Origin: Escherichia phage FV3 | Length of the DNA: 64,000 nucleotides | Direction: 5' to 3' (one strand) | Sequence record: NC_019517.1 | Shown here: positions 1-64,000 of the stretch, one piece after another | Layout of the letters: each line of letters starts with the position of its first letter | How positions within the stretch are numbered: position 1 is the first letter of the stretch | Made by a program: the position numbers and the translations under genes | The notes under the pieces: model-generated | Told to the model about the DNA's origin: nothing | What the model saw: the letters and a program-made list of their open reading frames with translations, nothing else | Databases searched by the model: none

Positions 1-1983
1 TTATTTGATGTTATTCTTTGTATCGATCAGTTCACGGTATTCAATCATAGCAGGGGTGTCCCAATATTTCAAGCCTACATGCTTTAAAAGTGGATATTTC
101 TTTTCCAATCTTGCAATATAGGCCTTCCCGCACTTAACTCGGTTGGCGATTAAGACTTTGGCACGATGATTCAGCTCACCGTACTTCCACGTGGTGCTAC
201 CTTCCCACTTGTGGAAATGTGGCCGATAATTTCCAAAATCCTGCATGGGTATAATTTTACCTAACTGTCTATACAGGCTGTCATATGAAGTTTCATTTGC
301 TGCGCGAGTCAGTAAGAATTTCCAAGCATCCTCTTTCAACAAATGTTCCACATTCTTCTCTGTAACATATTGGCAATTAGGATCAGTCCAAAGCAGACGA
401 GATTCCGATACCAGGTACAGATCTTCCCCTTCAGGGATCTGAAGTGCTGCACGCACACGGTCATAATCTTGCTGGTAGATGTTACTCATCTGACCTAGCC
501 AACAACTTCCACGTTGGATATCCCCCTCATACGGTATGCAGTGCTTAATCTTCCTGAACTCTGCCTTGGTAATACGCTCACGACGGAAGTAACCATCCTT
601 CTCAAGTTTTTTAACCCAATAACCGGGCTCATAACGAGTTTTTGTTTCACCTTTCTTCACAGGTCGGCGAGGGAGCTCTGATAACAATTTGACCGTATCT
701 GCAAAGAACGGATGGTGTGCCGCCTCTTTAAACTCTTTTACCAGATCCGCATTCCGGCAATAGAAAACGTTGCGTCCGGTGATCTCGCTTAAGTAGTTAC
801 ACTTATTTCGGTTATATTTACCGTCTCCGTCGTTAAATACTAAATAGACTCCTCGTAAGAATTCTACCTTTCCGTAACAAGCGTAGCCTATGCGGCCTTT
901 ATTTAAGCCACCTGCGAAGATCTCGCAGTCCCCCAAACTACCTAACCCTGCTTCTTCCCAACGGCTATACATAAAATTCTTACCGAAAATGTGCCCGAAC
1001 ACTCCACTGTTCTTCATCATCTCGCGTGCTTCTGAGGATGTTTTTGCTGTCTCCAGTTCTGCAACAACTTCTGCTCCACGAAGGCGAATACCTTCTTTGA
1101 CAAAAGCTTCCAAACGCTCTTGGAATCCACCATCATCGTGACCTTCTATGGTCCATTCACGCCCTGGGTTAATATTGCAGTCTCCGATAGGGATCTCTAC
1201 ACAAATTGCAGGATAATCTGTTAGTGTTTCCAGGAACTTAGAACGGTAAGGTTGGTGACCCATTACCACACGACTCTCGTCAGAGCTGGTATATCCCTTC
1301 AGGATGGTCATCTTCCAACCATCTTTTTCATAATAATACTGCGCCTCTACCTTATCCCCCTCCAGCATTTTGCTCGTCATTGGATCGGTGACGGTGAACG
1401 GGAATTTTGCATAGCGCAGACATGATGCAATAGCAGTGCGATATTTCAGAACATGCTCTTTCTTAACATGAAACTGAACTTTTACCCCGTTGTGCTCTTC
1501 AGTCTTCCGCTCACGGATCTTGGTGACATTTGGGATACCCTGATCCAAGAACAATAGATATGTGCTTTCCACACCATTGTGCACACTGATTACATCGAAA
1601 GTGTCCACCATGCTGAACGGGGCCTTTGAACCAACACCTTTATTGCCTACCAGAGCGTTGCTGTTGCGCTTGGTTGACTCACCGAGGTTCATGAAAGTGT
1701 TGCGGACCATCTCTTCTGACATACCGAGGCCAACGTCCTGCACAAAGAAGTATGGTTCAAGATCTGTAGGAGAGTGAATGATGATCGGAACATCACCACG
1801 TCCAGACTCAACATGGGAGTCCACAGCATTGAAGATTGGCTCACGGCAGCTTGCCAGCACCTTATCTTCATAAATCCCTTTAATGATTAACCCAAAAGTC
1901 TCTTTGTTCAGAGAAATTGATCCCCTTGTGACCTCCAAATTCCCAGTTAGCACTGCTTTAGTTTCATTACTGTTTACAATCAT
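1..1983 (-). CDS. rIIA: rIIA-like protein with N-terminal GHKL (histidine-kinase-like) ATPase fold; complete ORF, stop codon at 1-3
   Basis: N-box EPIFNAVDSH, G1 box DVGLGMS and G2 box GNKGVGSKAPF align by eye with T4 rIIA RELITNMIDAH / RDFGPGMS / GGFGLGSKSPF; 660 aa against T4 rIIA 725 aa. rIIB would lie beyond the left window edge. Confidence 0.65.
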   Translation of the reverse strand: MIVNSNETKAVLTGNLEVTRGSISLNKETFGLIIKGIYEDKVLASCREPIFNAVDSHVESGRGDVPIIIHSPTDLEPYFFVQDVGLGMSEEMVRNTFMNLGESTKRNSNALVGNKGVGSKAPFSMVDTFDVISVHNGVESTYLLFLDQGIPNVTKIRERKTEEHNGVKVQFHVKKEHVLKYRTAIASCLRYAKFPFTVTDPMTSKMLEGDKVEAQYYYEKDGWKMTILKGYTSSDESRVVMGHQPYRSKFLETLTDYPAICVEIPIGDCNINPGREWTIEGHDDGGFQERLEAFVKEGIRLRGAEVVAELETAKTSSEAREMMKNSGVFGHIFGKNFMYSRWEEAGLGSLGDCEIFAGGLNKGRIGYACYGKVEFLRGVYLVFNDGDGKYNRNKCNYLSEITGRNVFYCRNADLVKEFKEAAHHPFFADTVKLLSELPRRPVKKGETKTRYEPGYWVKKLEKDGYFRRERITKAEFRKIKHCIPYEGDIQRGSCWLGQMSNIYQQDYDRVRAALQIPEGEDLYLVSESRLLWTDPNCQYVTEKNVEHLLKEDAWKFLLTRAANETSYDSLYRQLGKIIPMQDFGNYRPHFHKWEGSTTWKYGELNHRAKVLIANRVKCGKAYIARLEKKYPLLKHVGLKYWDTPAMIEYRELIDTKNNIK

Positions 1984-2480
1984 TTATTGCGCTCCTTGTA
2001 GTAGATATGACTCCCGAATTGAGCTGTCCTCTGCATCTTTTTTGCCCATTCCGGTCGTACTTTTGTTGTATGATAGTGTGTTGCTCCACCTGTTATATCC
2101 ATAGCCATGTATGCAACATGGTTGTTATTATAGACCTTTAGAAGCATCTTTGCAAGACTTTTAGCGTGATCCCATGAATCTTTTTCTGTCACCTTAAAAG
2201 TTTTGCCGTGGTTTGTCCACGAAAACTGGTTAGGTTGGTAGACAATCTTTCTTATAGTGTCTGGGTATTTAGGGTGAGATTTCCTGTTCAGTGTGGCAAA
2301 CCCAGATGCCAACATACCCATCGTGCCATCTCCTCTGGCTTCCCTGTAGATATTGCATGCCAGAATGTTCTCCTTAGTATCCGATGGCTTGCAGGTGTGA
2401 TATACTTTTTGTTTTGGTGCTGCAACAACAGGCAGCGATAAAAATGCGCTCAAAATAATAGCAAAGATTTTAATTTTCAC
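1980..2480 (-). CDS. Secreted SleB/CwlJ-family cell wall hydrolase (candidate endolysin)
   Basis: N-terminal signal peptide MKIKIFAIILSAFLSLPVVAAP; NIYREARGDG and QFSW motifs typical of Hydrolase_2; GTG start with GGAG RBS; stop overlaps rIIA start by 4 nt. Confidence 0.55.
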   Translation of the reverse strand: MKIKIFAIILSAFLSLPVVAAPKQKVYHTCKPSDTKENILACNIYREARGDGTMGMLASGFATLNRKSHPKYPDTIRKIVYQPNQFSWTNHGKTFKVTEKDSWDHAKSLAKMLLKVYNNNHVAYMAMDITGGATHYHTTKVRPEWAKKMQRTAQFGSHIYYKERNK

Positions 2481-2490
2481 AATAACTCCA

Positions 2491-2517
2491 AATAGAAAAT
2501 CCCCGCCGAAGCGGGGG
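2491..2517 (-). terminator. Rho-independent terminator (minus strand), CCCCGC-UUCG-GCGGGG hairpin plus U-tract
   Basis: Perfect 6-bp GC stem with UUCG tetraloop on the minus-strand transcript followed by ATTTTCTATTT; lies between the 126-aa gene and the SleB-like gene. Confidence 0.5.
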
Positions 2518-2529
2518 TGGTCTTAGAAA

Positions 2530-2910
2530 TTAGTCGTAGTGTGCCAGAATCTCTCCTTCGTTGCAAGTTCCCTCTACGAAGTTGTGAAGATTCCTGCATT
2601 CGTCTTGGTAGAAGAACTTACCACTTTTCAGCCGTAGACCAAACAACTCCGCATCTCCACGATGGCAAGCCTCTACAAGTTCATAGATTTCATACGGTAA
2701 CTCTCCATCGTCATGGAAGAACCCCGCTTTATCGTTGACATAGATGAAGAAATAGTCACTGCTGTCGCAAGCGTCCAATATTTTAAACCAGATTTCATCT
2801 ACATCTTTTTCTCGGATATCGATCACGCAAGTGGAGCTGCATTCGTACTCCTTCTCCGGCTCCTCGGTCAATACCACCAAGTAGTTTCCCCGCTTACCTA
2901 CTTTAGCCAT
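2530..2910 (-). CDS. Hypothetical acidic protein (126 aa)
   Basis: ORF in operon context; acidic composition; no recognisable motif. Confidence 0.4.
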   Translation of the reverse strand: MAKVGKRGNYLVVLTEEPEKEYECSSTCVIDIREKDVDEIWFKILDACDSSDYFFIYVNDKAGFFHDDGELPYEIYELVEACHRGDAELFGLRLKSGKFFYQDECRNLHNFVEGTCNEGEILAHYD

Positions 2911-2919
2911 ACAACCTCC

Positions 2920-4104
2920 TCAAGCTTTAGCTAAAATGGCGCTAAACTCTTCGCCAAACTCTTTTACAATCTTCATCAGGTTCGGGTATGCTTTGATCAG
3001 CTGAGCAACGATCTTGTCCCGGCCTTTACCAATAAGTAAGGCATTTCCTAGGGCGTTGGGTTTCATCATCGCCATAAAGACTGAGAATACAAAGTCTCGG
3101 TTCTCATCCTTGAAATTTTCCCAAAGGAAATCAAGGAAGTTTGCCACACAGCTGACAAGATCTTCGTCGGAGATACTTGCATTTTCCATCATGTTACGAA
3201 TAGCGATACACCCTTCAGACCCCAGAATCCACAAGATGTCTGGCTGCTTAGGCCCTACATACTCTTTGCAACCCCCTGCCATAATCCGACCGATTTCTGG
3301 CAAGTTTCGTTTCTTGGTGTGGTAGGTCCAGATTTCTACCGCTGCAGTGTGACCGATAGCACCTTGCAGAAGAACACGAGCCATAGCGTCAGAAATAATA
3401 CCGCTGTCAAAATCGTGCAGGATGTCAGATGCAGCAACCCAAGATCGCGGTGTAGCAAAAGCTGGACAATTAATCTCAGCCATGGCCTCATAATTATCGA
3501 TGGCTGATGGGACTCTTTTCAGATATCCAATTACCGAGGAGTGCACCCCATTAAGGAATGCATAGTCCTCAATAAACACCTCTGCATTGCTTGTAACTTC
3601 TACAATGATAAAGCGGTTAGCTAGAGGAGCTTCGAGCGCCGAAAGAACAGCACCGTCTGTAGCACGGTTACCTGCAGCTACAAAAACAGAGCCCTTAGGA
3701 AATGCATAGGTGCCGCACTTGTGGTCGAGCATAATTTGCATTGCAACCTTCTGCAGGTAGTTATCTGCATGAGTAAGCTCATCCAGAAAGATAATTCCGC
3801 TCCAGTTCGAGTCTGCAGGCCAAAATTCTGGAATTGCAAACACTGTGCGTGTAGTTCCATCTGCCTCTACAGGGATAGGTAGTCCAGATAAGTCAGCAGG
3901 ATCTTTATCTGACAGCCGCACGTCAACCAGGTTGTCATCTCGCTCACCGAACATATTATCAGCAATCTGCTTCATCACCTGACTCTTCCCCACACCCATC
4001 GGTCCTAAAATAAGAACAGATCGGTTATGACGCTGGGCAAATTGAATAATAGCTGGCAACTCGCGGACAGTGATTTGACCACTTTCGAATACGTTTCTTG
4101 ACAT
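2920..4104 (-). CDS. MoxR-like AAA+ ATPase (CobS/MoxR family, AAA_5-type)
   Basis: Walker A GPMGVGKS, Walker B IIFLDELTHAD, sensor AAGNRA; 394 aa with C-terminal extension. Confidence 0.7.
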   Translation of the reverse strand: MSRNVFESGQITVRELPAIIQFAQRHNRSVLILGPMGVGKSQVMKQIADNMFGERDDNLVDVRLSDKDPADLSGLPIPVEADGTTRTVFAIPEFWPADSNWSGIIFLDELTHADNYLQKVAMQIMLDHKCGTYAFPKGSVFVAAGNRATDGAVLSALEAPLANRFIIVEVTSNAEVFIEDYAFLNGVHSSVIGYLKRVPSAIDNYEAMAEINCPAFATPRSWVAASDILHDFDSGIISDAMARVLLQGAIGHTAAVEIWTYHTKKRNLPEIGRIMAGGCKEYVGPKQPDILWILGSEGCIAIRNMMENASISDEDLVSCVANFLDFLWENFKDENRDFVFSVFMAMMKPNALGNALLIGKGRDKIVAQLIKAYPNLMKIVKEFGEEFSAILAKA

Positions 4105-4373
4105 TAGTAAAAGTCCTCTACTTGTGTGTAAGTGTTTTCAAAGTTTTCCAAAACAGACATCACATCGGATCTGTCAATATCATACGCAACTCTCCAGCCA
4201 TATGCAACCCTTTCTGCTGTTGCCTCTTCTGGAGCTAGTCGTCTGCTGGCATAAAAGAGTGTTGGAGTACACTTTCTTGCTTGCCCTCTAACTTTCCCAT
4301 AATAATATCTGTGAATATCTTTGTCAAAATTTAATTCTTTTTCTGCACGAAGTTCGTACTGCTGGTATAACAT
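4104..4373 (-). CDS. Hypothetical protein (89 aa)
   Basis: ORF tightly packed in leftward early operon; 1-nt overlap with downstream gene. Confidence 0.4.
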   Translation of the reverse strand: MLYQQYELRAEKELNFDKDIHRYYYGKVRGQARKCTPTLFYASRRLAPEEATAERVAYGWRVAYDIDRSDVMSVLENFENTYTQVEDFY

Positions 4374-4417
4374 CTCTACTACTCCTTAAGCAGCATCCTT
4401 GCCGCCATCCCTACCCA

Positions 4418-4798
4418 CTAAAATGCAGTCCGAATCCAGACAAGGTTCTTATCTGCCCAATCATAGAGGCAAGTCATTGCACTATTGAATTGCTCACACG
4501 GAGGATAATCTTCTTCCATCTGGCGCATAGCAGAGCCTTGTGGGTAAAGCTCCCGTGCTGCAAACCACGCGTCGTAGTCATCAACGGTATCGAAGTAGTA
4601 TACAACATCCTCCAACTCAGGATCGAACTTTGAGCTATCAGGATTCAGTTGTTCAGGGAACTTGGAGCGTAACTTGCCAGCCACAATACTTGCCAACTCG
4701 CTAACATGCTTGTTGTCCCACTCTACCAGTTTCCCGTCTTCAGCTATGCGTCCTAACCACTGATCATGAAGGTCAACTGTTGTCTTCCACTGGGCCAT
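4418..4798 (-). CDS. Hypothetical protein (126 aa)
   Basis: ORF in operon context. Confidence 0.4.
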   Translation of the reverse strand: MAQWKTTVDLHDQWLGRIAEDGKLVEWDNKHVSELASIVAGKLRSKFPEQLNPDSSKFDPELEDVVYYFDTVDDYDAWFAARELYPQGSAMRQMEEDYPPCEQFNSAMTCLYDWADKNLVWIRTAF

Positions 4799-4800
4799 TA

Positions 4801-5058
4801 TCAGTTCACCTCTTCTTCTCGTTGCAGTTCAAGATACCCATAGGTCTGGATATCTTCAAGGGTGTGGAACTCTCCATCTGCTGCTAAGGCACGGACAACC
4901 TGGCATAGAGTTTTATAAGGTACTTTCTCCAAACCCAGATTCAGCGCAGGAAAAACCTTATCTAAGTCAACAAAATATACAAACTGTAGCTCACCAGTTT
5001 CAAAAGGCGTATCTTCGATAAACATCTTCTCGGCATTAGTCAAGATCTGCACTTTCAT
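4801..5058 (-). CDS. Hypothetical protein (85 aa)
   Basis: ORF in operon context. Confidence 0.4.
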   Translation of the reverse strand: MKVQILTNAEKMFIEDTPFETGELQFVYFVDLDKVFPALNLGLEKVPYKTLCQVVRALAADGEFHTLEDIQTYGYLELQREEEVN

Positions 5059-5435
5059 TATTCTACCCCCTCTTCTTTTTCTTCAGTATTAGTCTCAGTG
5101 CTACCCCACTCTGGAGTTTCCACCTCGATAGTAAACTCACGCACTACACGGTAATTGCCCATGAAGCGCTCCACTTCTTCAAGGCTTATGGAGAGGCCAT
5201 TGGCAACCAAGTCTGCAGCACCCTTCTCTACCAGGTAGTCCAGATTGGCTTCCAAGGCTTCAGGCTCAAACCCTGTCAATGCAATCATATAACCTTCCCC
5301 TTCATCAAGGAGGGCAATACAGCCCAACTGATTTTCTTTAAAAAAGCAGTGACCGTCATTATTGATTGGTTGTTCATTGCAGTAAATGGCTGCACGATAA
5401 GTGACTTTGGACATCGGTAAGGCCTCCTTAGGCAA
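5058..5435 (-). CDS. Hypothetical protein (125 aa; start may be at internal Met 8)
   Basis: ORF in operon context; overlapping stop/start junctions. Confidence 0.4.
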   Translation of the reverse strand: MPKEALPMSKVTYRAAIYCNEQPINNDGHCFFKENQLGCIALLDEGEGYMIALTGFEPEALEANLDYLVEKGAADLVANGLSISLEEVERFMGNYRVVREFTIEVETPEWGSTETNTEEKEEGVE

Positions 5436-5706
5436 CTGTCATTTTACATTCTTGAAATTTTAACACAAGACGGTGATTGTGTCTAGTGTCTAAAAAGATT
5501 TTTTCGACCATCAGGCACACGGTATAACCGTCCGTCTTGTTGACAACAAAATCCCCAGGGTGAGGGAGAATGTCTCCTGGATTGGGGAAACATAACCCGC
5601 TCAAGAAGGCATCGTCGGTGGTGGACTTAATGGATTTCCACACACTATCTGCCTGAACATTCTCACCAACATAATATACACTACCACATGACTTCATCAT
5701 AGTCAA
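5428..5706 (-). CDS. Hypothetical protein (92 aa)
   Basis: ORF overlapping neighbours by 8 and 4 nt (translational coupling). Confidence 0.4.
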   Translation of the reverse strand: MTMMKSCGSVYYVGENVQADSVWKSIKSTTDDAFLSGLCFPNPGDILPHPGDFVVNKTDGYTVCLMVEKIFLDTRHNHRLVLKFQECKMTVA

Positions 5707-6602
5707 ATCTCCGCGTAAATTAAACTGGAATCAGTATACTTCTTTAACGGGTAAATATCCTGTCCGTAGATGCCGTCATTAAACACCTCATCTACCCAAA
5801 GACTGCACTTATATCCCATCATTTCTAAAACACCCAGCTCTTCTTCGGTAAACTTATCACCGCTCTTGCAAGATGTCAACACCTCATTCTGTACTCTTGC
5901 TACCTCGAAGCGATTATTGGCAATATCGCTATTGGCGATCAAATACTCACCTAAAGGGTGTGCGGCATTAAAGATGCACAGTGGACGGTTGACGTAATAG
6001 TCTCCAGGCGTATAAAAATTGTTGAGGTCTTTTACCAGAACATTCTTATCAGTCACTTCATTTATAACATCATGCATATCGCACATCTTTATATGTTTGA
6101 GGATTCCATCCCCCATCACAAAATAAAAACTTGCTGAGACACTTTCGGCATAGATCTTACTAGATCCATTGTAGTTGTATTTTACTCGGATGCTTACAGG
6201 GGTTTTGCCTGTCGCGTTAGCCATCATCCAAAGGAACGGAAGTTCAAACTTCTGCTCTGAGGAAACAAAAGGTGAAGTTGCCAGAGATCGGAAACCACCA
6301 GAGAAGTTGAAAGTTACAGAGCCGCTCCGGCGATATGATACCGCATATTCTACTTTTATATCGACATAGCCGTTGGAGTAAGTGTGGCCTCCATTATCCA
6401 GATATGTCCACTTATCAGATCCGGATACCAACCTACGCTCAATCACCTTCATTACTACAGGAATTAGCGGGTTGGTACAAACCGATTTTGAAGTAGCTTT
6501 ATCATCCAAAGCCTCGTAAATTGCAGAAAGGATATCGCCTGCTGAGAGATTGGTTGTGATATCTTGTTTCCACCGAGTGCTAAAGCTGTTAAGATTTGCC
6601 AT
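5703..6602 (-). CDS. Hypothetical protein (300 aa), first gene of leftward early operon
   Basis: Start trimmed to the ATG (MANLNS...) preceded by AGGAG RBS; the track ORF extended to 6644 would overlap the promoter. Confidence 0.45.
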   Translation of the reverse strand: MANLNSFSTRWKQDITTNLSAGDILSAIYEALDDKATSKSVCTNPLIPVVMKVIERRLVSGSDKWTYLDNGGHTYSNGYVDIKVEYAVSYRRSGSVTFNFSGGFRSLATSPFVSSEQKFELPFLWMMANATGKTPVSIRVKYNYNGSSKIYAESVSASFYFVMGDGILKHIKMCDMHDVINEVTDKNVLVKDLNNFYTPGDYYVNRPLCIFNAAHPLGEYLIANSDIANNRFEVARVQNEVLTSCKSGDKFTEEELGVLEMMGYKCSLWVDEVFNDGIYGQDIYPLKKYTDSSLIYAEI

Positions 6603-6642
6603 GATTAAGTGCTCCTGTGTTCGTTTTCTTTCGAATGGGTGC

Positions 6643-6671
6643 ACTATATCGTGGATTTAGAGTAAAGTCAA
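6643..6671 (-). promoter_or_regulatory. Sigma70-like promoter for leftward early operon (-35 TTGACT, 17-nt spacer, -10 TATAGT)
   Basis: Minus-strand reading TTGACT-N17-TATAGT about 40 nt upstream of AGGAG RBS and the ATG at 6602. Confidence 0.45.
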
Positions 6672-6684
6672 CACGTTTTTGAGG

Positions 6685-6713
6685 TTGACATCTGTTGAGG
6701 CACTTGATAAGAT
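6685..6713 (+). promoter_or_regulatory. Sigma70-like promoter for rightward early operon (-35 TTGACA, 17-nt spacer, -10 TAAGAT)
   Basis: TTGACA at 6685-6690 and TAAGAT at 6708-6713; back-to-back with the leftward promoter. Confidence 0.4.
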
Positions 6714-6744
6714 TTCTTCACCTACAGAGCACAAGAGACAACTC

Positions 6745-7734
6745 ATGAATCTTGAAAAATATTATACACCAGAAGAGTTAGAGCGCCTGCTCAAAAAATA
6801 TAGACGCAAACAAAATAATGCACGGAAACGAGATATAGAGTTCAACCTGTCATGGGAAGAATACCTCCTATTTGGTAAAAAACTTTTAGGAGAGGGGGTG
6901 TGCGACTATACCCTTATACCTTTTGACATGCACACAGATGAAAACGGGTTGGGGAATCCTTTCTATCCATCCTTAGAGCGGATAGATGATGAAGGTCCTT
7001 ATGCGGTTGATAATTGTTGTGTGGTGGGATTGAGATGCAACTCTCTAAAGGACTGTCTGGTAGATAAAAAGACCGCAGTCTTGATTAAAGACAAAACTGA
7101 TCGAAAAATTGTCCAGCAGATGATGCTCCACCTGAGCGAAGAGCGCATGGAGAAATTGAAAGGTGATTACACTTTTGAAGATTTCATCTTGCAATACGGA
7201 ACGGAAGAGGATAAACTAGCACTCTTTGACGAAGAATGGGAGGAAGATATGTCACCAATGCAGGATTTTAAAAACTTCATGGCTAATCGTGGAGCCAACA
7301 AGCACATTTCTGACATTGTAAACGAGACTGTAGCAGAGGAGAATGAAGAAATGGCGCAACAGGCTTACGAAGAGGAAAAAGAGCCTCAGGGGGTCGAAGA
7401 AGGGCTTACAGAAGAGGTTCCTGCACTGCCTGACGATGTTGAGATTGCCAAAGCTTACACTTTCTATTGCCAGACGTTCTACGATGCAGGTATGAAAGTT
7501 GATCTGTCATTCAGTCAGTTTAAGAGCACGTATATTCGAAAATGTTGTGCTTTAACTGGTGAGCGTCTCGGGACCGGACTTAAACCACTATTAGTGACCG
7601 ATTGGAATAAAGGTTTCACCAAAGGTAACTTTATGGTAGTATCTCCAATTATGGAAAAGGCTATGACAGACCTTATGAAGACCACCCGCATGACAATGAC
7701 CGAGTTGGCTGGTATTTTCAAGCACGTTAAATAA
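6745..7734 (+). CDS. Hypothetical protein with endonuclease VII / HNH-like Zn-finger nuclease-fold motif
   Basis: Start set at ATG 6745 downstream of the promoter. Motif CDYT...HTDEN...ERIDDEGPY...NCCVVGLRCNSLK resembles T4 EndoVII HLDHDHELNGP...VRGLLCNLCN, but the catalytic His positions are not conserved; acidic middle region. Confidence 0.4.
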   Translation: MNLEKYYTPEELERLLKKYRRKQNNARKRDIEFNLSWEEYLLFGKKLLGEGVCDYTLIPFDMHTDENGLGNPFYPSLERIDDEGPYAVDNCCVVGLRCNSLKDCLVDKKTAVLIKDKTDRKIVQQMMLHLSEERMEKLKGDYTFEDFILQYGTEEDKLALFDEEWEEDMSPMQDFKNFMANRGANKHISDIVNETVAEENEEMAQQAYEEEKEPQGVEEGLTEEVPALPDDVEIAKAYTFYCQTFYDAGMKVDLSFSQFKSTYIRKCCALTGERLGTGLKPLLVTDWNKGFTKGNFMVVSPIMEKAMTDLMKTTRMTMTELAGIFKHVK

Positions 7735-7766
7735 TGACAGGGGCCAAGGCCCCTTCTGGAGTTTTA

Positions 7767-9227
7767 ATGGATAGCAGAAGTTCAGAAATCATTGCCGCAC
7801 AAAAAGATGACGCCTTGCGAATGCTGCAGGCAGCACGTATGTATCTTCTTGAAAAACTGCCGTTTTATGGCACACTGTTGTCAGGGTTGCAGTTCGTAGA
7901 AAACCACACATGGTGCTCCACCATGGCAACAGACCATAAACGCATTTATTACAGCCCTGAGTTCATTATGGGATTGGCGGATGAGCGCAAAACCATTCTT
8001 AAAGCATCTTTGACTGACAAGCAGTTTGAGATGGCTGAGGTTTTCTATTCCCCAAAATCTGTGAAAGAGGTGGCATTTCTTCTATCGCATGAGGTGGGGC
8101 ATATTATCTGTGATCATCTGGTCCGTGGCAAAAGTTTTGAGCCGGAGCTGTTCAATATTGCCTGTGATCATGTTATCAACACAGGTCTTGTGGTTGACTT
8201 TAGCAAGCCCCCTTGTGTTTTCTTCCCGAAGGGGAAAAGCACTACGTTTGTAAAAGGTAAGCCTTTTGGCTTCTTAGCTAGTTGCTACTGTGACATGAGG
8301 TTCCATGGATGGATTGCTGAGAACGTCTATGCGGTTCTTGATAAGCAAAGAGATCAGAATAGCGGTAAAAGTAAGAACGGTAAAGGCGAGAACTCTCAAG
8401 GAGATAAACGACAAACCGACGATCACATGAGTGGTAACGGTGGCACTAGTGATGATCTTGGAAAGGCGATGGGGTATGATCAGCCACAACCAGTGATCAG
8501 CCAATCTGATAAGGATCAAGCCATGCAGGACTCTGGTGACATGTTGGAAGCAGCAATGCAGGCTTCCGGAGGTCGTTGCCCTGAGGCTGTGCGTGAGTTT
8601 GTCAAGAACAGAGGTAAGCCTGTAATCAATTATATAGACATCATTAAACAACGTATGCTGTCTAAACGAAAGGCTGAACTAACCTATAGAAAACCCGGTC
8701 GCCGATCTGGGTCTTTGACCAGCACAATGCGAAAAGTTGGAGCTATAAACAAGAATCAGCACGTTGTTGTTCCTGGTCGTAATCCGGAAAACACTATAGA
8801 TATTGTGGTGGCTTTAGACGTTTCTGGATCGATCTCACAAAGAACTTTAAAGAAAATGTTCAATGAGATCACTGGGTTGTGCAATCTGTATAAAGAGTTC
8901 AAGGTTACGATGTTCTGTTGGTCAACTGAGGTTGGAGAGGTTAAAGTATACACTCGCGGGAACATCGACGAGATGATCAACTACGAGGTCCACTCAACAT
9001 GGGGCACAACAGCCGCTTGCGTGTTCGAGTATCTGGACGCTAACATACCAAATGCAAAAGATGTCATCGTCCTGACCGACCTCTACTTTGAGCACAACTT
9101 TGAACAAAAGGTTGTTGACAACAAGTGGAAAAAGTACGATACTTTATGGGTTCTCACCGAAGGGTATAATAAAAATTATATCCCAAGCTTTGGGAAAACT
9201 GTAGAATTGATCGAGTACGCTAAATAA
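7767..9227 (+). CDS. Putative metallopeptidase (HExxH) domain + von Willebrand factor A domain protein (DUF2201/CobT-like MoxR partner)
   Basis: HEVGHIICDH zinc-peptidase-like motif in N-terminal half; MIDAS motif DVSGSIS in C-terminal half; start set at ATG 7767 with GGAG RBS (alternative ATG at 7734). Confidence 0.65.
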   Translation: MDSRSSEIIAAQKDDALRMLQAARMYLLEKLPFYGTLLSGLQFVENHTWCSTMATDHKRIYYSPEFIMGLADERKTILKASLTDKQFEMAEVFYSPKSVKEVAFLLSHEVGHIICDHLVRGKSFEPELFNIACDHVINTGLVVDFSKPPCVFFPKGKSTTFVKGKPFGFLASCYCDMRFHGWIAENVYAVLDKQRDQNSGKSKNGKGENSQGDKRQTDDHMSGNGGTSDDLGKAMGYDQPQPVISQSDKDQAMQDSGDMLEAAMQASGGRCPEAVREFVKNRGKPVINYIDIIKQRMLSKRKAELTYRKPGRRSGSLTSTMRKVGAINKNQHVVVPGRNPENTIDIVVALDVSGSISQRTLKKMFNEITGLCNLYKEFKVTMFCWSTEVGEVKVYTRGNIDEMINYEVHSTWGTTAACVFEYLDANIPNAKDVIVLTDLYFEHNFEQKVVDNKWKKYDTLWVLTEGYNKNYIPSFGKTVELIEYAK

Positions 9228-9242
9228 GAGAGGATGTTATTT

Positions 9243-9503
9243 ATGGCAACAGAAGTAGTAATTAAAGCTGAACGCCCAGTTAAAAAAGCTATCAACACGT
9301 TCCCTGTAGGAACCATTGTGAGCATGATTACAGAGTCAGGTCGTGTATCTACACTGCTAATCGTGAAATCTGCATGCTCATCTTGTGTGTGGGCATATGA
9401 TCTTGACGAGAAAGAACTGAAAGATTTTGTTGGAGAACTGAAAGCAACAGAGCTTGACGCTCGTATTGAAGTATTTGGTGAAACCATGGAGGAAGAGCAA
9501 TGA
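9243..9503 (+). CDS. Small hypothetical protein, paralog 1 of tandem triplet
   Basis: GAGAGGA RBS; shares pattern F-x-x-G-x-(I/V)-V ... C ... D ... EI with the next two genes. Confidence 0.45.
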   Translation: MATEVVIKAERPVKKAINTFPVGTIVSMITESGRVSTLLIVKSACSSCVWAYDLDEKELKDFVGELKATELDARIEVFGETMEEEQ

Positions 9504-9763
9504 CCACAAAAATCACCATTGCAGAGCCGAAAGCTAACACGCAGCCTATCGAAAAGTTTAAATGCGGTGAGGTAGTAACATTCACACCGGACAATGAAGA
9601 TGCTAAGATTTTCGCCATGGTCACAGCCGAGTGGATGTGTGACAACACCACACAGGTTCTGCGTTTTGACACCTATCTTACAGATGAAATAAGGAACGAC
9701 AAGATCGTGACTGGTGTAGATACTGAGATTGTTTTCTACAAGAGCTTCGTAGAGGGTTTCTAA
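9500..9763 (+). CDS. Small hypothetical protein, paralog 2 of tandem triplet
   Basis: ATGA overlap with upstream gene; similar size and motif pattern. Confidence 0.45.
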   Translation: MTTKITIAEPKANTQPIEKFKCGEVVTFTPDNEDAKIFAMVTAEWMCDNTTQVLRFDTYLTDEIRNDKIVTGVDTEIVFYKSFVEGF

Positions 9764-9764
9764 T

Positions 9765-10001
9765 ATGGCAAGAATTCGTAAGTTGTCCAACAATCAAACT
9801 GTGAAAGATTTTGAACCCGGAGAGATTCTGTATGTTCATGATGCAGATGACGAAGGAGAAGATCTTGTTATGCTACTAGGGCATGCTGCTGAGGACGGAT
9901 GCATCCAGGCTGTTTTTCTTGAAACAGCTATGGTGCACTGGATAGAGCTGGACCTGAAAGCACGAAAACCTAAAGCAGAGATCTTGATTTACGAAGATTA
10001 A
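9765..10001 (+). CDS. Small hypothetical protein, paralog 3 of tandem triplet
   Basis: 1-nt spacer to upstream gene; similar size and motif pattern. Confidence 0.45.
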   Translation: MARIRKLSNNQTVKDFEPGEILYVHDADDEGEDLVMLLGHAAEDGCIQAVFLETAMVHWIELDLKARKPKAEILIYED

Positions 10002-10069
10002 CAAAAGGAGAGAGCTGTGTTGAGCAAACGTGAATGCGACAGCATTAGCCTGAATTCTTATAAGAAACA

Positions 10070-10465
10070 ATGGTTTGGGGTAGAAGTTTGCCGACTACGG
10101 CTCGGCTCCTACCTGAACTTCGTTTATACGAGAGCGATAGTCGTATCGTTTCTTATGAAGTGTTTTACACTAAGAACACCTTCGAGCTGCGACGTAAGGT
10201 GGATGGCGGGAGAGCTACCACCCAGAATAATTGGGAAACTATTCTGCCTCCAGATGTTATAGGAAGCCCCTTGAATGTATCTGAAGATGAAAATCTTATG
10301 GTTCATGCTATGATGGGACTTGACAGCTTAGAGCTGGCGATCTATGATATGTCTATCGAAGCAGTTAAACTGGACTACATAGAAAACACCTTAGAGGAAG
10401 GTATCAAGAAGTTTCTCGGTGAGAAATTGAAAGCCCACTTTCATAAGGAGCTATACCTGTTATGA
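10070..10465 (+). CDS. Hypothetical protein (131 aa); start uncertain
   Basis: Protein-like composition and ATGA coupling to the next gene; weak RBS, and a strong RBS+GTG at 10017 lies in another frame. Confidence 0.4.
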   Translation: MVWGRSLPTTARLLPELRLYESDSRIVSYEVFYTKNTFELRRKVDGGRATTQNNWETILPPDVIGSPLNVSEDENLMVHAMMGLDSLELAIYDMSIEAVKLDYIENTLEEGIKKFLGEKLKAHFHKELYLL

Positions 10466-10707
10466 AGACCCGTAAAGAACGTAACAAGATTTTACCTGGC
10501 GCTCTCGAACACATGATGAAGTGCAGATCTATCTGGCACTCTGCCAAGGAGGGGCAGCATGTGGTTGTAGTTAGTGATAATGCCAACCCATTCGGTGATT
10601 ATGTCACCATGATGACTCCATATATCAGCGACGGTGTTGTGGAAGTGGTTCCTTATAGCGGTCTGCATGAGAGGCATTTTGAAAGCACTTTGTTAGTGGA
10701 GCTATAA
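10462..10707 (+). CDS. Hypothetical protein (81 aa)
   Basis: ORF with ATGA overlap to upstream gene. Confidence 0.4.
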   Translation: MKTRKERNKILPGALEHMMKCRSIWHSAKEGQHVVVVSDNANPFGDYVTMMTPYISDGVVEVVPYSGLHERHFESTLLVEL

Positions 10708-10709
10708 TC

Positions 10710-11276
10710 ATGGCGGTCAATGTGGCTTACAACACAGGAAAGCTCGACAGAGATATTGGGTGTCTTGTCCTTTCAGATACAGAAGAGTATTGGGGTTATG
10801 GGTTGCTGTCAGACCCACACCCTAGCAACCTTGTATCAACAGTGCTATATCGCTACGACCCTGTACCAACGGTGCACGACAAAGATATTCACGACCTTCG
10901 GGTCAAGTGTCTGGAAGATCTTCTGAACAATGGCTGCAACGATCTGCGGGTAGCCAAGGAGAAGCTTACAAACATCCACAAGGAGGAAGTGATGAGCACC
11001 CTCAGTAAGAGGTCAGTGCACAAAAAGATGATGCTGAACTTTGCAATGGGTATCTACATGGATGGGTATAAGGGCGGGGATCCGATCCTCAAGCTTCGCT
11101 GCCCAACACTGTGGGAAAGAGTGGTTGACAGTAAGGACGGTACTGCTCTTCTTGAGCTCCACACTTCGGGTTGGATATGGAAGTATGTGGACGGATACCC
11201 TCTGTGGGCATGTGGACCGGGTGAGTTTGTTGACAGACCCAGCGCAGTGGTGGACTTGCTATTGCAGTTTGAATAA
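10710..11276 (+). CDS. Hypothetical protein (188 aa)
   Basis: ORF in operon context. Confidence 0.45.
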   Translation: MAVNVAYNTGKLDRDIGCLVLSDTEEYWGYGLLSDPHPSNLVSTVLYRYDPVPTVHDKDIHDLRVKCLEDLLNNGCNDLRVAKEKLTNIHKEEVMSTLSKRSVHKKMMLNFAMGIYMDGYKGGDPILKLRCPTLWERVVDSKDGTALLELHTSGWIWKYVDGYPLWACGPGEFVDRPSAVVDLLLQFE

Positions 11277-11332
11277 AAGGTGAGTTATAAGGTATTTATA
11301 CGCCCATCAACAATACAGCAGGAGAGACTGAG

Positions 11333-11608
11333 ATGACTAAAGAAGAGGCAGATGTATTAGACTTTGCACTAGAGGCCACGCAGGAGGCTTTGGTGTTAGC
11401 GTGGAAGATGAACCAGCGTGCTGCAGAATGCAATCGTCGCATAAATGAGATTCTTGGCATGCCCATGTATGATTTCACCATGCATGCCGGAGAGATTCCT
11501 GAGCTTACTGCGGAAATGGCTGATCTTGACAACAAGATCGATATTATCCTGAAGACAGCGGAAACAACTCACCAAACCGCCCGTAAATTTATCAACGAGA
11601 AGGTGTGA
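11333..11608 (+). CDS. Hypothetical protein (91 aa)
   Basis: GGAGAGA RBS upstream of ATG. Confidence 0.4.
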   Translation: MTKEEADVLDFALEATQEALVLAWKMNQRAAECNRRINEILGMPMYDFTMHAGEIPELTAEMADLDNKIDIILKTAETTHQTARKFINEKV

Positions 11609-12084
11609 ATATGGACTACAGCTACTGCGGGGAAGAAGTACCTTTTAACTACAGCAATCTTACCACGAGCAATCCATATGAGACTCGCCACGGCACACAT
11701 ATCATTGCCATTGACTTTGATGGAACGTTTAATGCGAGTCCTTTCATCTTCTCCCGCTTGATTAAGGACCTGAAGAAGGAAGGGTGGACAGTCTACCTTG
11801 TGACTTTTCGGTTCATCACTCAAGACAATGTGGACATTGAATATTGGCGTAAGGAGCTCGATGTTGGGGTGTTTTATACTGGAGGTGTTCAGAAGGCCGC
11901 TTATCTGGCTCAGTTTGATATCTACCCAGACATCTGGGTTGATGATTCTCCGGCTTGCATTCCAGCCAAGAATCAGCTAGAGTTTGCAATGAAGGAGATC
12001 AAGTATAAGTCTGACGCTAAACGTAACGGATGGCCCTTTATTATTGAAGATTACCCAGATCCTGAACCGGAGAAAGAGCCATGA
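11605..12084 (+). CDS. HAD-superfamily phosphatase (possibly 5'(3')-deoxyribonucleotidase-like)
   Basis: HAD motif I IIAIDFDGTF and C-terminal WVDD motif; 159 aa. Confidence 0.5.
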   Translation: MNMDYSYCGEEVPFNYSNLTTSNPYETRHGTHIIAIDFDGTFNASPFIFSRLIKDLKKEGWTVYLVTFRFITQDNVDIEYWRKELDVGVFYTGGVQKAAYLAQFDIYPDIWVDDSPACIPAKNQLEFAMKEIKYKSDAKRNGWPFIIEDYPDPEPEKEP

Positions 12085-12251
12085 AACGAAGATACCATTA
12101 CTTGATGTGGAAGTTATATCAGGGTGCTGCTAAAACTTATCGCACCGTGTTTGGTAATGACAATCACTATATTGTGTTACACCTTGCCGCCATTAAGCAT
12201 CACAATGAGTGGATTCGTGCAATCGTAATAGGTGACAAAGACTTTAAGTAA
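12081..12251 (+). CDS. Small ORF (56 aa) below the ORF-track threshold, translationally coupled to the HAD gene
   Basis: ATG overlaps the upstream stop (ATGA); reads MKRRYHYLMWKLYQ...; fills an otherwise unexplained 218-nt gap. Confidence 0.3.
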   Translation: MKRRYHYLMWKLYQGAAKTYRTVFGNDNHYIVLHLAAIKHHNEWIRAIVIGDKDFK

Positions 12252-12302
12252 GGTATGCCTTAAAAACGTAATAGTGTGGATTTCTAAATGGAGACTGATT
12301 AA

Positions 12303-12683
12303 ATGTGCAAGTGTAAATCCTATAATTGGAAAGTGAAAGGTGCCAAGCATCAAAATGTTATCGTTGATGTGCCTAAAAAGCTCCGTGACGGCAAAAAACG
12401 TGTGTGCCTTGATAAGTGCATGGCTAAACCTATCATGAGCTTGTGGGCAGCAGGATTGAAGACTCTAAACTGCTGCTGTGGTCATAACAAAGATGTTCCA
12501 AGCATCATTATCCCAGAGGATGCAGACCCTAAAGCTTATGCCAAAATACTGACTCGCTACCCCAGCACCTTTCTGATCGGAAAATGGTGTCACGATGAAC
12601 TTCAATGGTGGGTAGCATACGGCAGCATAGGTACTGCTTTTGGCTTTCCAGCTTTGTCAGAGCGCTACGTCAAAGTGTCATAA
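12303..12683 (+). CDS. Cys-rich hypothetical protein (126 aa)
   Basis: CKCK...CLDKC...CCCGH cysteine clusters suggest metal binding. Confidence 0.4.
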   Translation: MCKCKSYNWKVKGAKHQNVIVDVPKKLRDGKKRVCLDKCMAKPIMSLWAAGLKTLNCCCGHNKDVPSIIIPEDADPKAYAKILTRYPSTFLIGKWCHDELQWWVAYGSIGTAFGFPALSERYVKVS

Positions 12684-12787
12684 TCGATTTTAAGGCCTCT
12701 TTTGAGGCCTGTGCCTTCAATAGTTCCACCATCCCTTGTGATTACACCCACCTTTCCAAAAACTTCCCTAAAACGCTTAAAAATGTT

Positions 12788-12817
12788 GTTGACAGCGCAT
12801 ACCTTGGTTTGCTATTC
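12788..12817 (+). promoter_or_regulatory. Candidate internal sigma70-like promoter (TTGACA-N18-TATTCT)
   Basis: TTGACA at 12788-12793, TATTCT at 12812-12817, upstream of GGAG RBS and the ATG at 12851. Confidence 0.35.
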
Positions 12818-12850
12818 TCATTATCACAGATACAGAACGGAGTAACAAAA

Positions 12851-13108
12851 ATGTCACTACGAAAGTTAACAGATAATTGTAAAGCTGTACAAGTATCTCC
12901 TTGTGGTTGGGACGTGATTGCAAACGATGAAAAAATCGGTGAGGTTATTGATCACACATACTCATCATTGGCAGACCACACTGATCAGTTGTGGGAAGGC
13001 GTAAACTGTAAAAATAATACTAAACGGTTCAAGACTATGGACGAAGCCATTTGTTTTGTCTACACCCACGCTTCTAATATTCAGGGAAACGGAAAATGGC
13101 ACATGTAA
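12851..13108 (+). CDS. Hypothetical protein (85 aa)
   Basis: Start trimmed from the track ORF 12605-13108 to the ATG with GGAG RBS downstream of the candidate promoter. Confidence 0.4.
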   Translation: MSLRKLTDNCKAVQVSPCGWDVIANDEKIGEVIDHTYSSLADHTDQLWEGVNCKNNTKRFKTMDEAICFVYTHASNIQGNGKWHM

Positions 13109-13425
13109 ATATTAAACTACATTATCATGGTAGAAAACCAAAATATCCAATGCATAAAGTATTTTGGGGGTTGCATATCCAAGAAAAAGAAGGTATTGGT
13201 TATTGGTTTTGTGACCACGATCAACAGTGGCATACCCATGAAGAAGTAAGCACTATGATGGAGCAGGGTATTAAATTTAATTACTCAAACTATGATCATG
13301 GTGTTAATTGCATTCGAAAATTGAAACGATTTCTTAGAAAGAATCCTAAACTTAAAGGGCTTACATTCTTTATGTCTCATAACTACATGGGGTATAGTGC
13401 TACTGTAACTGCAAGGATTAAGTAA
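13096..13425 (+). CDS. Hypothetical protein (109 aa)
   Basis: ORF overlapping upstream gene end. Confidence 0.4.
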   Translation: MAHVNIKLHYHGRKPKYPMHKVFWGLHIQEKEGIGYWFCDHDQQWHTHEEVSTMMEQGIKFNYSNYDHGVNCIRKLKRFLRKNPKLKGLTFFMSHNYMGYSATVTARIK

Positions 13426-13426
13426 T

Positions 13427-13804
13427 ATGAGCAAAGTAAAATTTGTTAGATTTAAAAATCCTAACGGAATAACAGCCCTTATGATGGGTGTACACTTTAC
13501 ACCAGGAAAAGAGTATGAGGCAGATGTATACAATGGGATAGATGGTAAAGTTGGGGTAGGTGTGTGGACAAACCTCGGAGAAAGATATTTCCTCAAAGAT
13601 ATCACAGATCACTTGTGGGGTATGTGGGAATTGGTGGGAGAAGAGAATAAATCCCTTCCCAAAGAGATTTGGGTGCACACCTTCCACACAGGAAAGTTTG
13701 GTGGAACGGAGCATAAATCTATCCACTATGATGAAGGAAGTGCCATCAAACAACAAGCTGTGCTTGGTGGATCTATAGAAAAATTTGTTAAATGCGAGGA
13801 CTGA
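13427..13804 (+). CDS. Hypothetical protein (125 aa)
   Basis: ORF in operon context. Confidence 0.4.
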   Translation: MSKVKFVRFKNPNGITALMMGVHFTPGKEYEADVYNGIDGKVGVGVWTNLGERYFLKDITDHLWGMWELVGEENKSLPKEIWVHTFHTGKFGGTEHKSIHYDEGSAIKQQAVLGGSIEKFVKCED

Positions 13805-13807
13805 GAA

Positions 13808-14008
13808 ATGGCTGATTTTTGTAAAGATTGCTCTGAAGAGTTGTTTGGCTTTGACTGCAAAGATTTGGAAGGTCTGATCACTGAGGATCAGTGGAATGAA
13901 GGCTATGCAGCACCTGTTATTTGTGAAGGTTGTGGCTATACCTATGTTGACCATAAAGGTAAGCGCGTCAAGCCGTCTGAAGATGGGTCGTGTTGGGAAT
14001 ACTACTAA
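13808..14008 (+). CDS. Small zinc-ribbon-like protein (66 aa)
   Basis: CKDC...C and CEGC cysteine pairs. Confidence 0.4.
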   Translation: MADFCKDCSEELFGFDCKDLEGLITEDQWNEGYAAPVICEGCGYTYVDHKGKRVKPSEDGSCWEYY

Positions 14009-14038
14009 TTATAAAAAGAAAGGGGCCAAACGGCCCCT
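14005..14038. terminator. Bidirectional rho-independent terminator between convergent early and late operons
   Basis: GGGGCC-AAAC-GGCCCC hairpin flanked by an A-tract upstream and a T-tract downstream. Confidence 0.6.
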
Positions 14039-14054
14039 TTTTATTTACCCCTTG

Positions 14055-17000
14055 TTAACGAGAAAAGGTTGCGTAGGCTTCTAGACGATACTGCTGGTCA
14101 CCAGGGAACATAACACCTATAGAGGCTGTCCCTAGAATCCTGCCTTCCTTTCCAGACTCCATTCTGAACCCTACCCATCCTGAACTCCTTGCAGCCTCGA
14201 TGTTGTCGCTATACCCGAAAGTGGCAAGATCGTCAACACCAGCTCCAAACAGCAACTGAAGCTGACTTCTCGGAAGCCCTATAATTTCAGGAATATATGC
14301 ACCAAAGTACACCATCTGCCCTACCTTAGGACCGCTGCCGTACTCCATCGGCTTGCTTGTAGAGAAAGTCTTCATACCAGAAGTCCCTGCCGGATTAGGG
14401 TATGCCCCGTTTGTTGCTGTACCTATCCACATTCTCCACTGTGGTGTCATCTGTTTGACAGTAAAAGATGTTGAAGACGTTTTGCGCCCTGCATCATCAG
14501 TAGCTACAAACGTTATAGTGACATTACCAGGAGCTTTAAATGTTACCAGTCCTGTGGTAGCATCCACTGTTGCAATGTTGGTATTACTACTTTCCCAAGT
14601 CTTTCTGATTCCTGGCACATTGGAAGGGGTAATAGAGGGTTCCTGCATCTGCAGTTTACCACCTACAATCCCTATCCCGTTACCTGGATTATACAACGCA
14701 CCAACCTCGTCTACAATGTTACCTGCCTTGAGGCTGTACTTTTTAGAGAAGTTGTAAGTGCCGTTATATGTGTGTGTCCCTGAGAAGGTTACATCTGCCT
14801 TACCGTTGGAGATGCAAACCAAAGCATACTTCCTGTCAGGCAACTGTGCCCCAGTTTCTGGGTGAGTTTTACCAACCTGGAACACACTCGGGTCAGTGGA
14901 GTCATGGCTATCACTAATGGAGTTTGGGCCACCCATCAGCTGTGACAAACAATTCCTTACCCATGTCCAGTTATTATCACTGGAGAAGTCCACAGTCAAA
15001 TCGAATACAACCCACTCATTTGGCTTCCATACAGGAGTTGTAATCAACTTACCAACACCTCCACCCTGAAGGGTTGGAGACTGTTCAGTGATCAGGGCAG
15101 AGTATGCCAGAGTGCCTAACTGCATGGTCTGGCTTGCTGTCCTCACTACCTTAGAATCAACATCTGTGAAGTTGTTGATGATTTGGAATGTACCATAAGT
15201 GTTTTTACAGGTAATTCTGGCGTTCAGTGTGTCAATCTTCCTCACATCTGCCATAGCAGTGTTAGACACAGAGAAGTCAGAAGCTCTAGCCGAGTTTGCT
15301 GCAACAGCTGGATCAACGTTGAGAGTTGCGTTGAACTGGCAGGCAGGAGTAACCAGTAGCTTGTTATCACCTATTTGCTTCCATGAAACACTTTGAACAG
15401 GGAGATTCCATTTAATACCTGAGAAAACTTTAGCAACCCTTGGTCCCAGAGCTCCAGTCCTGTTGTCTTTACAGCTCATGGACATGGTGATCGTTGACGG
15501 AGTGGCCTGACCAAACAATTGCTGTGCTTTTGCAGAGGACATGGTGTAGAAATTGTCCTTAACAAACTCATCAGCCGCTAACGATCCGTCAGATCTCCAC
15601 CATTGCACCTGGTAGCCTGTCTTATCCCAGCCACCAACCTGCTTCAAGTCCTCCCAAGAGATTTCCAGATCCCCAGTGGTAGGGTTGATCGCCGCAGTTC
15701 CCGGTGTTCCAGATGACCATATTGGGATATCGAACCACGCTGGTTTAACAGACTGCACTGCGTTAGGTCCTATTGCAGCAGCAAGTTGTTGACCCATCAA
15801 TACGCGAGTATCTTTCACATAACCCCACTCGATCATAGACCCAGAGTAACCCTCTTTCTTGTAGGCAGGGGATCCGTTCAAATGGATAAGTCGGCTTGTG
15901 CCAAAGTTATATGCCCCGCCACCATTATCATCTGCAAAATTGTATATGATTCTATCCCTAATATCTTTCCATGCCCTACCGCCAATCTCATAGTCATGGT
16001 CATAGCATCTTTGCAGCGTTGTCCAGCAGATGATTGCCATCCTTCTACCGTTACTGAAGCCGAAAGCTTGATCGTTAAGTTCTCTCCACAAGTAGCAGTT
16101 GGTGGTCCACATGGCTCTGTGAATGTTGTACCAGTTTATAGATTTGGCAGAGTTGTTCCACTGAGTTCCGGGTAATTCAGGCCATACTGCATTAACCAGC
16201 ATGTCCTCTGTCCCTGCATCTATCAAGAATCCTCTCACCTTCTTACCCATACCTACTCTGTCTTTAGCAATCCATGAGCCAAACAATCTCAGTTTTGGAC
16301 CATAAACATCCTCTTCGCGATGCTCAAGAGAAACATACTTTAGATATACCGTAGGGTCACCGTAGGTACCATCACAAACACTCTTATGCATGTTCTCACC
16401 AAGGTCCAGACGGATACCTGTGAGAGTTTTGGTATCATCTGTGAACTTATCTGTCAAATCAAACTCGTACCACCACCACCCGGCTCCAAGTAAAACTTTC
16501 TTACAGCGCTTAGAGTCTGTGTCGGATATTCTTTTATCCCCTGCATATGGTGAGTCTGCAAACTGGTAGTGCAGAGCAACTTCAAAAGGATGTGTGGATG
16601 TTCCGTTTTCTGCAAGAACTTGCTTCCCGATCAGATCGCATTTAATAATCATCACGACACGTTTGTACCCCCAGGTTAACGGAACAACAAACGGATATCT
16701 CCCTCCATCCATATTAGCATGTATAGCTGCGAAATTTATGTACGGGTCAACAGCATTACCTAGAGTTTCAGGTCCAGGAATCATCTTGTACTTCTTGACC
16801 TGACCCATAATATAGTCACTGCCATAGGTTGCAGCCTCGAAGCAAGAACCACTATCAGGCAGTTCACCAGGTCCCCAGAATATTGCTCCGGAACAGTTGT
16901 AGAACCACTTGTTAGGATCATAGTTGTTCTTGAAGGTCTGAACCTCGTTTGCCTGCTTCAACAAGAAAACATGAGTATCTGTGAAGATTGCAGGATTCAC

Positions 17001-19688
17001 TCTTGCCTGTCGATCAGCATATCCCGGTTGGTTAAACCACTGATTGCAAGAATAGTCCCGCATATAGTCATAATCAGAGTATTTGTTTGCATCCTCGTTC
17101 CAACACAAGTTCAGGTTGGTGCCGCCCATGCACACAATATATTCTTCAACGTATTTATCACTTCTGGTGGGAATACCTACGAACCATCTATTAACAGGTT
17201 CGTTCCAAGCAGTACGCTCATCCTTAACGCAGATTGCAATCCAGTCATGTGTCCCTGTTTTCTTGCACACATCGCGCTTCATACCGTAGTAGAATTCTTT
17301 AGTATTTGGCTCAGGTGCACTTATCAGGTAACTCCACGCCTGGTCTGCATATGTTCCGTTGGTGCGAGGGTCATGATCAAAGGCATACATGATGATTCTT
17401 TCCCCACCAAGATGTTCACCAAGGGTGACTTTGATGTTCACATCTCCGTAACCGTTGCGAACAACATCCATATTATCAATAGAAATGCCTCTAGGAGTGT
17501 AGGCAATTTTCAGTGAGTTATCCTCACTAGTGCCACCAAGGGTGATCCCAATATTGTTTGTCGTCCCGTCAGCATATCTTACTGTGGCTTCCCAGCGTAT
17601 TCCGAAATATCCTACGTCATGGCTGACAATTTTTAATGTACGAGCACCAGAGTTAGGTTTTCCAGGATCAGGCCAAGGGTTTGGGTGTTCGTGAACAGTC
17701 AACGATGTCCCGTTTTGTTCGTTGACCTGCAACATTTTACCACCCCTTCCGTTTGGGTTGAACTCCCATAGGGCCTGTGTCTGCACCAAGTTATCATAGG
17801 TATTCCGTCGCTGATTATAAATCTCTTGGGTAACATCATAAGTTACTGATCCAGCATCCATTCTATGGAGTCTGACCATATACGATGTATCCCCTTCTAC
17901 TGCAGGCTGGGCCGCATTTAGTCCAAAGTATACAGTGTCATTAACATGGAACTGTTTGTTTCTACCGACAGTATGCCATTTACCATCAGACGGATACGCC
18001 GGAACAATAGTGTTCCAGTTCAAAGTCCTTGTTGTGTGGGTCCTGCCTGTGCCATGTTTGTCATGATAGGTTATTTTTACAGAGTACAGGCCACGTCTGT
18101 TAACATTCCTGTTATACTGGGTAACAATAACTTCGTTGGCCCCACCGTGGTTCCAGTTAGTAGAGAATTGGTAATTTGCATCTGTAACAACCGTACCTGC
18201 AGCATTTACCAGTTCAATCTTGTCAATAATGAACGTAGCACCCTCTGGCTGAGGCTTTAATTTCATCTTGACCGTATCACCAATGTAAATATTGCTAACG
18301 CTGCTAACACCGTTAACGTCGAAAATATCATCAACACCCCAACTGTCTACTGGGACATTTTTATACCAATTCTCAGGGACCTCCGTGAACCCTTGGCTAT
18401 TAAGTCTGCCGCCAAACAGGTTATTAGATCCTGCAAAACTTCCCCTCGGGATGCCTGACCACCAAAGTTTGCCATTAACAACAGTAAAGGTTCCTAAAAA
18501 ACCTTCTCTGTGAATGCCTTGGAAATAAACACTTTCTGTCCAGCTAACTGGGAGGCGTTGCTCAACGTATTTGGCTGTGGCAAGAGCTTGATAGTGGATA
18601 AAATTGGCCCTAGGGCTATTGTTTGCAGATTGTGCGCCAATATCATTGCAAAGGTTGCGAGAGAATCCACGGTACTGCTTAGTACCATTGTTGAAGAAAA
18701 TGCCACTTGTGCCGTACCCACGAGCCATTATTACCTCATGGGTGTAGGTGATATTCAAGGCACGCCATGTATCATCTCCCCAAACATCTTGCCCGTAGAA
18801 TACGTTAACAAGTTGCTGGTCATCAGGTCTGTGCATTCTTTGTGTTACAACCACTGCCCCGTTCGGACCGCACATGAACCCTTTCCACTCCTCATCTGTA
18901 GGAATGCCCCTCAAATCGTCACGGGTAATCTGAGCAGGGGGCCAAACGAGAGTGTTTCTACTATTGTTTCTCAGAAAGTCATATCCAGCAATCCAGAAAC
19001 CTCTAGGACCACCGAAAATAACAGAGTTATCATGCACCTCACAGTTAATGCTTGGGTTTTTCCAAGGACCTGTTTCAGGATTTTCCGATGTTTCACCAAT
19101 CTTTACAGGGGTTGCATGCTGGTTTTTATCCACATGCAAAGATCCGTAGGTGTTGTTACCAGATCCGTACAGGTGTAAAATGCCAGTGCCTTCTGCCTCT
19201 GCCATAACCCAGACGGTGTTGTTAATACCACCCATCACCTCAACAAGGCGCTCTGGGTGGGTGTCAAGGTGCAATCCTTTAACGATTTGTTCAGGAAGAG
19301 GTGTCCACTCCCTTACACAAACATCATTACCGCCTGCAGCATCAGACCCAATAAGCCCTGCAGTACAGCCGATGTAGAAAAACTGATTATCAAAAGTTCG
19401 GATCACAAACGCACGGTCTGCTCTCCACACATGATCAACGTTCCAGGCAGCCTCATTAGGGTAGTTTATCGTGTCAAGATCCCCAGTCCTACACTCCCCG
19501 AACCTGTTGTACCCTGTGATATTAAGCTGACCATTGTCAAAAAGTATAGCTAAGCTATTTACATAGGCTACTGTAGTGCTTGTACCGTCACTGTTGTCTA
19601 TTGGGTATGACAGAACAGCAAGTTCCTTAACTCCACCCCTCTTATCGAGGAAATGACGACCAAGTTTTAGCAAAGGGATTGGAAGCAT
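14055..19688 (-). CDS. Giant tail-associated protein (1877 aa) with RCC1-like repeats and a Big_2 Ig-like domain; putative receptor-binding protein or depolymerase
   Basis: N-terminal YGSGNNTYGSLH-type repeats; C-terminal Big_2-like segment SSNTNIATVDATTGLVTFKAPGNVTITFVATDDAGRK; distal gene of the late operon. Confidence 0.55.
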   Translation of the reverse strand: MLPIPLLKLGRHFLDKRGGVKELAVLSYPIDNSDGTSTTVAYVNSLAILFDNGQLNITGYNRFGECRTGDLDTINYPNEAAWNVDHVWRADRAFVIRTFDNQFFYIGCTAGLIGSDAAGGNDVCVREWTPLPEQIVKGLHLDTHPERLVEVMGGINNTVWVMAEAEGTGILHLYGSGNNTYGSLHVDKNQHATPVKIGETSENPETGPWKNPSINCEVHDNSVIFGGPRGFWIAGYDFLRNNSRNTLVWPPAQITRDDLRGIPTDEEWKGFMCGPNGAVVVTQRMHRPDDQQLVNVFYGQDVWGDDTWRALNITYTHEVIMARGYGTSGIFFNNGTKQYRGFSRNLCNDIGAQSANNSPRANFIHYQALATAKYVEQRLPVSWTESVYFQGIHREGFLGTFTVVNGKLWWSGIPRGSFAGSNNLFGGRLNSQGFTEVPENWYKNVPVDSWGVDDIFDVNGVSSVSNIYIGDTVKMKLKPQPEGATFIIDKIELVNAAGTVVTDANYQFSTNWNHGGANEVIVTQYNRNVNRRGLYSVKITYHDKHGTGRTHTTRTLNWNTIVPAYPSDGKWHTVGRNKQFHVNDTVYFGLNAAQPAVEGDTSYMVRLHRMDAGSVTYDVTQEIYNQRRNTYDNLVQTQALWEFNPNGRGGKMLQVNEQNGTSLTVHEHPNPWPDPGKPNSGARTLKIVSHDVGYFGIRWEATVRYADGTTNNIGITLGGTSEDNSLKIAYTPRGISIDNMDVVRNGYGDVNIKVTLGEHLGGERIIMYAFDHDPRTNGTYADQAWSYLISAPEPNTKEFYYGMKRDVCKKTGTHDWIAICVKDERTAWNEPVNRWFVGIPTRSDKYVEEYIVCMGGTNLNLCWNEDANKYSDYDYMRDYSCNQWFNQPGYADRQARVNPAIFTDTHVFLLKQANEVQTFKNNYDPNKWFYNCSGAIFWGPGELPDSGSCFEAATYGSDYIMGQVKKYKMIPGPETLGNAVDPYINFAAIHANMDGGRYPFVVPLTWGYKRVVMIIKCDLIGKQVLAENGTSTHPFEVALHYQFADSPYAGDKRISDTDSKRCKKVLLGAGWWWYEFDLTDKFTDDTKTLTGIRLDLGENMHKSVCDGTYGDPTVYLKYVSLEHREEDVYGPKLRLFGSWIAKDRVGMGKKVRGFLIDAGTEDMLVNAVWPELPGTQWNNSAKSINWYNIHRAMWTTNCYLWRELNDQAFGFSNGRRMAIICWTTLQRCYDHDYEIGGRAWKDIRDRIIYNFADDNGGGAYNFGTSRLIHLNGSPAYKKEGYSGSMIEWGYVKDTRVLMGQQLAAAIGPNAVQSVKPAWFDIPIWSSGTPGTAAINPTTGDLEISWEDLKQVGGWDKTGYQVQWWRSDGSLAADEFVKDNFYTMSSAKAQQLFGQATPSTITMSMSCKDNRTGALGPRVAKVFSGIKWNLPVQSVSWKQIGDNKLLVTPACQFNATLNVDPAVAANSARASDFSVSNTAMADVRKIDTLNARITCKNTYGTFQIINNFTDVDSKVVRTASQTMQLGTLAYSALITEQSPTLQGGGVGKLITTPVWKPNEWVVFDLTVDFSSDNNWTWVRNCLSQLMGGPNSISDSHDSTDPSVFQVGKTHPETGAQLPDRKYALVCISNGKADVTFSGTHTYNGTYNFSKKYSLKAGNIVDEVGALYNPGNGIGIVGGKLQMQEPSITPSNVPGIRKTWESSNTNIATVDATTGLVTFKAPGNVTITFVATDDAGRKTSSTSFTVKQMTPQWRMWIGTATNGAYPNPAGTSGMKTFSTSKPMEYGSGPKVGQMVYFGAYIPEIIGLPRSQLQLLFGAGVDDLATFGYSDNIEAARSSGWVGFRMESGKEGRILGTASIGVMFPGDQQYRLEAYATFSR

Positions 19689-19736
19689 TGTGTTCTCCAG
19701 ATAAGAAAACCGCCCCGTCAGGAGCGGTCAGATATA

Positions 19737-21482
19737 TTAACGTTGTGCAATAACCACATCCACAATATCACCAACACCACAATATGTCAATTGTAGCAAG
19801 GTAACGCTGTTGGCTTTGTTGTTAATGACAGGGGTAGCCGACAGTATGGCATATTTATCGTGCAAAGTCACGTTGTGGCCTACAGCATCTTGAATGACAT
19901 AGATGATTGCAGTAAACGGGTAAGGTTTATCTTCAGCCGATGTTCCAGGCCATTGGCCTATTGTAAAATCCCCTTTCGCGTGGACAACATACATACTGGC
20001 CTGCCCGTTAGGTGTCCATGTCCCACTCGATGCGTCAACCTCCTCTAAATCAAAATCTACCTTCCCTGCGTGGAAAGTAGGGGCAGTAATAGTTTTACCA
20101 GCCTCAATTTCTTGAGAGGTGGTTATCTTACCACTAGAGTTAATGCCATTGCAGACAAAGTTGACATTAGAGAAGTCTGGCAGCCACCCAGTCACCGTGC
20201 CGGATATTTCAAGGTTGTGAAGATAAGTGGTTCCCGTACCTGCTGCGTTTAAACTAACATCTCCATTTACCTGCAAGTTGCGGGTAACGTTGCAGTTTTC
20301 AGAGTTTGCAGTTGTTGCAGTTAGAGTAGTGGTTGTCAGCTCGGTAATCGTACCTTTGTTGGCGGTAAGCCCTTCCCCTTCAAAAGTGGCACGCTCATTC
20401 ACCCTCAGAGTATTTAAAGATATGTTCTGGACAGATGCTGTGCCACGAATGACTATAGATCCGCCAACCTCTAAATCTCCATTGATCAGTGCATCTCCCG
20501 TGCTTTCAATATAGCTAGGGTAGATCATGGTGCCATCTACAGAGTAGGTTATCCCTGTAACGGTGCCTGTCACCTCAAGGTTCTTAACCCTGGTGGTCCC
20601 ATCAACCTGCAATGTCGGTTCGGTTGCTGCCTTCATGGAGTTACCACGAATGTACACGTAGTCAAAAAAGTTATTACCTAGACCATCAAAATGCACATCG
20701 TTGTTATTAGCCACTGGTTTCCCAGAAGTTATAGTGTCAGCTATAACTCTGTGGGTGACCACTTCATGAGGTTGCAGCTCTGTGCTTCTCCAGTCTGCAT
20801 GCTTAGGATCGCTCCACGCAAAAGTTAGTGTAGAAGTATTTGCAGTAAGGATTAGGTTCCTGAAGCGTGCAGTAGAATCCGCTCCATTAACAGGCCCGTG
20901 TAAGGTAAGGGTGCCACCAACTATAGTGTTAGCAAGTTCTGTAAGACCTTTTACCACCAAAGACCCTACAGTAACTTTCATCCCCTCCATGGCTTTAAAT
21001 ATGCTATCCACATAGTCAACAACAAACTCTGTGTTTGCTATAGACTCGGACTTATCGTCCATTGGAGGTGTAGGTACTCGCGGGTCACCTTCGAATCTTG
21101 GGCTGTTAAGTTTTGCGTAGTATTTTGCCATTACTGCAGAATCGGTATATAATCTCCAGTTCGGAGATTGTGAAGGATCTGCTGGCATCCTAACCGGGTT
21201 AGATTTTGATGCTGCTGGGGCGTACCACCACTGAGGGCCTGTATCCCCTTTAAACTCATACAACTGGTTAAAAACTGTTGTGGATGCACCATACGCCCAA
21301 GGGATTGGTGGCGTTTTAAAATAAAGGGTGTCAAGCATGGCTTTTCGTACCGTAGGGATGGTGGTCCCATCCTCTACGACAACTTCATCCACAGCGTTAC
21401 CGTTGACAATCAAGTGCAAACGTTCAGAATCAACAATTACTTGATCTACCGCCTGCTCGAAGCTTGTCATGTCTTGCGCCAT
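19737..21482 (-). CDS. Tail fibre / tailspike protein (581 aa)
   Basis: Repetitive beta-helix-like segments (NLEVTGTVTG, NLQVNGDVSL, NLEISGTVTG); position in fibre module. Confidence 0.5.
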   Translation of the reverse strand: MAQDMTSFEQAVDQVIVDSERLHLIVNGNAVDEVVVEDGTTIPTVRKAMLDTLYFKTPPIPWAYGASTTVFNQLYEFKGDTGPQWWYAPAASKSNPVRMPADPSQSPNWRLYTDSAVMAKYYAKLNSPRFEGDPRVPTPPMDDKSESIANTEFVVDYVDSIFKAMEGMKVTVGSLVVKGLTELANTIVGGTLTLHGPVNGADSTARFRNLILTANTSTLTFAWSDPKHADWRSTELQPHEVVTHRVIADTITSGKPVANNNDVHFDGLGNNFFDYVYIRGNSMKAATEPTLQVDGTTRVKNLEVTGTVTGITYSVDGTMIYPSYIESTGDALINGDLEVGGSIVIRGTASVQNISLNTLRVNERATFEGEGLTANKGTITELTTTTLTATTANSENCNVTRNLQVNGDVSLNAAGTGTTYLHNLEISGTVTGWLPDFSNVNFVCNGINSSGKITTSQEIEAGKTITAPTFHAGKVDFDLEEVDASSGTWTPNGQASMYVVHAKGDFTIGQWPGTSAEDKPYPFTAIIYVIQDAVGHNVTLHDKYAILSATPVINNKANSVTLLQLTYCGVGDIVDVVIAQR

Positions 21483-21491
21483 GATTTCTCC

Positions 21492-21758
21492 TTAAGCTTT
21501 TTGCTCTTCGTTTTTAACGTGGTCAGGGTGCTGGCAACCCCACCGGAGCGAGATGAATTTGCTAATAAGCTGGGGGCAGGCTACTGAAGGTGCGTATATC
21601 CACGCATACCATTCAGGAAGCGTATCATTGTACCCCATATGAATAAAAACCCCAGTCATCACTGCCATGCCTATGTTTGACCATAGCTTAGATTGGGACA
21701 CTTTTGTAGGGTCATCAGATGCTGCAACCAGTCCCCATAAAAACTGAGTTAATTTCAT
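21492..21758 (-). CDS. Small membrane protein (88 aa), holin candidate
   Basis: Two to three hydrophobic segments and a charged C-terminus (DHVKNEEQKA). Confidence 0.35.
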   Translation of the reverse strand: MKLTQFLWGLVAASDDPTKVSQSKLWSNIGMAVMTGVFIHMGYNDTLPEWYAWIYAPSVACPQLISKFISLRWGCQHPDHVKNEEQKA

Positions 21759-21767
21759 TTACCCTCT

Positions 21768-22814
21768 TTAAGCATAAGATATGGTGATCCATTGACCGTT
21801 TACAAATTTTTGAATAGCTCCAGTCCAATAGTCGCCCTGATACGGGTGTTTATAGGCGTAATTGCCGGAGCACATTACATGCCCAGGGTATACTCTTGAT
21901 TCTCTGTAGGTGGTTCTGAAACGGTTTGCTATCCTTACATCTTCAACACCCCTACTAGGCATAGGAATAGTAAGGTTACCACTACTGTCTGCGCTACTAC
22001 CATTTACCCTGCGGACCACGTTTCTTCCACCAACTGTTGCATATTGACCCCTGGCGGTTTTATCGTTACAATCTACTCTTCCGCCTATTTGAGCGCTGCC
22101 GCAGGATTGTTGTCCATTAACAGTGGCTCTAGGTATCGTTACCGCATTAGCATTTGCAGAGGAGCTTTTTGCATCATTGCATTCAAGATTTCCTTGGATA
22201 GCCAGTCTTGCACGGTTGGCAGTTATAGCATTGAGCTTCATAGCCGAAAACACAGGCTGCCCACCAGAAGGTTGAAATCTCCAACGGAAACCGTCTATTT
22301 GGTGAGAAGGATCATCAAGGTCTGTGCCGTCAGCGCCACCGATGTTGTCCATAATCCAGAAATCCATCATCGTCTTGTCTGGAGTTATGGTGGTGTATAT
22401 AGCCGCATTGTCTGTTGACGAAGATGCAAACTCGATCCTTTGAAGACCTAAAGTTTGAGTCTGGATCATTGTGTCTCCAGCCTTGTCAACATAAAGGTCA
22501 TCCATTTCTTCAGGTGAGTATACATTGAGAACTTGACGTGCAGCAGCTTTGTCTGGAACGTCTGCCAGATTATTAGTGACCCTTAAGAATCTATTATCCC
22601 ATCCAGGGACAACATCTTCTGTTAAATGCTTTAGCCACGCAGAGAGCATGTGGAGTTCAAAGTTAACAACTTCACATGCTATCCTTTGTGTCATATCCCA
22701 ACCTTTCAATCTCTCTTCTTTGTTCGGTTGAGATTTGTTCAACTCTCCTGTATTTTCAAGCACAACATCCTGGTTGGCCCAAATATCAAGAGGGATAACT
22801 GGTTTAGTCATCAC
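21768..22814 (-). CDS. Tail fibre protein, paralog B (P2 gpH-like C-terminus)
   Basis: GDTMIQ segment; C-terminal KFVNGQWITISYA resembles P2 gpH KYINGTWYNVAQV; roughly 35-40 percent identical by eye to 23827-24867. Confidence 0.6.
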   Translation of the reverse strand: MMTKPVIPLDIWANQDVVLENTGELNKSQPNKEERLKGWDMTQRIACEVVNFELHMLSAWLKHLTEDVVPGWDNRFLRVTNNLADVPDKAAARQVLNVYSPEEMDDLYVDKAGDTMIQTQTLGLQRIEFASSSTDNAAIYTTITPDKTMMDFWIMDNIGGADGTDLDDPSHQIDGFRWRFQPSGGQPVFSAMKLNAITANRARLAIQGNLECNDAKSSSANANAVTIPRATVNGQQSCGSAQIGGRVDCNDKTARGQYATVGGRNVVRRVNGSSADSSGNLTIPMPSRGVEDVRIANRFRTTYRESRVYPGHVMCSGNYAYKHPYQGDYWTGAIQKFVNGQWITISYA

Positions 22815-22901
22815 GTTCTCCTGAGAAAATTCCTTAAGGACTATTTTAACACTTTAGAGAACAAAATGCAAGAACGGCATCCTTGCCGTTCTGACCTTTG
22901 T

Positions 22902-23216
22902 TTACCTTTTACTATGCTCTACAAGCATGTGTAAAATCTTTTGCACATCGGCTCTGATACCGGAGACATCTGTCCTGACATCTTGCTTAAGGTCGTTAAT
23001 ATCGGCCTCTAGCTTACTTAACCGGGTCTCGATAATGGAATCAAGTCTATCTTTTGTAACCATGCTATTTTTCACTAAAATGAGGTCTTTCTCCAGCTCA
23101 TCCAGCCTCTTGGAAATGCCTTTCCATTTGGTGTGCCACTGGTTGAAAGCCCATACACAGATCGGGACAACGGTACCCATGCAGATACCGTACAATGCCG
23201 CCAAATCCAACTCCAC
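22902..23216 (-). CDS. Small N-terminal-TM, coiled-coil protein (104 aa)
   Basis: Hydrophobic N-terminus LAALYGICMGTVVPICVWAF followed by a charged heptad-rich region. Confidence 0.4.
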   Translation of the reverse strand: MELDLAALYGICMGTVVPICVWAFNQWHTKWKGISKRLDELEKDLILVKNSMVTKDRLDSIIETRLSKLEADINDLKQDVRTDVSGIRADVQKILHMLVEHSKR

Positions 23217-23227
23217 AACACCTCCTC

Positions 23228-23812
23228 TTAGAGGGTAGGTCGTTCCGGGAAGAAAATGTCAGGGGCTTTAGATGTATCTATTTCAAGAAGTTTTACCCTG
23301 TACATTTTCAAATCTCTGATGTTGCGTTTTTGGTCATCAGTAAGATCGTATTCAAGGTCAATCATGTCTTGATAGGCACCAATTCTAGCAGTAGCCCAAG
23401 CAAGTTCTGTCTCTATGACACCCTCTGCCTGTTGAACAAAGAATTCATTGTCTGTGACAAATTCATCACCAACTAAACGCAAAGCGTCGTGGTGGAGCAT
23501 AATGTTTTCTGGTACCTCTTCTTTTTTGGCGATAACCACACGAAGACCTGGAGCAGGCCACAAGGCATCAGGTTCTTCTGTAGATGTCTTAAGAATACCC
23601 TTCTCGTCAACAAGTAGGAAGATACAGCCTGGATTTTCTTGTCGCAGTGTTCGTGATTGCACATACCAATCGCCATCATCATTACGTAAAAAATATCCAG
23701 TGTATGCTGTGTAATCCTCAACCTCCTGAGGAGTCAGCTCCTTGGTCTCCTTGTTGGTGTAGTATTCGCCAGATCCCGGCTGGTAAAGCTTAAACTCTTG
23801 AAGTATTTTCAT
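23228..23812 (-). CDS. Putative tail fibre assembly protein (chaperone)
   Basis: 194 aa, directly downstream of a gpH-like fibre gene as for P2 gpG; assignment mainly by synteny. Confidence 0.4.
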   Translation of the reverse strand: MKILQEFKLYQPGSGEYYTNKETKELTPQEVEDYTAYTGYFLRNDDGDWYVQSRTLRQENPGCIFLLVDEKGILKTSTEEPDALWPAPGLRVVIAKKEEVPENIMLHHDALRLVGDEFVTDNEFFVQQAEGVIETELAWATARIGAYQDMIDLEYDLTDDQKRNIRDLKMYRVKLLEIDTSKAPDIFFPERPTL

Positions 23813-23826
23813 GCTAGTCCTCCGAT

Positions 23827-24867
23827 CTACGCATAATTAACAGTGATCCATTGACCGTTTACAAGTTTCTGTAAAGGCCCTGCCCAGTAGGTTGAACCAC
23901 GCATCTCTTTTTTATCACCAAAATGCCAACCTGTGACAACATAGCCGTTGCGAACTGGAGATTCAGAAACACCATCAACAAGTCTTGCGCCGATTCTGAT
24001 ATCCTGTACACCTGTCTGTGGGATGGTGATCGTTACATCTCCGTTGCCGTTAGCCGTAACTCCATTCACAGAGCGAACCACATTTCTGTTACCGACAACA
24101 CAATGCTGGCTTCTTACAACCATACTGTCACAACTTGCACCGCCATTGACATATACTGACCCAGCCGTCAGCTGACTGGCTACATTGCAGTTGGTGAATG
24201 TTGCTGTGCTGCTAATGGTGAGGTTATTACACCGCATGTTATCAACAACTTCAACATTGCCCACCACTTTCAACAACGCACGATTAGCCGTGATTGCGTT
24301 CAGATACATCAGAGTGAACTCTGGATTAATGTCCGGCTGAGTTGGCTGGAATCTCCAACGGAACGCATCTACTGTAGATGTGCCACCATCATCGAACGCC
24401 CCAATATTATCACTTAACCCAAAGTCAAGGGTTGTCTTATCTGGGCCGATAGTTGTCTCTATCCAAGCCTTATCTGTCTCGGCAGCTTTAAAGTTGATAC
24501 GTTGCAAACCCAACGGGCCTGTCATTGTATCACCTGTAACTTTTACATACCTGGCGTCTGCCTCTTCCTTAGTAATAATCCCAAGGTTTCTACGGGCAAC
24601 AGGGATGTTCAAAAGATCGCTCAGGTTATTATCACGTACCAGATAACGGCCTTCTTGAGCGGGGATCTGCTCGTCAGCAATGTATTTTGCCCAAGTCCCG
24701 AGCATATTGAAAATATAGTTAAGTTCTTCACAGGATGGCTTTTGACCAAGATCCCAACCTTTTCTCCACAAATCATCAATCGGGCGTAGCCTGTTCTGTC
24801 TGTGGGTGTTAGGCAGAACCTGATCCTCCTCTGCCCAAATCTCTAATGGAAAACTAGGTTTTGACAT
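23827..24867 (-). CDS. Tail fibre protein, paralog A (P2 gpH-like C-terminus)
   Basis: GDTMTGPL motif; C-terminal KLVNGQWITVNYA. Confidence 0.6.
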   Translation of the reverse strand: MSKPSFPLEIWAEEDQVLPNTHRQNRLRPIDDLWRKGWDLGQKPSCEELNYIFNMLGTWAKYIADEQIPAQEGRYLVRDNNLSDLLNIPVARRNLGIITKEEADARYVKVTGDTMTGPLGLQRINFKAAETDKAWIETTIGPDKTTLDFGLSDNIGAFDDGGTSTVDAFRWRFQPTQPDINPEFTLMYLNAITANRALLKVVGNVEVVDNMRCNNLTISSTATFTNCNVASQLTAGSVYVNGGASCDSMVVRSQHCVVGNRNVVRSVNGVTANGNGDVTITIPQTGVQDIRIGARLVDGVSESPVRNGYVVTGWHFGDKKEMRGSTYWAGPLQKLVNGQWITVNYA

Positions 24868-24879
24868 TTTATCTCCTGA

Positions 24880-26952
24880 TTATGAGAAGTCTGGCGGGAC
24901 AACATCTTCTACATACCCTTTCAGAGCAACCTGCCCCATATGAAGCACGGTAGAATCTCTGGCGGTAACAGTGATGCTGTCAGACATTACTTGCGGGTAT
25001 GCCCACACATACTGTTTTACCTCAGGGTATCTATACTCTATGGTTGCCATGTTTCCGCAGATACATCTCCATAAAAATTCTTGGTAATTCCTGGTTGGGT
25101 CGTAGCCATATACCGGAGCAAGCTCTTTGCTAGGAACGAACCCTGCAAGGTATTGTATTTCAGACGGTTGCCAACCTAACTTAACGATAGGTATGTTTAC
25201 AGACTCTTTTGCCTTTTCAATACCCCCCTGCATCACCCAATCGTAGCACTCAGTGCAGAAGAAATCAAGAGCACCTGCTTCCTTTTTATATTGGTCAGCA
25301 AGGTTCAGCTTTTGCGTAAGCTCGGTTTCCATAATGGTCGGAAAAAACAGCAAAGCTGTCATCTGAGCCGATGCAGCGTGTGCTTTTATTGCCTTTGAAA
25401 TAGCTGCAATACGAGCTCCAAGCTTACCACGACAAAATGCTACATACTTGTCATAAACACCGCCAGTCTTAGGATCGTCAATAGTCCCAATGTCTAGTGC
25501 ATATTCACCAGTCTCATCATAAAACGCCTGTTTTGTAGGGTAGTCATAAATACAAGGCCTACGAGTATCGGTATTGAACCACCACCACGGTTCACCAATC
25601 TGCATAATTACTGGCAGGTTGTTTCTCATAGCGGCTGATGCAAAATTCTTAAATACTGCAGTAAGGAAATTCATACCCTCTTCAATGGTCGGAGACAAGA
25701 GGTAACTACAAGGCGTATAGCCTGTTTTAGCATAGTTATCGTTCCAATCTCTCTGGGTCCATTCCAACGGACAGGCATCGCTATAAAGCTCAAAGCTTAC
25801 AGACTGCATAACGTCGAAGTCGTGTCGCTTGGCATTATACATAAAGTCATCGTGCCATTTATAAGCTGCAGCGTTTAGAGCCCCTGTCCTGTTTATAGAC
25901 CATTGGGTTCCGGACCATGTGTAATCATAATAATGGCTCATACCAACATAATGGTTTATGGTTCCGGTATAGCCTAGACGCTTGATATTGCTCAACACCC
26001 TTAAAGGAGATACGTTCCACATATCGTCATATGCTGTGCAGATCCCAACGTCGTGCTCTTTCACCTGGATATTGTTAAGTTGCATCATCTTCCAGCCTGT
26101 GTCCGGCTGAAGCAGATCTAGACGCAACTCGCACTCTACATTTTCCGTTCTTGGGTCTGTGCTATTACTTACCCAATCTTTAGGCATGAGTGGTATTAAA
26201 ATCCTTCTCACCTGCCGAGGATCAACACCCATCATGTTGTTGTTCTGGTCCATCCCGACGCAGTCCTCGAAATCAATATGAATTTCTGCAACATTCTTAT
26301 CCTCTGAGATGCTGACAGCATATTGAGCTAAAGGAACATAGATGATTGTGCCGTCAACAAGGTCTACAGTCATAATCATCTTTTCAGGGGTGGAGAAGTT
26401 GCTGGCATTGGTTATTGACATTCTGAACCAAAGCTTGGTGTTTCTCATCTCGTAGTGATCATCAAATCCAATGCCGAAATGGTCATATTTGTCAACTGTT
26501 TCCCAAATGCACCCAGCCATGCCTCCATATGTTCTTGACACTAAACGGTTAATACAGCAGTTATTATCCGCAACAATACAGGTGCTTTCAGTCTGCTGTG
26601 TGGTTGTAACCCAATATCTTGGGTGAAACATTCTCTCCTCAACGGTATCCCAAGATATTCTGTCAAGATTCTCATCTGAAACTATTGTACATTTCGCTCT
26701 TTGTGTTCCAATCATAACCCCTTGGGAGTTTGATGAAAACTCCATAAAGAAGCTTCTTGGCAACCTGTTTGGCAATTTGTCAACAATTTCTACAGGAATC
26801 TCAATACTGGTTGCCCCAACCGGGATAGTTACATCGCCCTCAACATGATCATAATCCCTACCTGGAACGGCAGTATCTTGAACTGTGCGGTAATGAAACC
26901 GTGCAGCCATTGTAGAGTAATCACGGTAAGGTTTAAAAACAGCTGTTGCCAT
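24880..26952 (-). CDS. Large tail-associated protein (690 aa), possible enzymatic (depolymerase-like) domain
   Basis: N-terminal Calx-beta/Ig-like segment (GDVTIPVGATSIEIPVEIVD); Trp/Tyr-rich C-terminal region; immediately upstream of fibre paralog A. Confidence 0.4.
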   Translation of the reverse strand: MATAVFKPYRDYSTMAARFHYRTVQDTAVPGRDYDHVEGDVTIPVGATSIEIPVEIVDKLPNRLPRSFFMEFSSNSQGVMIGTQRAKCTIVSDENLDRISWDTVEERMFHPRYWVTTTQQTESTCIVADNNCCINRLVSRTYGGMAGCIWETVDKYDHFGIGFDDHYEMRNTKLWFRMSITNASNFSTPEKMIMTVDLVDGTIIYVPLAQYAVSISEDKNVAEIHIDFEDCVGMDQNNNMMGVDPRQVRRILIPLMPKDWVSNSTDPRTENVECELRLDLLQPDTGWKMMQLNNIQVKEHDVGICTAYDDMWNVSPLRVLSNIKRLGYTGTINHYVGMSHYYDYTWSGTQWSINRTGALNAAAYKWHDDFMYNAKRHDFDVMQSVSFELYSDACPLEWTQRDWNDNYAKTGYTPCSYLLSPTIEEGMNFLTAVFKNFASAAMRNNLPVIMQIGEPWWWFNTDTRRPCIYDYPTKQAFYDETGEYALDIGTIDDPKTGGVYDKYVAFCRGKLGARIAAISKAIKAHAASAQMTALLFFPTIMETELTQKLNLADQYKKEAGALDFFCTECYDWVMQGGIEKAKESVNIPIVKLGWQPSEIQYLAGFVPSKELAPVYGYDPTRNYQEFLWRCICGNMATIEYRYPEVKQYVWAYPQVMSDSITVTARDSTVLHMGQVALKGYVEDVVPPDFS

Positions 26953-27638
26953 TAACCCTCCTGTCTAGTTGCGTTCACTGTAATACTTTCACAATAAATA
27001 GTTGTGGTGTCCCAATCAGGTCTTACGTCAGGAACATATAGCAAAGTAGCCAACCCGCCAACACCGAACTGGTTTTCTTCCCACACCGACCCGAAGCCGA
27101 GAGCTGTAGAGTCTCCTTCAAAACCAAAAGCTTGCCCTTGCGACTCTGTAAGGCGCAAATGGCAAGGTAATGGCAGCATATCTAAGATCTGGTCGATAGA
27201 CTGCAGTATGTCAAAGCAGGTTTTTCTAATGTTTATGTCAAACCTGAAGTTGTCTCCTTTCCACGTATCGAAATTGTCTCTTCCGAACAATTGTCGCAAG
27301 GTGGAGATGACATCTTCACGAGTCCCACCCCTTGATGCTGCTGCTTGCTGAATAACCAGAGTAGCACGAAAATCAGCATCTGAAAGCCCATTCCGAAGAA
27401 TACCGAGTTGATTACCAACTTCGTCAAGGTATCTTCCGCTGGCATTGTTAAGCAGTCTTCCTTCAGCCAAACCTACCAGCATCTTATCAACATTCTCCAA
27501 CCTTTTAAGGTACACAGTTAAGAATGTGACTAAATTAACCTTCTCAGCCAGAAAATCTCCAGGCAGGTAGTCAAGACCTCCCTGAACAAAATCTGGCAGA
27601 GTGTGGATGTGGTTGACATCCGACTTAATCTCTGCCAT
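26952..27638 (-). CDS. Putative baseplate/tail protein (228 aa; gpI-like by position)
   Basis: Synteny downstream of the J-like gene; no strong motif. Confidence 0.35.
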   Translation of the reverse strand: MAEIKSDVNHIHTLPDFVQGGLDYLPGDFLAEKVNLVTFLTVYLKRLENVDKMLVGLAEGRLLNNASGRYLDEVGNQLGILRNGLSDADFRATLVIQQAAASRGGTREDVISTLRQLFGRDNFDTWKGDNFRFDINIRKTCFDILQSIDQILDMLPLPCHLRLTESQGQAFGFEGDSTALGFGSVWEENQFGVGGLATLLYVPDVRPDWDTTTIYCESITVNATRQEG

Positions 27639-27649
27639 ATCTCACCGCC

Positions 27650-29140
27650 TTAAATAGTTTGTTGGAAAGTTATATTACTTTCGTCGAGGTCAAACACCTC
27701 GGTCATGTTTGCAACAATATCGTTTGTAGTGTAAGCTTCATCAGAGGCTCCCACAGGTTTAACTTGAATTACCAGTCTGTTAAATCTGCCTATTGACACA
27801 GCAGCTGATGCAGCACCTACCAATTGGATGTTGTACAGCGTATCGGCAACATCCAGGCCGTTAACAACCTGCAAAAGAGCCTCTGTAATGGCATCTTTTT
27901 CGGTAGTAGAAAGCGCAGCACCTGAGTAGGTAATTCTCATATCCAGGCGGTAAGTGTTTGCCTTAGAATAATAAATCCTTTCAGTCTGACCGTCTGATGT
28001 GGTAATATCGTAGAAGATATTCCCATAAGTTCTGTTTGTGCAAGCTATGGTTTGATACAGCGCCTGGCAGATATCCTCTGTTGCACCACCAAACACCACC
28101 ACTTGAAACTTATAAGGTGGTATGCCTTTCGCATCCGTTTTATCGGTGTTGTTAGAGAACACTCTTACTTTCTCAACACCTTTCACCTCGCTTACAGCGC
28201 TAAGGATTGCAGGACGGGTAGCTTTAGATGCTAACTGTTTAGTGCTGGAAGCTCTTAAGCGATACTCTGAGTCCTTCTCAACATCCCTGCCCTCATTGAA
28301 TCTTTCTCTGTTGGTAAGCTTGATAAATCCGCTGGGAGTAGGCGACATTGTTGTCACGGTTTCTGCCTCTCTTGACAGCTCACCAGCCTCGTTAGCTATA
28401 ACATCTAAGGTGATAGTTCTTTCACCTACAATCGGAGATACTCTGAAATCTACTCTGCTATTAAGACCAACTTGATCAAGATTCGAATTGTATCCTATCC
28501 ACAACGTTCCTGTCAACATATCTATCTGAATTAGATCGTCGTTCAACAAGGTTGTATTATCGACAATGAATTGCTTAATCTCGCCGTAAAAGCTTGGCAA
28601 ATCAGAAGAGTCCAGAGACTTATCGGTTAGAACCAGACTTTTTGTTTTGATACTTCCATCCGTCTGGTTGGTAATTTGAAAGTTGTATTTACCGATTCTT
28701 AGATCTGGAGCGTTTATTCTGTGAGCAATAAGATTTCCCGCCACCTGCACGTCGCTGCTAAGAACAAAGTTGCCACTATCCAGCGTGTAGGTTTTGGAAT
28801 CATAAATCATATTGTACGGCACAGTTGTGTTAATTGTCAACTGGCAAGTACCTGATGATTTAGAACGGCCTCTCCGGTAAATACCTTGCCTTCCAAGAAG
28901 TTCATCAAGGTAAATACCTTCTGCCCCGTACAGCGTCTGCGATGCGTATACAGATGCTGCCATAAGAATAAGTTGATATTCTCGCTCGTTGAAGATAGTG
29001 GTCAGCTTATCTGCAACTGAGTTACTTTGTACGTTGAAGTTTTCGCCAAAAGCACGGATCAGGCTTTGCTTAGTTTCAACGATTAGGTCATTTAGGGTTG
29101 GTATAACGAAACCAGCCTCTGTCAATCCATACTTAGCCAC
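27650..29140 (-). CDS. Putative baseplate J-like protein (496 aa)
   Basis: Size, position and N-terminal region loosely resembling P2 gpJ. Confidence 0.4.
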   Translation of the reverse strand: MAKYGLTEAGFVIPTLNDLIVETKQSLIRAFGENFNVQSNSVADKLTTIFNEREYQLILMAASVYASQTLYGAEGIYLDELLGRQGIYRRGRSKSSGTCQLTINTTVPYNMIYDSKTYTLDSGNFVLSSDVQVAGNLIAHRINAPDLRIGKYNFQITNQTDGSIKTKSLVLTDKSLDSSDLPSFYGEIKQFIVDNTTLLNDDLIQIDMLTGTLWIGYNSNLDQVGLNSRVDFRVSPIVGERTITLDVIANEAGELSREAETVTTMSPTPSGFIKLTNRERFNEGRDVEKDSEYRLRASSTKQLASKATRPAILSAVSEVKGVEKVRVFSNNTDKTDAKGIPPYKFQVVVFGGATEDICQALYQTIACTNRTYGNIFYDITTSDGQTERIYYSKANTYRLDMRITYSGAALSTTEKDAITEALLQVVNGLDVADTLYNIQLVGAASAAVSIGRFNRLVIQVKPVGASDEAYTTNDIVANMTEVFDLDESNITFQQTI

Positions 29141-29207
29141 GTCACTCCTCCGGTATGAAAATCTCTACAAGGTATTTTACCAAATTTTGTAACAATAGTC
29201 AATCTGA

Positions 29208-29238
29208 GCATAAAAATAAACCCCGCCGAAGCGGGGCT
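29208..29238 (-). terminator. Rho-independent terminator (minus strand), CCCCGC-UUCG-GCGGGG hairpin plus U-tract
   Basis: Same hairpin core as at 2501-2516; followed on the minus strand by TTTATTTTTAT; just downstream of the 1279-aa gene. Confidence 0.55.
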
Positions 29239-29245
29239 TTAAAGG

Positions 29246-32200
29246 TTAGTCGTGAGACTCGTTCCAAGGTCCCTGGAAGCTAGAGTTTGAACGACTAACT
29301 ATTACGGTTGGACAAGATATTGTAACTCCTGTCACGCTTGACGTTGACCATGGTGTGTATATCTCGACGATAATGTCTATGGTTTGTTCACCAAGACCTG
29401 TTATCCCTACCGCACACATGCCGTTGTTGTCGTTTCCGTACTTCTTACCTGCAAGGATTTGATGCCCGGCTATCCAAACGTTAAGCTGGGAGCCAGACAA
29501 GGTTCCGTTCAGTTTAAAGAAGAATGTTACGTTCTTACCTTGTCCTGAAACGTTGTCCACATATCTCCACCTCCAACGGCAAACCCTCTGCTGCGAGTTA
29601 TATACCGGAGGGCAGTCACCATAGGTCCTATGTGCAACGATTGCACCTTCGAACTGGTTAGCACGGATAACGGAAGCTTCTACACGTCCACGGAATGTAC
29701 CTCCTGTTGCATCTATGGTGCCTCTAAAGCTACCATTATTGGCATAAACATCTCCACGGAAGGTACCACTGGTGGCGTTAACTGCCCCTGTGAAGTTACC
29801 TGCACTAGCGTTGATATTACCTTTCACCCACACATCCATAAACTGGGCGTGCCCGTTCTTGTTAATATACCAACCGTATTTGTGGTACCCGTTGCCATCG
29901 TAGTTGTTAGACGAAATTTCTTGTGCAATCTTGGCAGAAGAGATCGTCCCGTTCTCTATAAAGGCATCTTTCAAGAACGCTTGGTTGTTCTTAATTGCGA
30001 AAGCAAGGGTTGCTGTTCCATTCCCAGGGTTGTATACCGCAAAGTTGTTTGCACTAACCATGAAGTATGATTGAACTTGGCCTCCAGAACCTTCCATGCC
30101 CAATTGGATACCTGCCACATACTTATTCCCTGCGGAGTCTACCTGTATTTTTGTGCCCCATTGAGCATTTACTTTGCCCTCTAAGTCGGTCACAGCCTTA
30201 GATGTTGTAGCCACTGCAGCTCTTAGCTCTGATACATCCCCAACATCATCAATGATCTCCTGCTTAGCAACAGCAAGTTCTTGACGAATAGCTGACGCTG
30301 TGCCGTTAATAAGATCCACAGTCGCTTTGTTGGTATCGGAGATTGTAGCGTCCAGTGCTGTTTTTGTGGAGGTCAGCTTACCATCCAAATCCGCAATCGC
30401 CTGTTTGTTGGTAGAAATCTCCCCACGTGCAGAAGTTATCTGCTCCGACAGTGCAGAGGTTTTCTGATTCAACAAATCTGTGGTGGCCTTGTTGGTATTG
30501 GCAATCAAGGTATTGAGATCAGTTTTTGCGGTAGTTATCTTACCATCAAGGGTGGTATAGTTCTTAGATACTGTCGCGTTTGTCTGACTGATCTTTTGAT
30601 CCAGAGTTTCAGAGGTCCTGTTGAGAAGATCCACTGTCGCCTGGTTGGTGCTTAAGATGCTTGCATCAAGTTCCGTTCTCTGGGTATTGATCTTGCCATC
30701 TAGAGTTTTATCTCCGGCAAGGTATCCGCTCTCCACACCACCTATTTGTTCTACCAACTCCCCTTTGGCTGCAACCAATTTCTCGTCCAAAGCCTCTGTC
30801 TTTTTGTTCAGAAGATCAGTGGTTGCTTTATTGGTTGTCTCAATCAGGGATGCCAGTCTTCCACTTTCGGTGTTCAGATCGTTGGTGAACTTGTTCTGTG
30901 CAGCAACAAGTTTCTTATCCAGCGCTGTGATATTGCCATTGACATCCTCAAACTTCTGAGTTGTATCTGTAACTACCGCGCCTATCCTATCCCCAAGTTG
31001 TTGGAATGCCTCATCTACCCTTCCGTCCATGTACTTGTTAAGTTCTGTGACACGATTTTCAACATCTTCAATAGAGGAATCTAAAGTGCTCATCAACTCT
31101 TTATAAGTCTCTGTCTTTTTAAATTCCGCATCTATTTGAGGCATCAAATCTTCAATAGAGGTGTAGCAGCGTGCAGCGCATTCTACAAACTGGGAGCTTC
31201 CAAAAGCGTTTGTGGTTCGAATATACCAATAATAAATCTTATCGTTCTGCAGACCTTCAGATGTCCAAGTTGAACCAACACCCATGCGGGTGGCTTTTGA
31301 AGTGACGGTTGCATCACTTGTGTCAGGCAACCTTGTCATACCAGATGTCCAAAAGTCATACTGGGTGCTTACACTTGCTAAGTCCCTGCTGTGTGGAATC
31401 AGGGTGATAGCAAAGTACCCCTGCTTAACTTCTACAGAAACCGGAGCTTCAGGTGCCTGAATGTTAAACTCGCAGTACGCTTCTGGAGATACACCACCTT
31501 TATAAGATGTTGCAACCACGGTTGCTGTGTATGACCCTTTGGTCAATCCCTCTACGCGGACAAACTGCTCGACTGTTTGTGCTGTCCAAATAATCTCTCC
31601 GTTCTTTCTTACCTGCACAATGTTTTGAGCATAAGTCCCAACGTTGTCCCAAGCCAAAACACCGTGAGTTACTTCCCCAGCTTGAAGAACAGAGTATCTA
31701 AAGTTTTGCGGTTGAGCTACACCGGATGGAGATACCGGGATATCTACATCCCCAGAGTCTGGAAGTTGCCCTGTGGCATCATTCCACTCTTTAGCATCTT
31801 GACGGAGTTTTACCTTGACACCACCCTTTTTGGTGAACTCCCATTCAAGAACCCTCATCTCTTGACCCACTATACCAATACTTGGAAGGTCCATCGTAAC
31901 GTAACGCCCAGGCTTAAATTTAAAACCACGCATATTGCAGGTTACTTCAATAATCCTGCCAGCTCTGGCACGTCTTAAGAATATTGCGGAAACACGCTGA
32001 GCCTGATAAGGACTGGTAACAAAGCGATAATCTATATCAATTATCTTTCTTTCTCCGTCCTTCTCCACCCACTCAGGCACGAACACTGATGGGAAGTCTG
32101 TTTCAGAATACCCTTTGGTTGGACTAGTGAATCTACCAGTTATTGTGTTCGATCTTTTGTCGAAGGAGGCTTCCGGATAGATCTTAACCTCACCGCAAAC

Positions 32201-33085
32201 ACAGTCCTCACTCAGTGTCATTGTTGCTGGGCCATAGTATGCACCTACCAGCAGACCATACTTACCAGCTACATAGCTAAGATCTGCACCACAAGCTTTC
32301 AGCATTTCTGCCATAATACTTGCTGGTGCTTCATCCGTGTCGAACTCACCATTAATGGTGTAACGACTCTCACTGGTTCCGTCTGCGTTTCTTACAGCCT
32401 CGTCGCATATGTTGGCAGCCTCCTTGAAGGACTCCCAGTTGATGGTTTCGTCAGGACATTTAAGGTATGTTCTTAAATAGTCCAGAATCACCAAGGCAGC
32501 GTTATTGGTATACACCTCTTTACTGGTGCGAGGATCATAGCATTTTTTACCAACCTTGATGAGTGTAACGTTTGGCAACCCAAAAGGGAACTTGTTAGGG
32601 TCAAACCTGAAGCTAACACGCAGCCAGCTGATCCCTCTACCTATCATGTCCGGTGACCACGATGGGCAGTGTGTACCCATGAAAGGATCAGAGGTTTTTC
32701 TGTCGTTATGTAGCTCCCACGATACCAAATCCCCATACGAGGAAATAGGATTACCGTCGATAAGTATATCTTCTATACCTTCCAGAGAGTGATTGGCAAG
32801 AACAATAGCACAATGAAGGGTTCTGTCTCTATCCTGCTCCAAAAACGCAAGCAATCCAGATGTGCGTGTCTTACCATACACTACAGAACAAGGTGCAGCA
32901 GAAGATCTAAGAAGCTTTTGCCTATCTTGCTGACTTCTGTAAGATTTGTTACCCTCGAAAATCTTATCCAGAGTTCTGGTGGTAACAGTGTTCAGGCTGT
33001 CAGCCAGAGCTGCCTTGGATGCGTTCCAGTCATAGCTTGAAGATCTTGCAGAAGCAACGATGTTATCAATCATTGCAATTGGCAT
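29246..33085 (-). CDS. Large tail fibre protein (1279 aa) with internal coiled-coil repeats and C-terminal beta-helix-like repeats
   Basis: Four degenerate TNKATTDLLN repeats; C-terminal G-x-F-(R/T)-G repeats. Confidence 0.5.
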   Translation of the reverse strand: MPIAMIDNIVASARSSSYDWNASKAALADSLNTVTTRTLDKIFEGNKSYRSQQDRQKLLRSSAAPCSVVYGKTRTSGLLAFLEQDRDRTLHCAIVLANHSLEGIEDILIDGNPISSYGDLVSWELHNDRKTSDPFMGTHCPSWSPDMIGRGISWLRVSFRFDPNKFPFGLPNVTLIKVGKKCYDPRTSKEVYTNNAALVILDYLRTYLKCPDETINWESFKEAANICDEAVRNADGTSESRYTINGEFDTDEAPASIMAEMLKACGADLSYVAGKYGLLVGAYYGPATMTLSEDCVCGEVKIYPEASFDKRSNTITGRFTSPTKGYSETDFPSVFVPEWVEKDGERKIIDIDYRFVTSPYQAQRVSAIFLRRARAGRIIEVTCNMRGFKFKPGRYVTMDLPSIGIVGQEMRVLEWEFTKKGGVKVKLRQDAKEWNDATGQLPDSGDVDIPVSPSGVAQPQNFRYSVLQAGEVTHGVLAWDNVGTYAQNIVQVRKNGEIIWTAQTVEQFVRVEGLTKGSYTATVVATSYKGGVSPEAYCEFNIQAPEAPVSVEVKQGYFAITLIPHSRDLASVSTQYDFWTSGMTRLPDTSDATVTSKATRMGVGSTWTSEGLQNDKIYYWYIRTTNAFGSSQFVECAARCYTSIEDLMPQIDAEFKKTETYKELMSTLDSSIEDVENRVTELNKYMDGRVDEAFQQLGDRIGAVVTDTTQKFEDVNGNITALDKKLVAAQNKFTNDLNTESGRLASLIETTNKATTDLLNKKTEALDEKLVAAKGELVEQIGGVESGYLAGDKTLDGKINTQRTELDASILSTNQATVDLLNRTSETLDQKISQTNATVSKNYTTLDGKITTAKTDLNTLIANTNKATTDLLNQKTSALSEQITSARGEISTNKQAIADLDGKLTSTKTALDATISDTNKATVDLINGTASAIRQELAVAKQEIIDDVGDVSELRAAVATTSKAVTDLEGKVNAQWGTKIQVDSAGNKYVAGIQLGMEGSGGQVQSYFMVSANNFAVYNPGNGTATLAFAIKNNQAFLKDAFIENGTISSAKIAQEISSNNYDGNGYHKYGWYINKNGHAQFMDVWVKGNINASAGNFTGAVNATSGTFRGDVYANNGSFRGTIDATGGTFRGRVEASVIRANQFEGAIVAHRTYGDCPPVYNSQQRVCRWRWRYVDNVSGQGKNVTFFFKLNGTLSGSQLNVWIAGHQILAGKKYGNDNNGMCAVGITGLGEQTIDIIVEIYTPWSTSSVTGVTISCPTVIVSRSNSSFQGPWNESHD
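30300..30860 (-). repeat. Four degenerate tandem DNA repeats (135-185 nt spacing) inside the 1279-aa fibre gene
   Basis: Core GATC(C/A)AC(A/T)GT(C/T)GC(C/T)T(T/G)(G/A)TTGGT recurs at about 30313, 30494, 30628 and 30814 on the plus strand, encoding TNKATTDLLN-type segments. Confidence 0.5.
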
Positions 33086-33522
33086 TAATACCTCCAGACA
33101 TCAACAACGATAGAATCTTTCATATCGAACGTAAAGATCCCTTTATCACCTTTCGCCCAAATCTGGTTGTTCCAGAACACACCAGCGGTGAGGCCGTTCA
33201 GACCTTCGAAAATAACAATATCACCACGCTGAACCTGTTTAGGAGTATCCAGTCGAGTCAAAAAGAGATCAAAAACAGTAGGCAGGTGTGTGGTTTTGAA
33301 ACGGAGCATGCACCATCTCTTGCTTTCCAACTCTGTTTTATACGTTCCTTCAAAGTTAGAAAGAAAATCTGTCCCGTATTGGGCATCAACACACTTAGCC
33401 GCAAAAGTGCAACAATCGTGGAATCCCCATTCAAACGGGACGGTGGCTTCTTCGTCAAATACTTTCCACAATTTTTCTTGCCAGTCTACTAAACGAGGGT
33501 GTGTGCTCATTAAACCTCCCAA
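33085..33522 (-). CDS. Hypothetical tail/baseplate-associated protein (145 aa)
   Basis: ORF in structural operon; overlapping junctions. Confidence 0.4.
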   Translation of the reverse strand: MGGLMSTHPRLVDWQEKLWKVFDEEATVPFEWGFHDCCTFAAKCVDAQYGTDFLSNFEGTYKTELESKRWCMLRFKTTHLPTVFDLFLTRLDTPKQVQRGDIVIFEGLNGLTAGVFWNNQIWAKGDKGIFTFDMKDSIVVDVWRY

Positions 33523-34076
33523 ATGATCGGGCGGCTCGCCACCTGATCCACATATTTAAAAAATCTGTCATTATCGTTTCTTGAGCTATGGCTTTCCTCT
33601 GTGTATCGGTAAGGAAAACCTCTTAACCAGCTGTTGAAGATGGAAGAGATGGATATGGACAAAGCACTATTCTCCCCTGTCTGAATAGCCATGTCCGTTA
33701 TAAGGCCGTCAAACAAGCCATTAGTTGTAACAGGCAAACCATTCTCCATAGCGGTGATATACAACGTGGCACGGCAACCAGAATACTCAGTCTTCAGAAG
33801 ATCACCTACATACTTGGGATCAAACCCGTTCAATGTTGCTACCACAGATCCGAAGTTGGTGGCATCTTTCTCAGACACAGCAGTCAATGTTGCTGATCCA
33901 CCTATCCCTATGAAATGTTGACCCTCAATCACTACAACACCAGTTCCTGAGCACACCCTGACAGTACCTGTTGGCAGCTCTAGCTTTGCAGCAATTAAGA
34001 TCTCAACACCATCAAGCTCTAGCTTTTCAAGAAATAAATTATCTAATGGCGCTCTTATCATCTTAGAAATCCTCAA
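33510..34076 (-). CDS. Hypothetical tail/baseplate-associated protein (188 aa)
   Basis: ORF in structural operon. Confidence 0.4.
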   Translation of the reverse strand: MRISKMIRAPLDNLFLEKLELDGVEILIAAKLELPTGTVRVCSGTGVVVIEGQHFIGIGGSATLTAVSEKDATNFGSVVATLNGFDPKYVGDLLKTEYSGCRATLYITAMENGLPVTTNGLFDGLITDMAIQTGENSALSISISSIFNSWLRGFPYRYTEESHSSRNDNDRFFKYVDQVASRPIIWEV

Positions 34077-34653
34077 AGAAGTTGATAACTATATTGTCAC
34101 CTTTCTGCATAGCATCAACCTTTTGCTTAATTTTATAAAGATCTCTGATATGAAATCTACCCTTCGGAGATTGAGTTATTATCTTCATGGTATCCCCTGC
34201 GGCAATAGGTTTCCTAAGTCTTGGAGATATGTTTATAACAGCAGCCCCAACACCATCGCTTCGTACTGAGGCTGTCACCACTTTCAACTCATCATTGACA
34301 GATATTTTATCCCCAGCTCTGGCTATATCCCTGTTAGGCTCCCAACCAACCGTCTTCAAAAAATCGTCGTTACCAGTCGGTCCGAGAGCGATTGGCTCGT
34401 TGGAGGTAACTGAATGCCCATAAGCCTTGATAAGAAAAATGTTCCCATCTTTGTAAACCTGATCAACAAAGCTTTTGAGCTCCAACAACTGAGACTCGCT
34501 GATATTGGAAACCGTCAAAGTGCCTTTCCAGTTAGGAGTGGCATAGGTGACTTTTTGCGTCTTACCTGTAAACGGGCTTTTAAATGTAACGATGTCTGCC
34601 AGTAACTCCAATCTAATATCTGGGAGGTATCTAGGCCTTTCCCATAAAAACAT
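34063..34653 (-). CDS. Hypothetical tail/baseplate-associated protein (196 aa)
   Basis: ORF in structural operon. Confidence 0.4.
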   Translation of the reverse strand: MFLWERPRYLPDIRLELLADIVTFKSPFTGKTQKVTYATPNWKGTLTVSNISESQLLELKSFVDQVYKDGNIFLIKAYGHSVTSNEPIALGPTGNDDFLKTVGWEPNRDIARAGDKISVNDELKVVTASVRSDGVGAAVINISPRLRKPIAAGDTMKIITQSPKGRFHIRDLYKIKQKVDAMQKGDNIVINFFEDF

Positions 34654-34711
34654 TGTGCCTCCAGGTTAAACAAATATGATAGTTATTTTACCAGATTTTA
34701 AGTTAATACGC

Positions 34712-34746
34712 AATACAAACAAAAAGCCCCCGCCGAAGCGAGGGCA
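34712..34746 (-). terminator. Rho-independent terminator (minus strand), GCCCUCGC-UUCG-GCGGGGGC hairpin plus U-tract
   Basis: Pairing is complete only on the minus-strand transcript (a U-G wobble where the plus strand has C-A); followed by TTTTTGTTTG. Confidence 0.5.
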
Positions 34747-34752
34747 AAACAG

Positions 34753-37700
34753 TTACTTCAATTTTCCTTGTAACTCGGTAACAACCTCTGTTAGTTTTTT
34801 AACCTGTTCCTCAAGGGAGGTTATTCTATCATCTTGTTCTCTGCAAACCTGAACAAGCAATCCTGTTACAGCCGCATAGTCAACATTATAGAATCTTTCC
34901 TCGGTCATCAGAGGAATACCATCTTGAGTAGGACCAGGAACCTCTTTCCTTTTCACGAAAGAACCAACAGCTTCAGGTAATGCTTCCATGACCTCTTGAG
35001 CAATTACCCCCGCGTGAGGCATACCATTCTCTTTTAGAGTGTAGGTATAGCCCTTCATCTTACGGATAGCTTCCAGCGCGTTAGGAATAACCTCTATGTT
35101 ATCCTTCAGGTCACGGTCAGAGCTCTGGCTGACAGCGGTGCACTCTACTACGCCGTTGACAGCAAGGTACCTTGACTTGGCCTCATCTGTCTTAGCACCA
35201 CAATGCCATACCCAACTGGCAGATGTAGCGTTGTCGTTTATCTGGAACTCAAGCACGTTCTTCCTGTCTGCGCCATTACCCCAGTAGTACATTCTGCCTG
35301 TATTAGAAGGCATGTTGGAAGTGTTGGTAACATCAGTCCCGCCACCTGTATGTATCATGAACTCCGGGTCAAGATTGGAGCCTGCGGTTTTAAGAGTAAT
35401 TCCCTTACCACCAAGCTGCTGCCAAGGTCCCCATGTGAAAACACTACCTATTGTTGTTCCATAACGCAGGAATTTTTCCCCAAGATATGATATATACTCC
35501 TGTACGCAACTCTCTGGAACATTGGCGTAGTTCCTATACACTATAAGCGTACCTGCTCGGGAGCATGGGTAGTTTCTATCAGGTGTGGCTTGAGCATTGG
35601 CCTCCTGATGATAAAAACCTTCCCTATCCCCTTTGTAGTCGTTAAGGTCATTAATCCCTAGACCTTGCCCTCTGTGTTGTATGACCTTGTTCCACGCTCT
35701 ATGGTTACCACCCTCGATAGATCTGGTGTATAACTGATCAAGGCGGCCAGCCATTTGGAAAGCATAGTTTCCAGAGAACGCCACAGACAGTCCACCAACA
35801 ACCATCGAGCCCTCTGGTCCGTTAACATTACCCGCCATTATTTTTGACGGGTTATTAGACCCAAACTGGTTGTTCCAGTCTCCACCAGTATGACATACAA
35901 AACCACCAGGGGCCGAGAAAGTACCGTCTTTGTTGAAATTGTAGAATCTGTGAGCTGTGCCCACAACATCGCGAACAATAACTTGACCAGCTTCTGGGGT
36001 AGATCTGAACTCTGCCTGACCTTTGAGGCCAGCACCATTACCGCATTTAGAGGTAAACGTACCGTTAGTTAGATCCTCTGTTCCATCTGATGCACACTGG
36101 AATCCTGCATTAGAGAATAACGCCTTTCTAGGGCTGCCATAGCACAAATAGTCAATACCGTCAGCCCATAGTTCGACTTTAGGCATGTTCATTTTGCTCA
36201 TCACCGCATAGCGTTCAGCAGTGCCTATATAGTGCCACTGTGTGCCGCCGCCAGTGTAGAACCCAGAGGTACCTTTGAAGTCAACAACAGGTCTGGTGTT
36301 GGTATTGTCATCTCCAAGAACAGCAAGATTCAAATCTGCTGACTGGAGAGGCGCAACAAACTTAACACCGTCCTGATTGTCTGTTACAGCTCCGACCTGG
36401 TAATCTTGCTCTCTGGTAAACACTTCTACAACATTTCTACTTGCGTATACGCTGATAGGGAAAGCACGAGCCTCTGCATAGAAAGCAACATACTCTTGTT
36501 TACCCCTTGTTGGAGCAACCATTCCAAGAAGTGCTTTTTCATTTTGATAGAAATTTACTACCCCGTAGAAAGAATCTCCTCTATCTGTCCAACCACCAGT
36601 TCTATAGTGACACTGCAAGGTGGCGCAGTTCATAGGGTCACCGCCGGATGACGATCTGGTAACTAGGGTAATATCAGTGCCAGTTGTTGGAGCATAGTAC
36701 GGATCTGTTCTAACGATGATTGGGTAGTATTTCCCATCTTCCATCCCTGCAGTTCTTGGCAGTGTTAAGAAATCTTTGACACCCGCAGCTATAGGAACTT
36801 TGAACAGATTCTGAGCATCTGCCAGGGTTGTAGCCCCAGTGCCACCTGCGGCTTGAGGTAAAGGTTCCCACTTGGCCTTCCGGTTGTTATAAACACCCCA
36901 TTCTAGAGTACCATTACCGGATTCATCCATACCGCCATCCCAGACGACCATCTTAGCGGCTTTCTTGGAACCCCAGAACCCTCTTTCTGCCCCTGAACTA
37001 CGAATCCATTCCCCAAGTCCCCAGTTTGTCAGCTGACCCGTGAGATCCCCGACCTGCATGTACTTAGGACAATCTAATACACCATCTTCACGGAATCCTA
37101 AATACCGATGAGTTTCAGATCCTTTTGCGCCTTTGTGCAGGTGGACTGTTAACCAAGTCTTATTGTCGTTTCTTACCTCGGAGTAGATCCTATACCCATG
37201 CTCAAGGACACCGTCAGCACTGTATTTGTCCCCGTTAACAATACCTGATGCCGACTTAACATCAGCAGAGCTTTGAGACAGGTAAAGGTGCCCGAAGGTA
37301 GGGGAATTTCTAGACCCAAGACCGATGTGCGATCTAAAAGTATCATCGTTACGAGGTCTGACCATTGGCTGCCATGCAGTCCACTGGTTTGTGTTGGCCT
37401 GATAGGTTCTTAAATACCAAACATCTACGTTAGAGAATGGATAGTATTCCTGACGACAGCCAGTGCCACCGTTAGCATTGTTCTGCCAAACAATCAAGTG
37501 ACCAGCACCAGAACCTGCAGGATAACCATTTGCCTCAGTTGCATTAGCTGTCATCGGCTGGTAGTATATGCCGTCCTGATTACCAGTCAAGTTATTGATA
37601 TTGAAATTTGCCTCAAGGGCTGCACGTTGCTTATAGAAAGCACCGATATTGATACGGACTCCAGCGGCATCTCTGGCTCCTGTACCGCCTTGCTCTATAG

Positions 37701-38553
37701 CAAGAGGTTGCCACGAGGCTGTTTGCTGGTTCCACATACCCCAACGGCCTGTTGCATCAAGCTGCAAGTACCCTGCCGTGTTTAAATCATCTCCAGCACG
37801 GATAACTGTTCTTGTTGGGTTGTTTGCCTCCAGGCGTTTAAATTCATCACGAAGTGCTATTCTTTTTGTTGTTGCTACACCGTTGGTTACTGCAATGGTA
37901 TACATGGCTCCAGAGGTAGCGCCACGGAAAATACCATCAACAGTCGTAGTATCACGACGAGATACCACACCGTTCAAAAATTTTTCACCAGCTGCTTCAG
38001 AAGGGTAGTTAGTAGTTCTTCCCTCTTCAATAACTGCAGGACCAACAAAGTTGACAAGGTGAATAACATCGCCTACAGTATGCACTGTACCAAAATCTAC
38101 CCGCTGTGCAAGTGCTTTAGCATCGTTGGCTGTCTGAACCGTAACATCCATTACATCCTGGACAGACTGCCCTTCGGCTGTCATGATCATAGATGCGCCA
38201 ATGGTAGACTCCAACTCCTCCCTTAAGGACGGGTCTGTATATACCATCCATGCAGCATCAGTAATCCCACCATCAGAGTACGGTGAAGACAGTGCAGGCA
38301 CAGTGTGTGGAAATTCGCCTTTCCAACGCAGGTAGAGGTCTTCCTCTTCGAAGTAGGCAAAATCCATTGGGCCGTTTAACTTACCACCTTCCTTAAAGGA
38401 GATTACATGAGAAACAGTCCCATCCACATGGACAACATCGCCAATTTTTACACGACGGGTCAGGTCTGGTTGTTGAACAACCAGGTAATCATCCTCTGTC
38501 ACTGCGGTAGTGGCAGGAAGAGATTCAATTCTGACAACTTTAATATCAGCCAT
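34753..38553 (-). CDS. Long tail fibre (1266 aa) with phage-fibre repeats and C-terminal intramolecular chaperone (peptidase S74-like) domain
   Basis: Repeated W-x-P-L...GGTGA motifs; C-terminal DLKDNIEVIPNALEAIRKMKGYTYTLKENGMPHAGVIAQEV typical of the auto-cleaving chaperone domain; conserved N-terminal anchor region. Confidence 0.65.
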   Translation of the reverse strand: MADIKVVRIESLPATTAVTEDDYLVVQQPDLTRRVKIGDVVHVDGTVSHVISFKEGGKLNGPMDFAYFEEEDLYLRWKGEFPHTVPALSSPYSDGGITDAAWMVYTDPSLREELESTIGASMIMTAEGQSVQDVMDVTVQTANDAKALAQRVDFGTVHTVGDVIHLVNFVGPAVIEEGRTTNYPSEAAGEKFLNGVVSRRDTTTVDGIFRGATSGAMYTIAVTNGVATTKRIALRDEFKRLEANNPTRTVIRAGDDLNTAGYLQLDATGRWGMWNQQTASWQPLAIEQGGTGARDAAGVRINIGAFYKQRAALEANFNINNLTGNQDGIYYQPMTANATEANGYPAGSGAGHLIVWQNNANGGTGCRQEYYPFSNVDVWYLRTYQANTNQWTAWQPMVRPRNDDTFRSHIGLGSRNSPTFGHLYLSQSSADVKSASGIVNGDKYSADGVLEHGYRIYSEVRNDNKTWLTVHLHKGAKGSETHRYLGFREDGVLDCPKYMQVGDLTGQLTNWGLGEWIRSSGAERGFWGSKKAAKMVVWDGGMDESGNGTLEWGVYNNRKAKWEPLPQAAGGTGATTLADAQNLFKVPIAAGVKDFLTLPRTAGMEDGKYYPIIVRTDPYYAPTTGTDITLVTRSSSGGDPMNCATLQCHYRTGGWTDRGDSFYGVVNFYQNEKALLGMVAPTRGKQEYVAFYAEARAFPISVYASRNVVEVFTREQDYQVGAVTDNQDGVKFVAPLQSADLNLAVLGDDNTNTRPVVDFKGTSGFYTGGGTQWHYIGTAERYAVMSKMNMPKVELWADGIDYLCYGSPRKALFSNAGFQCASDGTEDLTNGTFTSKCGNGAGLKGQAEFRSTPEAGQVIVRDVVGTAHRFYNFNKDGTFSAPGGFVCHTGGDWNNQFGSNNPSKIMAGNVNGPEGSMVVGGLSVAFSGNYAFQMAGRLDQLYTRSIEGGNHRAWNKVIQHRGQGLGINDLNDYKGDREGFYHQEANAQATPDRNYPCSRAGTLIVYRNYANVPESCVQEYISYLGEKFLRYGTTIGSVFTWGPWQQLGGKGITLKTAGSNLDPEFMIHTGGGTDVTNTSNMPSNTGRMYYWGNGADRKNVLEFQINDNATSASWVWHCGAKTDEAKSRYLAVNGVVECTAVSQSSDRDLKDNIEVIPNALEAIRKMKGYTYTLKENGMPHAGVIAQEVMEALPEAVGSFVKRKEVPGPTQDGIPLMTEERFYNVDYAAVTGLLVQVCREQDDRITSLEEQVKKLTEVVTELQGKLK

Positions 38554-38588
38554 TCTTTCTCCTGAAAGGGGGCAAACAGCCCCCTATG

Positions 38589-41186
38589 TTAAAGGTACAA
38601 TCCACGGTATTGAGCATAAAGTCCCAGACCGCGAAGGATTTCGCCAGAGTGATAGCCTACCGGATCAGAAACTGCCCAGCAGCCGTTTAAAACATTATCC
38701 CCGTTAATGAAGTGGTGCTTTTGCAGTAACTTCACACAGGCTTCTACAACAATATCTATTTGAGGTATTGTCTCTGAATACCCGCAAAGACCTAGCCAGC
38801 AGCAACCTGCAAGCCATTCACCTACCACCCACATCCTGTCACCTCTGTCTTGATAAGAATATCCTCCTGAGGTGTTAAAGTCTGTAGGGAGATTTCCGGA
38901 ATGAGATGACTGGAATCTGTTGAGGAACCATGCCCATTTCTGGCAGAACAGGAACAGTCTTTCGTCAACAGGTTCTTTATGTTTCTTAAGCTCATATAGT
39001 GTGCGGCACGCAGCAACAAAGGCTCTTGATTGGAGTTTAGAGTTATCTACCATCTCCCACCAACCAGTCAACCCTTCATTACCCCTCTGCCATACGTAGC
39101 GGGATGCAACTGGTCCTTCTGTTTTAAATGTGTTATTATACCAAACTTGGGAGTCGTACATAAATCCAATTGTATTTGCCAATCTTTGACGATCTATGTT
39201 TTCCGCACCCATACAGTAGACTACCGGATATTGCATTCCGGGATAGGGCCAATTTGGCCTTTCCTCTAGAAGATAATTTTCCTTATCTATCACCTTTCCG
39301 GCAGGGAACACACCTGGAGTGTGTCTGTATGCGCCTTGCTTGTAGTTTCTGACATAGCAATCACCAACCTTGGCGGTTGATTCTGTCTTGCTTGCCATCC
39401 ATACACTAAACCAGATCAGATAAGCATCTCTATCTGCAACATAAAATTGCGGCAGCGTGTTGACGCAATACAGATCGAACAAGCCATTGCCTATCTGCCT
39501 GTCGCTCAGACTGAAATCTACAGAGGTAATTCCTTTAGGGTTGGCAAAGAAAGGTTTAATCTCATCTTCTGTGTGATGAGGTTGTGTTGGATCTAGTTTA
39601 AAATCCCCTAGGGTAAGAGTTTCTGTTATCCATTGTCCGTTAGTGGCATATAGATCAGCATACCATAACCAACGGTCTTTGTCAAGAAATTTGACCCTTA
39701 CCATCTCATCATCTGATCGATAAGTTACTGAGTTTAAAGAAATCTCTCTTCCAAAATTGAAAGTTACTTTGCCTCTTACTATGTTGCAACGGGTGAAGTT
39801 GTCGGAGTGGTTGTAAATGTCGGTATCATACTGCATACTAACACTAGCGCCACCGCTTACGGCAATGTTTTCCTCTTTTGGCAAGAGATACGGGTTACCG
39901 TCTTTACCAACCACCTCTACGAAATCAGTAACTTTGGCAACTGTCTCTGTTACTTCTGACCCTCCAAAAGGGACCCCTATCCTATACTGTTTTTTGTTAT
40001 TGTTGCCATCATTAAGGATGAAATGTGGCTGGAACAGAACCCCCTCTCCTCCGAAATTCATAACAATTTCAGCATCTCTGCCTATCTTGTATGTAGTCCC
40101 TTTTTGGATTATTTCGCAAGGCTGGCGTGCGTTCATTCTAAAATTGATATACCCGTCGCTGTCCCTACTCATGACAGGAACTGTTCCTGCAACGAGACAA
40201 GTACCATCTGTGAACGGTGCCTTAATCAACGTGGTCTTTCTAAACAACTTGTCGTAGGCATTTATATCACTGAAATTAAGCAACTTGTTGTAAGACTGTT
40301 TAAACGCTGTGTAATACTTTTCCTCGCCTGTCAAAGTGTAGAGTTGATAACAAGCGTCACACCACATTTCTTCCCCGTCCAACTCTGGGGCTTGATTGTC
40401 TGCAACCACATTTATAGGGTTTACAATTACAGGGGATCCAGCAGGTATCACCGATCCACCCTGCTCTTGTGGCAATCTCACACAGTAGGTTACTTTGTGG
40501 CTGCCTGTAACACCCTTATCCTGCAGTTGGATTGTGCCGAACTCTGCAGACGTATGACCACTGTCGGCTATGCTACCGTTGGCCCAATAGCGGTTACCAT
40601 CCCATGCTATATACCACTCAACCCACCAACTCAATCCAGATGTTGTCCAATTTGGGTTAGCATCTGTGCCGCCGTAAACATCAGAGTCTACAGTGTTTCT
40701 TCCTAGCACACCGTTATACGCTTGGAATGCCTTGTCTAGGTATTCACCCCATGTCGGAGATCCAGCTGGGATTTTTCCTCTACCGTTGGTAAAAGACACC
40801 ACTACATCTTTAAACCCACCATGTGATGGAACCCCGTCTGTGGATAATGGGTAGTGGGACAATCTTTGCATTTTACTTTCTACTGCATATGCACCCAGAA
40901 GGTGACTGTTGTAGGCTTCCCAAGCTTCTTTGGCCCTATCTAGATAAAAATCGCTTTTCGATGCCCTGTATGCTTCAATGTATCCCAGAATCAACACAGC
41001 TTGAGCTTCATGCATTGCCCAATCATTATTTATCTTACTCCCTGACCAACCTGACGCTATAAGTCCATCCTGGTTTACCAGTTTGTTCTGCGTGGGGAGA
41101 TTGGTAATGCCTGTGTTATTATCGAGGCACTTCCTGTGCCCCTCAATCATCTGAAATACGTTATCAATATTGTGTTGAATACGCAT
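38589..41186 (-). CDS. Large tail-associated protein (865 aa), possible glycan-degrading tailspike body
   Basis: Trp/Tyr-rich enzyme-like composition; starts 1 nt after the stop of the anchor-domain gene. Confidence 0.4.
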   Translation of the reverse strand: MRIQHNIDNVFQMIEGHRKCLDNNTGITNLPTQNKLVNQDGLIASGWSGSKINNDWAMHEAQAVLILGYIEAYRASKSDFYLDRAKEAWEAYNSHLLGAYAVESKMQRLSHYPLSTDGVPSHGGFKDVVVSFTNGRGKIPAGSPTWGEYLDKAFQAYNGVLGRNTVDSDVYGGTDANPNWTTSGLSWWVEWYIAWDGNRYWANGSIADSGHTSAEFGTIQLQDKGVTGSHKVTYCVRLPQEQGGSVIPAGSPVIVNPINVVADNQAPELDGEEMWCDACYQLYTLTGEEKYYTAFKQSYNKLLNFSDINAYDKLFRKTTLIKAPFTDGTCLVAGTVPVMSRDSDGYINFRMNARQPCEIIQKGTTYKIGRDAEIVMNFGGEGVLFQPHFILNDGNNNKKQYRIGVPFGGSEVTETVAKVTDFVEVVGKDGNPYLLPKEENIAVSGGASVSMQYDTDIYNHSDNFTRCNIVRGKVTFNFGREISLNSVTYRSDDEMVRVKFLDKDRWLWYADLYATNGQWITETLTLGDFKLDPTQPHHTEDEIKPFFANPKGITSVDFSLSDRQIGNGLFDLYCVNTLPQFYVADRDAYLIWFSVWMASKTESTAKVGDCYVRNYKQGAYRHTPGVFPAGKVIDKENYLLEERPNWPYPGMQYPVVYCMGAENIDRQRLANTIGFMYDSQVWYNNTFKTEGPVASRYVWQRGNEGLTGWWEMVDNSKLQSRAFVAACRTLYELKKHKEPVDERLFLFCQKWAWFLNRFQSSHSGNLPTDFNTSGGYSYQDRGDRMWVVGEWLAGCCWLGLCGYSETIPQIDIVVEACVKLLQKHHFINGDNVLNGCWAVSDPVGYHSGEILRGLGLYAQYRGLYL

Positions 41187-41187
41187 C

Positions 41188-41856
41188 TTAGATAGCTCCT
41201 GCGATAATCAGTGCCCCGTACCAAGTTAACCCGTTGTCGTAGGTTTCTAACTTGAAAATATCTGTTGCACCAGCTGTAAATGTTAGGATAGGATCTCTTC
41301 CGTATGCCCATTTAACATTATCAGGCCAATAGACTTTGTTGCCGCCAGATGTCTGAGTAATGCATACGGTTATAGTTCTCGCCACCCCTTCAAGACCTTC
41401 TGTTTGATTCTCAAAAGAGATCGTGGTATTTGAAGTTAGTCGAACTTTAAAAGTGTCAGCAACTTCAAGATCCATATCAAGCTGACCACCAATAGACCCG
41501 TAATCAACTATTCTACCAGAAGAAGTTGCAGCAAGCTCTCCAAAAACAGACCAGGCTTTTGCAGACACACCCCCAGCACCCTCTACAGTAGAGTCTGGGA
41601 GGATTATTTTAGGATAATCCCCGTTCCACGTGTAGTAGCGCTTGGTCTCTGGGTCATAAGCAAAGTCCTTCTTGCTCTTAAGATAACCACCCTCTGTGAA
41701 ATAGACTATTTTAGTAATGCTGAGATCGTTGACAACATCGTCAATCTTAGCCTTTCTTGTCCCATCAGTCTGATTGACAACCAAGAAGTCATCACTCAGG
41801 ACTGTTTCTGCATCTTCAAGATCTGGAATTGGTATTGTAGGATAAGCTACAGCCAT
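41188..41856 (-). CDS. Tail fibre anchor/adaptor-domain protein (222 aa)
   Basis: N-terminus IPDLEDAETVLSDDFLVVNQTDGTRKAKIDDVV...FTEGGYLKSKKDFAY parallels the N-terminus of the 1266-aa fibre. Confidence 0.5.
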   Translation of the reverse strand: MAVAYPTIPIPDLEDAETVLSDDFLVVNQTDGTRKAKIDDVVNDLSITKIVYFTEGGYLKSKKDFAYDPETKRYYTWNGDYPKIILPDSTVEGAGGVSAKAWSVFGELAATSSGRIVDYGSIGGQLDMDLEVADTFKVRLTSNTTISFENQTEGLEGVARTITVCITQTSGGNKVYWPDNVKWAYGRDPILTFTAGATDIFKLETYDNGLTWYGALIIAGAI

Positions 41857-41865
41857 GATTTCTCC

Positions 41866-42582
41866 TTAGTTAACATCAATAGCACGACCAGACTGGTTGG
41901 CAATAGCCTCATCATTAGAGGTGGCAATAACACCAGAGTATTCGCGCTCATCTGGAGCAAGCGTCCAGGTATTGCGGTTAATGGTTTGTTCTGCCTCGGT
42001 CATCAGCAGATCTTTATCCTGAGTCAACAGAGAGCCTACAGGGATCGGGTTTTCCATCTCAGGACCAGCATACTGGTTCCACCATGTGGCATCCCCGGTT
42101 CTAGGTAATCTAAAGTTGATCAGGTAGTACAGTTTATTAGCCCACTTAATCCAACCTTCATCATCACAGAGAGAGGTTGTCCCGGCATCAGGCTGTGGAT
42201 AGGTAAACTGATCAAGACCTACGAAAGCAAGTCTTACAATCTCGTTCTCCTTGGTAACAACCTCAAAGAACGCTTGATATGTTCTCGATCTTCGATCCAT
42301 AGTAGATTGGAAGTTTATGATGTTTAGCACATCCGGCTCTTGTCTTGCCACTTCCATAATCTTGTTATCAAGAACAGTCTTCATGACCTTCTTGCTAAGA
42401 AAGTCCATATAAGGGAAGCCAAACAACTCATCAAAGTACCAGCTCCCTTTCCAGGTATTAAACCTCATCCACAGGCGCTGGCGCAGACTTACTTGGTTTG
42501 AGTCTATCAACTTAAGACCTTTGTCTATCGCCAAATCACCTGTCTGTGGGTCCATCAATATATCACTATAAAGCGTAGCCAT
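41866..42582 (-). CDS. Putative baseplate protein (238 aa)
   Basis: Position between spike and fibre genes. Confidence 0.35.
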   Translation of the reverse strand: MATLYSDILMDPQTGDLAIDKGLKLIDSNQVSLRQRLWMRFNTWKGSWYFDELFGFPYMDFLSKKVMKTVLDNKIMEVARQEPDVLNIINFQSTMDRRSRTYQAFFEVVTKENEIVRLAFVGLDQFTYPQPDAGTTSLCDDEGWIKWANKLYYLINFRLPRTGDATWWNQYAGPEMENPIPVGSLLTQDKDLLMTEAEQTINRNTWTLAPDEREYSGVIATSNDEAIANQSGRAIDVN

Positions 42583-42594
42583 GCAAGCCCTCTA

Positions 42595-43272
42595 TTAGTG
42601 CGGTCCACTTGTCTCACCATCAGGGCAAGAGTGGGTATGACCTTTATATTCTGCATAGAATGAGTCCAAATCCACACCAGCAGCAGTTATGATTCTACCC
42701 GATGGGTCTATTGTGGCACCATTCATTCTAATATTTCCGTCCACAGCAGCTCGTAAATTGGCAGCTCCGTTGGTGAAAGAAAACTCCCCGCTACTGTCGC
42801 ACCGTAATGTCCCACCAGGTGTTTGAAGCTCAAAATCACCAGAAGGTGTCAGCTTAAAATAAACCTTATCATTCCATAGCTCTACATTGTCAGGATCGAT
42901 CTGCAAAGCGTTAGAGTCTGAATGAACAGAGGTTATTGCCCACCCCGGAAACAGGCCGTGAGTTTGTTGATCATCATTATTGTTTTCATTTCTCTCTGAA
43001 AACTGCAATCCTACAACATCACCAGCCTTAATAGGAAGTGTTAACCTTGCCTTCCCACTGTTTGCAGACATCACCTGTATTGGCACATCATAGATAAGAG
43101 GGTATCTCTCAACATCCCCGTCATCAAACGTTGTTTCAGCTATTGGCTGCACTGCTGCGGAGGGGATACTGTAATCTACACTGACAACTCTGGCCCTGAT
43201 ACTGGTGTGGTAGTCCCTCATTATTTTTTCTATAAAGGATCTTACGGCAGCATCTTTCCTATTTATTGCCAT
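42595..43272 (-). CDS. Baseplate central spike protein (P2 gpV-like)
   Basis: C-terminal GHTHSCPDGETSGPH matches the P2 gpV apex HTHKHPGDSGGTTGSPL (metal-binding His motif); 225 aa. Confidence 0.65.
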   Translation of the reverse strand: MAINRKDAAVRSFIEKIMRDYHTSIRARVVSVDYSIPSAAVQPIAETTFDDGDVERYPLIYDVPIQVMSANSGKARLTLPIKAGDVVGLQFSERNENNNDDQQTHGLFPGWAITSVHSDSNALQIDPDNVELWNDKVYFKLTPSGDFELQTPGGTLRCDSSGEFSFTNGAANLRAAVDGNIRMNGATIDPSGRIITAAGVDLDSFYAEYKGHTHSCPDGETSGPH

Positions 43273-44270
43273 TATACCTCCTCAGTTTTGTCAACAACTC
43301 CACCTATTGTTTCCCCAAGGCCAAGCTCTGTAATGTAATCACCGCCTTCTATGGTGCCCTTATGGTGCACTGTGATCACCTTATAGAAGCCTGTGTATTG
43401 CCTGCTTTTAAGATAAATGGTGGACTCTGGGAGGATAGCTCCGTTAAGACATGTGGTTACAGTAAGACCAACATCCTCTCTCGGGTTTTTCTTTTTCTTA
43501 CTTGTGCCACCTTTCGCAGCAGCTTTAGCTTTTCGTTTTTTAGCGGGTTCTGGGTTTTTAGGGGTAGGTGATCCGTGCATCCCAGACTCTGCACTTATTT
43601 CAAACACAGAATCCTTGAACCTTTTTCCAACCTTGGTCCAATACAAAGCCCCATCCTGAACGCTAAACGTCGAGTTGGTCAGCCTTGCAAACCTGCGGAG
43701 GTTCTCTGCAGTGTTTCCAGAGAAAGCCATAGAGTATTGCAAAGTCTGGTTTCCAAAACCAACAACCCTGCCTTTTGGCAAGTTCATATCCTTCAGTAGG
43801 TCATTAAGCACAGAGTTCAGAGGTGTACCTTTCTGATAAGATCTTGTGCTTTGGCACTTAATGATGTTCTCAGTGCCATCCCCAAAGATGAACTTAGTTT
43901 TTCTGGTCGGGCCTTCCCATCTGTCCTCAACAAACTCTACAGTTCCAGAGAATATCAACTGGTTTTCATTATCATAGCCAGCCTCAAACATAACTGCAAG
44001 AGCATCAGCTTGATGCATATCTAGATAGTTAACTGTATCGTCAGACAGGTTGTAAACTGTCACATAGCCTTTGTTTGGCTCTTTGGTGTTGTCCTTTTGT
44101 ATGTCAAACTCTATATTGGCAGCACCAGTGTCCGAGCTAATCTCATAAACTCCGGAATCACTCTCTCCTTTCTTTTCAACAGATTTTGGGATATTGGTTT
44201 TTGATTTACCGCCATGCTCTACAGGACGACCAAACAACAGTCGCCATGTTCTACGTCTGTACTCTGCCAT
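43272..44270 (-). CDS. Putative baseplate hub/tail protein (332 aa)
   Basis: Position between tape measure and spike; Lys-rich segment. Confidence 0.4.
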   Translation of the reverse strand: MAEYRRRTWRLLFGRPVEHGGKSKTNIPKSVEKKGESDSGVYEISSDTGAANIEFDIQKDNTKEPNKGYVTVYNLSDDTVNYLDMHQADALAVMFEAGYDNENQLIFSGTVEFVEDRWEGPTRKTKFIFGDGTENIIKCQSTRSYQKGTPLNSVLNDLLKDMNLPKGRVVGFGNQTLQYSMAFSGNTAENLRRFARLTNSTFSVQDGALYWTKVGKRFKDSVFEISAESGMHGSPTPKNPEPAKKRKAKAAAKGGTSKKKKNPREDVGLTVTTCLNGAILPESTIYLKSRQYTGFYKVITVHHKGTIEGGDYITELGLGETIGGVVDKTEEV

Positions 44271-44650
44271 TATTCTAACCCTTGCTGTTCCTTGTAAAGA
44301 TCAACTGGGGTACCGTATACAAGTTGCAGCTCAGATCTTGCTCCAAGGTTGTATCTTCCAACCCGTCCCCAATATTGATCGTCTTTAAACGACAGCACCA
44401 TCAATCTACCTTTCGGTAAATCGTCTCTGTAATGCAGTCCGTCTAAAATATCTTGACAAGCTGTTACTTTTCTGGTTACTAAAGGACTGTCACCTACCGG
44501 ACCAAGAGATAACCACCAGGACTCATCCCTCTCATTCCATTGCATACGCATTTCATACGTCTCATTGTCTAAAACAACACGCATGGTTTGATCAGGAAAG
44601 CCGTCAATGTCCCACACAAAGGTGATTATGCACCAATCTTTAAGCTCCAT
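44270..44650 (-). CDS. Hypothetical tail protein (126 aa)
   Basis: ORF in structural operon. Confidence 0.4.
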   Translation of the reverse strand: MELKDWCIITFVWDIDGFPDQTMRVVLDNETYEMRMQWNERDESWWLSLGPVGDSPLVTRKVTACQDILDGLHYRDDLPKGRLMVLSFKDDQYWGRVGRYNLGARSELQLVYGTPVDLYKEQQGLE

Positions 44651-44662
44651 TACACGCTCCCC

Positions 44663-45574
44663 TTATTTTCCGTTAACTTTGTTGTAGTTTCCCTGCTCAG
44701 ATGGGACTATGGTAGAAGGTCTTCCATATTCCTGATAATACCAATCCGCAGCAGATTGGGTAACACCGTTTTCATCCGTCCACATCATAGATTTGTATGG
44801 CTGCCACTCTTCTGCAGCATTTGTGGATGCAGTGTCTGCAAATGCCCCTGTGTCCCTCTTGTTACCTACGTTACTGCCATTCTTACAATCGTTGACAGCA
44901 CCTTTTTGCTGGGTCTTGCCTACTTTCTTAGGGTTGCTGTATACAGTTGCATTAACAACCTTGTTCAAGTAGAATGTGCGGAACTCTGTAAGTTCTACAT
45001 CAAACACCATCGCAGCGCCTTCACCAACAGACTTGTTGGCAGAAAGACTGGTTATGATGTAGTTCTCAAGGAGTCTCTCCTCGGTAACCAAAGAAACCAA
45101 TTGGCGCTTATTAATGATCTCAGTCAAAGCCTCCAGTGCAGCGCCCGGTCGCATAGATGCTGCAGGGTTTTTAGAGTCAGTATTCCTGTCAATGTAGTTT
45201 TGCTCATAGATTATATGTGGTGATGTATTTACCCTACCAGTAAAAGAAAATACACCATCTTTAATTACAGCGTGGTCTGACAGGGTAGATTTATCTTCCA
45301 CCGCAAAATCAGTCTTATCAACAGAATGTTTGAAAGAGTAATTCTCAACCTGATCGAAGATAATGGCAAGATCGTTAGTAAAGTTTTTACCCTTCATCTC
45401 CGTATTGCGACCACCATAGTTAAGACCGCTGACAAACATAGTGTATTTTACATCGCTTTCAGTTTGCTGCTCTGCCTTTTCAGCCTTTGGAGATTTAACC
45501 TCTTGAGGCTTGTACAGGTCTTTTTCATCAACTATATTGCTTGGCATAACCTCTCCAGGACACTCCGATACCAT
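44663..45574 (-). CDS. Putative tail/baseplate protein (303 aa; start may be at internal Met 10)
   Basis: First gene downstream of tape measure. Confidence 0.4.
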   Translation of the reverse strand: MVSECPGEVMPSNIVDEKDLYKPQEVKSPKAEKAEQQTESDVKYTMFVSGLNYGGRNTEMKGKNFTNDLAIIFDQVENYSFKHSVDKTDFAVEDKSTLSDHAVIKDGVFSFTGRVNTSPHIIYEQNYIDRNTDSKNPAASMRPGAALEALTEIINKRQLVSLVTEERLLENYIITSLSANKSVGEGAAMVFDVELTEFRTFYLNKVVNATVYSNPKKVGKTQQKGAVNDCKNGSNVGNKRDTGAFADTASTNAAEEWQPYKSMMWTDENGVTQSAADWYYQEYGRPSTIVPSEQGNYNKVNGK

Positions 45575-45611
45575 CTAAATATTGTATCATAAAATAGCCG
45601 TTTTTACAACA

Positions 45612-45641
45612 CCGATAAAATAAAGGGGGCCAGAGCCCCCT
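45612..45641 (-). terminator. Candidate terminator/attenuator hairpin downstream of the tape measure gene
   Basis: GGGGGC-N4-GCCCCC hairpin followed on the minus strand by TTTATTTTATC. Confidence 0.4.
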
Positions 45642-45653
45642 GTGTGCTGTTTA

Positions 45654-47993
45654 TTACCAAAGATCTGTTGACATAAAGTTAATATCTTTGTTATTCTCCC
45701 ACTCAAGTTTTGCATCGAGTATTTTGCTAAACTCACCCTCATCTATTGAAATCGTGATTTTGCCATCACTGATCTCTAAAGGTAGCATTTCCATAGTTCT
45801 TAATTGAGAAGCAAAACCAGGGCCACCTGGCAACGGAAGAGTACCGCCCGGTAAGGTATCCAAAGGATCAACAAACCCGTTACCTCCCGATATGATATCT
45901 TTGCGAATCATATCGCTGATAGTATCCAGTTGCTGATTTCTCTCACTCAGTGGGTTGAAACGGTCATTAAATAACTCCCCGGCACTTAATATTGTACCGA
46001 TAATACCAAGCTTACCAAGCAGGCCAACTTTACCACCAGGTGTCTTGAGGCCACCTCCCCCTTTTCCTGCTGCACCCCCACCAGATCCTTCTGTGGTAGC
46101 TGCACCCGCTGCTGCTGCTCCAGCTGCACCTCTTAGAGAGCTAAGGAATTTGAAGGTTTTTACAAGCATAGATGCCATGACAAAACCTTTTGTCAGGGCG
46201 TTCACTACCAGCATGATGGCAGCAGCAAACCCTGCCCATTTAGCATAGCTAAAGGTGTCATGAAGCTCTTCAGAATATTCCTTCGTCTTAGCTGTTATGA
46301 ATCCCCATTTAATCCCCCATTCAAGGAAAAACATGCGGATCTTGACTATGGTATTGTTTAGTTCACCAATTACCCAGTTGAGACCTCTCACAAACCCACT
46401 AACAAAATCACCAGAGGCATCCCACACAAATTGCAAAGTCTCACCAGTGCGAATCAGTGTATAATAGAACTCTGTTAGTTCATCAGCCCAACGGGTGAAT
46501 AGTTTCTGACGAGACAGTTCGATGAAGGTTTTCAGTCGGTTTTCTGCCAGTACGTTAGACTTCTGCATTCTTTCATAACCAGCTGCAGATGCCTCGTTCA
46601 TGTACTTAGCCACATACTTCATGATCTTGGCTGTCTTAACCTCACCTTTCTTCATCATGTCCATGAACTGATCCATGGATAGTTCAGAAAGACCAAAAGC
46701 CTCTTTGGTGGCCTTGATAAAAGGTTCGTATGCACCGGGCAATGCTTCAGCAAGTTGTTGCTTCAGTTCTTCGGACATTACCTGTCCTTTACCGAGCATT
46801 TGCTGGATTGCCATAATGCCGCGCTGGTATTTTACCTCATCGGCACCATAAGCAGCAGCATACTGTGAGTATGCAGAGAATAGCTCATGCACCTCTTGAT
46901 TTGTCATCTGGTTTTTGGCGTTTACCGCCATCTGGGCGTAACCTTGAAGACCAGATTTGAGATCAAAACCAAGACGCATAGCCTCTTGCTGGACAAACGC
47001 AACCTCACTGTTGGCCTTGTTTGGATCTCCAGTAACAGCAGTAAGAGCAGCACTTGCCCCCTCCATCATGTGACCAGATCTGTTCACAGCAGTAAATCCA
47101 GAGAAAGCCGTATACGCAGCTGTTGCATTAATAACAGATCTACGTAAGTCTCTCATGGCATCGCCTAGTGTAAGCGTTTGGCTTGTAGCGCTTTTAAATC
47201 CAGACTGCAGAGCTGACAGGTGGGCGTTAAAGGTTGACTTTTTCATCTCCCCGCGAGCAAACCTGGACTCTAACTCTGAGTATCCTGGCAAGCTTCCACG
47301 GAATCCGGCCCCATACTTGGCAGAAAGTCTTATCGCAGAGTTGTATAGGTGGGTTCTCCTTGCCTCACGATCAGACATAAGCTTATTATCCATACCAGCT
47401 TTACTGTCTCTTCTTAGCTGTCTATGATAACGATTCATAGCAGCTGTCTGAGCTTTCACAAGGTTAGGGTCGGAAGCCACACCACCCATATTAGAGTTAC
47501 CAGGGATATACTTGAAAGATTTGGCATTAGCCAAAACTCTTGCCTTAGGTGCCTTATAACCGCCGTAAGACACTGGTGCAGATTTGGTAGCCTTTTTGGC
47601 CTCTTTAGCTTGCTGCTGGTAGAACTTACGCATCCTAGCCATTTCTGGATTTTTAGCGGTAAGATTACCCACAGCTTGTTTACGTCTCGCGTTCTCCCTA
47701 CGTTCTATTGCAGCCCTTACTGCAGCCTCTTTCTTGGCCTGTGCTACGCTCTCCCTGTGCAGTTTAGCATTTGCCTGAGATTGCTGTCTGGCAACCCGCT
47801 GCATTGTTTGCTGGGTTTTAACAGCCACTGCCTGCCATCTACTCATTGGGTTGGCTGAGTTAAAATCCTCGCCCAGTTTCCTGAACTCCCTCCCAATACT
47901 GCGAATTTTCTCTACAGCTTTTTTGTAGGAGGAGTTCTCTATCTCAAAGCCAATCTTGTTGACTGTTGTGGCAACTATTTTGTTTGTAGCCAT
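45654..47993 (-). CDS. Tail tape measure protein (779 aa)
   Basis: Long helical protein with hydrophobic segment and Gly-rich stretch; preceded by frameshifted chaperone genes. Confidence 0.7.
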   Translation of the reverse strand: MATNKIVATTVNKIGFEIENSSYKKAVEKIRSIGREFRKLGEDFNSANPMSRWQAVAVKTQQTMQRVARQQSQANAKLHRESVAQAKKEAAVRAAIERRENARRKQAVGNLTAKNPEMARMRKFYQQQAKEAKKATKSAPVSYGGYKAPKARVLANAKSFKYIPGNSNMGGVASDPNLVKAQTAAMNRYHRQLRRDSKAGMDNKLMSDREARRTHLYNSAIRLSAKYGAGFRGSLPGYSELESRFARGEMKKSTFNAHLSALQSGFKSATSQTLTLGDAMRDLRRSVINATAAYTAFSGFTAVNRSGHMMEGASAALTAVTGDPNKANSEVAFVQQEAMRLGFDLKSGLQGYAQMAVNAKNQMTNQEVHELFSAYSQYAAAYGADEVKYQRGIMAIQQMLGKGQVMSEELKQQLAEALPGAYEPFIKATKEAFGLSELSMDQFMDMMKKGEVKTAKIMKYVAKYMNEASAAGYERMQKSNVLAENRLKTFIELSRQKLFTRWADELTEFYYTLIRTGETLQFVWDASGDFVSGFVRGLNWVIGELNNTIVKIRMFFLEWGIKWGFITAKTKEYSEELHDTFSYAKWAGFAAAIMLVVNALTKGFVMASMLVKTFKFLSSLRGAAGAAAAGAATTEGSGGGAAGKGGGGLKTPGGKVGLLGKLGIIGTILSAGELFNDRFNPLSERNQQLDTISDMIRKDIISGGNGFVDPLDTLPGGTLPLPGGPGFASQLRTMEMLPLEISDGKITISIDEGEFSKILDAKLEWENNKDINFMSTDLW

Positions 47994-48000
47994 GCTTTCC

Positions 48001-48043
48001 TCATAATAAAAAGGGCCAGATCCCAGAAAAGGAATCCGGCCCT
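48001..48043 (-). terminator. Terminator-like 10-bp hairpin plus U-tract between chaperone and tape measure genes
   Basis: AGGGCCGGAU...AUCUGGCCCU stem on the minus-strand transcript followed by TTTTTATTATGA. Confidence 0.35.
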
Positions 48044-48047
48044 TAGA

Positions 48048-48296
48048 TTATCCTCTCCTGCGCTTAGCTTTCGCAGCAGCTGCGGCAGCCTTCTGCTCCC
48101 GCTCCATTTCCCTGTTTTGGACGGTATCTAGGAATTCTTCGATATCAAGATACTCACAGAGCTTCAGGAAATACGCCATATCTGCAAGATTTAGCGATTC
48201 AAAATTTTCCCCTTTGAAATTCTTGAGCACCCTGCACCAAAGAAAGTCGAACCAGTTGAGTGAACTGTTCTTGGCTGCCCACTCACTGGCCCTCAC
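48048..48296 (-). CDS. Tail assembly chaperone -1 frameshift extension (GT-like product, C-terminal part)
   Basis: ORF in the -1 frame relative to 48308-48781; that frame opens 3 codons upstream of a UUUUUUC slippery heptamer. Confidence 0.45.
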   Translation of the reverse strand: MRASEWAAKNSSLNWFDFLWCRVLKNFKGENFESLNLADMAYFLKLCEYLDIEEFLDTVQNREMEREQKAAAAAAKAKRRRG

Positions 48297-48307
48297 AACA
48301 ACCTTGC

Positions 48308-48781
48308 TTATTCCTGCTCTTCCGGAGTCTGATCCAGATTGTTCACCTGCTGAATCATACCCATCTGCTGTAACATCTCCAGAAGGCTTCCTAAACCGTC
48401 TTGTGTGAAAAAACAGCCGTAGTTAACCTCCAGAACCTTACCTGCCAGCTTAATCATCTCCAGCAGATGCCCTGCAAACACAACATCAGGGTTAAGCTTA
48501 TCCACACCATCCACGGTAATATCTTCGAACAAGATTTTAAATAACTCTTCGATAGAGTTATCATCAAGTTCTTGGAACAGGTAAGCCAGGGCTGTAGGAA
48601 GGACCTCTGCCATATTCTGACCGCCTGAGAGAATAGATCCACCGATAGCACCTAGCGGGACAGCTACAATCTTACCGATTTTAGGCATGTTTTTCATTGC
48701 TTTCATCGGTCCCCAGTGGGTGATCACAAAGTTGTGCCCTGCTAAATCAATCTCTGTTGTAGGTCTAAAGTTTATAGCCAT
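48308..48781 (-). CDS. Tail assembly chaperone (G-like, 157 aa)
   Basis: Position between tail tube and tape measure; contains a slippery site near the 3-prime end. Confidence 0.5.
   Translation of the reverse strand: MAINFRPTTEIDLAGHNFVITHWGPMKAMKNMPKIGKIVAVPLGAIGGSILSGGQNMAEVLPTALAYLFQELDDNSIEELFKILFEDITVDGVDKLNPDVVFAGHLLEMIKLAGKVLEVNYGCFFTQDGLGSLLEMLQQMGMIQQVNNLDQTPEEQE
48407..48413 (-). other. Candidate programmed -1 ribosomal frameshift slippery heptamer U_UUU_UUC
   Basis: Minus-strand TGT TTT TTC at codons 123-125 of the chaperone; -1 frame open from here to the stop at 48048. Confidence 0.45.
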
Positions 48782-48892
48782 TTTATAGCATCCTTATTAG
48801 TCATGTTGTGCACCATATTTGTGTATTTTACCATGATTATGGTGCATTGTCAATTTAACCTTTCAAGCAATTCAAGAACGTGTGTCAAAACC

Positions 48893-48929
48893 ATAAAAGC
48901 AAAAAGCCCCACCCGAAGGTGAGGCCTAT
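48893..48929 (-). terminator. Rho-independent terminator downstream of the tail tube gene
   Basis: GCCUCACC-UUCG-GGUGGGGC hairpin followed by TTTTTGCTTTTAT on the minus strand. Confidence 0.5.
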
Positions 48930-48943
48930 GCTAAAGTGTGCCC

Positions 48944-49417
48944 TTAGATAATACCTGCAAGACCTGCGAGGCCAGTGAGAGCACCAGTGATGTTGTCACG
49001 GTTGAGCCATGCATCCAGAATACCAATATCCCAGTCCAGTTGACCTACTTCGGTTCCGTAAGTCAGGTCAGGCTGCTTCTGAATCCAACCGATTGTGGAA
49101 ATACCAGGACCCTGGCTGCCCTCCAGCAGAACTGGGAAGAATACCAGACCAGTAATCGATGCCTGTTTCTGCCAGTCAGAGAGGTAAGCGTTCCATACAG
49201 AAGTGTTCTGCAAAGACACAGTCATAACACCTGATTGGTTACGAGACAGTGCCGCAGACATTTCGCCATCCACACCAACATGAGGGTAGATGTTGTCTTC
49301 GTTTCTTGAAACAACGATCTTGGTGTCAGCAGCGAAGCCAGTGACACGCTGCTGCATCAGATACAGTTTGACCTTTTTAGGGTCATACGCATAAGGAGTT
49401 AAAATTTGAGTTTCCAT
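48944..49417 (-). CDS. Putative tail tube protein (157 aa)
   Basis: Size and position immediately downstream of the sheath gene and upstream of the chaperones. Confidence 0.5.
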   Translation of the reverse strand: METQILTPYAYDPKKVKLYLMQQRVTGFAADTKIVVSRNEDNIYPHVGVDGEMSAALSRNQSGVMTVSLQNTSVWNAYLSDWQKQASITGLVFFPVLLEGSQGPGISTIGWIQKQPDLTYGTEVGQLDWDIGILDAWLNRDNITGALTGLAGLAGII

Positions 49418-49427
49418 CTAGTCTTCC

Positions 49428-50804
49428 TTATTCAGTCATTGCAACAGCATTGGTGGATTTAGAACCAACTTTGTCCAGAAGGACGTTGATCCGGATACGA
49501 ACGAAGTGCAGGGCGTTGTTATACACCAGTTCCACTTTCACACCTTCCAGAACACGAGCAGCCAACTGATTGGTTGGGATCTCTGCACGTTTAGGAACTG
49601 TGATGATCGGGTCGTAGAACACATTGTTGTCTTCGTCAAAACCTGTCAGGATCGCGCCATTCTTAATGCCAGTATTGATCGGGTTGTTCATCAGAACAGA
49701 CTTGATAACCGGAAGATCATCATCAGACATCTTCATGCTTAAACCCATATTGGAGCGGCGATGCATGTACCCGAACATGGATTCTTCAGATCTGAACTTG
49801 ATCCAGTGTGCAAAACGAATAGCGTCTGCATACTGACCTGAAGCACACTTACCTTCCCAGAAAGCGCCAACACCGTTAATCATTCTGTAGAAGTTAACGT
49901 GGTTTTCCCAAATCGCCATACGCTGAGTCAAAGTCAGAGATGGTGCAATCACACCAGGCATCTGTTTTAAGTGCAAACTGTCACCGTAAGACGGGTCGTT
50001 GGATGCCATAGCACCTATGATACCACCCTCCGGAAAATCTTTATCCGCACGAGGATCGTACATGCCGACGCTATCATATTGTGCAGCCATCAGTTTGGTG
50101 GCGATGTTACTATCTTTGCCAGTCACATCTTCTGCCGTAGAGTAGACGTGCAGCTTGTAGTTGGCCTGAGCCCACTTAGCACATGCTTCAATGTCGGTGT
50201 GGTCTTCATGGCACAGGAAGTACCAATTGTCACGCTCAGCATTGATCTTATCAACTACTGTAGAAGGTTTTTCAGCATTGGCGATATTTTTGATTGTATA
50301 GTTACCAGTATGATAACCAACAGTACAGTCACCCGTGATGGTGAGAACACCGTCTTCAGCCGCTACAGTGATATCGTTCAAGCTATCATCTGCTTCAATT
50401 TTAGTCTTCATTGACTCTGCAATCTGAGTTGCACCTGTTCCACCAGAGATAGGCACTATCAGAGAAGTATTGTAGCTACCTTTTGCAATAGTCATTACGA
50501 CATCAGTATCAGCTGCGGCAGCAATACCTTTAAAATCTACAGTGGTTTTTTCTTTTGCCTGTCTGCCGATCATAACATACTGCGGAGGGAATACACCGCC
50601 GAAAGCTTTTGCTGCAAACTCATAAGCTGCAGAGCCTTGTGCGAAACCGTCTTCCACCATCTGATCCAGCTCCGCATATACGCGAGCTCGCTCAGTGAAG
50701 TTGTTGTGGATAGCGATGAACAGCGGAGTTTCGAAACCTACAGTGTCAATAGGCTGGGTTCCGAGGTTAACTGTAACATCTACCACTTTATCTAAATATG
50801 GCAT
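49428..50804 (-). CDS. Tail sheath protein (458 aa)
   Basis: Size and synteny (neck, sheath, tube, chaperones, tape measure); C-terminal region resembles sheath conserved motifs (GAFWEGK against P2 FI GFRFWGNRT). Confidence 0.6.
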   Translation of the reverse strand: MPYLDKVVDVTVNLGTQPIDTVGFETPLFIAIHNNFTERARVYAELDQMVEDGFAQGSAAYEFAAKAFGGVFPPQYVMIGRQAKEKTTVDFKGIAAAADTDVVMTIAKGSYNTSLIVPISGGTGATQIAESMKTKIEADDSLNDITVAAEDGVLTITGDCTVGYHTGNYTIKNIANAEKPSTVVDKINAERDNWYFLCHEDHTDIEACAKWAQANYKLHVYSTAEDVTGKDSNIATKLMAAQYDSVGMYDPRADKDFPEGGIIGAMASNDPSYGDSLHLKQMPGVIAPSLTLTQRMAIWENHVNFYRMINGVGAFWEGKCASGQYADAIRFAHWIKFRSEESMFGYMHRRSNMGLSMKMSDDDLPVIKSVLMNNPINTGIKNGAILTGFDEDNNVFYDPIITVPKRAEIPTNQLAARVLEGVKVELVYNNALHFVRIRINVLLDKVGSKSTNAVAMTE

Positions 50805-50844
50805 TTGTTTCCTCTTAATATCTGTGCACGGATATCAAACACGC

Positions 50845-50871
50845 AGTGTAATCATTACACTACACAATTAT
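50845..50871 (-). promoter_or_regulatory. Candidate promoter -10 (TATAAT) with adjacent 15-nt palindrome GTGTAATCATTACAC upstream of the sheath gene
   Basis: Perfect TATAAT on the minus strand at 50866-50871; weak -35 TTACAG; palindrome at 50845-50859 between -10 and RBS. Confidence 0.3.
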
Positions 50872-50876
50872 AACGA

Positions 50877-51428
50877 TTACTGACCACTGTCTGTAACCGA
50901 TTTATCAGAATTGGGTGAAGGGAAGTGTGTGGTTATTTCAGCCTTAATTCCCTGAAGATCCTCAAAAGCCCCAATGTCTGTCTCAACAAACCTTACGTTA
51001 AATGTCAGCATTACCGTGGCCCTATTTTCATACGTCTGCTTATTCAACGGCACTCTTTGAGGTGAGATTGTTGAATTGTTAGAGTAAGCAAAGCACGATC
51101 CCAGAGGGAAATACTTGTCATAAAACATTGGAAGATTTATTGCTTGCAATACTCTGCTAAGTGCAGCATGTGCCCTGCCACGATAAGCTGTTAACAGATA
51201 GGTAACAGTGTAACTGTGTGTTACGTAAGCATTACCCTCCGCATCTTGAAACTCATTATCTTCCCAAGTGGTGGGATTGATCGCCAAGGTTTGTAAAAGT
51301 ACAAACTCACCTTCCGGCTTCGGTATGGTAGAGCTTTCTGCCAGAACTACAGTTCTTCCTGTGGCAACCTTGACAAGCTTAGCAATGGTTGTTTCAAGAT
51401 CAGAAAAAACTTTTTCGAAAGCTTCCAT
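50877..51428 (-). CDS. Putative neck/tail completion protein (183 aa)
   Basis: Position between head and tail modules. Confidence 0.4.
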   Translation of the reverse strand: MEAFEKVFSDLETTIAKLVKVATGRTVVLAESSTIPKPEGEFVLLQTLAINPTTWEDNEFQDAEGNAYVTHSYTVTYLLTAYRGRAHAALSRVLQAINLPMFYDKYFPLGSCFAYSNNSTISPQRVPLNKQTYENRATVMLTFNVRFVETDIGAFEDLQGIKAEITTHFPSPNSDKSVTDSGQ

Positions 51429-51853
51429 TAGTTTTCTCCTTCAGGCTCTTCCACCACAAAAAATCTATATCTTCCACCGCCAGATGTGACATATGCATCG
51501 CATTTTAAAACGGTAAACCATTTCAAGTCACCACGGATGTCAGGCAGCTGAATTTGATCAGCCATTGCATATGTTCCTTCATCTGGACTGTACAACTTGG
51601 TTGAGGAGTAAACTGTAAAAGCCTCGTACTGTCTGTCACCTTCAGGATTTATTTGAGAGGAGTAATCTTTAGCTGCCCTTCCTGTCAACGGTTGCACAAC
51701 ACACTCTAAGACATCAAACTCTTCATACTCAAGTTCTAACCCCTCGTTAGCAAAAGGACCACCAACTGTTTTGTTATACACTCTGTGGCGACCTTTGAAT
51801 GTTTTACGAGGTATTAGCCTGTTCTTTCCTATCAGCCTATAACCTGCTGCCAC
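51428..51853 (-). CDS. Putative head-tail joining protein (141 aa)
   Basis: Position; 1-nt overlap with neighbour. Confidence 0.4.
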   Translation of the reverse strand: MAAGYRLIGKNRLIPRKTFKGRHRVYNKTVGGPFANEGLELEYEEFDVLECVVQPLTGRAAKDYSSQINPEGDRQYEAFTVYSSTKLYSPDEGTYAMADQIQLPDIRGDLKWFTVLKCDAYVTSGGGRYRFFVVEEPEGEN

Positions 51854-51862
51854 TCAACCCCC

Positions 51863-52339
51863 TTATTTTTGCTGTCCAATTTTAAAGGTTGCAGATTCCA
51901 GCAGCACATCGTAATGCCGCATAGCCTCGTTGAAGCCCTTCTCTTGTGCCCACTGCTCACTAACAGTAGGGTTACTAAACTGACCAGCCTCAATAACAAA
52001 CTGGATGGCTTTGGCCCCTGTGTCCCCCATCTGCCTAAGAACAGCCTCTGCACTTGATCCTCTAGCCATAGCTCTCAACAATTTTTCTGTCAAGGTTTGC
52101 AGTTGCGTGCTGTGAAATGCAAAGGCCGTCTCCATGAAATTGCGAACAGGCAGCCCGTTCCAACCGAAGTTGTGAATAGCTGCCAATGTTGCCATATTTA
52201 AGCCTGACGGGTGAGGTTCATCATAAAAGCCGTAGGTTATTGTTTTGCTTTCAAGTTTCACAAGGTCTTTATAAAGGCGATCTAAACGCTTTAAGTTGAA
52301 CCTTGTTTGACATTTAACCTTTAGCATTATATTCCTCAC
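51863..52339 (-). CDS. Putative head-tail connector protein (158 aa)
   Basis: Position in head-tail module. Confidence 0.4.
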   Translation of the reverse strand: MRNIMLKVKCQTRFNLKRLDRLYKDLVKLESKTITYGFYDEPHPSGLNMATLAAIHNFGWNGLPVRNFMETAFAFHSTQLQTLTEKLLRAMARGSSAEAVLRQMGDTGAKAIQFVIEAGQFSNPTVSEQWAQEKGFNEAMRHYDVLLESATFKIGQQK

Positions 52340-52380
52340 TAATGTATTTTACCACAAAGATACATCAAAAGCAACAATTT

Positions 52381-53001
52381 TTAAAAACTGAGTTTGCGTC
52401 TTGGGTGGCGAGGAGGTTGATTATTTAGACCACTGATAGGTGTAATCCCCTGAACATCGAACGGGCCGTTACTGTTTTCATTAAATTTAACCCGAATTCC
52501 TTCGTCTACACGAACACCACCAATGATAATCATTCTGCTGTAAGCATCTAGCTCAGAGTCTACATAGTCTGGGTGTGCCAGCAGCCAATCAAGGAAATCT
52601 TTCCACTGGGCGTAGGAAGATCCACCACGAATCTCTATGGTCTCATCACCTATCTTTTCCAGACGAGAAGTTATACTTGCGTTACCACTGGACACTTCCT
52701 GCATCATCAGCCACCGCACAAGTTGCACAAGCACATTGTACTTAAGCAGAGGTAGCTTATCAGGATCTGCCGGATAATTTAGTTTCAGCTTCTCCATGTC
52801 AAGGAATGTTTTAATTACTCCGTCAGGGAGCGTTTCCTCATCAATATTGCCAAGCAATAACCTCATAATATCAATAAGAGGTTGGTCTGGATCAGGTTCC
52901 GGAGGTACAGGATCTTCTTTTGGTGGTTCTTCTGGGGTATCGACTACACCATCATGGTTAGGCGGGGACGGGATAACCTCTTCATCTTCATACCATGCCA
53001 T
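52381..53001 (-). CDS. Putative head completion protein (207 aa) with Pro/Glu-rich linker
   Basis: Start trimmed to the ATG (MAWYEDEE) with GAGG RBS; the track start at 53058 would overlap a terminator-like hairpin at about 53005-53045. Confidence 0.4.
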   Translation of the reverse strand: MAWYEDEEVIPSPPNHDGVVDTPEEPPKEDPVPPEPDPDQPLIDIMRLLLGNIDEETLPDGVIKTFLDMEKLKLNYPADPDKLPLLKYNVLVQLVRWLMMQEVSSGNASITSRLEKIGDETIEIRGGSSYAQWKDFLDWLLAHPDYVDSELDAYSRMIIIGGVRVDEGIRVKFNENSNGPFDVQGITPISGLNNQPPRHPRRKLSF

Positions 53002-53060
53002 TTGAAAATACCTCGTAAAAATAAAGCCCCATTCCTGATTTGGAAGGGGCCTTAACAAAA

Positions 53061-53876
53061 TTATGCCAGTGCAGCCTCAAAATCTTTCATCATATTTTGG
53101 AAAGTTTTTGCCTTACTTAAGGTAACACCGTACTCTTTAGCAAAGGTTTGGAGTGCATCTTTTGAACCACTTTTGTCATCTTCGTTGTTAAGAGCTGCGG
53201 CCTGTTTAAGGATTTCATCCTTATTCTCAACAGCTGCAGATGCGAAAGAGGCTACAGCCACATCTTGTGGATCTGCTACAGGACCTTCACTGTCACCCTC
53301 AAGAGGTGGTTCCGGAACTTCAGGTTCAGGCTCTGGGGCCACTGTAGAGGTCAGCCCAAGATTTACAACCTGAGAGCGTTTCTTAGGCCATTCAATGGTG
53401 AAAGTTTGGGTATCTTCTTCATAAACAATGCTGCATTGCTCATCGTTTATGGTCACTTTTTTAGGCATCCCTACAGGGTCCCACAGATGTCCCTCTGCCA
53501 CGGAAACTTTGAAAGCAGCATCTACCTCTTTAAACACTGACGGAGTGAGTGTGATATTGACATCCCCGCTTTGCAGTGTTAAAGTGCTTTCATCAAGGTT
53601 CTCTGTGAAGAACAGAAGAATAACACCCATACGGATAGTTGAAATACCAGTATCAATTGGCAGGCCTGTATGTTTTGCAATCTTCTCGAAGAAGTCTACA
53701 ATAGTTCTGCATGGATAGTGAACACTGCCAATAACGAATTCTGTTGGTGGCAGCAAGGCTGATAAACCAACATTGATTTCTGGGTTATATTGTGCTAAAA
53801 ATTGATAGAAACTTAACTGATTGTTGAAAACTCTTAATAGAGGATCATACTCAACTGGATATACGGCTCTCTTCAC
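53061..53876 (-). CDS. Hypothetical head-associated protein (271 aa) with PEPEPEVPEPP linker
   Basis: Downstream of the capsid gene and terminator. Confidence 0.4.
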   Translation of the reverse strand: MKRAVYPVEYDPLLRVFNNQLSFYQFLAQYNPEINVGLSALLPPTEFVIGSVHYPCRTIVDFFEKIAKHTGLPIDTGISTIRMGVILLFFTENLDESTLTLQSGDVNITLTPSVFKEVDAAFKVSVAEGHLWDPVGMPKKVTINDEQCSIVYEEDTQTFTIEWPKKRSQVVNLGLTSTVAPEPEPEVPEPPLEGDSEGPVADPQDVAVASFASAAVENKDEILKQAAALNNEDDKSGSKDALQTFAKEYGVTLSKAKTFQNMMKDFEAALA

Positions 53877-53898
53877 GGGACACTCCTGTTAAACCCTA

Positions 53899-53933
53899 AT
53901 AAATAAAAAAGGGGAGGGGAGAACCCCCTCCCC
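53899..53933 (-). terminator. Strong rho-independent terminator downstream of the major capsid gene
   Basis: 9-bp GGGGAGGGG/CCCCTCCCC stem with 5-nt loop followed by TTTTTTATTTAT on the minus strand. Confidence 0.6.
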
Positions 53934-53957
53934 ATATGGGATGAATCACCTTAGTGA

Positions 53958-54968
53958 TTAGCCACCGTTTTTCAGAGTTACTTTAACAACCAACTCTGGA
54001 CGGGTGTTAACTGCCAACATGGAAGTTTCAGATTCAATCTTCTCTTCACGCAGGTATGCAGAGTGTTTGTACCACATGTACAGTTCCTGTGCTGGAGTGT
54101 TTGCTTCGTTAACATCATCTGCCGGAGCAAAGTGCAGCTGGAACATCTGATCAATACCCATCGGCAGAATGCGAGCTTCTTTCTTAGGAATATTGCCAGA
54201 GATATCTTCGATAAAGGTGATACCTTTATGTTCAAACACACGGTATACGCTGTCTTGACCGCCAGCACCCAGACGGCGACGCAGAGGTTCCTGAGCAGAG
54301 CCGTAGTAGGTGTATGCCAGTTCTACCAGCGGGTGATGAGTAACAGCGCTGAAGAACTCCGGTGAGCACAGAGCTACAATGCGATAGCCAGCTGCGTTGT
54401 CACCAGCTTGCAGTGCGATGTGCAGACGAGCTTCTTCCAGAACCTCCATAGGATCCTGATCTGCTTTTGCAGGGTCAATCTCAACAGACTTCTGAGACAC
54501 ACCCCACAGAGTGTAGTAATCATACTGGCAGGTAGCGTCACCCGGTGCATAGGATTTACCCAGAATAGCCTGGAACAGCGCTTTCTCACGCAGTGCTTCA
54601 TGGGAAACACGGATACGGCGAACAACGCGGGTTACTACGTCCTGAACAGTTTTCGGAGCATCAGGAGTGAAGTAACGACGGAAGTTCTGGACATCTGCAG
54701 CAGTGATGCCTTTATCCAGAGGGAAGAACGGGATGTTCAGGTTTTTAACCTGAGCACGTTCATTACCAACGTAGTTACGCTCACCACCACGACGGCGTGC
54801 CGGAATGTCGGTTACAACTTCATCAACACGCTCAATCTGAGCAATTGTTGAGGTGCCAAGACGAGTTTCGAACAGATCCATGCCGGTAATCAGGCGAAAT
54901 TGACGCGGAACAAGGTCCAGAGTAGCACCTAAATCGACAATGCCAAATTCATCTTTACGAGTAATCAT
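53958..54968 (-). CDS. Major capsid protein (putative, 336 aa)
   Basis: Position after scaffold and decoration-like genes; strong GGAGAAATAA RBS; followed by a strong terminator. Confidence 0.55.
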   Translation of the reverse strand: MITRKDEFGIVDLGATLDLVPRQFRLITGMDLFETRLGTSTIAQIERVDEVVTDIPARRRGGERNYVGNERAQVKNLNIPFFPLDKGITAADVQNFRRYFTPDAPKTVQDVVTRVVRRIRVSHEALREKALFQAILGKSYAPGDATCQYDYYTLWGVSQKSVEIDPAKADQDPMEVLEEARLHIALQAGDNAAGYRIVALCSPEFFSAVTHHPLVELAYTYYGSAQEPLRRRLGAGGQDSVYRVFEHKGITFIEDISGNIPKKEARILPMGIDQMFQLHFAPADDVNEANTPAQELYMWYKHSAYLREEKIESETSMLAVNTRPELVVKVTLKNGG

Positions 54969-55019
54969 TTATTTCTCCAAAGTAAAACTTAAATATTTTC
55001 CCGAACAATTTAGGGCTTA

Positions 55020-55406
55020 TTATTCACCAAGAGTCTGGACGTGAACTTTGTTACCTAAAGCTTCCAACTTATCCAGAATTCTTTGGTCTGCTTTAGCTCC
55101 ATCTGCACCTAACAGCATGTCTTTTGCAAAGGTAACACCATGGACGGCAACAACCAGGTTATAGGATTGTCCTACTTCTAACGGTTTTGCAAGATGGACC
55201 GTACCAGCATCTTTGACAAGAGCACGGTCAACAAGAACGCCGTACACATCAGAACCGTCTGCGTTAGCGATGGTACCAGTTTTTGTTACAACAGTGCCAG
55301 CGTGGTGATGCTCTGTCAGTGTTACCTTAATCTCTTTAAAATTGTAGCCAGCATCGCTAGAATCAACTTTGCCGAGCACGATATCAGAATATTGAGCGGT
55401 AATCAT
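55020..55406 (-). CDS. Putative head decoration/auxiliary protein (128 aa)
   Basis: Small gene between scaffold and capsid genes. Confidence 0.35.
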   Translation of the reverse strand: MITAQYSDIVLGKVDSSDAGYNFKEIKVTLTEHHHAGTVVTKTGTIANADGSDVYGVLVDRALVKDAGTVHLAKPLEVGQSYNLVVAVHGVTFAKDMLLGADGAKADQRILDKLEALGNKVHVQTLGE

Positions 55407-55426
55407 TTATTTCCCCCGTTAATGTC

Positions 55427-56404
55427 TTATTTGGTAGATTCTGCACGTGCACGAGCAAGTGCTTTTGCAACGTTTTCAGCAAGAATTTCTTCTGCGGATT
55501 TCGCAATATCATCCACAACAGGTTCGCCATCATTACCATGTTCAGTGGTGGCAAACTCTTCTTTGGTTTTATGCACCTCTGCTTCCAGCTCTTCAATTTT
55601 GGCTTGAGCTTTCTCCAGCATAGCTACGATAGGTTCGTTAGCTTTTTCCAGCATGAAGTCAACCAGGGTTGCGTGATCTTCTTCACCAACAAAGCTTAAA
55701 GCTTGAGCCTTAGTCAGCATTTTAGCTTTTTCAACTTCAACCTGGGCCTTGATGATTTCTTCAGCTTTACTCTGGGTTGCTTTCAGCTCTTCTACTTGCT
55801 TCAGCAGATCCAGATACTCTTTAGTTTTGGTTACGTCCACCGGATTCTCCTCGGTATTTGCGGATTTTGCAACATCATCCACCTCGGTAGTTTTATCCAC
55901 CTCAGCAGGTTCCTGTACCGCCTTGATCAGGTTCCCTTCTTTATCGAAGAGATCAGCGGTTACTTGTTCAAAAATCTGTTGTGTTTTTAACAGGCTGTAC
56001 TGATCTGCCACACTAAGCTGCTTGCCTTCTTTTGCAGCTTTATGAATGGTCACGTTATCACAACGCTCTTCCAGCCATGCAATACAAGACTCTGCGTCAG
56101 CTTGCGCCCATTCCCAATCAGGATGCTCTTTAGCCCAAGCCTCCTCTTCAATCTCAAAACCAAGCATGTGTGCAAGTGCTTTAGCATCATCATACCACAT
56201 ATCGAAGAAACGACGCAGGTATTCTTCAAAACTAAGCTCCACAGTAACTTGGCGAAGTGCCTTAACAATATCGTCTGTTAACTGCTCAGGCTTAAGATCA
56301 CTCTTCATCAAAAGAGATACAGGCCTGTTGTTAGCGCTATAGCCTTGCGCCTTATGGCACAGGGCAATCCCCTTCTCTTTAATAGTAATCGTTTTTTCAG
56401 ACAT
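55427..56404 (-). CDS. Putative scaffolding protein (325 aa)
   Basis: Acidic, coiled-coil-rich (many EELK/AKAE heptads); between portal and capsid. Confidence 0.5.
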   Translation of the reverse strand: MSEKTITIKEKGIALCHKAQGYSANNRPVSLLMKSDLKPEQLTDDIVKALRQVTVELSFEEYLRRFFDMWYDDAKALAHMLGFEIEEEAWAKEHPDWEWAQADAESCIAWLEERCDNVTIHKAAKEGKQLSVADQYSLLKTQQIFEQVTADLFDKEGNLIKAVQEPAEVDKTTEVDDVAKSANTEENPVDVTKTKEYLDLLKQVEELKATQSKAEEIIKAQVEVEKAKMLTKAQALSFVGEEDHATLVDFMLEKANEPIVAMLEKAQAKIEELEAEVHKTKEEFATTEHGNDGEPVVDDIAKSAEEILAENVAKALARARAESTK

Positions 56405-56823
56405 TATTCATTGCCCTCTTCTACAACACTGATCCCGAAGTTTACGTTGGTAATTTCACCAGTTTCTTCATCAACATTACCTGTTGCCTGAATGCTTAGG
56501 CCACCAACAATGCCAGCCTTCTTAGCTTCCCATAATTCAGGATTATTGTATTTAACTTTAGCAACCCAAGAGCCAGCCTTGATGACCTGCTCAGTGCCAA
56601 TTACTACAACATCAAACTCTTCTTGAATCCACGTCTTTTCAATAGTGAAAGCATCTGTAGAGGTCAAGTGAAAAAGGTTTTCAGAAACTAGGCCTGCGGC
56701 GTATGCTGCGTCCCAGTTATCTTTAGCCTTTTTGATGGTGTCTTTACTCATCCACTCGCCGTGAGCATCTTTAGTGTCAGGTTCGTAGATGATTTCGTAG
56801 GAAATCATTTCTTCCTGTGGCAT
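56404..56823 (-). CDS. Hypothetical head morphogenesis protein (about 139 aa; start uncertain)
   Basis: The track ORF overlaps the portal 3-prime end; an internal ATG with GGGGA RBS is proposed. Confidence 0.3.
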   Translation of the reverse strand: MPQEEMISYEIIYEPDTKDAHGEWMSKDTIKKAKDNWDAAYAAGLVSENLFHLTSTDAFTIEKTWIQEEFDVVVIGTEQVIKAGSWVAKVKYNNPELWEAKKAGIVGGLSIQATGNVDEETGEITNVNFGISVVEEGNE

Positions 56824-56890
56824 CTTATTCCCCATGTGGATTATTTTATCACGCCAAAGGAGGTTTTGCAACCCCCTGTGTTGATAATTT

Positions 56891-58447
56891 TTAATTTTCC
56901 ATGTTGGATATGGAATTATCTCTGGTTGATGACATCTTAGAAGTGCCGTTGCCAGTGGATCCTGCAGCCATTCCATCACCAGCCCTACTAATGTCCTGGC
57001 CCAAGAGCTTCATCAGCTCTTCCTGATCCATGTCCTCGTCAAATCTTTCATCAAACCCGCCTACTTCAAGAATCTTATTAATTACTGCAGGAGTTTTTGG
57101 CAAGTAACCTACAGCACCGATCCTCTGGACAAACTTGGAGAAGCTCTCCATATCCACTTCTTCAATCAGACCAGGTTTCAGTTTAGGCATATCATCATCT
57201 TCAAGGATGATACCATTCAATGCCAGAAGCTGCGGAATAAGATCTTTATTGAAGGCCTCAGTGATAATATCTATATCACGCTGAACAAAATGACCATGGA
57301 TAGACTGTTTTGACTCAGACAGAGAGAAGGATCCAACGTTATCGTTACCGAGGTTAATAAAGCCAGCACCGAAACGGTCAAGAATCGCCTTCTTACGGGC
57401 ATCAATCAAATCTTTAGTGGAATACTGCTTACCAATACCGTCAACCCCCTTCAGGGTCATGGAGTAAAGCTCTTTACCAGACTTATCTCTATCAGACGGA
57501 AGTATAAAGAAACTTTGCTCACCACTATGGGCGTTTGCTGCGTCAAGCATAAGGTCTGCAACCATTCTCCCTTCCATTGAATTAGGGTCAATGCTGGCCT
57601 TGTTTAAAATATTGGAAGGAATTTTCAGCTCAAGCACACCACCAAGGTCTTTAGAACAGCCAACAACCTCAAGGTTTTCAATCAGAACTTTCTCACGGAA
57701 AGATCTGTAGCAACCTATCATCGGTGACACACCTGCAGGGTTAGATTCTGTTCCTGACAGGGTCATGAGCATAAGCTTTTTAGCAGGGATGAAAATTTCA
57801 GGCTCATTAAAGCCTTTTGAAGGCATTGCAGCAAGAGGTCCAGCCCAGCGTGCATTCTGAGTGTTTAGAAATGCATTAGGTGATTGATAAATACCTGTCA
57901 GTGTTCTACTATTCTTGTCAAAGACAAACGGCTCTGATCTGGACAAACTGGCCTGAGGTCGGAATGCAATTTTATCAATAAGAAGCATCCCGGCATATTT
58001 ACCTTCTTTCTCTCTGCGGTATACTTTCTCAAACAGTGAAAAACCATACTCGTTAAAGGTAGCTGCGCTTCTTGCAATATCTCGAAGAGTTTGTTGGTTT
58101 GCCAAATTACGCAAAGAATACTCTATAAGCTCGGCAGCTTTCTTAGAGTCTTCACTTTTAACATTATAGAGGATCTTAAAATCATTGAATGCTTTCGTGA
58201 TGAAAACATATTTTGTATCTAAGGCAGTAGCAACTGTGGAATCACATTTCATAGTCTCCACGGTGGCAATCAGCTGAGGCCAACGCAATTCCTCAACCAT
58301 CATAGATTGCGATTCTGCCATAATTTGGGAAAGTGCGCCAGAACCGATCTCACTCATACGAACATTATGAGTTGGTGCGCCTGCGTTCCCAGATTTATTC
58401 ACAGTTTTGGCTGTGGCGTTGTGTTTCCTGCGGTTCTTTTTGGACAC
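56891..58447 (-). CDS. Portal protein (putative, 518 aa)
   Basis: Size and position immediately downstream of the large terminase. Confidence 0.55.
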   Translation of the reverse strand: MSKKNRRKHNATAKTVNKSGNAGAPTHNVRMSEIGSGALSQIMAESQSMMVEELRWPQLIATVETMKCDSTVATALDTKYVFITKAFNDFKILYNVKSEDSKKAAELIEYSLRNLANQQTLRDIARSAATFNEYGFSLFEKVYRREKEGKYAGMLLIDKIAFRPQASLSRSEPFVFDKNSRTLTGIYQSPNAFLNTQNARWAGPLAAMPSKGFNEPEIFIPAKKLMLMTLSGTESNPAGVSPMIGCYRSFREKVLIENLEVVGCSKDLGGVLELKIPSNILNKASIDPNSMEGRMVADLMLDAANAHSGEQSFFILPSDRDKSGKELYSMTLKGVDGIGKQYSTKDLIDARKKAILDRFGAGFINLGNDNVGSFSLSESKQSIHGHFVQRDIDIITEAFNKDLIPQLLALNGIILEDDDMPKLKPGLIEEVDMESFSKFVQRIGAVGYLPKTPAVINKILEVGGFDERFDEDMDQEELMKLLGQDISRAGDGMAAGSTGNGTSKMSSTRDNSISNMEN

Positions 58448-58460
58448 AAGCTTTACCCCT

Positions 58461-58500
58461 CAAAACAGTATAACAAAATAGCCCTCGTGTTAGAGGGCTA
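58461..58500 (-). terminator. Candidate terminator/attenuator between terminase and portal genes
   Basis: 8-bp TAGCCCTC/GAGGGCTA hairpin followed on the minus strand by TTTTGTTATACTGTTTTG. Confidence 0.35.
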
Positions 58501-58549
58501 GTATCTCCGATTACTCTATTCTACCACATCTAATTAAGATTGGCAACAC

Positions 58550-60097
58550 TTAGATAAAACGCTTGAACATAGAAGGTGATGAGATTGATGGAATCACACA
58601 AGGAAGTGCTACCTCCTCTTTCTCCAGGAAATTAATCGCAGAAGCTACACAGTCGGCCCAATCGTCTTTTCTGTTAAATGTTGATCTTTCCCCGTTGAAT
58701 TTTTCAAGTTCAGTCAGAAATGCTTCCAGAGTATCAGGATGGAAACTGGATTTTACAATCCTCACCATTCCTTGTTGGGCAAGATTGGCAAAAGGTGAGA
58801 ACCTTGTCAGTTTAGATTTGTTGGAAGGCATTGGGTCTTCTTCAACCCTAAACCCTTCGGCAAGCAAGGATCTGGAGGAGGTTAAGAACTCACTCTTACC
58901 TGCCTGACCGGGGTCCACAGAGAATACGATTATACAATCATCACCATCAAACTGCGCCTGTTTCCTGATGATCACATCTCGTTCACCAGCCTTTTTACAG
59001 AACTTGCCTTCCAGACCTGTGGAATACCTCCCGTCATCCACGTTCTCAGGACAATAATCCCCGGACAGGTAATAAAAGCCGTCGCTATCTTTACTTACCT
59101 TAACACTGGCGGTAAAGTCAGGAAATTTATTACCGGAAGTTCTCTCGGTTCCTGCTTTATCCCATGCCCTGCAAGACACTGATCCAAGGGGCACTCTATC
59201 GGCATCACGAAGGAAAGATCTTTGAAAATAGTTTGCACCCTCAGGCTTTGCAAACCAGTTACCATGGAGAAGCTGAGCTTTTTCAAGCTCGGGCAGACCT
59301 TCAAGGAAAGCAAGGTATTCTGGGTTGTCTCTTAAGCAGACAGGATTATCGAAGATTGTTGCGCCTATAAACGAGAATGACAACGGTCTCGGCTTGATCT
59401 CTACACCCAGTCCGTTAACCGTGGTGTATTTCTCTATCAACTCTTCTTTAGAGTCTCCCCAGATAAATTCACCGTCGCGTCGGATAAAATATCTTTTCTT
59501 ACCGCATTTCTCCGGATCTGGATACCCTTCATCGTCCAACCACCACCTAACCAGTTTGGCAAGCATGTGTTCTGAATCGGGGTTACAGCTGATAACCATT
59601 CTTGATGGATACTTTGACTGAGATCTCAGACGAGACATCAGATAGTCTATCTGCTCCCATTCGAACTGCGTGCCCTCATCGAAGCAAACCATGGTATACT
59701 CAAGCCCTTGATGGTTAAGCTTATCTTGTACATACTCCATGTGGCAGTATTTTACAACAGCTCCCTTTTTGCTTCTATCCCACTTGCCAGTGTTCGGATC
59801 AAACCGTGGAAAAATGAACTTATGATCCTTCTCTCTGAACTTTGGCTTAATGTTTTCAGGCAGATCACTATAAATAGCTACTGCTTTAGGCCATAGTCCA
59901 CCCTCACCTTCCAACTGTGGGGTTGTTCTTCGGAACATAACCACAGAGCTGTGGGGGTCATCAATAATTTTAAGTGGCATCAGCTGCAAGAGGAACGACT
60001 TGCCAGACCCTGCGGCACCGCCGATTACCAAAATATCTGCATCGTTTTCGAGGATCATCTTCTGCTTTTCAGAACACGGTCCGTAAATCTTAGACAT
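58550..60097 (-). CDS. terL: Terminase large subunit
   Basis: Walker A VIGGAAGSGKS near the N-terminus; 515 aa; followed by portal. Confidence 0.75.
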   Translation of the reverse strand: MSKIYGPCSEKQKMILENDADILVIGGAAGSGKSFLLQLMPLKIIDDPHSSVVMFRRTTPQLEGEGGLWPKAVAIYSDLPENIKPKFREKDHKFIFPRFDPNTGKWDRSKKGAVVKYCHMEYVQDKLNHQGLEYTMVCFDEGTQFEWEQIDYLMSRLRSQSKYPSRMVISCNPDSEHMLAKLVRWWLDDEGYPDPEKCGKKRYFIRRDGEFIWGDSKEELIEKYTTVNGLGVEIKPRPLSFSFIGATIFDNPVCLRDNPEYLAFLEGLPELEKAQLLHGNWFAKPEGANYFQRSFLRDADRVPLGSVSCRAWDKAGTERTSGNKFPDFTASVKVSKDSDGFYYLSGDYCPENVDDGRYSTGLEGKFCKKAGERDVIIRKQAQFDGDDCIIVFSVDPGQAGKSEFLTSSRSLLAEGFRVEEDPMPSNKSKLTRFSPFANLAQQGMVRIVKSSFHPDTLEAFLTELEKFNGERSTFNRKDDWADCVASAINFLEKEEVALPCVIPSISSPSMFKRFI

Positions 60098-60384
60098 TAA
60101 CCTCTCTCCTTTGGAAACAGTGTTCTAATATAGTCTTGCAAAATGATCAATTTAGCTCTATCATTGCTACAAGACAGATTATTATCCCTCATAATGCCAG
60201 AATTCACTGCATCTGGCGCACCTTTCTTCAAAGGCATAGCTTTAGCAGGTGGTTTCATGGCACCTTCTGGGGGTTTAACAATCAACCTTCCTACATCAGG
60301 AGGGTCAATCTTGTATTCTCTCTCAACGCTGGTTGCACACCCACATAATAACAAGCACACAATAAACAGTGTAGCAACTCTCAT
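60097..60384 (-). CDS. o-spanin-like outer-membrane lipoprotein (Rz1-like)
   Basis: Signal peptide with LLCGC lipobox-like motif; Pro-rich mature region; stop overlaps the terL start (TAATG). Confidence 0.5.
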   Translation of the reverse strand: MRVATLFIVCLLLCGCATSVEREYKIDPPDVGRLIVKPPEGAMKPPAKAMPLKKGAPDAVNSGIMRDNNLSCSNDRAKLIILQDYIRTLFPKERG

Positions 60385-60779
60385 TGATCCTCCTGATTGA
60401 TACTCTCATTATAAATATCTATAAGCTGATCAGGAAGTGTTGACTTCTTGCCTTCAGGTGACTGGAGGTAGATAATCTGCTTTTCTTTACCTGCCTTCTC
60501 AGCCATATTTAATTTATCCTGCAGATCAGAAAGGGATTTTTCAAGGTTTTTAACCTCCTCTGCGTGGCCCATTTTAATTTTGTCGGCCTGCTTTTGTTGC
60601 TGATCAAGGATCCGTTCCCACTTTAACTCTGTTGCTGACACACCTTCTTGGTAGGCATCATTAAGCTTAGAGTTAAACCAATACACGGCCCCAAGATAAG
60701 CTGTACCTAGCGCAGCTGCAAAAACTAAACCTTTTATGATCCCTCTATACCTGCTCAGCCATGTTAAAACTGAAATCAT
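60381..60779 (-). CDS. i-spanin-like protein (Rz-like)
   Basis: N-terminal TM segment GLVFAAALGTAYLGAVYWF then charged coiled-coil periplasmic domain; 4-nt overlap with the o-spanin start. Confidence 0.55.
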   Translation of the reverse strand: MISVLTWLSRYRGIIKGLVFAAALGTAYLGAVYWFNSKLNDAYQEGVSATELKWERILDQQQKQADKIKMGHAEEVKNLEKSLSDLQDKLNMAEKAGKEKQIIYLQSPEGKKSTLPDQLIDIYNESINQEDQ

Positions 60780-60790
60780 TTTAAGGCTCC

Positions 60791-60832
60791 AGAAACGAAA
60801 AAACCCCGCAGCTATACAGCTAACGGGGCGGG
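60791..60832 (-). terminator. Candidate terminator hairpin plus U6 tract
   Basis: CCCCG...CGGGG stem with long loop followed by TTTTTTCGTTTCT on the minus strand. Confidence 0.4.
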
Positions 60833-60884
60833 TTAAAATTGAGTAACCTAAATAGATCGAAACTAACTAAAAGGAGACTAATAC

Positions 60885-61154
60885 TTATCGAGGCACTCGG
60901 TGGATGATTCTAACAGTAACTGCATTTTCATTCATCAAGTATGCATCTACATCTCTGTAAATATAAAACTTCTGCTCACTATCAACAACACAAGCTACCG
61001 CCCCTTCAGAGTTGTCTTCAAAAAAGACCACCACTGCATCGCAGCTGAGTTCATGATATGACTCTCGAAGATTTACAGCCAGAGGATTGAAATCGTCACG
61101 AAAATCTACGGTATGGGTTGGATTTACACGCTCTACAATTTTAAGTGTATACAT
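60885..61154 (-). CDS. Hypothetical protein (89 aa)
   Basis: ORF between tRNA array and spanins. Confidence 0.4.
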   Translation of the reverse strand: MYTLKIVERVNPTHTVDFRDDFNPLAVNLRESYHELSCDAVVVFFEDNSEGAVACVVDSEQKFYIYRDVDAYLMNENAVTVRIIHRVPR

Positions 61155-61200
61155 TTTAAAGGTTCCTTTTGTTTGTATATGTTTAAAGTATAACTAAAGG

Positions 61201-61277
61201 TGGTCTCCACGGAGTGATTCGAACACTCGACCTCCTGATCCCAAATCAGGCGCTCTACCAAGCTGAGCTACGCGGAG
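61201..61277 (-). tRNA. tRNA-Pro (anticodon TGG)
   Basis: Manual cloverleaf: acceptor CTCCGCG/CGTGGAG, D-stem GCTC/GAGC, anticodon loop TTTGGGA, T-loop TTCGAAT, encoded CCA. Confidence 0.7.
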
Positions 61278-61287
61278 TATTTATAAT

Positions 61288-61362
61288 TTGGTGGCCCTGG
61301 GTGGAATTGAACCACCGTCTGGCGATTATGAGTCGCTTGCTTGAACCTTCCAGCTACAGGGC
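61288..61362 (-). tRNA. tRNA-Met (anticodon CAT)
   Basis: Acceptor GGCCCTG/CAGGGCC, anticodon loop CTCATAA, T-arm GGTGG-TTCAATT-CCACC, encoded CCA. Confidence 0.6.
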
Positions 61363-61363
61363 C

Positions 61364-61440
61364 ATGGTGCTGATAGCAGGACTCGAACCTGCAACCTATT
61401 GATTACAAATCAATTGCACTACCAATTGTGCTACATCAGC
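61364..61440 (-). tRNA. tRNA-Thr (anticodon TGT)
   Basis: Acceptor GCTGATG/TATCAGC, D-stem GCAC/GTGC, anticodon arm ATTGA-TTTGTAA-TCAAT, T-loop TTCGAGT, encoded CCA. Confidence 0.7.
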
Positions 61441-61443
61441 AAA

Positions 61444-61544
61444 AAGGTGCTAGGTGATGGAATCGAACCACCTATGTATTCAACGACTACCTCGTCTATT
61501 TTCAGGATTAAAAATCCTCGCCCTTGCCAAAGGGCTTACCTAGC
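61444..61544 (-). tRNA. Atypical tRNA-like gene (about 100 nt); anticodon loop reads TTT (Lys-like) with an about 30-nt variable-region insertion
   Basis: Perfect 7-bp acceptor pairing GCTAGGT/ACCTAGC about 100 nt apart, D-arm GCCC-TTTGGCAA-GGGC, anticodon arm AGGA-TTTTTAA-TCCT, T-arm GGTGG-TTCGATT-CCATC; CCA not fully encoded. Confidence 0.4.
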
Positions 61545-61642
61545 TCAGTATGTTGACCATGTTGCTAGTCGGCGATGACGACTGTAACATTTGATAATCC
61601 GGTTCTGCTTCCGGCTTTCGCTTAATTACAAGGTCAACAATA

Positions 61643-61733
61643 TGGCTGAGGGTAATGGAATCGAACCATCATCGAGTCATCCTCAACGGGACGGTTTTCA
61701 AGACCGCTTGAGCACCATTGCTCCCTACCCTCA
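61643..61733 (-). tRNA. tRNA-Ser (anticodon TGA), type II with long variable arm
   Basis: Acceptor TGAGGGT/ACCCTCA, anticodon region GCGGTCTTGAAAACCGT similar to E. coli tRNA-Ser(UGA), T-loop TTCGATT, encoded GCCA. Confidence 0.65.
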
Positions 61734-61847
61734 TTTATAAACAATACTGATAATGACACTGATTTTCGAGCAGTTAGTGACTAGTATAAACGACGATAAA
61801 TATCAATGCCATTATCTGTATGATTTATGCATTTAAAAATATAAATT

Positions 61848-61934
61848 TGGTGGGGAGTGGTGGAGTCGAACCACCCGAGTCGCAATGACAATAGATTTAC
61901 AGTCTACACCGCTACCTCTACGGGATAACTCCCC
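61848..61934 (-). tRNA. tRNA-Tyr (anticodon GTA), type II
   Basis: Acceptor GGGGAGT/ACTCCCC, anticodon arm AGACTGTAAATCT as in E. coli tRNA-Tyr, long variable arm, T-loop TTCGACT, encoded CCA. Confidence 0.7.
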
Positions 61935-61938
61935 AATT

Positions 61939-62013
61939 TGGCACCCCGTACTGGACTCGAACCAGTGTCAACGGCTTAGAAGGCCGCTGCTTTATCCACT
62001 AAGCTAACAGGGC
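61939..62013 (-). tRNA. tRNA-Arg (anticodon TCT)
   Basis: Acceptor GCCCTGT/ACGGGGT (with G-U pairs), D-stem GCTT/AAGC, anticodon arm GCGGC-CTTCTAA-GCCGT, T-arm ACTGG-TTCGAGT-CCAGT, encoded CCA. Confidence 0.65.
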
Positions 62014-62109
62014 ACTGGGTGGCTTTCTTTTACACCTTAGCCGCCAGAAAAGGTGGGAGACCATGTTTACAATATTACACTGTTAAGCAAAGTTTGTCAA
62101 GAAAATATT

Positions 62110-62451
62110 TTAACTATTGCCAACAGGTTGTATTTCTGTGGTAAACGGCATAAAAGGTGCTGGTTTTTCAGCCTCTTCCACTACCACCTCTTCTTCCTCT
62201 TCACCAAACATCTCATCATATTCTTCCTGCATTCGGTCTGCCTTATCAAGAACATACTCTGCAATGCTTTGACGAATATTTTGTTTGGTTTTCGGATCCA
62301 ACATCAGCTCTCTTAAAACTTTGTGAGCTTCTGGAACCATCGCTATAAAAGATTCCTTCATGTCAAGAATGTTCTTCTCTAGCTGAATGGCGTTGGACTC
62401 CTCTTTCAGAGGTCTGCCTCTACGGCGACGCTTTTTGGTTGTATCCGCCAT
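62110..62451 (-). CDS. Small DNA-binding-like protein (113 aa) with basic AT-hook-like N-terminus and acidic C-terminus
   Basis: Start trimmed to the ATG (MADTTKKRRRRGRPLKE) with GGAGGA RBS; C-terminal EEEEEVVVEE tract. Confidence 0.45.
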   Translation of the reverse strand: MADTTKKRRRRGRPLKEESNAIQLEKNILDMKESFIAMVPEAHKVLRELMLDPKTKQNIRQSIAEYVLDKADRMQEEYDEMFGEEEEEVVVEEAEKPAPFMPFTTEIQPVGNS

Positions 62452-62479
62452 GTTTCCTCCATTATCACGTGATAGGTGG

Positions 62480-62508
62480 ATTTTATCACGGCAAATACTG
62501 ATTGTCAA
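62480..62508 (-). promoter_or_regulatory. Sigma70-like promoter (-35 TTGACA, 17-nt spacer, -10 TAAAAT) upstream of the 113-aa gene and tRNA array
   Basis: Minus-strand TTGACA-N17-TAAAAT about 25 nt upstream of GGAGGA RBS. Confidence 0.45.
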
Positions 62509-62796
62509 GTTCGCCGCAGGGTGGTATTCCCTGCGACTTGCCTAGCGTCCTAGACCAACAAGACCCAACAAGTGGGTTACCAGAGACCCATTACCGCGCT
62601 TTGGCTCGACCTTATTACAGGTTGGCTGGGGTCACATCGTCATGTGCTGGCTGCCCCTACCATTTTAAGTGTGGTGCACTATCAAGCCCTCTAAGGGGAA
62701 CTCAGACTTCTCCGAACCCTGTTTCAAAGCATCCGGAGATAAAGCCATCAAACTCATCTTTAAATTGGATATTCATCATGATACACGAAAACAACC

Positions 62797-63039
62797 TCAT
62801 TGTAAAGCACAAATAAATAAAACATACTTAATTTGTTTGTTATCGGGCTCAGGGTAGAAGTAGAAGATCTTGCTATCACCAATCTGAACACCACCATCCC
62901 AACAACATAAACCATAACCCGTATTCATACAAGCTAAGTCGTTGGCAAAATCTATTGCATCATCTAGTGCACGAAATTCACCTTCATCTTCTAAATAATC
63001 CTCATTCATGGAACGGAAAACGAGCTTAACCTTAAACAT
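62797..63039 (-). CDS. Hypothetical protein (80 aa)
   Basis: ORF; acidic protein. Confidence 0.4.
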   Translation of the reverse strand: MFKVKLVFRSMNEDYLEDEGEFRALDDAIDFANDLACMNTGYGLCCWDGGVQIGDSKIFYFYPEPDNKQIKYVLFICALQ

Positions 63040-63115
63040 AGCATTACCTGTAGACCTCGTAAGTTAAAATTGTATCACATCATATTGCAGATCTTATCAG
63101 GTAACATTATTTTTG

Positions 63116-63304
63116 TCAACAGATTCCGGCCTTATCCCTCCTGTCTGCGTATTCTTTAATCGCAACCTCACCTGCATTGGTAACCAGATCTTCAAAGTAA
63201 TTCTCAAGCTCCTCGTCAATGTCCGGTGACCAGCTCTTTTTCCTGTCAGTGTGAATTGCAGACTTGTTGAACTTATTACAGTTCTTTGCTACCGGATTGT
63301 TCAT
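63116..63304 (-). CDS. Hypothetical small protein (62 aa)
   Basis: Short ORF in gene-dense region. Confidence 0.3.
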   Translation of the reverse strand: MNNPVAKNCNKFNKSAIHTDRKKSWSPDIDEELENYFEDLVTNAGEVAIKEYADRRDKAGIC

Positions 63305-63314
63305 TAAGCTCTCC

Positions 63315-63893
63315 TCAACGTTCGTAGTAAATCTTATTCAACATTACCTCATCGTTTGCAGAAAGGATATCAAGATATGCATCACCAAATCTGCCTGCAA
63401 CAACCTCTGCATGATACATCACTTCGTCAACATCGTCAAGAGTGATAACCGGATGACCATATCTTTCTGAATATTGCCTCAGGGTGCGATGTAACGAGTC
63501 GTCATCATATGCAGACTTTTTAATATCACAAACACGACGAATGGCCTTGATGTCGAAAAAGCCTGTGCGATACCATCCAAGAAAAAAGTTCCGTGTGGTG
63601 TCAACATCTACATCAATACCATCAAGAACCTTATCTACAAGATAGCTGTCATCCTTTGGACCAGCGTCCTTAGTGCGAATGTAGTTGCCATCTTTTCCAG
63701 GCGATAGCTCCTTCTCATCACCAACCTGCATGCCATCATTTGGCGGTGTTAGCCACTTATCCGGATGCTTACGATCACGAGCGTTAGAATGATTACGCTG
63801 GAAACCTGGCTTCCACTTGAAAGTTTTCTCCATCTGTTCTTCATTCTGATAACGTTTTGCAATCTTTTCGCGGTCATCTTTGCGTGAACTCAT
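63315..63893 (-). CDS. Hypothetical protein (192 aa)
   Basis: ORF with GGAGG-like RBS upstream. Confidence 0.45.
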   Translation of the reverse strand: MSSRKDDREKIAKRYQNEEQMEKTFKWKPGFQRNHSNARDRKHPDKWLTPPNDGMQVGDEKELSPGKDGNYIRTKDAGPKDDSYLVDKVLDGIDVDVDTTRNFFLGWYRTGFFDIKAIRRVCDIKKSAYDDDSLHRTLRQYSERYGHPVITLDDVDEVMYHAEVVAGRFGDAYLDILSANDEVMLNKIYYER

Positions 63894-64000
63894 AGCTGCC
63901 TCCTCTTCAAGTTATAGAAAAACTCACTGTATCGCTTTGTAACGAGCTTTTCTATCAAACTGGTGCGATTGCCTTACTTGGTAGAGTTTACACAGCTGTG

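What the first reader, a model, noticed from the sequence alone, without database searches (positions are those of the whole stretch)
48048..48781. Programmed -1 frameshift predicted in the tail assembly chaperone
The minus-strand heptamer T_TTT_TTC (plus coordinates 48407-48413) lies at codons 123-125 of the 157-aa chaperone. The -1 frame opens only three codons upstream and stays open to the stop at 48048, predicting a roughly 244-aa fusion product, which is the conserved G/GT strategy of tailed phages. A terminator-like hairpin at 48001-48043 sits oddly between this gene and the tape measure gene and could instead be an RNA structure affecting frameshift or translation.
Basis: seen in the sequence. 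Interest (0 to 1): 0.4.

Follow-up and report, generated by a model that had tools for sequence, protein, structure and literature searches.

The report
Tail chaperone frameshift in rV5-like phage
An rV5-like E. coli phage very probably makes a short and a long form of its tail assembly chaperone by letting some ribosomes slip back one base at a TTTTTTC run, which is the standard trick of long-tailed phages and here only fills an annotation gap.

Summary
On the minus strand, T_TTT_TTC (48413-48407) lies in phase at codons 123-125 of a 157-aa tail assembly chaperone (Pfam Phage_TAC_15). The -1 frame opens 9 nt upstream and runs to the stop at 48050-48048, giving a 244-aa fusion.

The window is an rV5-like myophage (Vequintavirus). 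Comparison strongly supports a programmed -1 frameshift:
- In 45 distinct sequence contexts from several phage groups, the three third-codon bases of the heptamer never vary beyond C/T, while the residue before Phe-Phe changes (C/P/S).
- The -1 frame always stays open for 76-127 codons.
- No start codon is conserved ahead of the conserved downstream domain.
- Barbavirus has a lambda-type G_GGA_AAG a few codons downstream instead.

I found no conserved downstream RNA structure. A GGAGG 13 nt upstream may stimulate slipping.

The hairpin at 48044-48011 is an intrinsic terminator, conserved with compensatory changes across Vequintavirinae. It lies about 360 nt from the slip site and is not a frameshift element.

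The same site is already annotated as a frameshift in Mooglevirus and was described in 2025 for related families. No sampled Vequintavirinae record joins the two ORFs. Verdict: a new member of a known kind, of low interest.

The parts
48308..48781 (-). Short chaperone form (G-like, 157 aa), read in the zero frame
48407..48413 (-). Slippery heptamer T_TTT_TTC (codons 123-125: tgT TTT TTC)
   Evidence: Phase verified. T_TTT_TTY is invariant in 45 distinct contexts, while the preceding codon is TGT, CCT, TCT or AGT. The same heptamer sits at the homologous site in Mordin, where GenBank carries a joined CDS.
48048..48407 (-). -1 frame segment (119 codons plus stop) that forms the C-terminal part of the 244-aa long form. 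It comprises a low-complexity linker and a conserved T-like domain, and is usually annotated as a separate 82-aa ORF (48296-48048).
   Evidence: frame. phrog_10409 at 1.9e-51. The domain is conserved across genera without a conserved start codon. tblastn with the fusion always matches relatives in two pieces.
48423..48425 (-). Last stop codon (TAA) of the -1 frame upstream of the heptamer
   Evidence: the -1 frame opens 9 nt upstream of the heptamer.
48427..48431 (-). GGAGG, a Shine-Dalgarno-like pentamer 13 nt 5' of the heptamer and a candidate stimulator
   Evidence: Sequence. GGAG or GAGG is present in 35 of 45 distinct contexts. The Glu codon at this position is GAG 36 times and GAA 3 times, against 187:477 elsewhere in the same genes. 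Its function is inferred, not shown.
48001..48044 (-). Intrinsic terminator between the stop of the long form and the tape measure gene: stem-loop 48044-48011, T tract to about 48001
   Evidence: -28.2 kcal/mol, z -3.1. Annotated as a Rho-independent terminator in rV5 and Murica. Conserved in position in Vequintavirinae, with 6 of 11 pairs showing compensatory changes.
45654..47993 (-). Tape measure protein gene (779 aa). Its GAGGA ribosome binding site lies at about 47998-48002, directly after the T tract.
   Evidence: Pfam TMP_3 at 2e-18 and phrog_5255. Sequence.
48944..49417 (-). Tail tube gene (157 aa)
   Evidence: Pfam KPP10_Orf10 at 7e-9 and phrog_280. Annotated as tail tube in HeinrichReichert.
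49428..50804 (-). Tail sheath gene (458 aa)
   Evidence: phrog_205 'tail sheath' at 7.5e-118 and Pfam DUF3383.
48825..48853 (-). Sigma-70-like promoter (TTGACA, 17 nt, TAAAAT, with TG) just upstream of the chaperone gene
   Evidence: Best promoter-like site in 45500-51500, matching 11 of 12 positions. Annotated as promoter P51 in rV5.
48904..48927 (-). Terminator-like hairpin after the tube gene
   Evidence: A terminator is annotated at the same place in Murica.

Best explanation
The chaperone gene of this rV5-like phage is decoded in two ways.

1. Most ribosomes read the zero frame to the stop at 48310-48308 and make the 157-aa short form.
2. A minority slip back one nucleotide on U_UUU_UUC. 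At that point tRNA-Phe occupies both the P site (UUU) and the A site (UUC), and both can re-pair with UUU.
3. Those ribosomes continue in the -1 frame to 48050-48048 and make a 244-aa long form. It shares residues 1-125 with the short form, then carries a low-complexity linker and a conserved C-terminal domain.

By analogy with lambda gpG and gpGT, the shared N-terminal domain would coat the tape measure protein, and the extra domain of the long form would recruit the tube protein. The slip rate would then fix the ratio of the two forms.

Slipping seems to rely on the heptamer itself, possibly helped by an upstream GGAGG that pairs with 16S rRNA at a 13-nt spacing, as in dnaX. No downstream hairpin or pseudoknot is evident.

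The hairpin after the long-form stop is a separate element. It is an intrinsic terminator that probably lowers transcription into the tape measure gene.

Shown: the sequence anatomy, the family assignment and the conservation. Inferred: the slip itself, its rate, the role of GGAGG and the roles of the two proteins.
For: Anatomy and phase of the site.

Chaperone identity and gene order (sheath, tube, chaperone, tape measure). A weak fold match to the chaperones YqbN and HK97.

Conservation of the site:
- T_TTT_TTC is at the homologous codon in Vequintavirus, Mydovirus, Henunavirus, Seunavirus, Avunavirus, Certrevirus, Phapecoctavirus, Justusliebigvirus, Plateaulakevirus, Felixounavirus and Mooglevirus. 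Protein identity in these falls to 24-32%.
- In 45 distinct contexts, including IMG/VR contigs, third-base entropy is 0 at the first two heptamer codons and only C/T occurs at the third. The residue at the first codon is S, C or P, and upstream third bases vary freely.
- The -1 frame is open for 76-127 codons after the site in every case, whereas the +1 frame mostly closes within 25 codons.

The downstream domain depends on the shift:
- No start codon is conserved ahead of the conserved downstream domain.
- Barbavirus lacks the T run but has an in-phase G_GGA_AAG four codons downstream that leads into the same -1 frame.
- All 73 database homologues of the fusion are 149-159 aa. None is fused in frame.
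- The confident part of the AF2 model ends at about residue 125.

External support:
- U_UU.C is the second most shift-prone tetramer in E. coli, and all-pyrimidine heptamers are shift-prone (PMC4066793).
- The same site carries a joined CDS in Mordin.
- A frameshift is stated for Moogle (PMC4319497).
- A conserved -1 frameshift is proposed for the related families Vandenendeviridae and Andersonviridae (PMC12846349).
Against: - No protein, peptide or reporter data exist for this phage or, as far as I found, for any Vequintavirinae member.
- No stable or conserved RNA structure follows the heptamer. In the window the 70 nt downstream fold no better than shuffles (z = +0.85), and there is no common fold in 23 taxa. 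The slip rate may therefore be low.
- The loci from IMG/VR were retrieved with a peptide pattern ending in FF. That selects for Phe-Phe, although not for codon choice.
- The sequences are related, so the counts are not independent events.
- The GGAGG overlaps a conserved Leu-Glu-Val peptide and is missing in about a fifth of contexts.
Confidence: 0.87

Rival explanations
1. Transcriptional slippage. RNA polymerase adds one extra U while copying the T6 run, so a fraction of the mRNAs encode the 244-aa fusion by ordinary translation.
For: The site is a homopolymer run, and a one-base insertion gives exactly the -1 frame. One Felixounavirus record (CL1) has T7 at this site and is annotated as a single in-frame 213-aa chaperone. 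This shows that a one-base gain yields the fusion.
Against: - The run is only six T. From my own knowledge of the literature, not tested here, efficient slippage by bacterial RNA polymerase usually needs runs of about 8-9 or more.
- The run is always in the X_XXY_YYZ phase in all 45 contexts, which polymerase slippage would not require.
- Barbavirus replaces the run with G_GGA_AAG, a classic ribosomal heptamer that is not a homopolymer.
Confidence: 0.06
2. The downstream ORF is an independent small gene translated from its own start (GTG at 48296, 82 aa), as most GenBank records annotate it. The heptamer would then be incidental.
For: A GTG with a weak AAGG upstream exists at 48296. Many records annotate a separate hypothetical protein here.
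Against: - The annotated starts differ widely among relatives, giving ORFs of 114 to 369 nt.
- No start codon is conserved upstream of the conserved domain. In most genera the first candidate start lies inside that domain.
- The -1 frame is kept open from the heptamer to the domain in every relative, through regions otherwise called intergenic.
- The heptamer is conserved at synonymous sites.
Confidence: 0.04
3. The two-frame arrangement is a sequencing error or a recent frameshift mutation in a gene that is really a single 244-aa ORF.
For: Homopolymer runs are error-prone, and CL1 shows a T7 variant.
Against: - The same T6 and the same two-frame layout occur in every locus I read directly: 21 isolate records from 12 groups and 70 IMG/VR loci.
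- tblastn with the fusion matches relatives down to about 28% identity in two pieces.
- None of the 73 database homologues is fused.
- The zero-frame tail after the site is itself conserved.
Confidence: 0.01

Closest known systems
Lambda gpG/gpGT and the conserved tail-chaperone frameshift of long-tailed dsDNA phages (Xu, Hendrix and Duda 2004, as cited in PMC8785237 and PMC5009743)
   Same: - Two overlapping ORFs lie between the major tail (tube) gene and the tape measure gene.
- The downstream ORF is in the -1 frame.
[quoted passage not shown]
- The long form shares the N-terminal domain of the short form.
- No strong downstream structure is evident.
   Different: The heptamer is T_TTT_TTC rather than lambda's G_GGA_AAG. 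The phage is a contractile-tailed myophage. There is no detectable sequence similarity to lambda gpG. A conserved terminator follows the long-form stop.
Tape measure chaperone frameshift of Felix O1-like phages (Mooglevirus Moogle and Mordin; Andersonviridae) and of Vandenendeviridae (Pakpunavirus Adele; PMC12846349)
   Same: These are homologous chaperones, with 24-28% identity in alignment A1. The T_TTT_TTC heptamer sits at the aligned codon after N(Y/F)G(C/S)FF, and the shift is again -1. Mordin carries a joined CDS. The 2025 paper reports an invariant GTTTTT motif.
   Different: - In the Felix O1-like phages the long form is shorter (212-213 aa), and the tape measure start overlaps or abuts the stop, with no terminator.
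- The published analysis covered Vandenendeviridae and Andersonviridae. It did not cover Vequintavirinae.
E. coli dnaX -1 frameshift (A_AAA_AAG with an upstream Shine-Dalgarno-like stimulator and a downstream hairpin)
   Same: There is an SD-like GGAGG upstream of a homopolymeric heptamer. From memory, the 13-nt spacing falls within the 10-14 nt range reported to stimulate -1 shifting.
   Different: No downstream hairpin was found. The GGAGG is not universal among relatives. Its effect is untested.
T7 gene 10A/10B -1 frameshift at G_GUU_UUC (cited in PMC8785237)
   Same: It is a U-rich slip site decoded by tRNA-Phe in the A site, giving a minor C-terminally extended product in an E. coli phage.
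   Different: It is a capsid gene, not a chaperone, and its P-site codon is different.

Membership tests
G/GT-type tail assembly chaperone with programmed -1 frameshift | The gene pair lies between the major tail (tube) gene and the tape measure gene | tested here: met
   The minus-strand order is sheath 50804-49428, tube 49417-48944, chaperone 48781-48308, -1 ORF to 48048, tape measure 47993-45654.
G/GT-type tail assembly chaperone with programmed -1 frameshift | The downstream ORF overlaps the 3' end of the first ORF in the -1 frame and has no start of its own that could account for the conserved part | tested here: met
   The overlap is 115 nt. No start codon is conserved ahead of the conserved domain in 16 divergent taxa.
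G/GT-type tail assembly chaperone with programmed -1 frameshift | An in-phase slippery heptamer X_XXY_YYZ lies within the overlap | tested here: met
   T_TTT_TTC at 48413-48407, in phase. This heptamer class is shift-prone in E. coli (PMC4066793).
G/GT-type tail assembly chaperone with programmed -1 frameshift | The slip site and the two-frame layout are conserved in divergent relatives beyond what coding requires | tested here: met
   In 45 distinct contexts the heptamer third bases are invariant while the amino acid at the first codon varies. The -1 frame is always open for 76-127 codons. Barbavirus substitutes G_GGA_AAG.
G/GT-type tail assembly chaperone with programmed -1 frameshift | The first ORF belongs to a tail assembly chaperone family or fold | tested here: met
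G/GT-type tail assembly chaperone with programmed -1 frameshift | Both the short and the long protein are made, the long one as a minor species, and both are needed for tail assembly | not testable with these tools
   This needs protein detection or genetics. I found no proteomic report. The rV5 paper does not mention frameshift or chaperone.
Intrinsic (Rho-independent) terminator, for the 48001-48044 hairpin | A G+C-rich stem-loop immediately followed by a T tract on the transcribed strand | tested here: met
   14-bp stem with 8 G-C pairs, 6-nt loop, then TTTTTATTAT. Free energy -28.2 kcal/mol, z -3.1.
Intrinsic (Rho-independent) terminator, for the 48001-48044 hairpin | The structure, rather than the sequence, is conserved in relatives | tested here: met
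   In 10 Vequintavirinae sequences, 6 of 11 pairs show compensatory changes and the T tract is retained.
Intrinsic (Rho-independent) terminator, for the 48001-48044 hairpin | Transcripts end at the T tract | not testable with these tools
   This needs Term-seq or Northern data.
3' RNA stimulator of -1 frameshifting (hairpin or pseudoknot 5-9 nt after the heptamer) | A stable structure starting a few nucleotides downstream of the slip site and conserved in relatives | tested here: not met
   The 70 nt downstream fold at -10.9 kcal/mol, z +0.85. There is no common fold in 23 taxa. Rfam gives nothing. The 48044-48011 hairpin lies about 360 nt away.
dnaX-type upstream Shine-Dalgarno stimulator | An SD-like sequence about 10-14 nt 5' of the heptamer, maintained at synonymous sites | tested here: inconclusive
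   GGAGG lies 13 nt upstream. GGAG or GAGG is present in 35 of 45 contexts. GAG:GAA is 36:3 at this position against 187:477 elsewhere. However, it overlaps a conserved peptide, is absent in some lineages, and has no functional test.
Programmed transcriptional slippage | A long homopolymer run (about 8-9 or more A/T), with no requirement for codon phase | tested here: not met
   The run is T6 and always in the same codon phase. A non-homopolymer heptamer replaces it in Barbavirus. The length threshold is from my own knowledge.

The most novel reading that the evidence does not exclude
The frameshift signal of this chaperone family may be a deeply conserved two-part signal with no 3' structure. 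It would consist of a T_TTT_TTY heptamer plus a dnaX-like GGAGG 13 nt upstream, kept across several phage families. In Vequintavirinae the chaperone gene would also be insulated as its own small transcription unit: a sigma-70-like promoter upstream and a conserved terminator downstream. Together with the slip rate, that unit would set the chaperone to tape measure ratio.
Probability: 0.3. Interest if true: 0.3.

Novelty: new member of a known kind. Interest (0 to 1): 0.2.

Why it matters
The practical value is better annotation. In every Vequintavirinae and Stephanstirmvirinae record whose feature table I read, the region is annotated as one or two unjoined ORFs. In the roughly 110 records listed, none carries the duplicated chaperone entry seen in frameshift-annotated relatives. 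The downstream ORF is usually called 'hypothetical protein', with inconsistent start sites. Reading it as the C-terminal half of a long chaperone form gives that ORF a function. It also corrects many records of phages used in therapy and biocontrol studies.

Biologically, it extends one specific slip site, T_TTT_TTY after N-Y-G-x-F-F, from Felix O1-like and Pakpunavirus-like phages to the rV5-like and phi92-like groups. It also offers a clean natural test set for frameshifting without a 3' structure. It does not change current understanding of tail assembly.

Tried and rejected
- **Downstream stimulatory RNA.** I folded the 70 nt after the heptamer in 23 taxa and searched Rfam. Nothing was stable or conserved.
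- **The 48001-48043 hairpin as a frameshift element.** Rejected on distance, anatomy and phylogenetic distribution.
- **An independent start for the downstream ORF.** No start codon is conserved. The rV5 record's ORF 50 begins at a CTG directly at the T run, which looks like a gene-caller artefact.
- **Sequencing error.** Rejected on conservation. The one-base length difference in phage JES2013 is in the terminator T tract, not in the slip site.
- **Other slip candidates in the window.** The only other heptamer followed by a long -1 frame (GGGAAAC in 12605-13108, plus strand) is an ordinary overlap with the next gene, which has its own ATG.
- **Solved structures by sequence.** There are no significant matches for the chaperone profile or for the fusion.
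- **Literature.** I searched for a described frameshift in rV5-like, Vequintavirinae or phi92 phages and found none. The Csp-D17 paper only cites the T4 chaperone study.
- **Not attempted.** I did not model the long form or its T-like domain.

Full report
**What the window is.** The 5.3-kb stretch around the finding is 96-98% identical to more than 100 Escherichia phages of the genus Vequintavirus (rV5-like myophages).

On the minus strand the gene order is as follows:

| Coordinates | Gene | Main evidence |
|---|---|---|
| 50804-49428 | Tail sheath | phrog_205, 7.5e-118 |
| 49417-48944 | Tail tube | Pfam KPP10_Orf10; phrog_280 |
| 48781-48308 | 157-aa chaperone | Pfam Phage_TAC_15, 1.1e-23; phrog_3840, 6e-69 |
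| 48296-48048 | ORF in another frame | phrog_10409, function unknown |
| 47993-45654 | Tape measure protein | Pfam TMP_3; phrog_5255 |
| 45574-44663 | Dit-like protein | Pfam Dit_like |

**Check of the observation.**
- TTTTTTC occupies 48413-48407 on the minus strand. The zero frame reads tgT TTT TTC (Cys123-Phe124-Phe125), which is the X_XXY_YYZ phase.
- The last -1 frame stop (TAA, 48425-48423) lies 9 nt upstream of the heptamer.
- The -1 frame then runs for 119 codons to the TAA at 48050-48048.
- A canonical slip gives 125 + 119 = 244 aa.

As a null for the window, I counted 53 in-phase XXXYYYZ heptamers in ORFs of at least 150 aa. After them the -1 frame stays open for about 7 codons typically and 21 at most. 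The exceptions are this site (119 codons) and one case at 12605-13108 on the plus strand. That case is an ordinary overlap with the next gene, which has its own ATG.

**Comparative evidence.** This is the core of the argument.

*The heptamer is retained across distant relatives.* I read the homologous locus in isolates of these groups:
- Mydovirus, Henunavirus, Seunavirus, Avunavirus and Certrevirus
- an unclassified Vequintavirinae phage
- Phapecoctavirus, Justusliebigvirus (phi92-like), Plateaulakevirus and Barbavirus
- Felixounavirus and Mooglevirus

I also read 70 IMG/VR contigs. Chaperone identity to the window falls to 24-32% in the distant groups. Even so, T_TTT_TTC is found at the aligned codon, after the motif N-(Y/F)-G-x-F-F, in all of them except Barbavirus.

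*The conservation is at the nucleotide level, not only the protein level.* In 45 distinct 69-nt contexts:
- The third base of the codon before Phe-Phe is always T, although the residue is Ser (22), Cys (12) or Pro (11), encoded by TCT, AGT, TGT or CCT.
- The first Phe codon is always TTT.
- The second Phe codon is TTC (39) or TTT (6).
- The third bases of the seven codons upstream vary freely, with entropy of 0.9-1.8 bits, apart from one Glu codon discussed below.

*The reading frames behave as a frameshift predicts.* After the site the -1 frame is open for 76-127 codons in every case. The +1 frame usually closes within 25 codons.

Caveats: the IMG/VR search pattern ended in FF, so Phe-Phe itself was selected for, although codon choice was not. 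The sequences are also related, so the counts are not independent events.

**Three further observations point to ribosomal frameshifting.**
1. The conserved C-terminal domain (consensus roughly ISKVV-RA-EYA-KNSSL-WFDYLWCR-LK-FKGE…ADM-YLLKLNEYLD) has no conserved start codon ahead of it. In most genera the first ATG, GTG or TTG lies inside the domain. Annotators have accordingly called ORFs of 114 to 369 nt at this place.
2. Barbavirus lacks the T run. It carries an in-phase G_GGA_AAG, which is lambda's own heptamer, four codons further on, and this leads into the same -1 frame (…GKVFRIPSGDSG… against …FFHTRRFRKPSGDV… here). A change of slippery sequence with retention of the shift is hard to explain without selection for the shift. 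It also argues against polymerase slippage on a homopolymer.
3. A search of 5.8 billion predicted proteins with the 244-aa fusion returned 73 homologues. All are 149-159 aa, and none is fused in frame. The two-frame layout is therefore the rule and not an error in this window.

The AF2 model of the short form is of moderate quality (pLDDT 68.6). Its confident part ends near residue 125, at the slip site, and the zero-frame tail is of low confidence. This fits a shared domain with two alternative tails.

**Stimulatory elements.** The 70 nt after the heptamer fold no better than shuffled sequence in the window (-10.9 kcal/mol, z +0.85). They show no common structure in 23 taxa, and Rfam finds nothing.

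Upstream, a GGAGG at 48431-48427 lies 13 nt from the heptamer.
- GGAG or GAGG occupies this position in 35 of 45 contexts.
- The Glu codon involved is GAG 36 times and GAA 3 times. Elsewhere in the same genes the ratio is 187:477.

This resembles the upstream Shine-Dalgarno stimulator of dnaX. The spacing range for that stimulator is from my own memory. The element overlaps a conserved Leu-Glu-Val peptide and is absent in some lineages, so I treat it as a candidate only.

In E. coli, U_UU.C is the second most shift-prone tetramer, and all-pyrimidine heptamers are shift-prone (PMC4066793).

**The hairpin.** The element at 48044-48011 has a 14-bp stem and a 6-nt loop and is followed by TTTTTATTAT.
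- It is the best terminator-like site in 45500-51500.
- Its free energy is -28.2 kcal/mol, z -3.1.
- It lies after the stop of the long form, about 360 nt from the slip site, and just before the tape measure ribosome binding site.
- rV5 and Murica annotate it as a Rho-independent terminator.
- A hairpin plus T tract sits at the same place in all Vequintavirinae genera examined, with different stem sequences. Six of 11 pairs show compensatory changes.
- It is absent in phi92-like, Felix O1-like and many metagenomic relatives, where the tape measure start abuts the stop. Those relatives keep the heptamer.

The hairpin is therefore a terminator, or an attenuator of read-through into the tape measure gene. 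It is not part of the frameshift signal.

**Comparison with what is known.** The mechanism is the conserved tail-chaperone frameshift of long-tailed phages (lambda G/GT; reviewed in PMC5009743). The exact site is already recognised in sister groups.
- Mordin (Mooglevirus) carries a joined CDS at the same T_TTT_TTC.
- A December 2025 paper argues for a conserved -1 frameshift with an invariant GTTTTT motif in Vandenendeviridae and Andersonviridae, and notes their relatedness to Vequintavirinae (PMC12846349).

I found no paper that describes the frameshift for rV5-like or phi92-like phages. None of the Vequintavirinae or Stephanstirmvirinae feature tables I read joins the two ORFs. Nor does any of the roughly 110 records listed show the duplicated chaperone entry seen in frameshift-annotated relatives.

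**Verdict.** The hairpin side suggestion is not supported. This is a new member of a known kind and mainly an annotation correction, so interest is low. No protein-level evidence exists. The decisive tests are a reporter assay with synonymous heptamer and GGAGG knockouts, and detection of the junction peptide VLEVNYGCFFHTR.

Noticed in passing
L018:974-1615 (Escherichia phage CL1, OK040806.1 84151-84792): This Felixounavirus record has seven T at the slip site instead of six. The chaperone is therefore annotated as one in-frame 213-aa protein, identical to the predicted frameshift product. Sampled sister records align over 641 of the 642 nt, consistent with six T. It is either a homopolymer sequencing error or a natural long-form-only variant.
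   Followed up: partly
L017:917-1611 (Rheinheimera phage Barba30A, MK719749.1): Barbavirus lacks the T run. It has an in-phase G_GGA_AAG, lambda's heptamer, four codons downstream, and this leads into the homologous -1 frame. It looks like a natural replacement of the slip site.
   Followed up: partly
window 48825-48853 and 48904-48927 (minus strand): The chaperone gene has a near-consensus sigma-70-like promoter (TTGACA, 17 nt, TAAAAT, with TG) right upstream, preceded by a terminator-like hairpin after the tube gene. With the downstream terminator, the chaperone gene looks like a small transcription unit of its own inside the tail operon. My regular-expression scan found the promoter only in the window. 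Other genera have a shorter intergenic region that contains only a hairpin.
   Followed up: partly
window 48427-48431 (minus strand): A GGAGG lies 13 nt upstream of the heptamer. The Glu codon within it is GAG in 36 of 39 relatives that have Glu there, although GAA dominates elsewhere in these genes. It may be a dnaX-like stimulator.
   Followed up: partly
L003:649-1017 (rV5, DQ832317.1 47514-47882): The original rV5 record annotates ORF 50 as a 122-aa protein that starts at a CTG directly abutting the T run and overlaps ORF 51 by 109 nt. This looks like a gene-caller artefact that traces the -1 frame.
   Followed up: yes
window 12605-13425 (plus strand): An in-phase G_GGA_AAC lies seven codons before the stop of a 167-aa ORF and is followed by a 111-codon open -1 frame. 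The next gene (13096-13425) has its own ATG, so this looks like an ordinary 13-nt gene overlap.
   Followed up: partly
L092:101-902 (phage JES2013, NC_022323.1): The only length difference from the window across the chaperone region is one extra T in the terminator T tract.
   Followed up: yes
window 45622-45641 (minus strand): Another terminator-like hairpin (AGGGGGCTCTGGCCCCCT followed by a T-rich tail) lies directly after the tape measure gene stop.
   Followed up: no

Follow-up and report, generated by a model that had tools for sequence, protein, structure and literature searches.

The tRNA array of Escherichia phage FV3 harbours, besides ordinary tRNA genes, a gene for a tRNA-like RNA in which a shortened anticodon arm is combined with a large inserted module. 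We are highly confident that this element is a real, selected and structured RNA gene. Sequence comparisons show that it belongs to a conserved, phage-specific family of tRNA-like RNAs which appears to have been uncharacterised so far. With considerable hesitation we favour the reading that the family members are tRNA mimics and not routine decoders. Possibly they serve as decoys or surrogates in tRNA-cleavage conflicts.

Location and anatomy of the element

We analysed a stretch of 64,000 nucleotides of the FV3 genome (NC_019517.1), called the window below; all positions refer to it and all features described lie on the minus strand. The tRNA array extends from 61201 to 62013 (seven genes by ARAGORN; the annotations of rV5 and MaxTheCat were also used). 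In the order of transcription it encodes tRNA-Arg(UCU), tRNA-Tyr, tRNA-Ser(UGA), then after a 98-nt spacer the element, and finally tRNA-Thr, tRNA-Met/Ile2(CAU) and tRNA-Pro. The initial annotation had described the six neighbours as standard tRNAs, and ARAGORN indeed calls the Pro, Met, Thr, Ser, Tyr and Arg genes as ordinary. The element is co-oriented with the array and has real tRNAs on both sides at normal spacing. Upstream of tRNA-Arg, a sigma-70-like promoter for the array (TTGACA-17-TAATAT, 62072 to 62100) is predicted from its match to the consensus only; it matches the P(tRNA) feature annotated in phage rV5. The tRNA region of the window is 98-99.5% identical to that of Vequintavirus coliphages (APECc02, rV5 and the BASEL phage MaxTheCat). 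We rejected a protein-coding gene at this locus, as just short and spurious open reading frames antisense to the tRNA genes are present.

The gene itself occupies 61446 to 61544 and was located with ARAGORN, the Rfam tRNA model and our family model R1. It starts with the 5′ strand of the acceptor stem, GCUAGGU (61538 to 61544), which forms seven out of seven pairs with ACCUAGC at 61449-61455. Two nucleotides, AA, lead to the D arm GCCC-UUUGGCAA-GGGC (61520 to 61535), which carries G19 in its loop and is supported by sequence and covariation. G26 separates the D arm from a short anticodon-like hairpin, AGGA-UUUUUAA-UCCU (61504 to 61518), with four base pairs, a 7-nt loop and the triplet UUU. 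Between this hairpin and the T arm we find the stretch GAAAAUAG-ACGA-GGUAG-UCGU-UGAAUACAUA (61473-61503). Its 5′ junction strand GAAAAUAG, which includes GAAAA (61496 to 61503), was delimited with the family alignment and the list of variants, and its 3′ junction strand UGAAUACAUA, which includes AAUACAUA (61473 to 61482), with the family alignment. Both flank the inserted hairpin 2, ACGA-GGUAG-UCGU (61483 to 61495), which is seen in the folds and backed by a compensatory change in phage Av-05. The T arm GGUGG-UUCGAUU-CCAUC (61456 to 61472) is evident from the sequence, the alignment to the Rfam model and covariation. The 3′ end (61446 to 61455) consists of the acceptor 3′ strand, A73 at 61448 and an encoded CC at 61447-61446. 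The CC is followed by UUUUU and then by tRNA-Thr from 61440.

The acceptor stem, the T arm and the Lys-like anticodon arm reported in the initial annotation are thus all present in the minus-strand sequence. Its estimate of about 30 nt between the anticodon arm and the T arm comes to 31 nt by count, and the gene is 99 nt long with the encoded CC. A detail which had not been stressed is that the anticodon stem has four instead of five base pairs; the anticodon arm therefore measures 15 nt instead of 17.

Standard tRNA finders and earlier annotations

ARAGORN labels the element 'tRNA-??? (atcc)'. The Rfam tRNA model RF00005 matches 61448-61544 with 35.5 bits (gathering score 29; E = 0.00095 over the whole window), and its alignment needs a 26-nt insertion in the variable region. 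The unconstrained fold yields the same cloverleaf with the extra hairpin at -34.2 kcal/mol (z = -3.66), and 0 of 200 shuffled sequences folded as well. Folding of the region as an ordinary 76-nt tRNA with different boundaries would speak against an atypical gene. The covariance model produced no such fold at the locus, and since the Rfam fit needs the insertion and free folding gives the same cloverleaf, this check turned out negative. The fold underlying the ARAGORN label, with a stem AUUUU/AAAAU and a four-base anticodon AUCC, was rejected, as Av-05 has lost its pairing and Seunavirus does not have it either. Outside the rV5 lineage the elements are called neither by ARAGORN nor by Rfam at the gathering score; RF00005 reported no element at this score at six other family loci.

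Which parts of a tRNA are present? The 7-bp acceptor stem, the D arm, the 5-bp T stem with a T-psi-C loop and the tertiary pair 19:56 are all there and covary. The canonical anticodon arm (5-bp stem, 7-nt loop, U33) is not, as the stem has four base pairs in all 27 variants of the family. The variable region also exceeds the length of either tRNA class. In class I tRNAs it measures 4-5 nt and in class II tRNAs it is far shorter than 31 nt, whereas we count 31 nt in the window copy, as in rV5 and Av-05, and 38-40 nt in all other lineages. As a statement on anatomy, a tRNA with an insertion, one of the three options of the initial annotation, is hence right: a cloverleaf with a 31-nt insert.

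Earlier annotations of the element are diverse. In the genome paper of rV5 six tRNAs are listed, the element not being among them (PMC3606486). GenBank records call it tRNA-OTHER, tRNA-Pseudo, tRNA-Lys, tRNA-TERM or 'tRNA-???(atcc)', some of them label relatives 'tRNA-TERM, suppressor', and the curated BASEL records label the element of the rV5 lineage tRNA-Lys (AAA). Our full-text literature searches found no published description of the element as a family. We suggest that the inconsistent names Lys, pseudo, OTHER and suppressor should be dropped from the annotation.

A phage-borne family

With BLAST and motif scans we collected 27 distinct sequence variants, with one copy per tRNA array. 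Within the Vequintavirinae all genera sampled contributed homologues. The sources are Vequintavirus, Avunavirus (Av-05), Seunavirus (PVP-SE1, GAP31, NINP13076), Mydovirus (KB57), Henunavirus (the Erwinia phages pEp_SNUABM_01 and Hena1), the phages 4MG and Ro1, the N4-like Schitoviridae phage of Salmonella UTK0002 (Ithacavirus) as well as IMG/VR and metagenome contigs. A scan of 185,579 bacterial and archaeal genomes, taken one per species, gave no match to the diagnostic motif AATACATAGGYGGTTMGAYTCC; the family is therefore phage-borne and not copied from a host tRNA gene.

From 24 members we built the family covariance model R1. Members score 97-120 bits and the ordinary tRNAs of the same loci at most 31 bits. 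The window copy reaches 102.8 bits at 61445-61544, more than 65 bits above the best ordinary tRNA, and displays the family features, namely the 4-bp anticodon stem, the insert GAAAA...hairpin...AAUACAUA and a canonical T arm. We also considered descent from a phage tRNA-Gly. The signal is weak, with 76% identity between the PVP-SE1 copy and the tRNA-Gly of PVP-SE1 against a background of about 68%, differing acceptor stems and no signal for the other variants, and we discarded the idea.

The copies of the Erwinia phages and of the N4-like phage are 90% identical, while their tRNA-Thr genes are only 72% identical. This difference points to horizontal transfer of the element into the N4-like phage with later retention. 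In phage V18 a deletion runs from within tRNA-Tyr into the element, so that the 5′ part of the former is fused to the 3′ part of the latter and the element is lost. It is thus not essential, at least for growth in laboratory culture.

Selection for a tRNA-like fold

We tested the pairing in a 24-sequence alignment, using the acceptor, D, anticodon and T stems and the tertiary pair 19:56, that is, 20 pairs. All 480 of the 480 base-pair cells hold standard pairs, compared to 85% after shuffling of columns and 33-47% with slid partners. Compensatory double changes occur at 11 of the 20 pairs, 19:56 among them. In the acceptor stem, which is 100% paired in the 24 members, double changes are found at five of seven pairs, and in the D stem three of four pairs covary. 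The anticodon stem covaries as well: its first pair is A-U, G-C or G-U and its fourth pair A-U, U-A or C-G. The elbow pair between G19 of the D loop and C56 of the T loop is G:C in 17 members, U:A in seven and mixed in none. The change of G19 to U (UUUGGCAA to UUUGUCAA) is found solely together with the change of C56 to A (UUCGAUU to UUAGAUU). This double change may be a single evolutionary event, but it preserves the elbow contact of an L-shaped tRNA.

At the sequence level, the element is as well conserved as the neighbouring true tRNAs. The mean identity over eight lineages is 75% (82% without hairpin 2), compared to 73% for tRNA-Thr and 72% for tRNA-Arg of the same phages.

These results bear on the possibility that the element is a dead tRNA gene which drifts after an insertion, as in the pseudo-tRNA option of the initial annotation. 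The labels tRNA-Pseudo and tRNA-OTHER in several GenBank records, the loss in V18 and the presence of other degenerate-looking tRNA genes in the same arrays would fit such a view. A decaying gene is however contradicted by the perfect pairing in 24 members, the 11 covarying pairs with a tertiary pair among them, the conservation equal to that of true tRNAs across genera and the retention after transfer to the N4-like phage. Covariation, conservation and retention together exclude a drifting pseudogene, and we give this explanation practically no credence.

Invariant and exchangeable parts

Nearly invariant are U7, A8, the frame UU..AA of the D loop, G26, the G which follows the anticodon stem, GAAAA, AAUACAUA and the T arm. 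The two junction strands are purine-rich, about 7-10 nt each and lie on either side of hairpin 2. The 3′ junction AAUACAUA is the same in 27 of 27 variants, and it is GAAAA together with AAUACAUA, and not the anticodon loop, which holds the most conserved nucleotides. Hairpin 2 is always paired yet it is swapped. The stem ACGA/UCGU of rV5 is changed in a compensatory manner to ACGG/CCGU in Av-05; elsewhere the hairpins are unrelated and longer, with stems of 5-8 bp. One type of hairpin 2 has a conserved loop, N-GAA-CUAAC-AGUA-C, on different backbones, which we take to resemble a loop E or bulged-G module. The comparison with related phage genomes which the initial annotation had proposed thus reveals that the insert is kept in the family with nearly invariant strands and an exchanged hairpin.

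The junction strands look like a recognition surface and fit no tRNA function which we know. A regular helix of the two strands was rejected, as their canonical pairing is not consistent across lineages. Kissing of the anticodon-like loop with hairpin 2, suggested by UCCA/UGGA in GAP31 and GCCA/UGGC in 4MG, exceeded the shuffled controls in 0 of 22 variants (p = 0.13 to 1.0). An antisense role was also rejected: CCTATGTATT, the complement of the invariant strand, has four matches in the window where 3.85 are expected, and the sole exact match is the element itself.

The conservation pattern raises the question whether the tRNA body is just a scaffold for processing and stability, the inserted module being the functional part which binds a protein or a small ligand outside tRNA biology. 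The peak of conservation in the junction strands, away from the anticodon loop, argues for this reading, as do the insert length, which stays within 38-40 nt (31 nt in rV5 and Av-05) despite the replacement of hairpin 2, and the conserved loop on unrelated backbones. On the other hand the anticodon-like loop is conserved within clades with tRNA-like features kept, and in rV5 the discriminator and the loop have changed together, which is hard to explain for a mere scaffold. Moreover, complementary targets of the motif are no more frequent in the window than expected by chance. We consider a scaffold of this kind unlikely.

The anticodon-like arm and the 3′ end

The anticodon arms of the family measure 15-16 nt. 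The loop reads UUUUUAA in rV5, UUUAUAA in Av-05 and YAUCAAA in the Erwinia phages, the N4-like phage and several metagenome lineages. Seunavirus, Mydovirus, 4MG and Ro1 have an 8-nt loop, CCNKCMAG, which becomes a 6-nt loop if a C-G pair closes. The 7-nt loops retain the signature of anticodon loops with a pyrimidine at position 32, A37 and A38. Position 33, in turn, is a U only in rV5 and Av-05 and an A elsewhere. The 3′ end is A73-CC in rV5, U73 (C73 in one variant) followed by ACA in the Av-05 type and U73-CCA in all others. In lineages other than rV5, the carriers of the element also have normal tRNA-Lys and tRNA-Gly genes. Because of the short anticodon stem, A33 and the loops deviating from 7 nt as well as the coexisting normal tRNA-Lys and tRNA-Gly genes, routine decoding does not appear to be the common job of the family.

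A recoding tRNA would be a more special decoder. Lineages with UCA could encode an opal suppressor, those with 8-nt loops a frameshift-promoting tRNA, and the rV5 copy would be a derivative. The loop of tRNA-Sec is CUUCAAA, and YAUCAAA differs from it at position 33 only. Classical +1 frameshift suppressor tRNAs, sufD for example, are characterised by an eight-membered anticodon loop, and some relatives are labelled as suppressors in GenBank. Such tRNAs would however operate with A33 in place of the near-universal U33 and with a 4-bp stem. In addition, the tRNA-Sec model stays below threshold, the acceptor/T stack is 7/5 and not 8/5, C2-G71, an antideterminant for SerRS, is nearly invariant, and the window copy has neither UCA nor an 8-nt loop. 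We regard a recoding function as very improbable.

Lysine-like features of the rV5 lineage

In the rV5 lineage, which includes the window copy, the loop is fully canonical (U32-U33-UUU-A37-A38), and the discriminator has changed from U to A. We note that with U33, and with the tRNA-like signature of the 7-nt loops, decoding is conceivable there. The triplet UUU (alternatively CUU) and A73 constitute the lysine identity set of E. coli (PMC9976931). The window copy possesses this set, and no other lineage does. rV5 is without another tRNA-Lys gene (PMC3606486). The description of the anticodon as Lys-like thus holds for the rV5 lineage but does not extend to the relatives. Since these carry the triplets UAU, UCA, UCC or GCC in 7- or 8-nt loops, the family is not a family of lysine tRNAs.

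Host tRNA-Lys(UUU) is a target of the nuclease PrrC. In E. coli it is also cleaved by PARIS, namely in the anticodon stem between positions 40 and 41, and a tRNA-Lys of phage T5 with an altered anticodon stem neutralises PARIS and rescues infection (PMC11464382). Moreover, genes for an RNA ligase, a polynucleotide kinase and a phosphoesterase are located about 3.5 kb from the array in rV5-like phages. A similar ligase/kinase kit is used by phage T4 to mend cut tRNA-Lys. The lysine marks, the targeting by PARIS and PrrC and the nearby repair genes render a role in tRNA-Lys conflicts plausible. In such conflicts the element of the rV5 lineage could be a bait or a cleavage-resistant stand-in. A dependence of the element on the repair genes was rejected. 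Our searches found no homologue of the RNA ligase, the kinase or the phosphoesterase in the N4-like carrier phage, and the ligase family is spread far wider than the element-carrying phages; for these reasons the link to tRNA repair is only circumstantial.

The stand-in could be a working, armoured tRNA-Lys(UUU), which would be charged by LysRS, read AAA and replace the destroyed host tRNA-Lys, the foreign anticodon stem and the bulky variable arm making it a poor substrate for anticodon nucleases. The canonical 7-nt loop with A73 completing the lysine set, the tRNA-Lys (AAA) label in the curated BASEL records, the lack of another tRNA-Lys gene in rV5 and the escape of the T5 tRNA-Lys from PARIS by changes in the anticodon stem (PMC11464382) are in line with this proposal. 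Furthermore, ribosomes tolerate the large variable arms of class II and of aptamer-tagged tRNAs, and engineered tRNAs are reported to be still able to translate with large variable-arm inserts (PMC7590224). But the anticodon stem of every member lacks one base pair, which should shift the anticodon relative to the elbow. The sister lineages have A33 and 8-nt (or 6-nt) loops beside normal tRNA-Lys and tRNA-Gly genes, and the 90% identical Av-05 copy has UAU with U73 or C73. Decoding finally leaves the invariant junction strands unexplained. We see a working tRNA-Lys in the rV5 lineage as the main rival of the mimic, though as a somewhat unlikely one.

Proposed role

Among the three options of the initial annotation, a tRNA-derived regulatory RNA would fit best. 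For the tRNA mimic which we favour, we suggest the following steps. The element would be transcribed together with the tRNAs of the array, and RNase P and 3′-end trimming enzymes would cut it out. CCA would then be added or kept, and the RNA would fold into an L shape. The acceptor end and the elbow are intact and the gene lies within the array; judged by what RNase P and the CCA-adding enzyme are known to require, the element is probably made and processed like a tRNA. It could then engage a protein which recognizes the shape of tRNAs, be it a synthetase, a tRNA-targeting nuclease or toxin, or a phage protein. The invariant junction would provide a specific contact surface for the bound protein. 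Most plausibly, the rV5 copy with UUUUUAA and A73 would imitate the host tRNA-Lys(UUU), either as a bait or as a cleavage-resistant stand-in.

A more far-reaching version of the mimic is an RNA decoy which has a tRNA as its chassis and can be retargeted. Its body and junction would be kept, and the loop and the discriminator would be rewritten for each host: Lys-like in the rV5 phages of E. coli, Gly-like (UCC/GCC with U73) in the phages of Salmonella, Klebsiella and Cronobacter, and UCA elsewhere. Its task would be to bait, jam or titrate whatever tRNA-targeting immune nuclease or toxin the host employs. We consider this version rather improbable. A decoy would also need to compete with the abundant host tRNA.

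Implications

Phage tRNA clusters are now regarded as counter-measures against host tRNA-cutting enzymes, the focus so far being on ordinary tRNAs with point changes. The RNA described here has a design unlike that of a normal decoder, since its anticodon arm is shortened, its junction invariant and its hairpin exchangeable. It is missed or mislabelled by the standard finders, and it is kept by a well-studied group of coliphages and by relatives infecting Salmonella, Klebsiella, Cronobacter and Erwinia. Should it prove to be a decoy or an armoured substitute, it would be a new tool in the arms race between phages and hosts and a natural tRNA scaffold bearing an extra RNA module. If the decoy is retargetable, it would represent an RNA-based type of anti-defence which has yet to be described for tRNA-cleaving systems. 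The BASEL phages on E. coli K-12 offer a tractable model for the roles of non-tRNA stable RNAs in phage tRNA clusters.

Comparison with known RNAs

The element resembles class II tRNAs (Ser, Leu, bacterial Tyr) in its 7/5 acceptor/T stack, the D arm, the T arm, the elbow and an extra stem-loop. The extra arm of class II tRNAs is connected through 1-2 nt per side, whereas the element has conserved junction strands of 7-10 nt in addition to the 4-bp anticodon stem and a variable region of 31-40 nt. It is also not a SerRS substrate of the usual type, with C2-G71 in 23 of 24 members and U73 or A73. SerRS requires G73 and G2-C71, and C2-G71 is an antideterminant (PMC9976931). Substrates of LeuRS and TyrRS in turn need A73, which most family members lack.

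The long extra arm and the UCA triplet of many lineages are reminiscent of tRNA-Sec, and the element could form a 6-bp D stem with a 4-nt loop. The tRNA-Sec model RF01852 is in fact the best Rfam match of the members outside rV5. Their 36-39 bits, however, are below the gathering score of 47, the stack has 12 bp (7/5) and not 13, position 73 is U or A and not G, A33 is found outside rV5 and Av-05, UCA occurs in some lineages only and the window copy has UUU. The element is thus not a tRNA-Sec. The allo-tRNAs, found in bacteria and phages via tRNA-Sec searches, have long variable arms and polymorphic anticodons (PMC5389517). As described there, their acceptor/T stacks are 8/4 or 9/3, whereas all members of our family have 7/5, which places the element outside this group. 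A tmRNA, in which a tRNA-like domain is joined to a tag reading frame, is not detected by ARAGORN, and the only Rfam tmRNA matches are weak and located elsewhere in the array.

Conceptually close to the element are two non-decoding tRNA mimics, mascRNA and the tRNA-like domain of the bacterial Y RNA YrlA. The two ends of YrlA pair into the Ro-binding stem and not into an acceptor stem. The tRNA-shaped mascRNA is processed by tRNA enzymes, has no conserved anticodon loop and acts via protein binding (PMC9976931). There is no sequence kinship to either RNA; the regional Rfam matches are weak or lie on neighbouring true tRNAs.

Among phage RNAs, the tRNA-Lys of T5, directed against PARIS, and the tRNA-Tyr of T5, directed against the retron PtuAB, are likewise encoded in arrays and have altered anticodon stem-loops. 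These anti-defence tRNAs are ordinary 76-nt decoders with point changes, whereas the element combines a truncated anticodon stem with a large conserved insert. The T4 species 1 and 2 RNAs (rnaC and rnaD) are, like the element, small stable RNAs encoded inside the tRNA cluster of a coliphage, and rnaC has a T arm. With 119-139 nt they are longer and, unlike the element, have no cloverleaf with an anticodon-like arm. Homology was rejected, as R1 scores rnaC at just 9.3 bits (E = 0.27) and has no hit in rnaD. The element is analogous to, not homologous with, the T4 species 1 and 2 RNAs.

The spacer between the element and tRNA-Ser, a possible conserved motif

The spacer of 98 nt which separates the tRNA-like element from the tRNA-Ser gene (61545-61642, minus strand) was analyzed by folding and by sequence comparison. 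It is predicted to adopt a cloverleaf-like fold (z = -2.5), in which a closing stem of 8 bp (UGUUGACC/GGUCAACA) encloses three hairpins, and one of these hairpins displays a compensatory change (AGUCG..CGACU vs AGGCG..CGCC). In the late leader of phage lambda, a sequence without annotation in the orf-64/S interval (about 44866-44952) shares 83% identity with the core of the spacer, and an intergenic sequence of the Salmonella siphophage ST1UNAM shares 90%. The P1-like phage D6 is colinear with the spacer together with tRNA-Ser(UGA). Rfam gave no match for the spacer. We suggest that it may be a conserved phage motif, as RNA or as DNA, which has not been described before.

In phage V18 (850-950 of locus L054) a natural deletion has fused the 5′ two-thirds of tRNA-Tyr with the 3′-terminal 50 nt of the element. 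The greater part of the element has been lost, along with tRNA-Ser and the lambda-like spacer, and the remnant is a chimeric "tRNA" which does not pair.

Annotation of the tRNA array and its surroundings

The gene with the CAU anticodon (61289-61363, minus strand) is called tRNA-Met by ARAGORN and also in the rV5 genome paper (PMC3606486). The curated BASEL record lists it as tRNA-Ile for the codon AUA, that is, as the lysidine-dependent tRNA-Ile2. On the plus strand Rfam reports sub-threshold matches to Plastid-ycf2 at 61291-61363 and 61367-61440 (41.3 and 26.9 bits). They lie antisense to true tRNA genes and were rejected as an artefact, this model itself holding tRNA-like content. About 19 GenBank records named "Campylobacter phage" (MG065635, MG065653 and others) are 99% identical in the tRNA region to the phage of the window, an rV5-like phage of E. 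coli. Mislabelling, or assembly of a contaminant, is the probable explanation.

In the BASEL Vequintavirus MaxTheCat genes for an Rnl1-like RNA ligase, a polynucleotide kinase and a phosphoesterase (28904-30912 of locus L057) are separated from the tRNA array by about 3.5 kb. None of the three is encoded within the 64,000 nt of the window; the homologous genes are located just past its end. The RNA ligase family is present in 757 phage records from many genera.

Other tRNA-like genes and the type b hairpin

The tRNA arrays of the Vequintavirinae contain non-canonical tRNA-like genes besides the element (loci L021, 3804-3873; L020, 4027-4096 and 2351-2425; L016, 192-261; L026, 5994-6079). Among them are a conserved gene of 70 nt with an "anticodon" loop of 4 nt, an Ile(GAU)-like gene with a 6-nt loop and one gene with an 8-nt loop. 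Directly 3′ to the element, Av-05 and NINP13076 carry apparent tRNA halves about 100 nt apart, and in Av-05 there is also an Arg(UCU)-like gene whose variable region is long and which lacks a proper D arm (these features lie in L003, about 1610-1790 and 1799-1883, and in L004, about 1612-1790). Neither these halves nor the Arg(UCU)-like gene were called by any of the tools.

Within the family of the element, the swappable hairpin 2 is of type b at five loci (L018, L019, L025, L028 and L048) and has the conserved loop N-GAA-CUAAC-AGUA-C, which is absent from the window copy. The AGUA/GAA sequences in this loop are a putative signature of a loop E or bulged-G module of the sarcin-ricin type.
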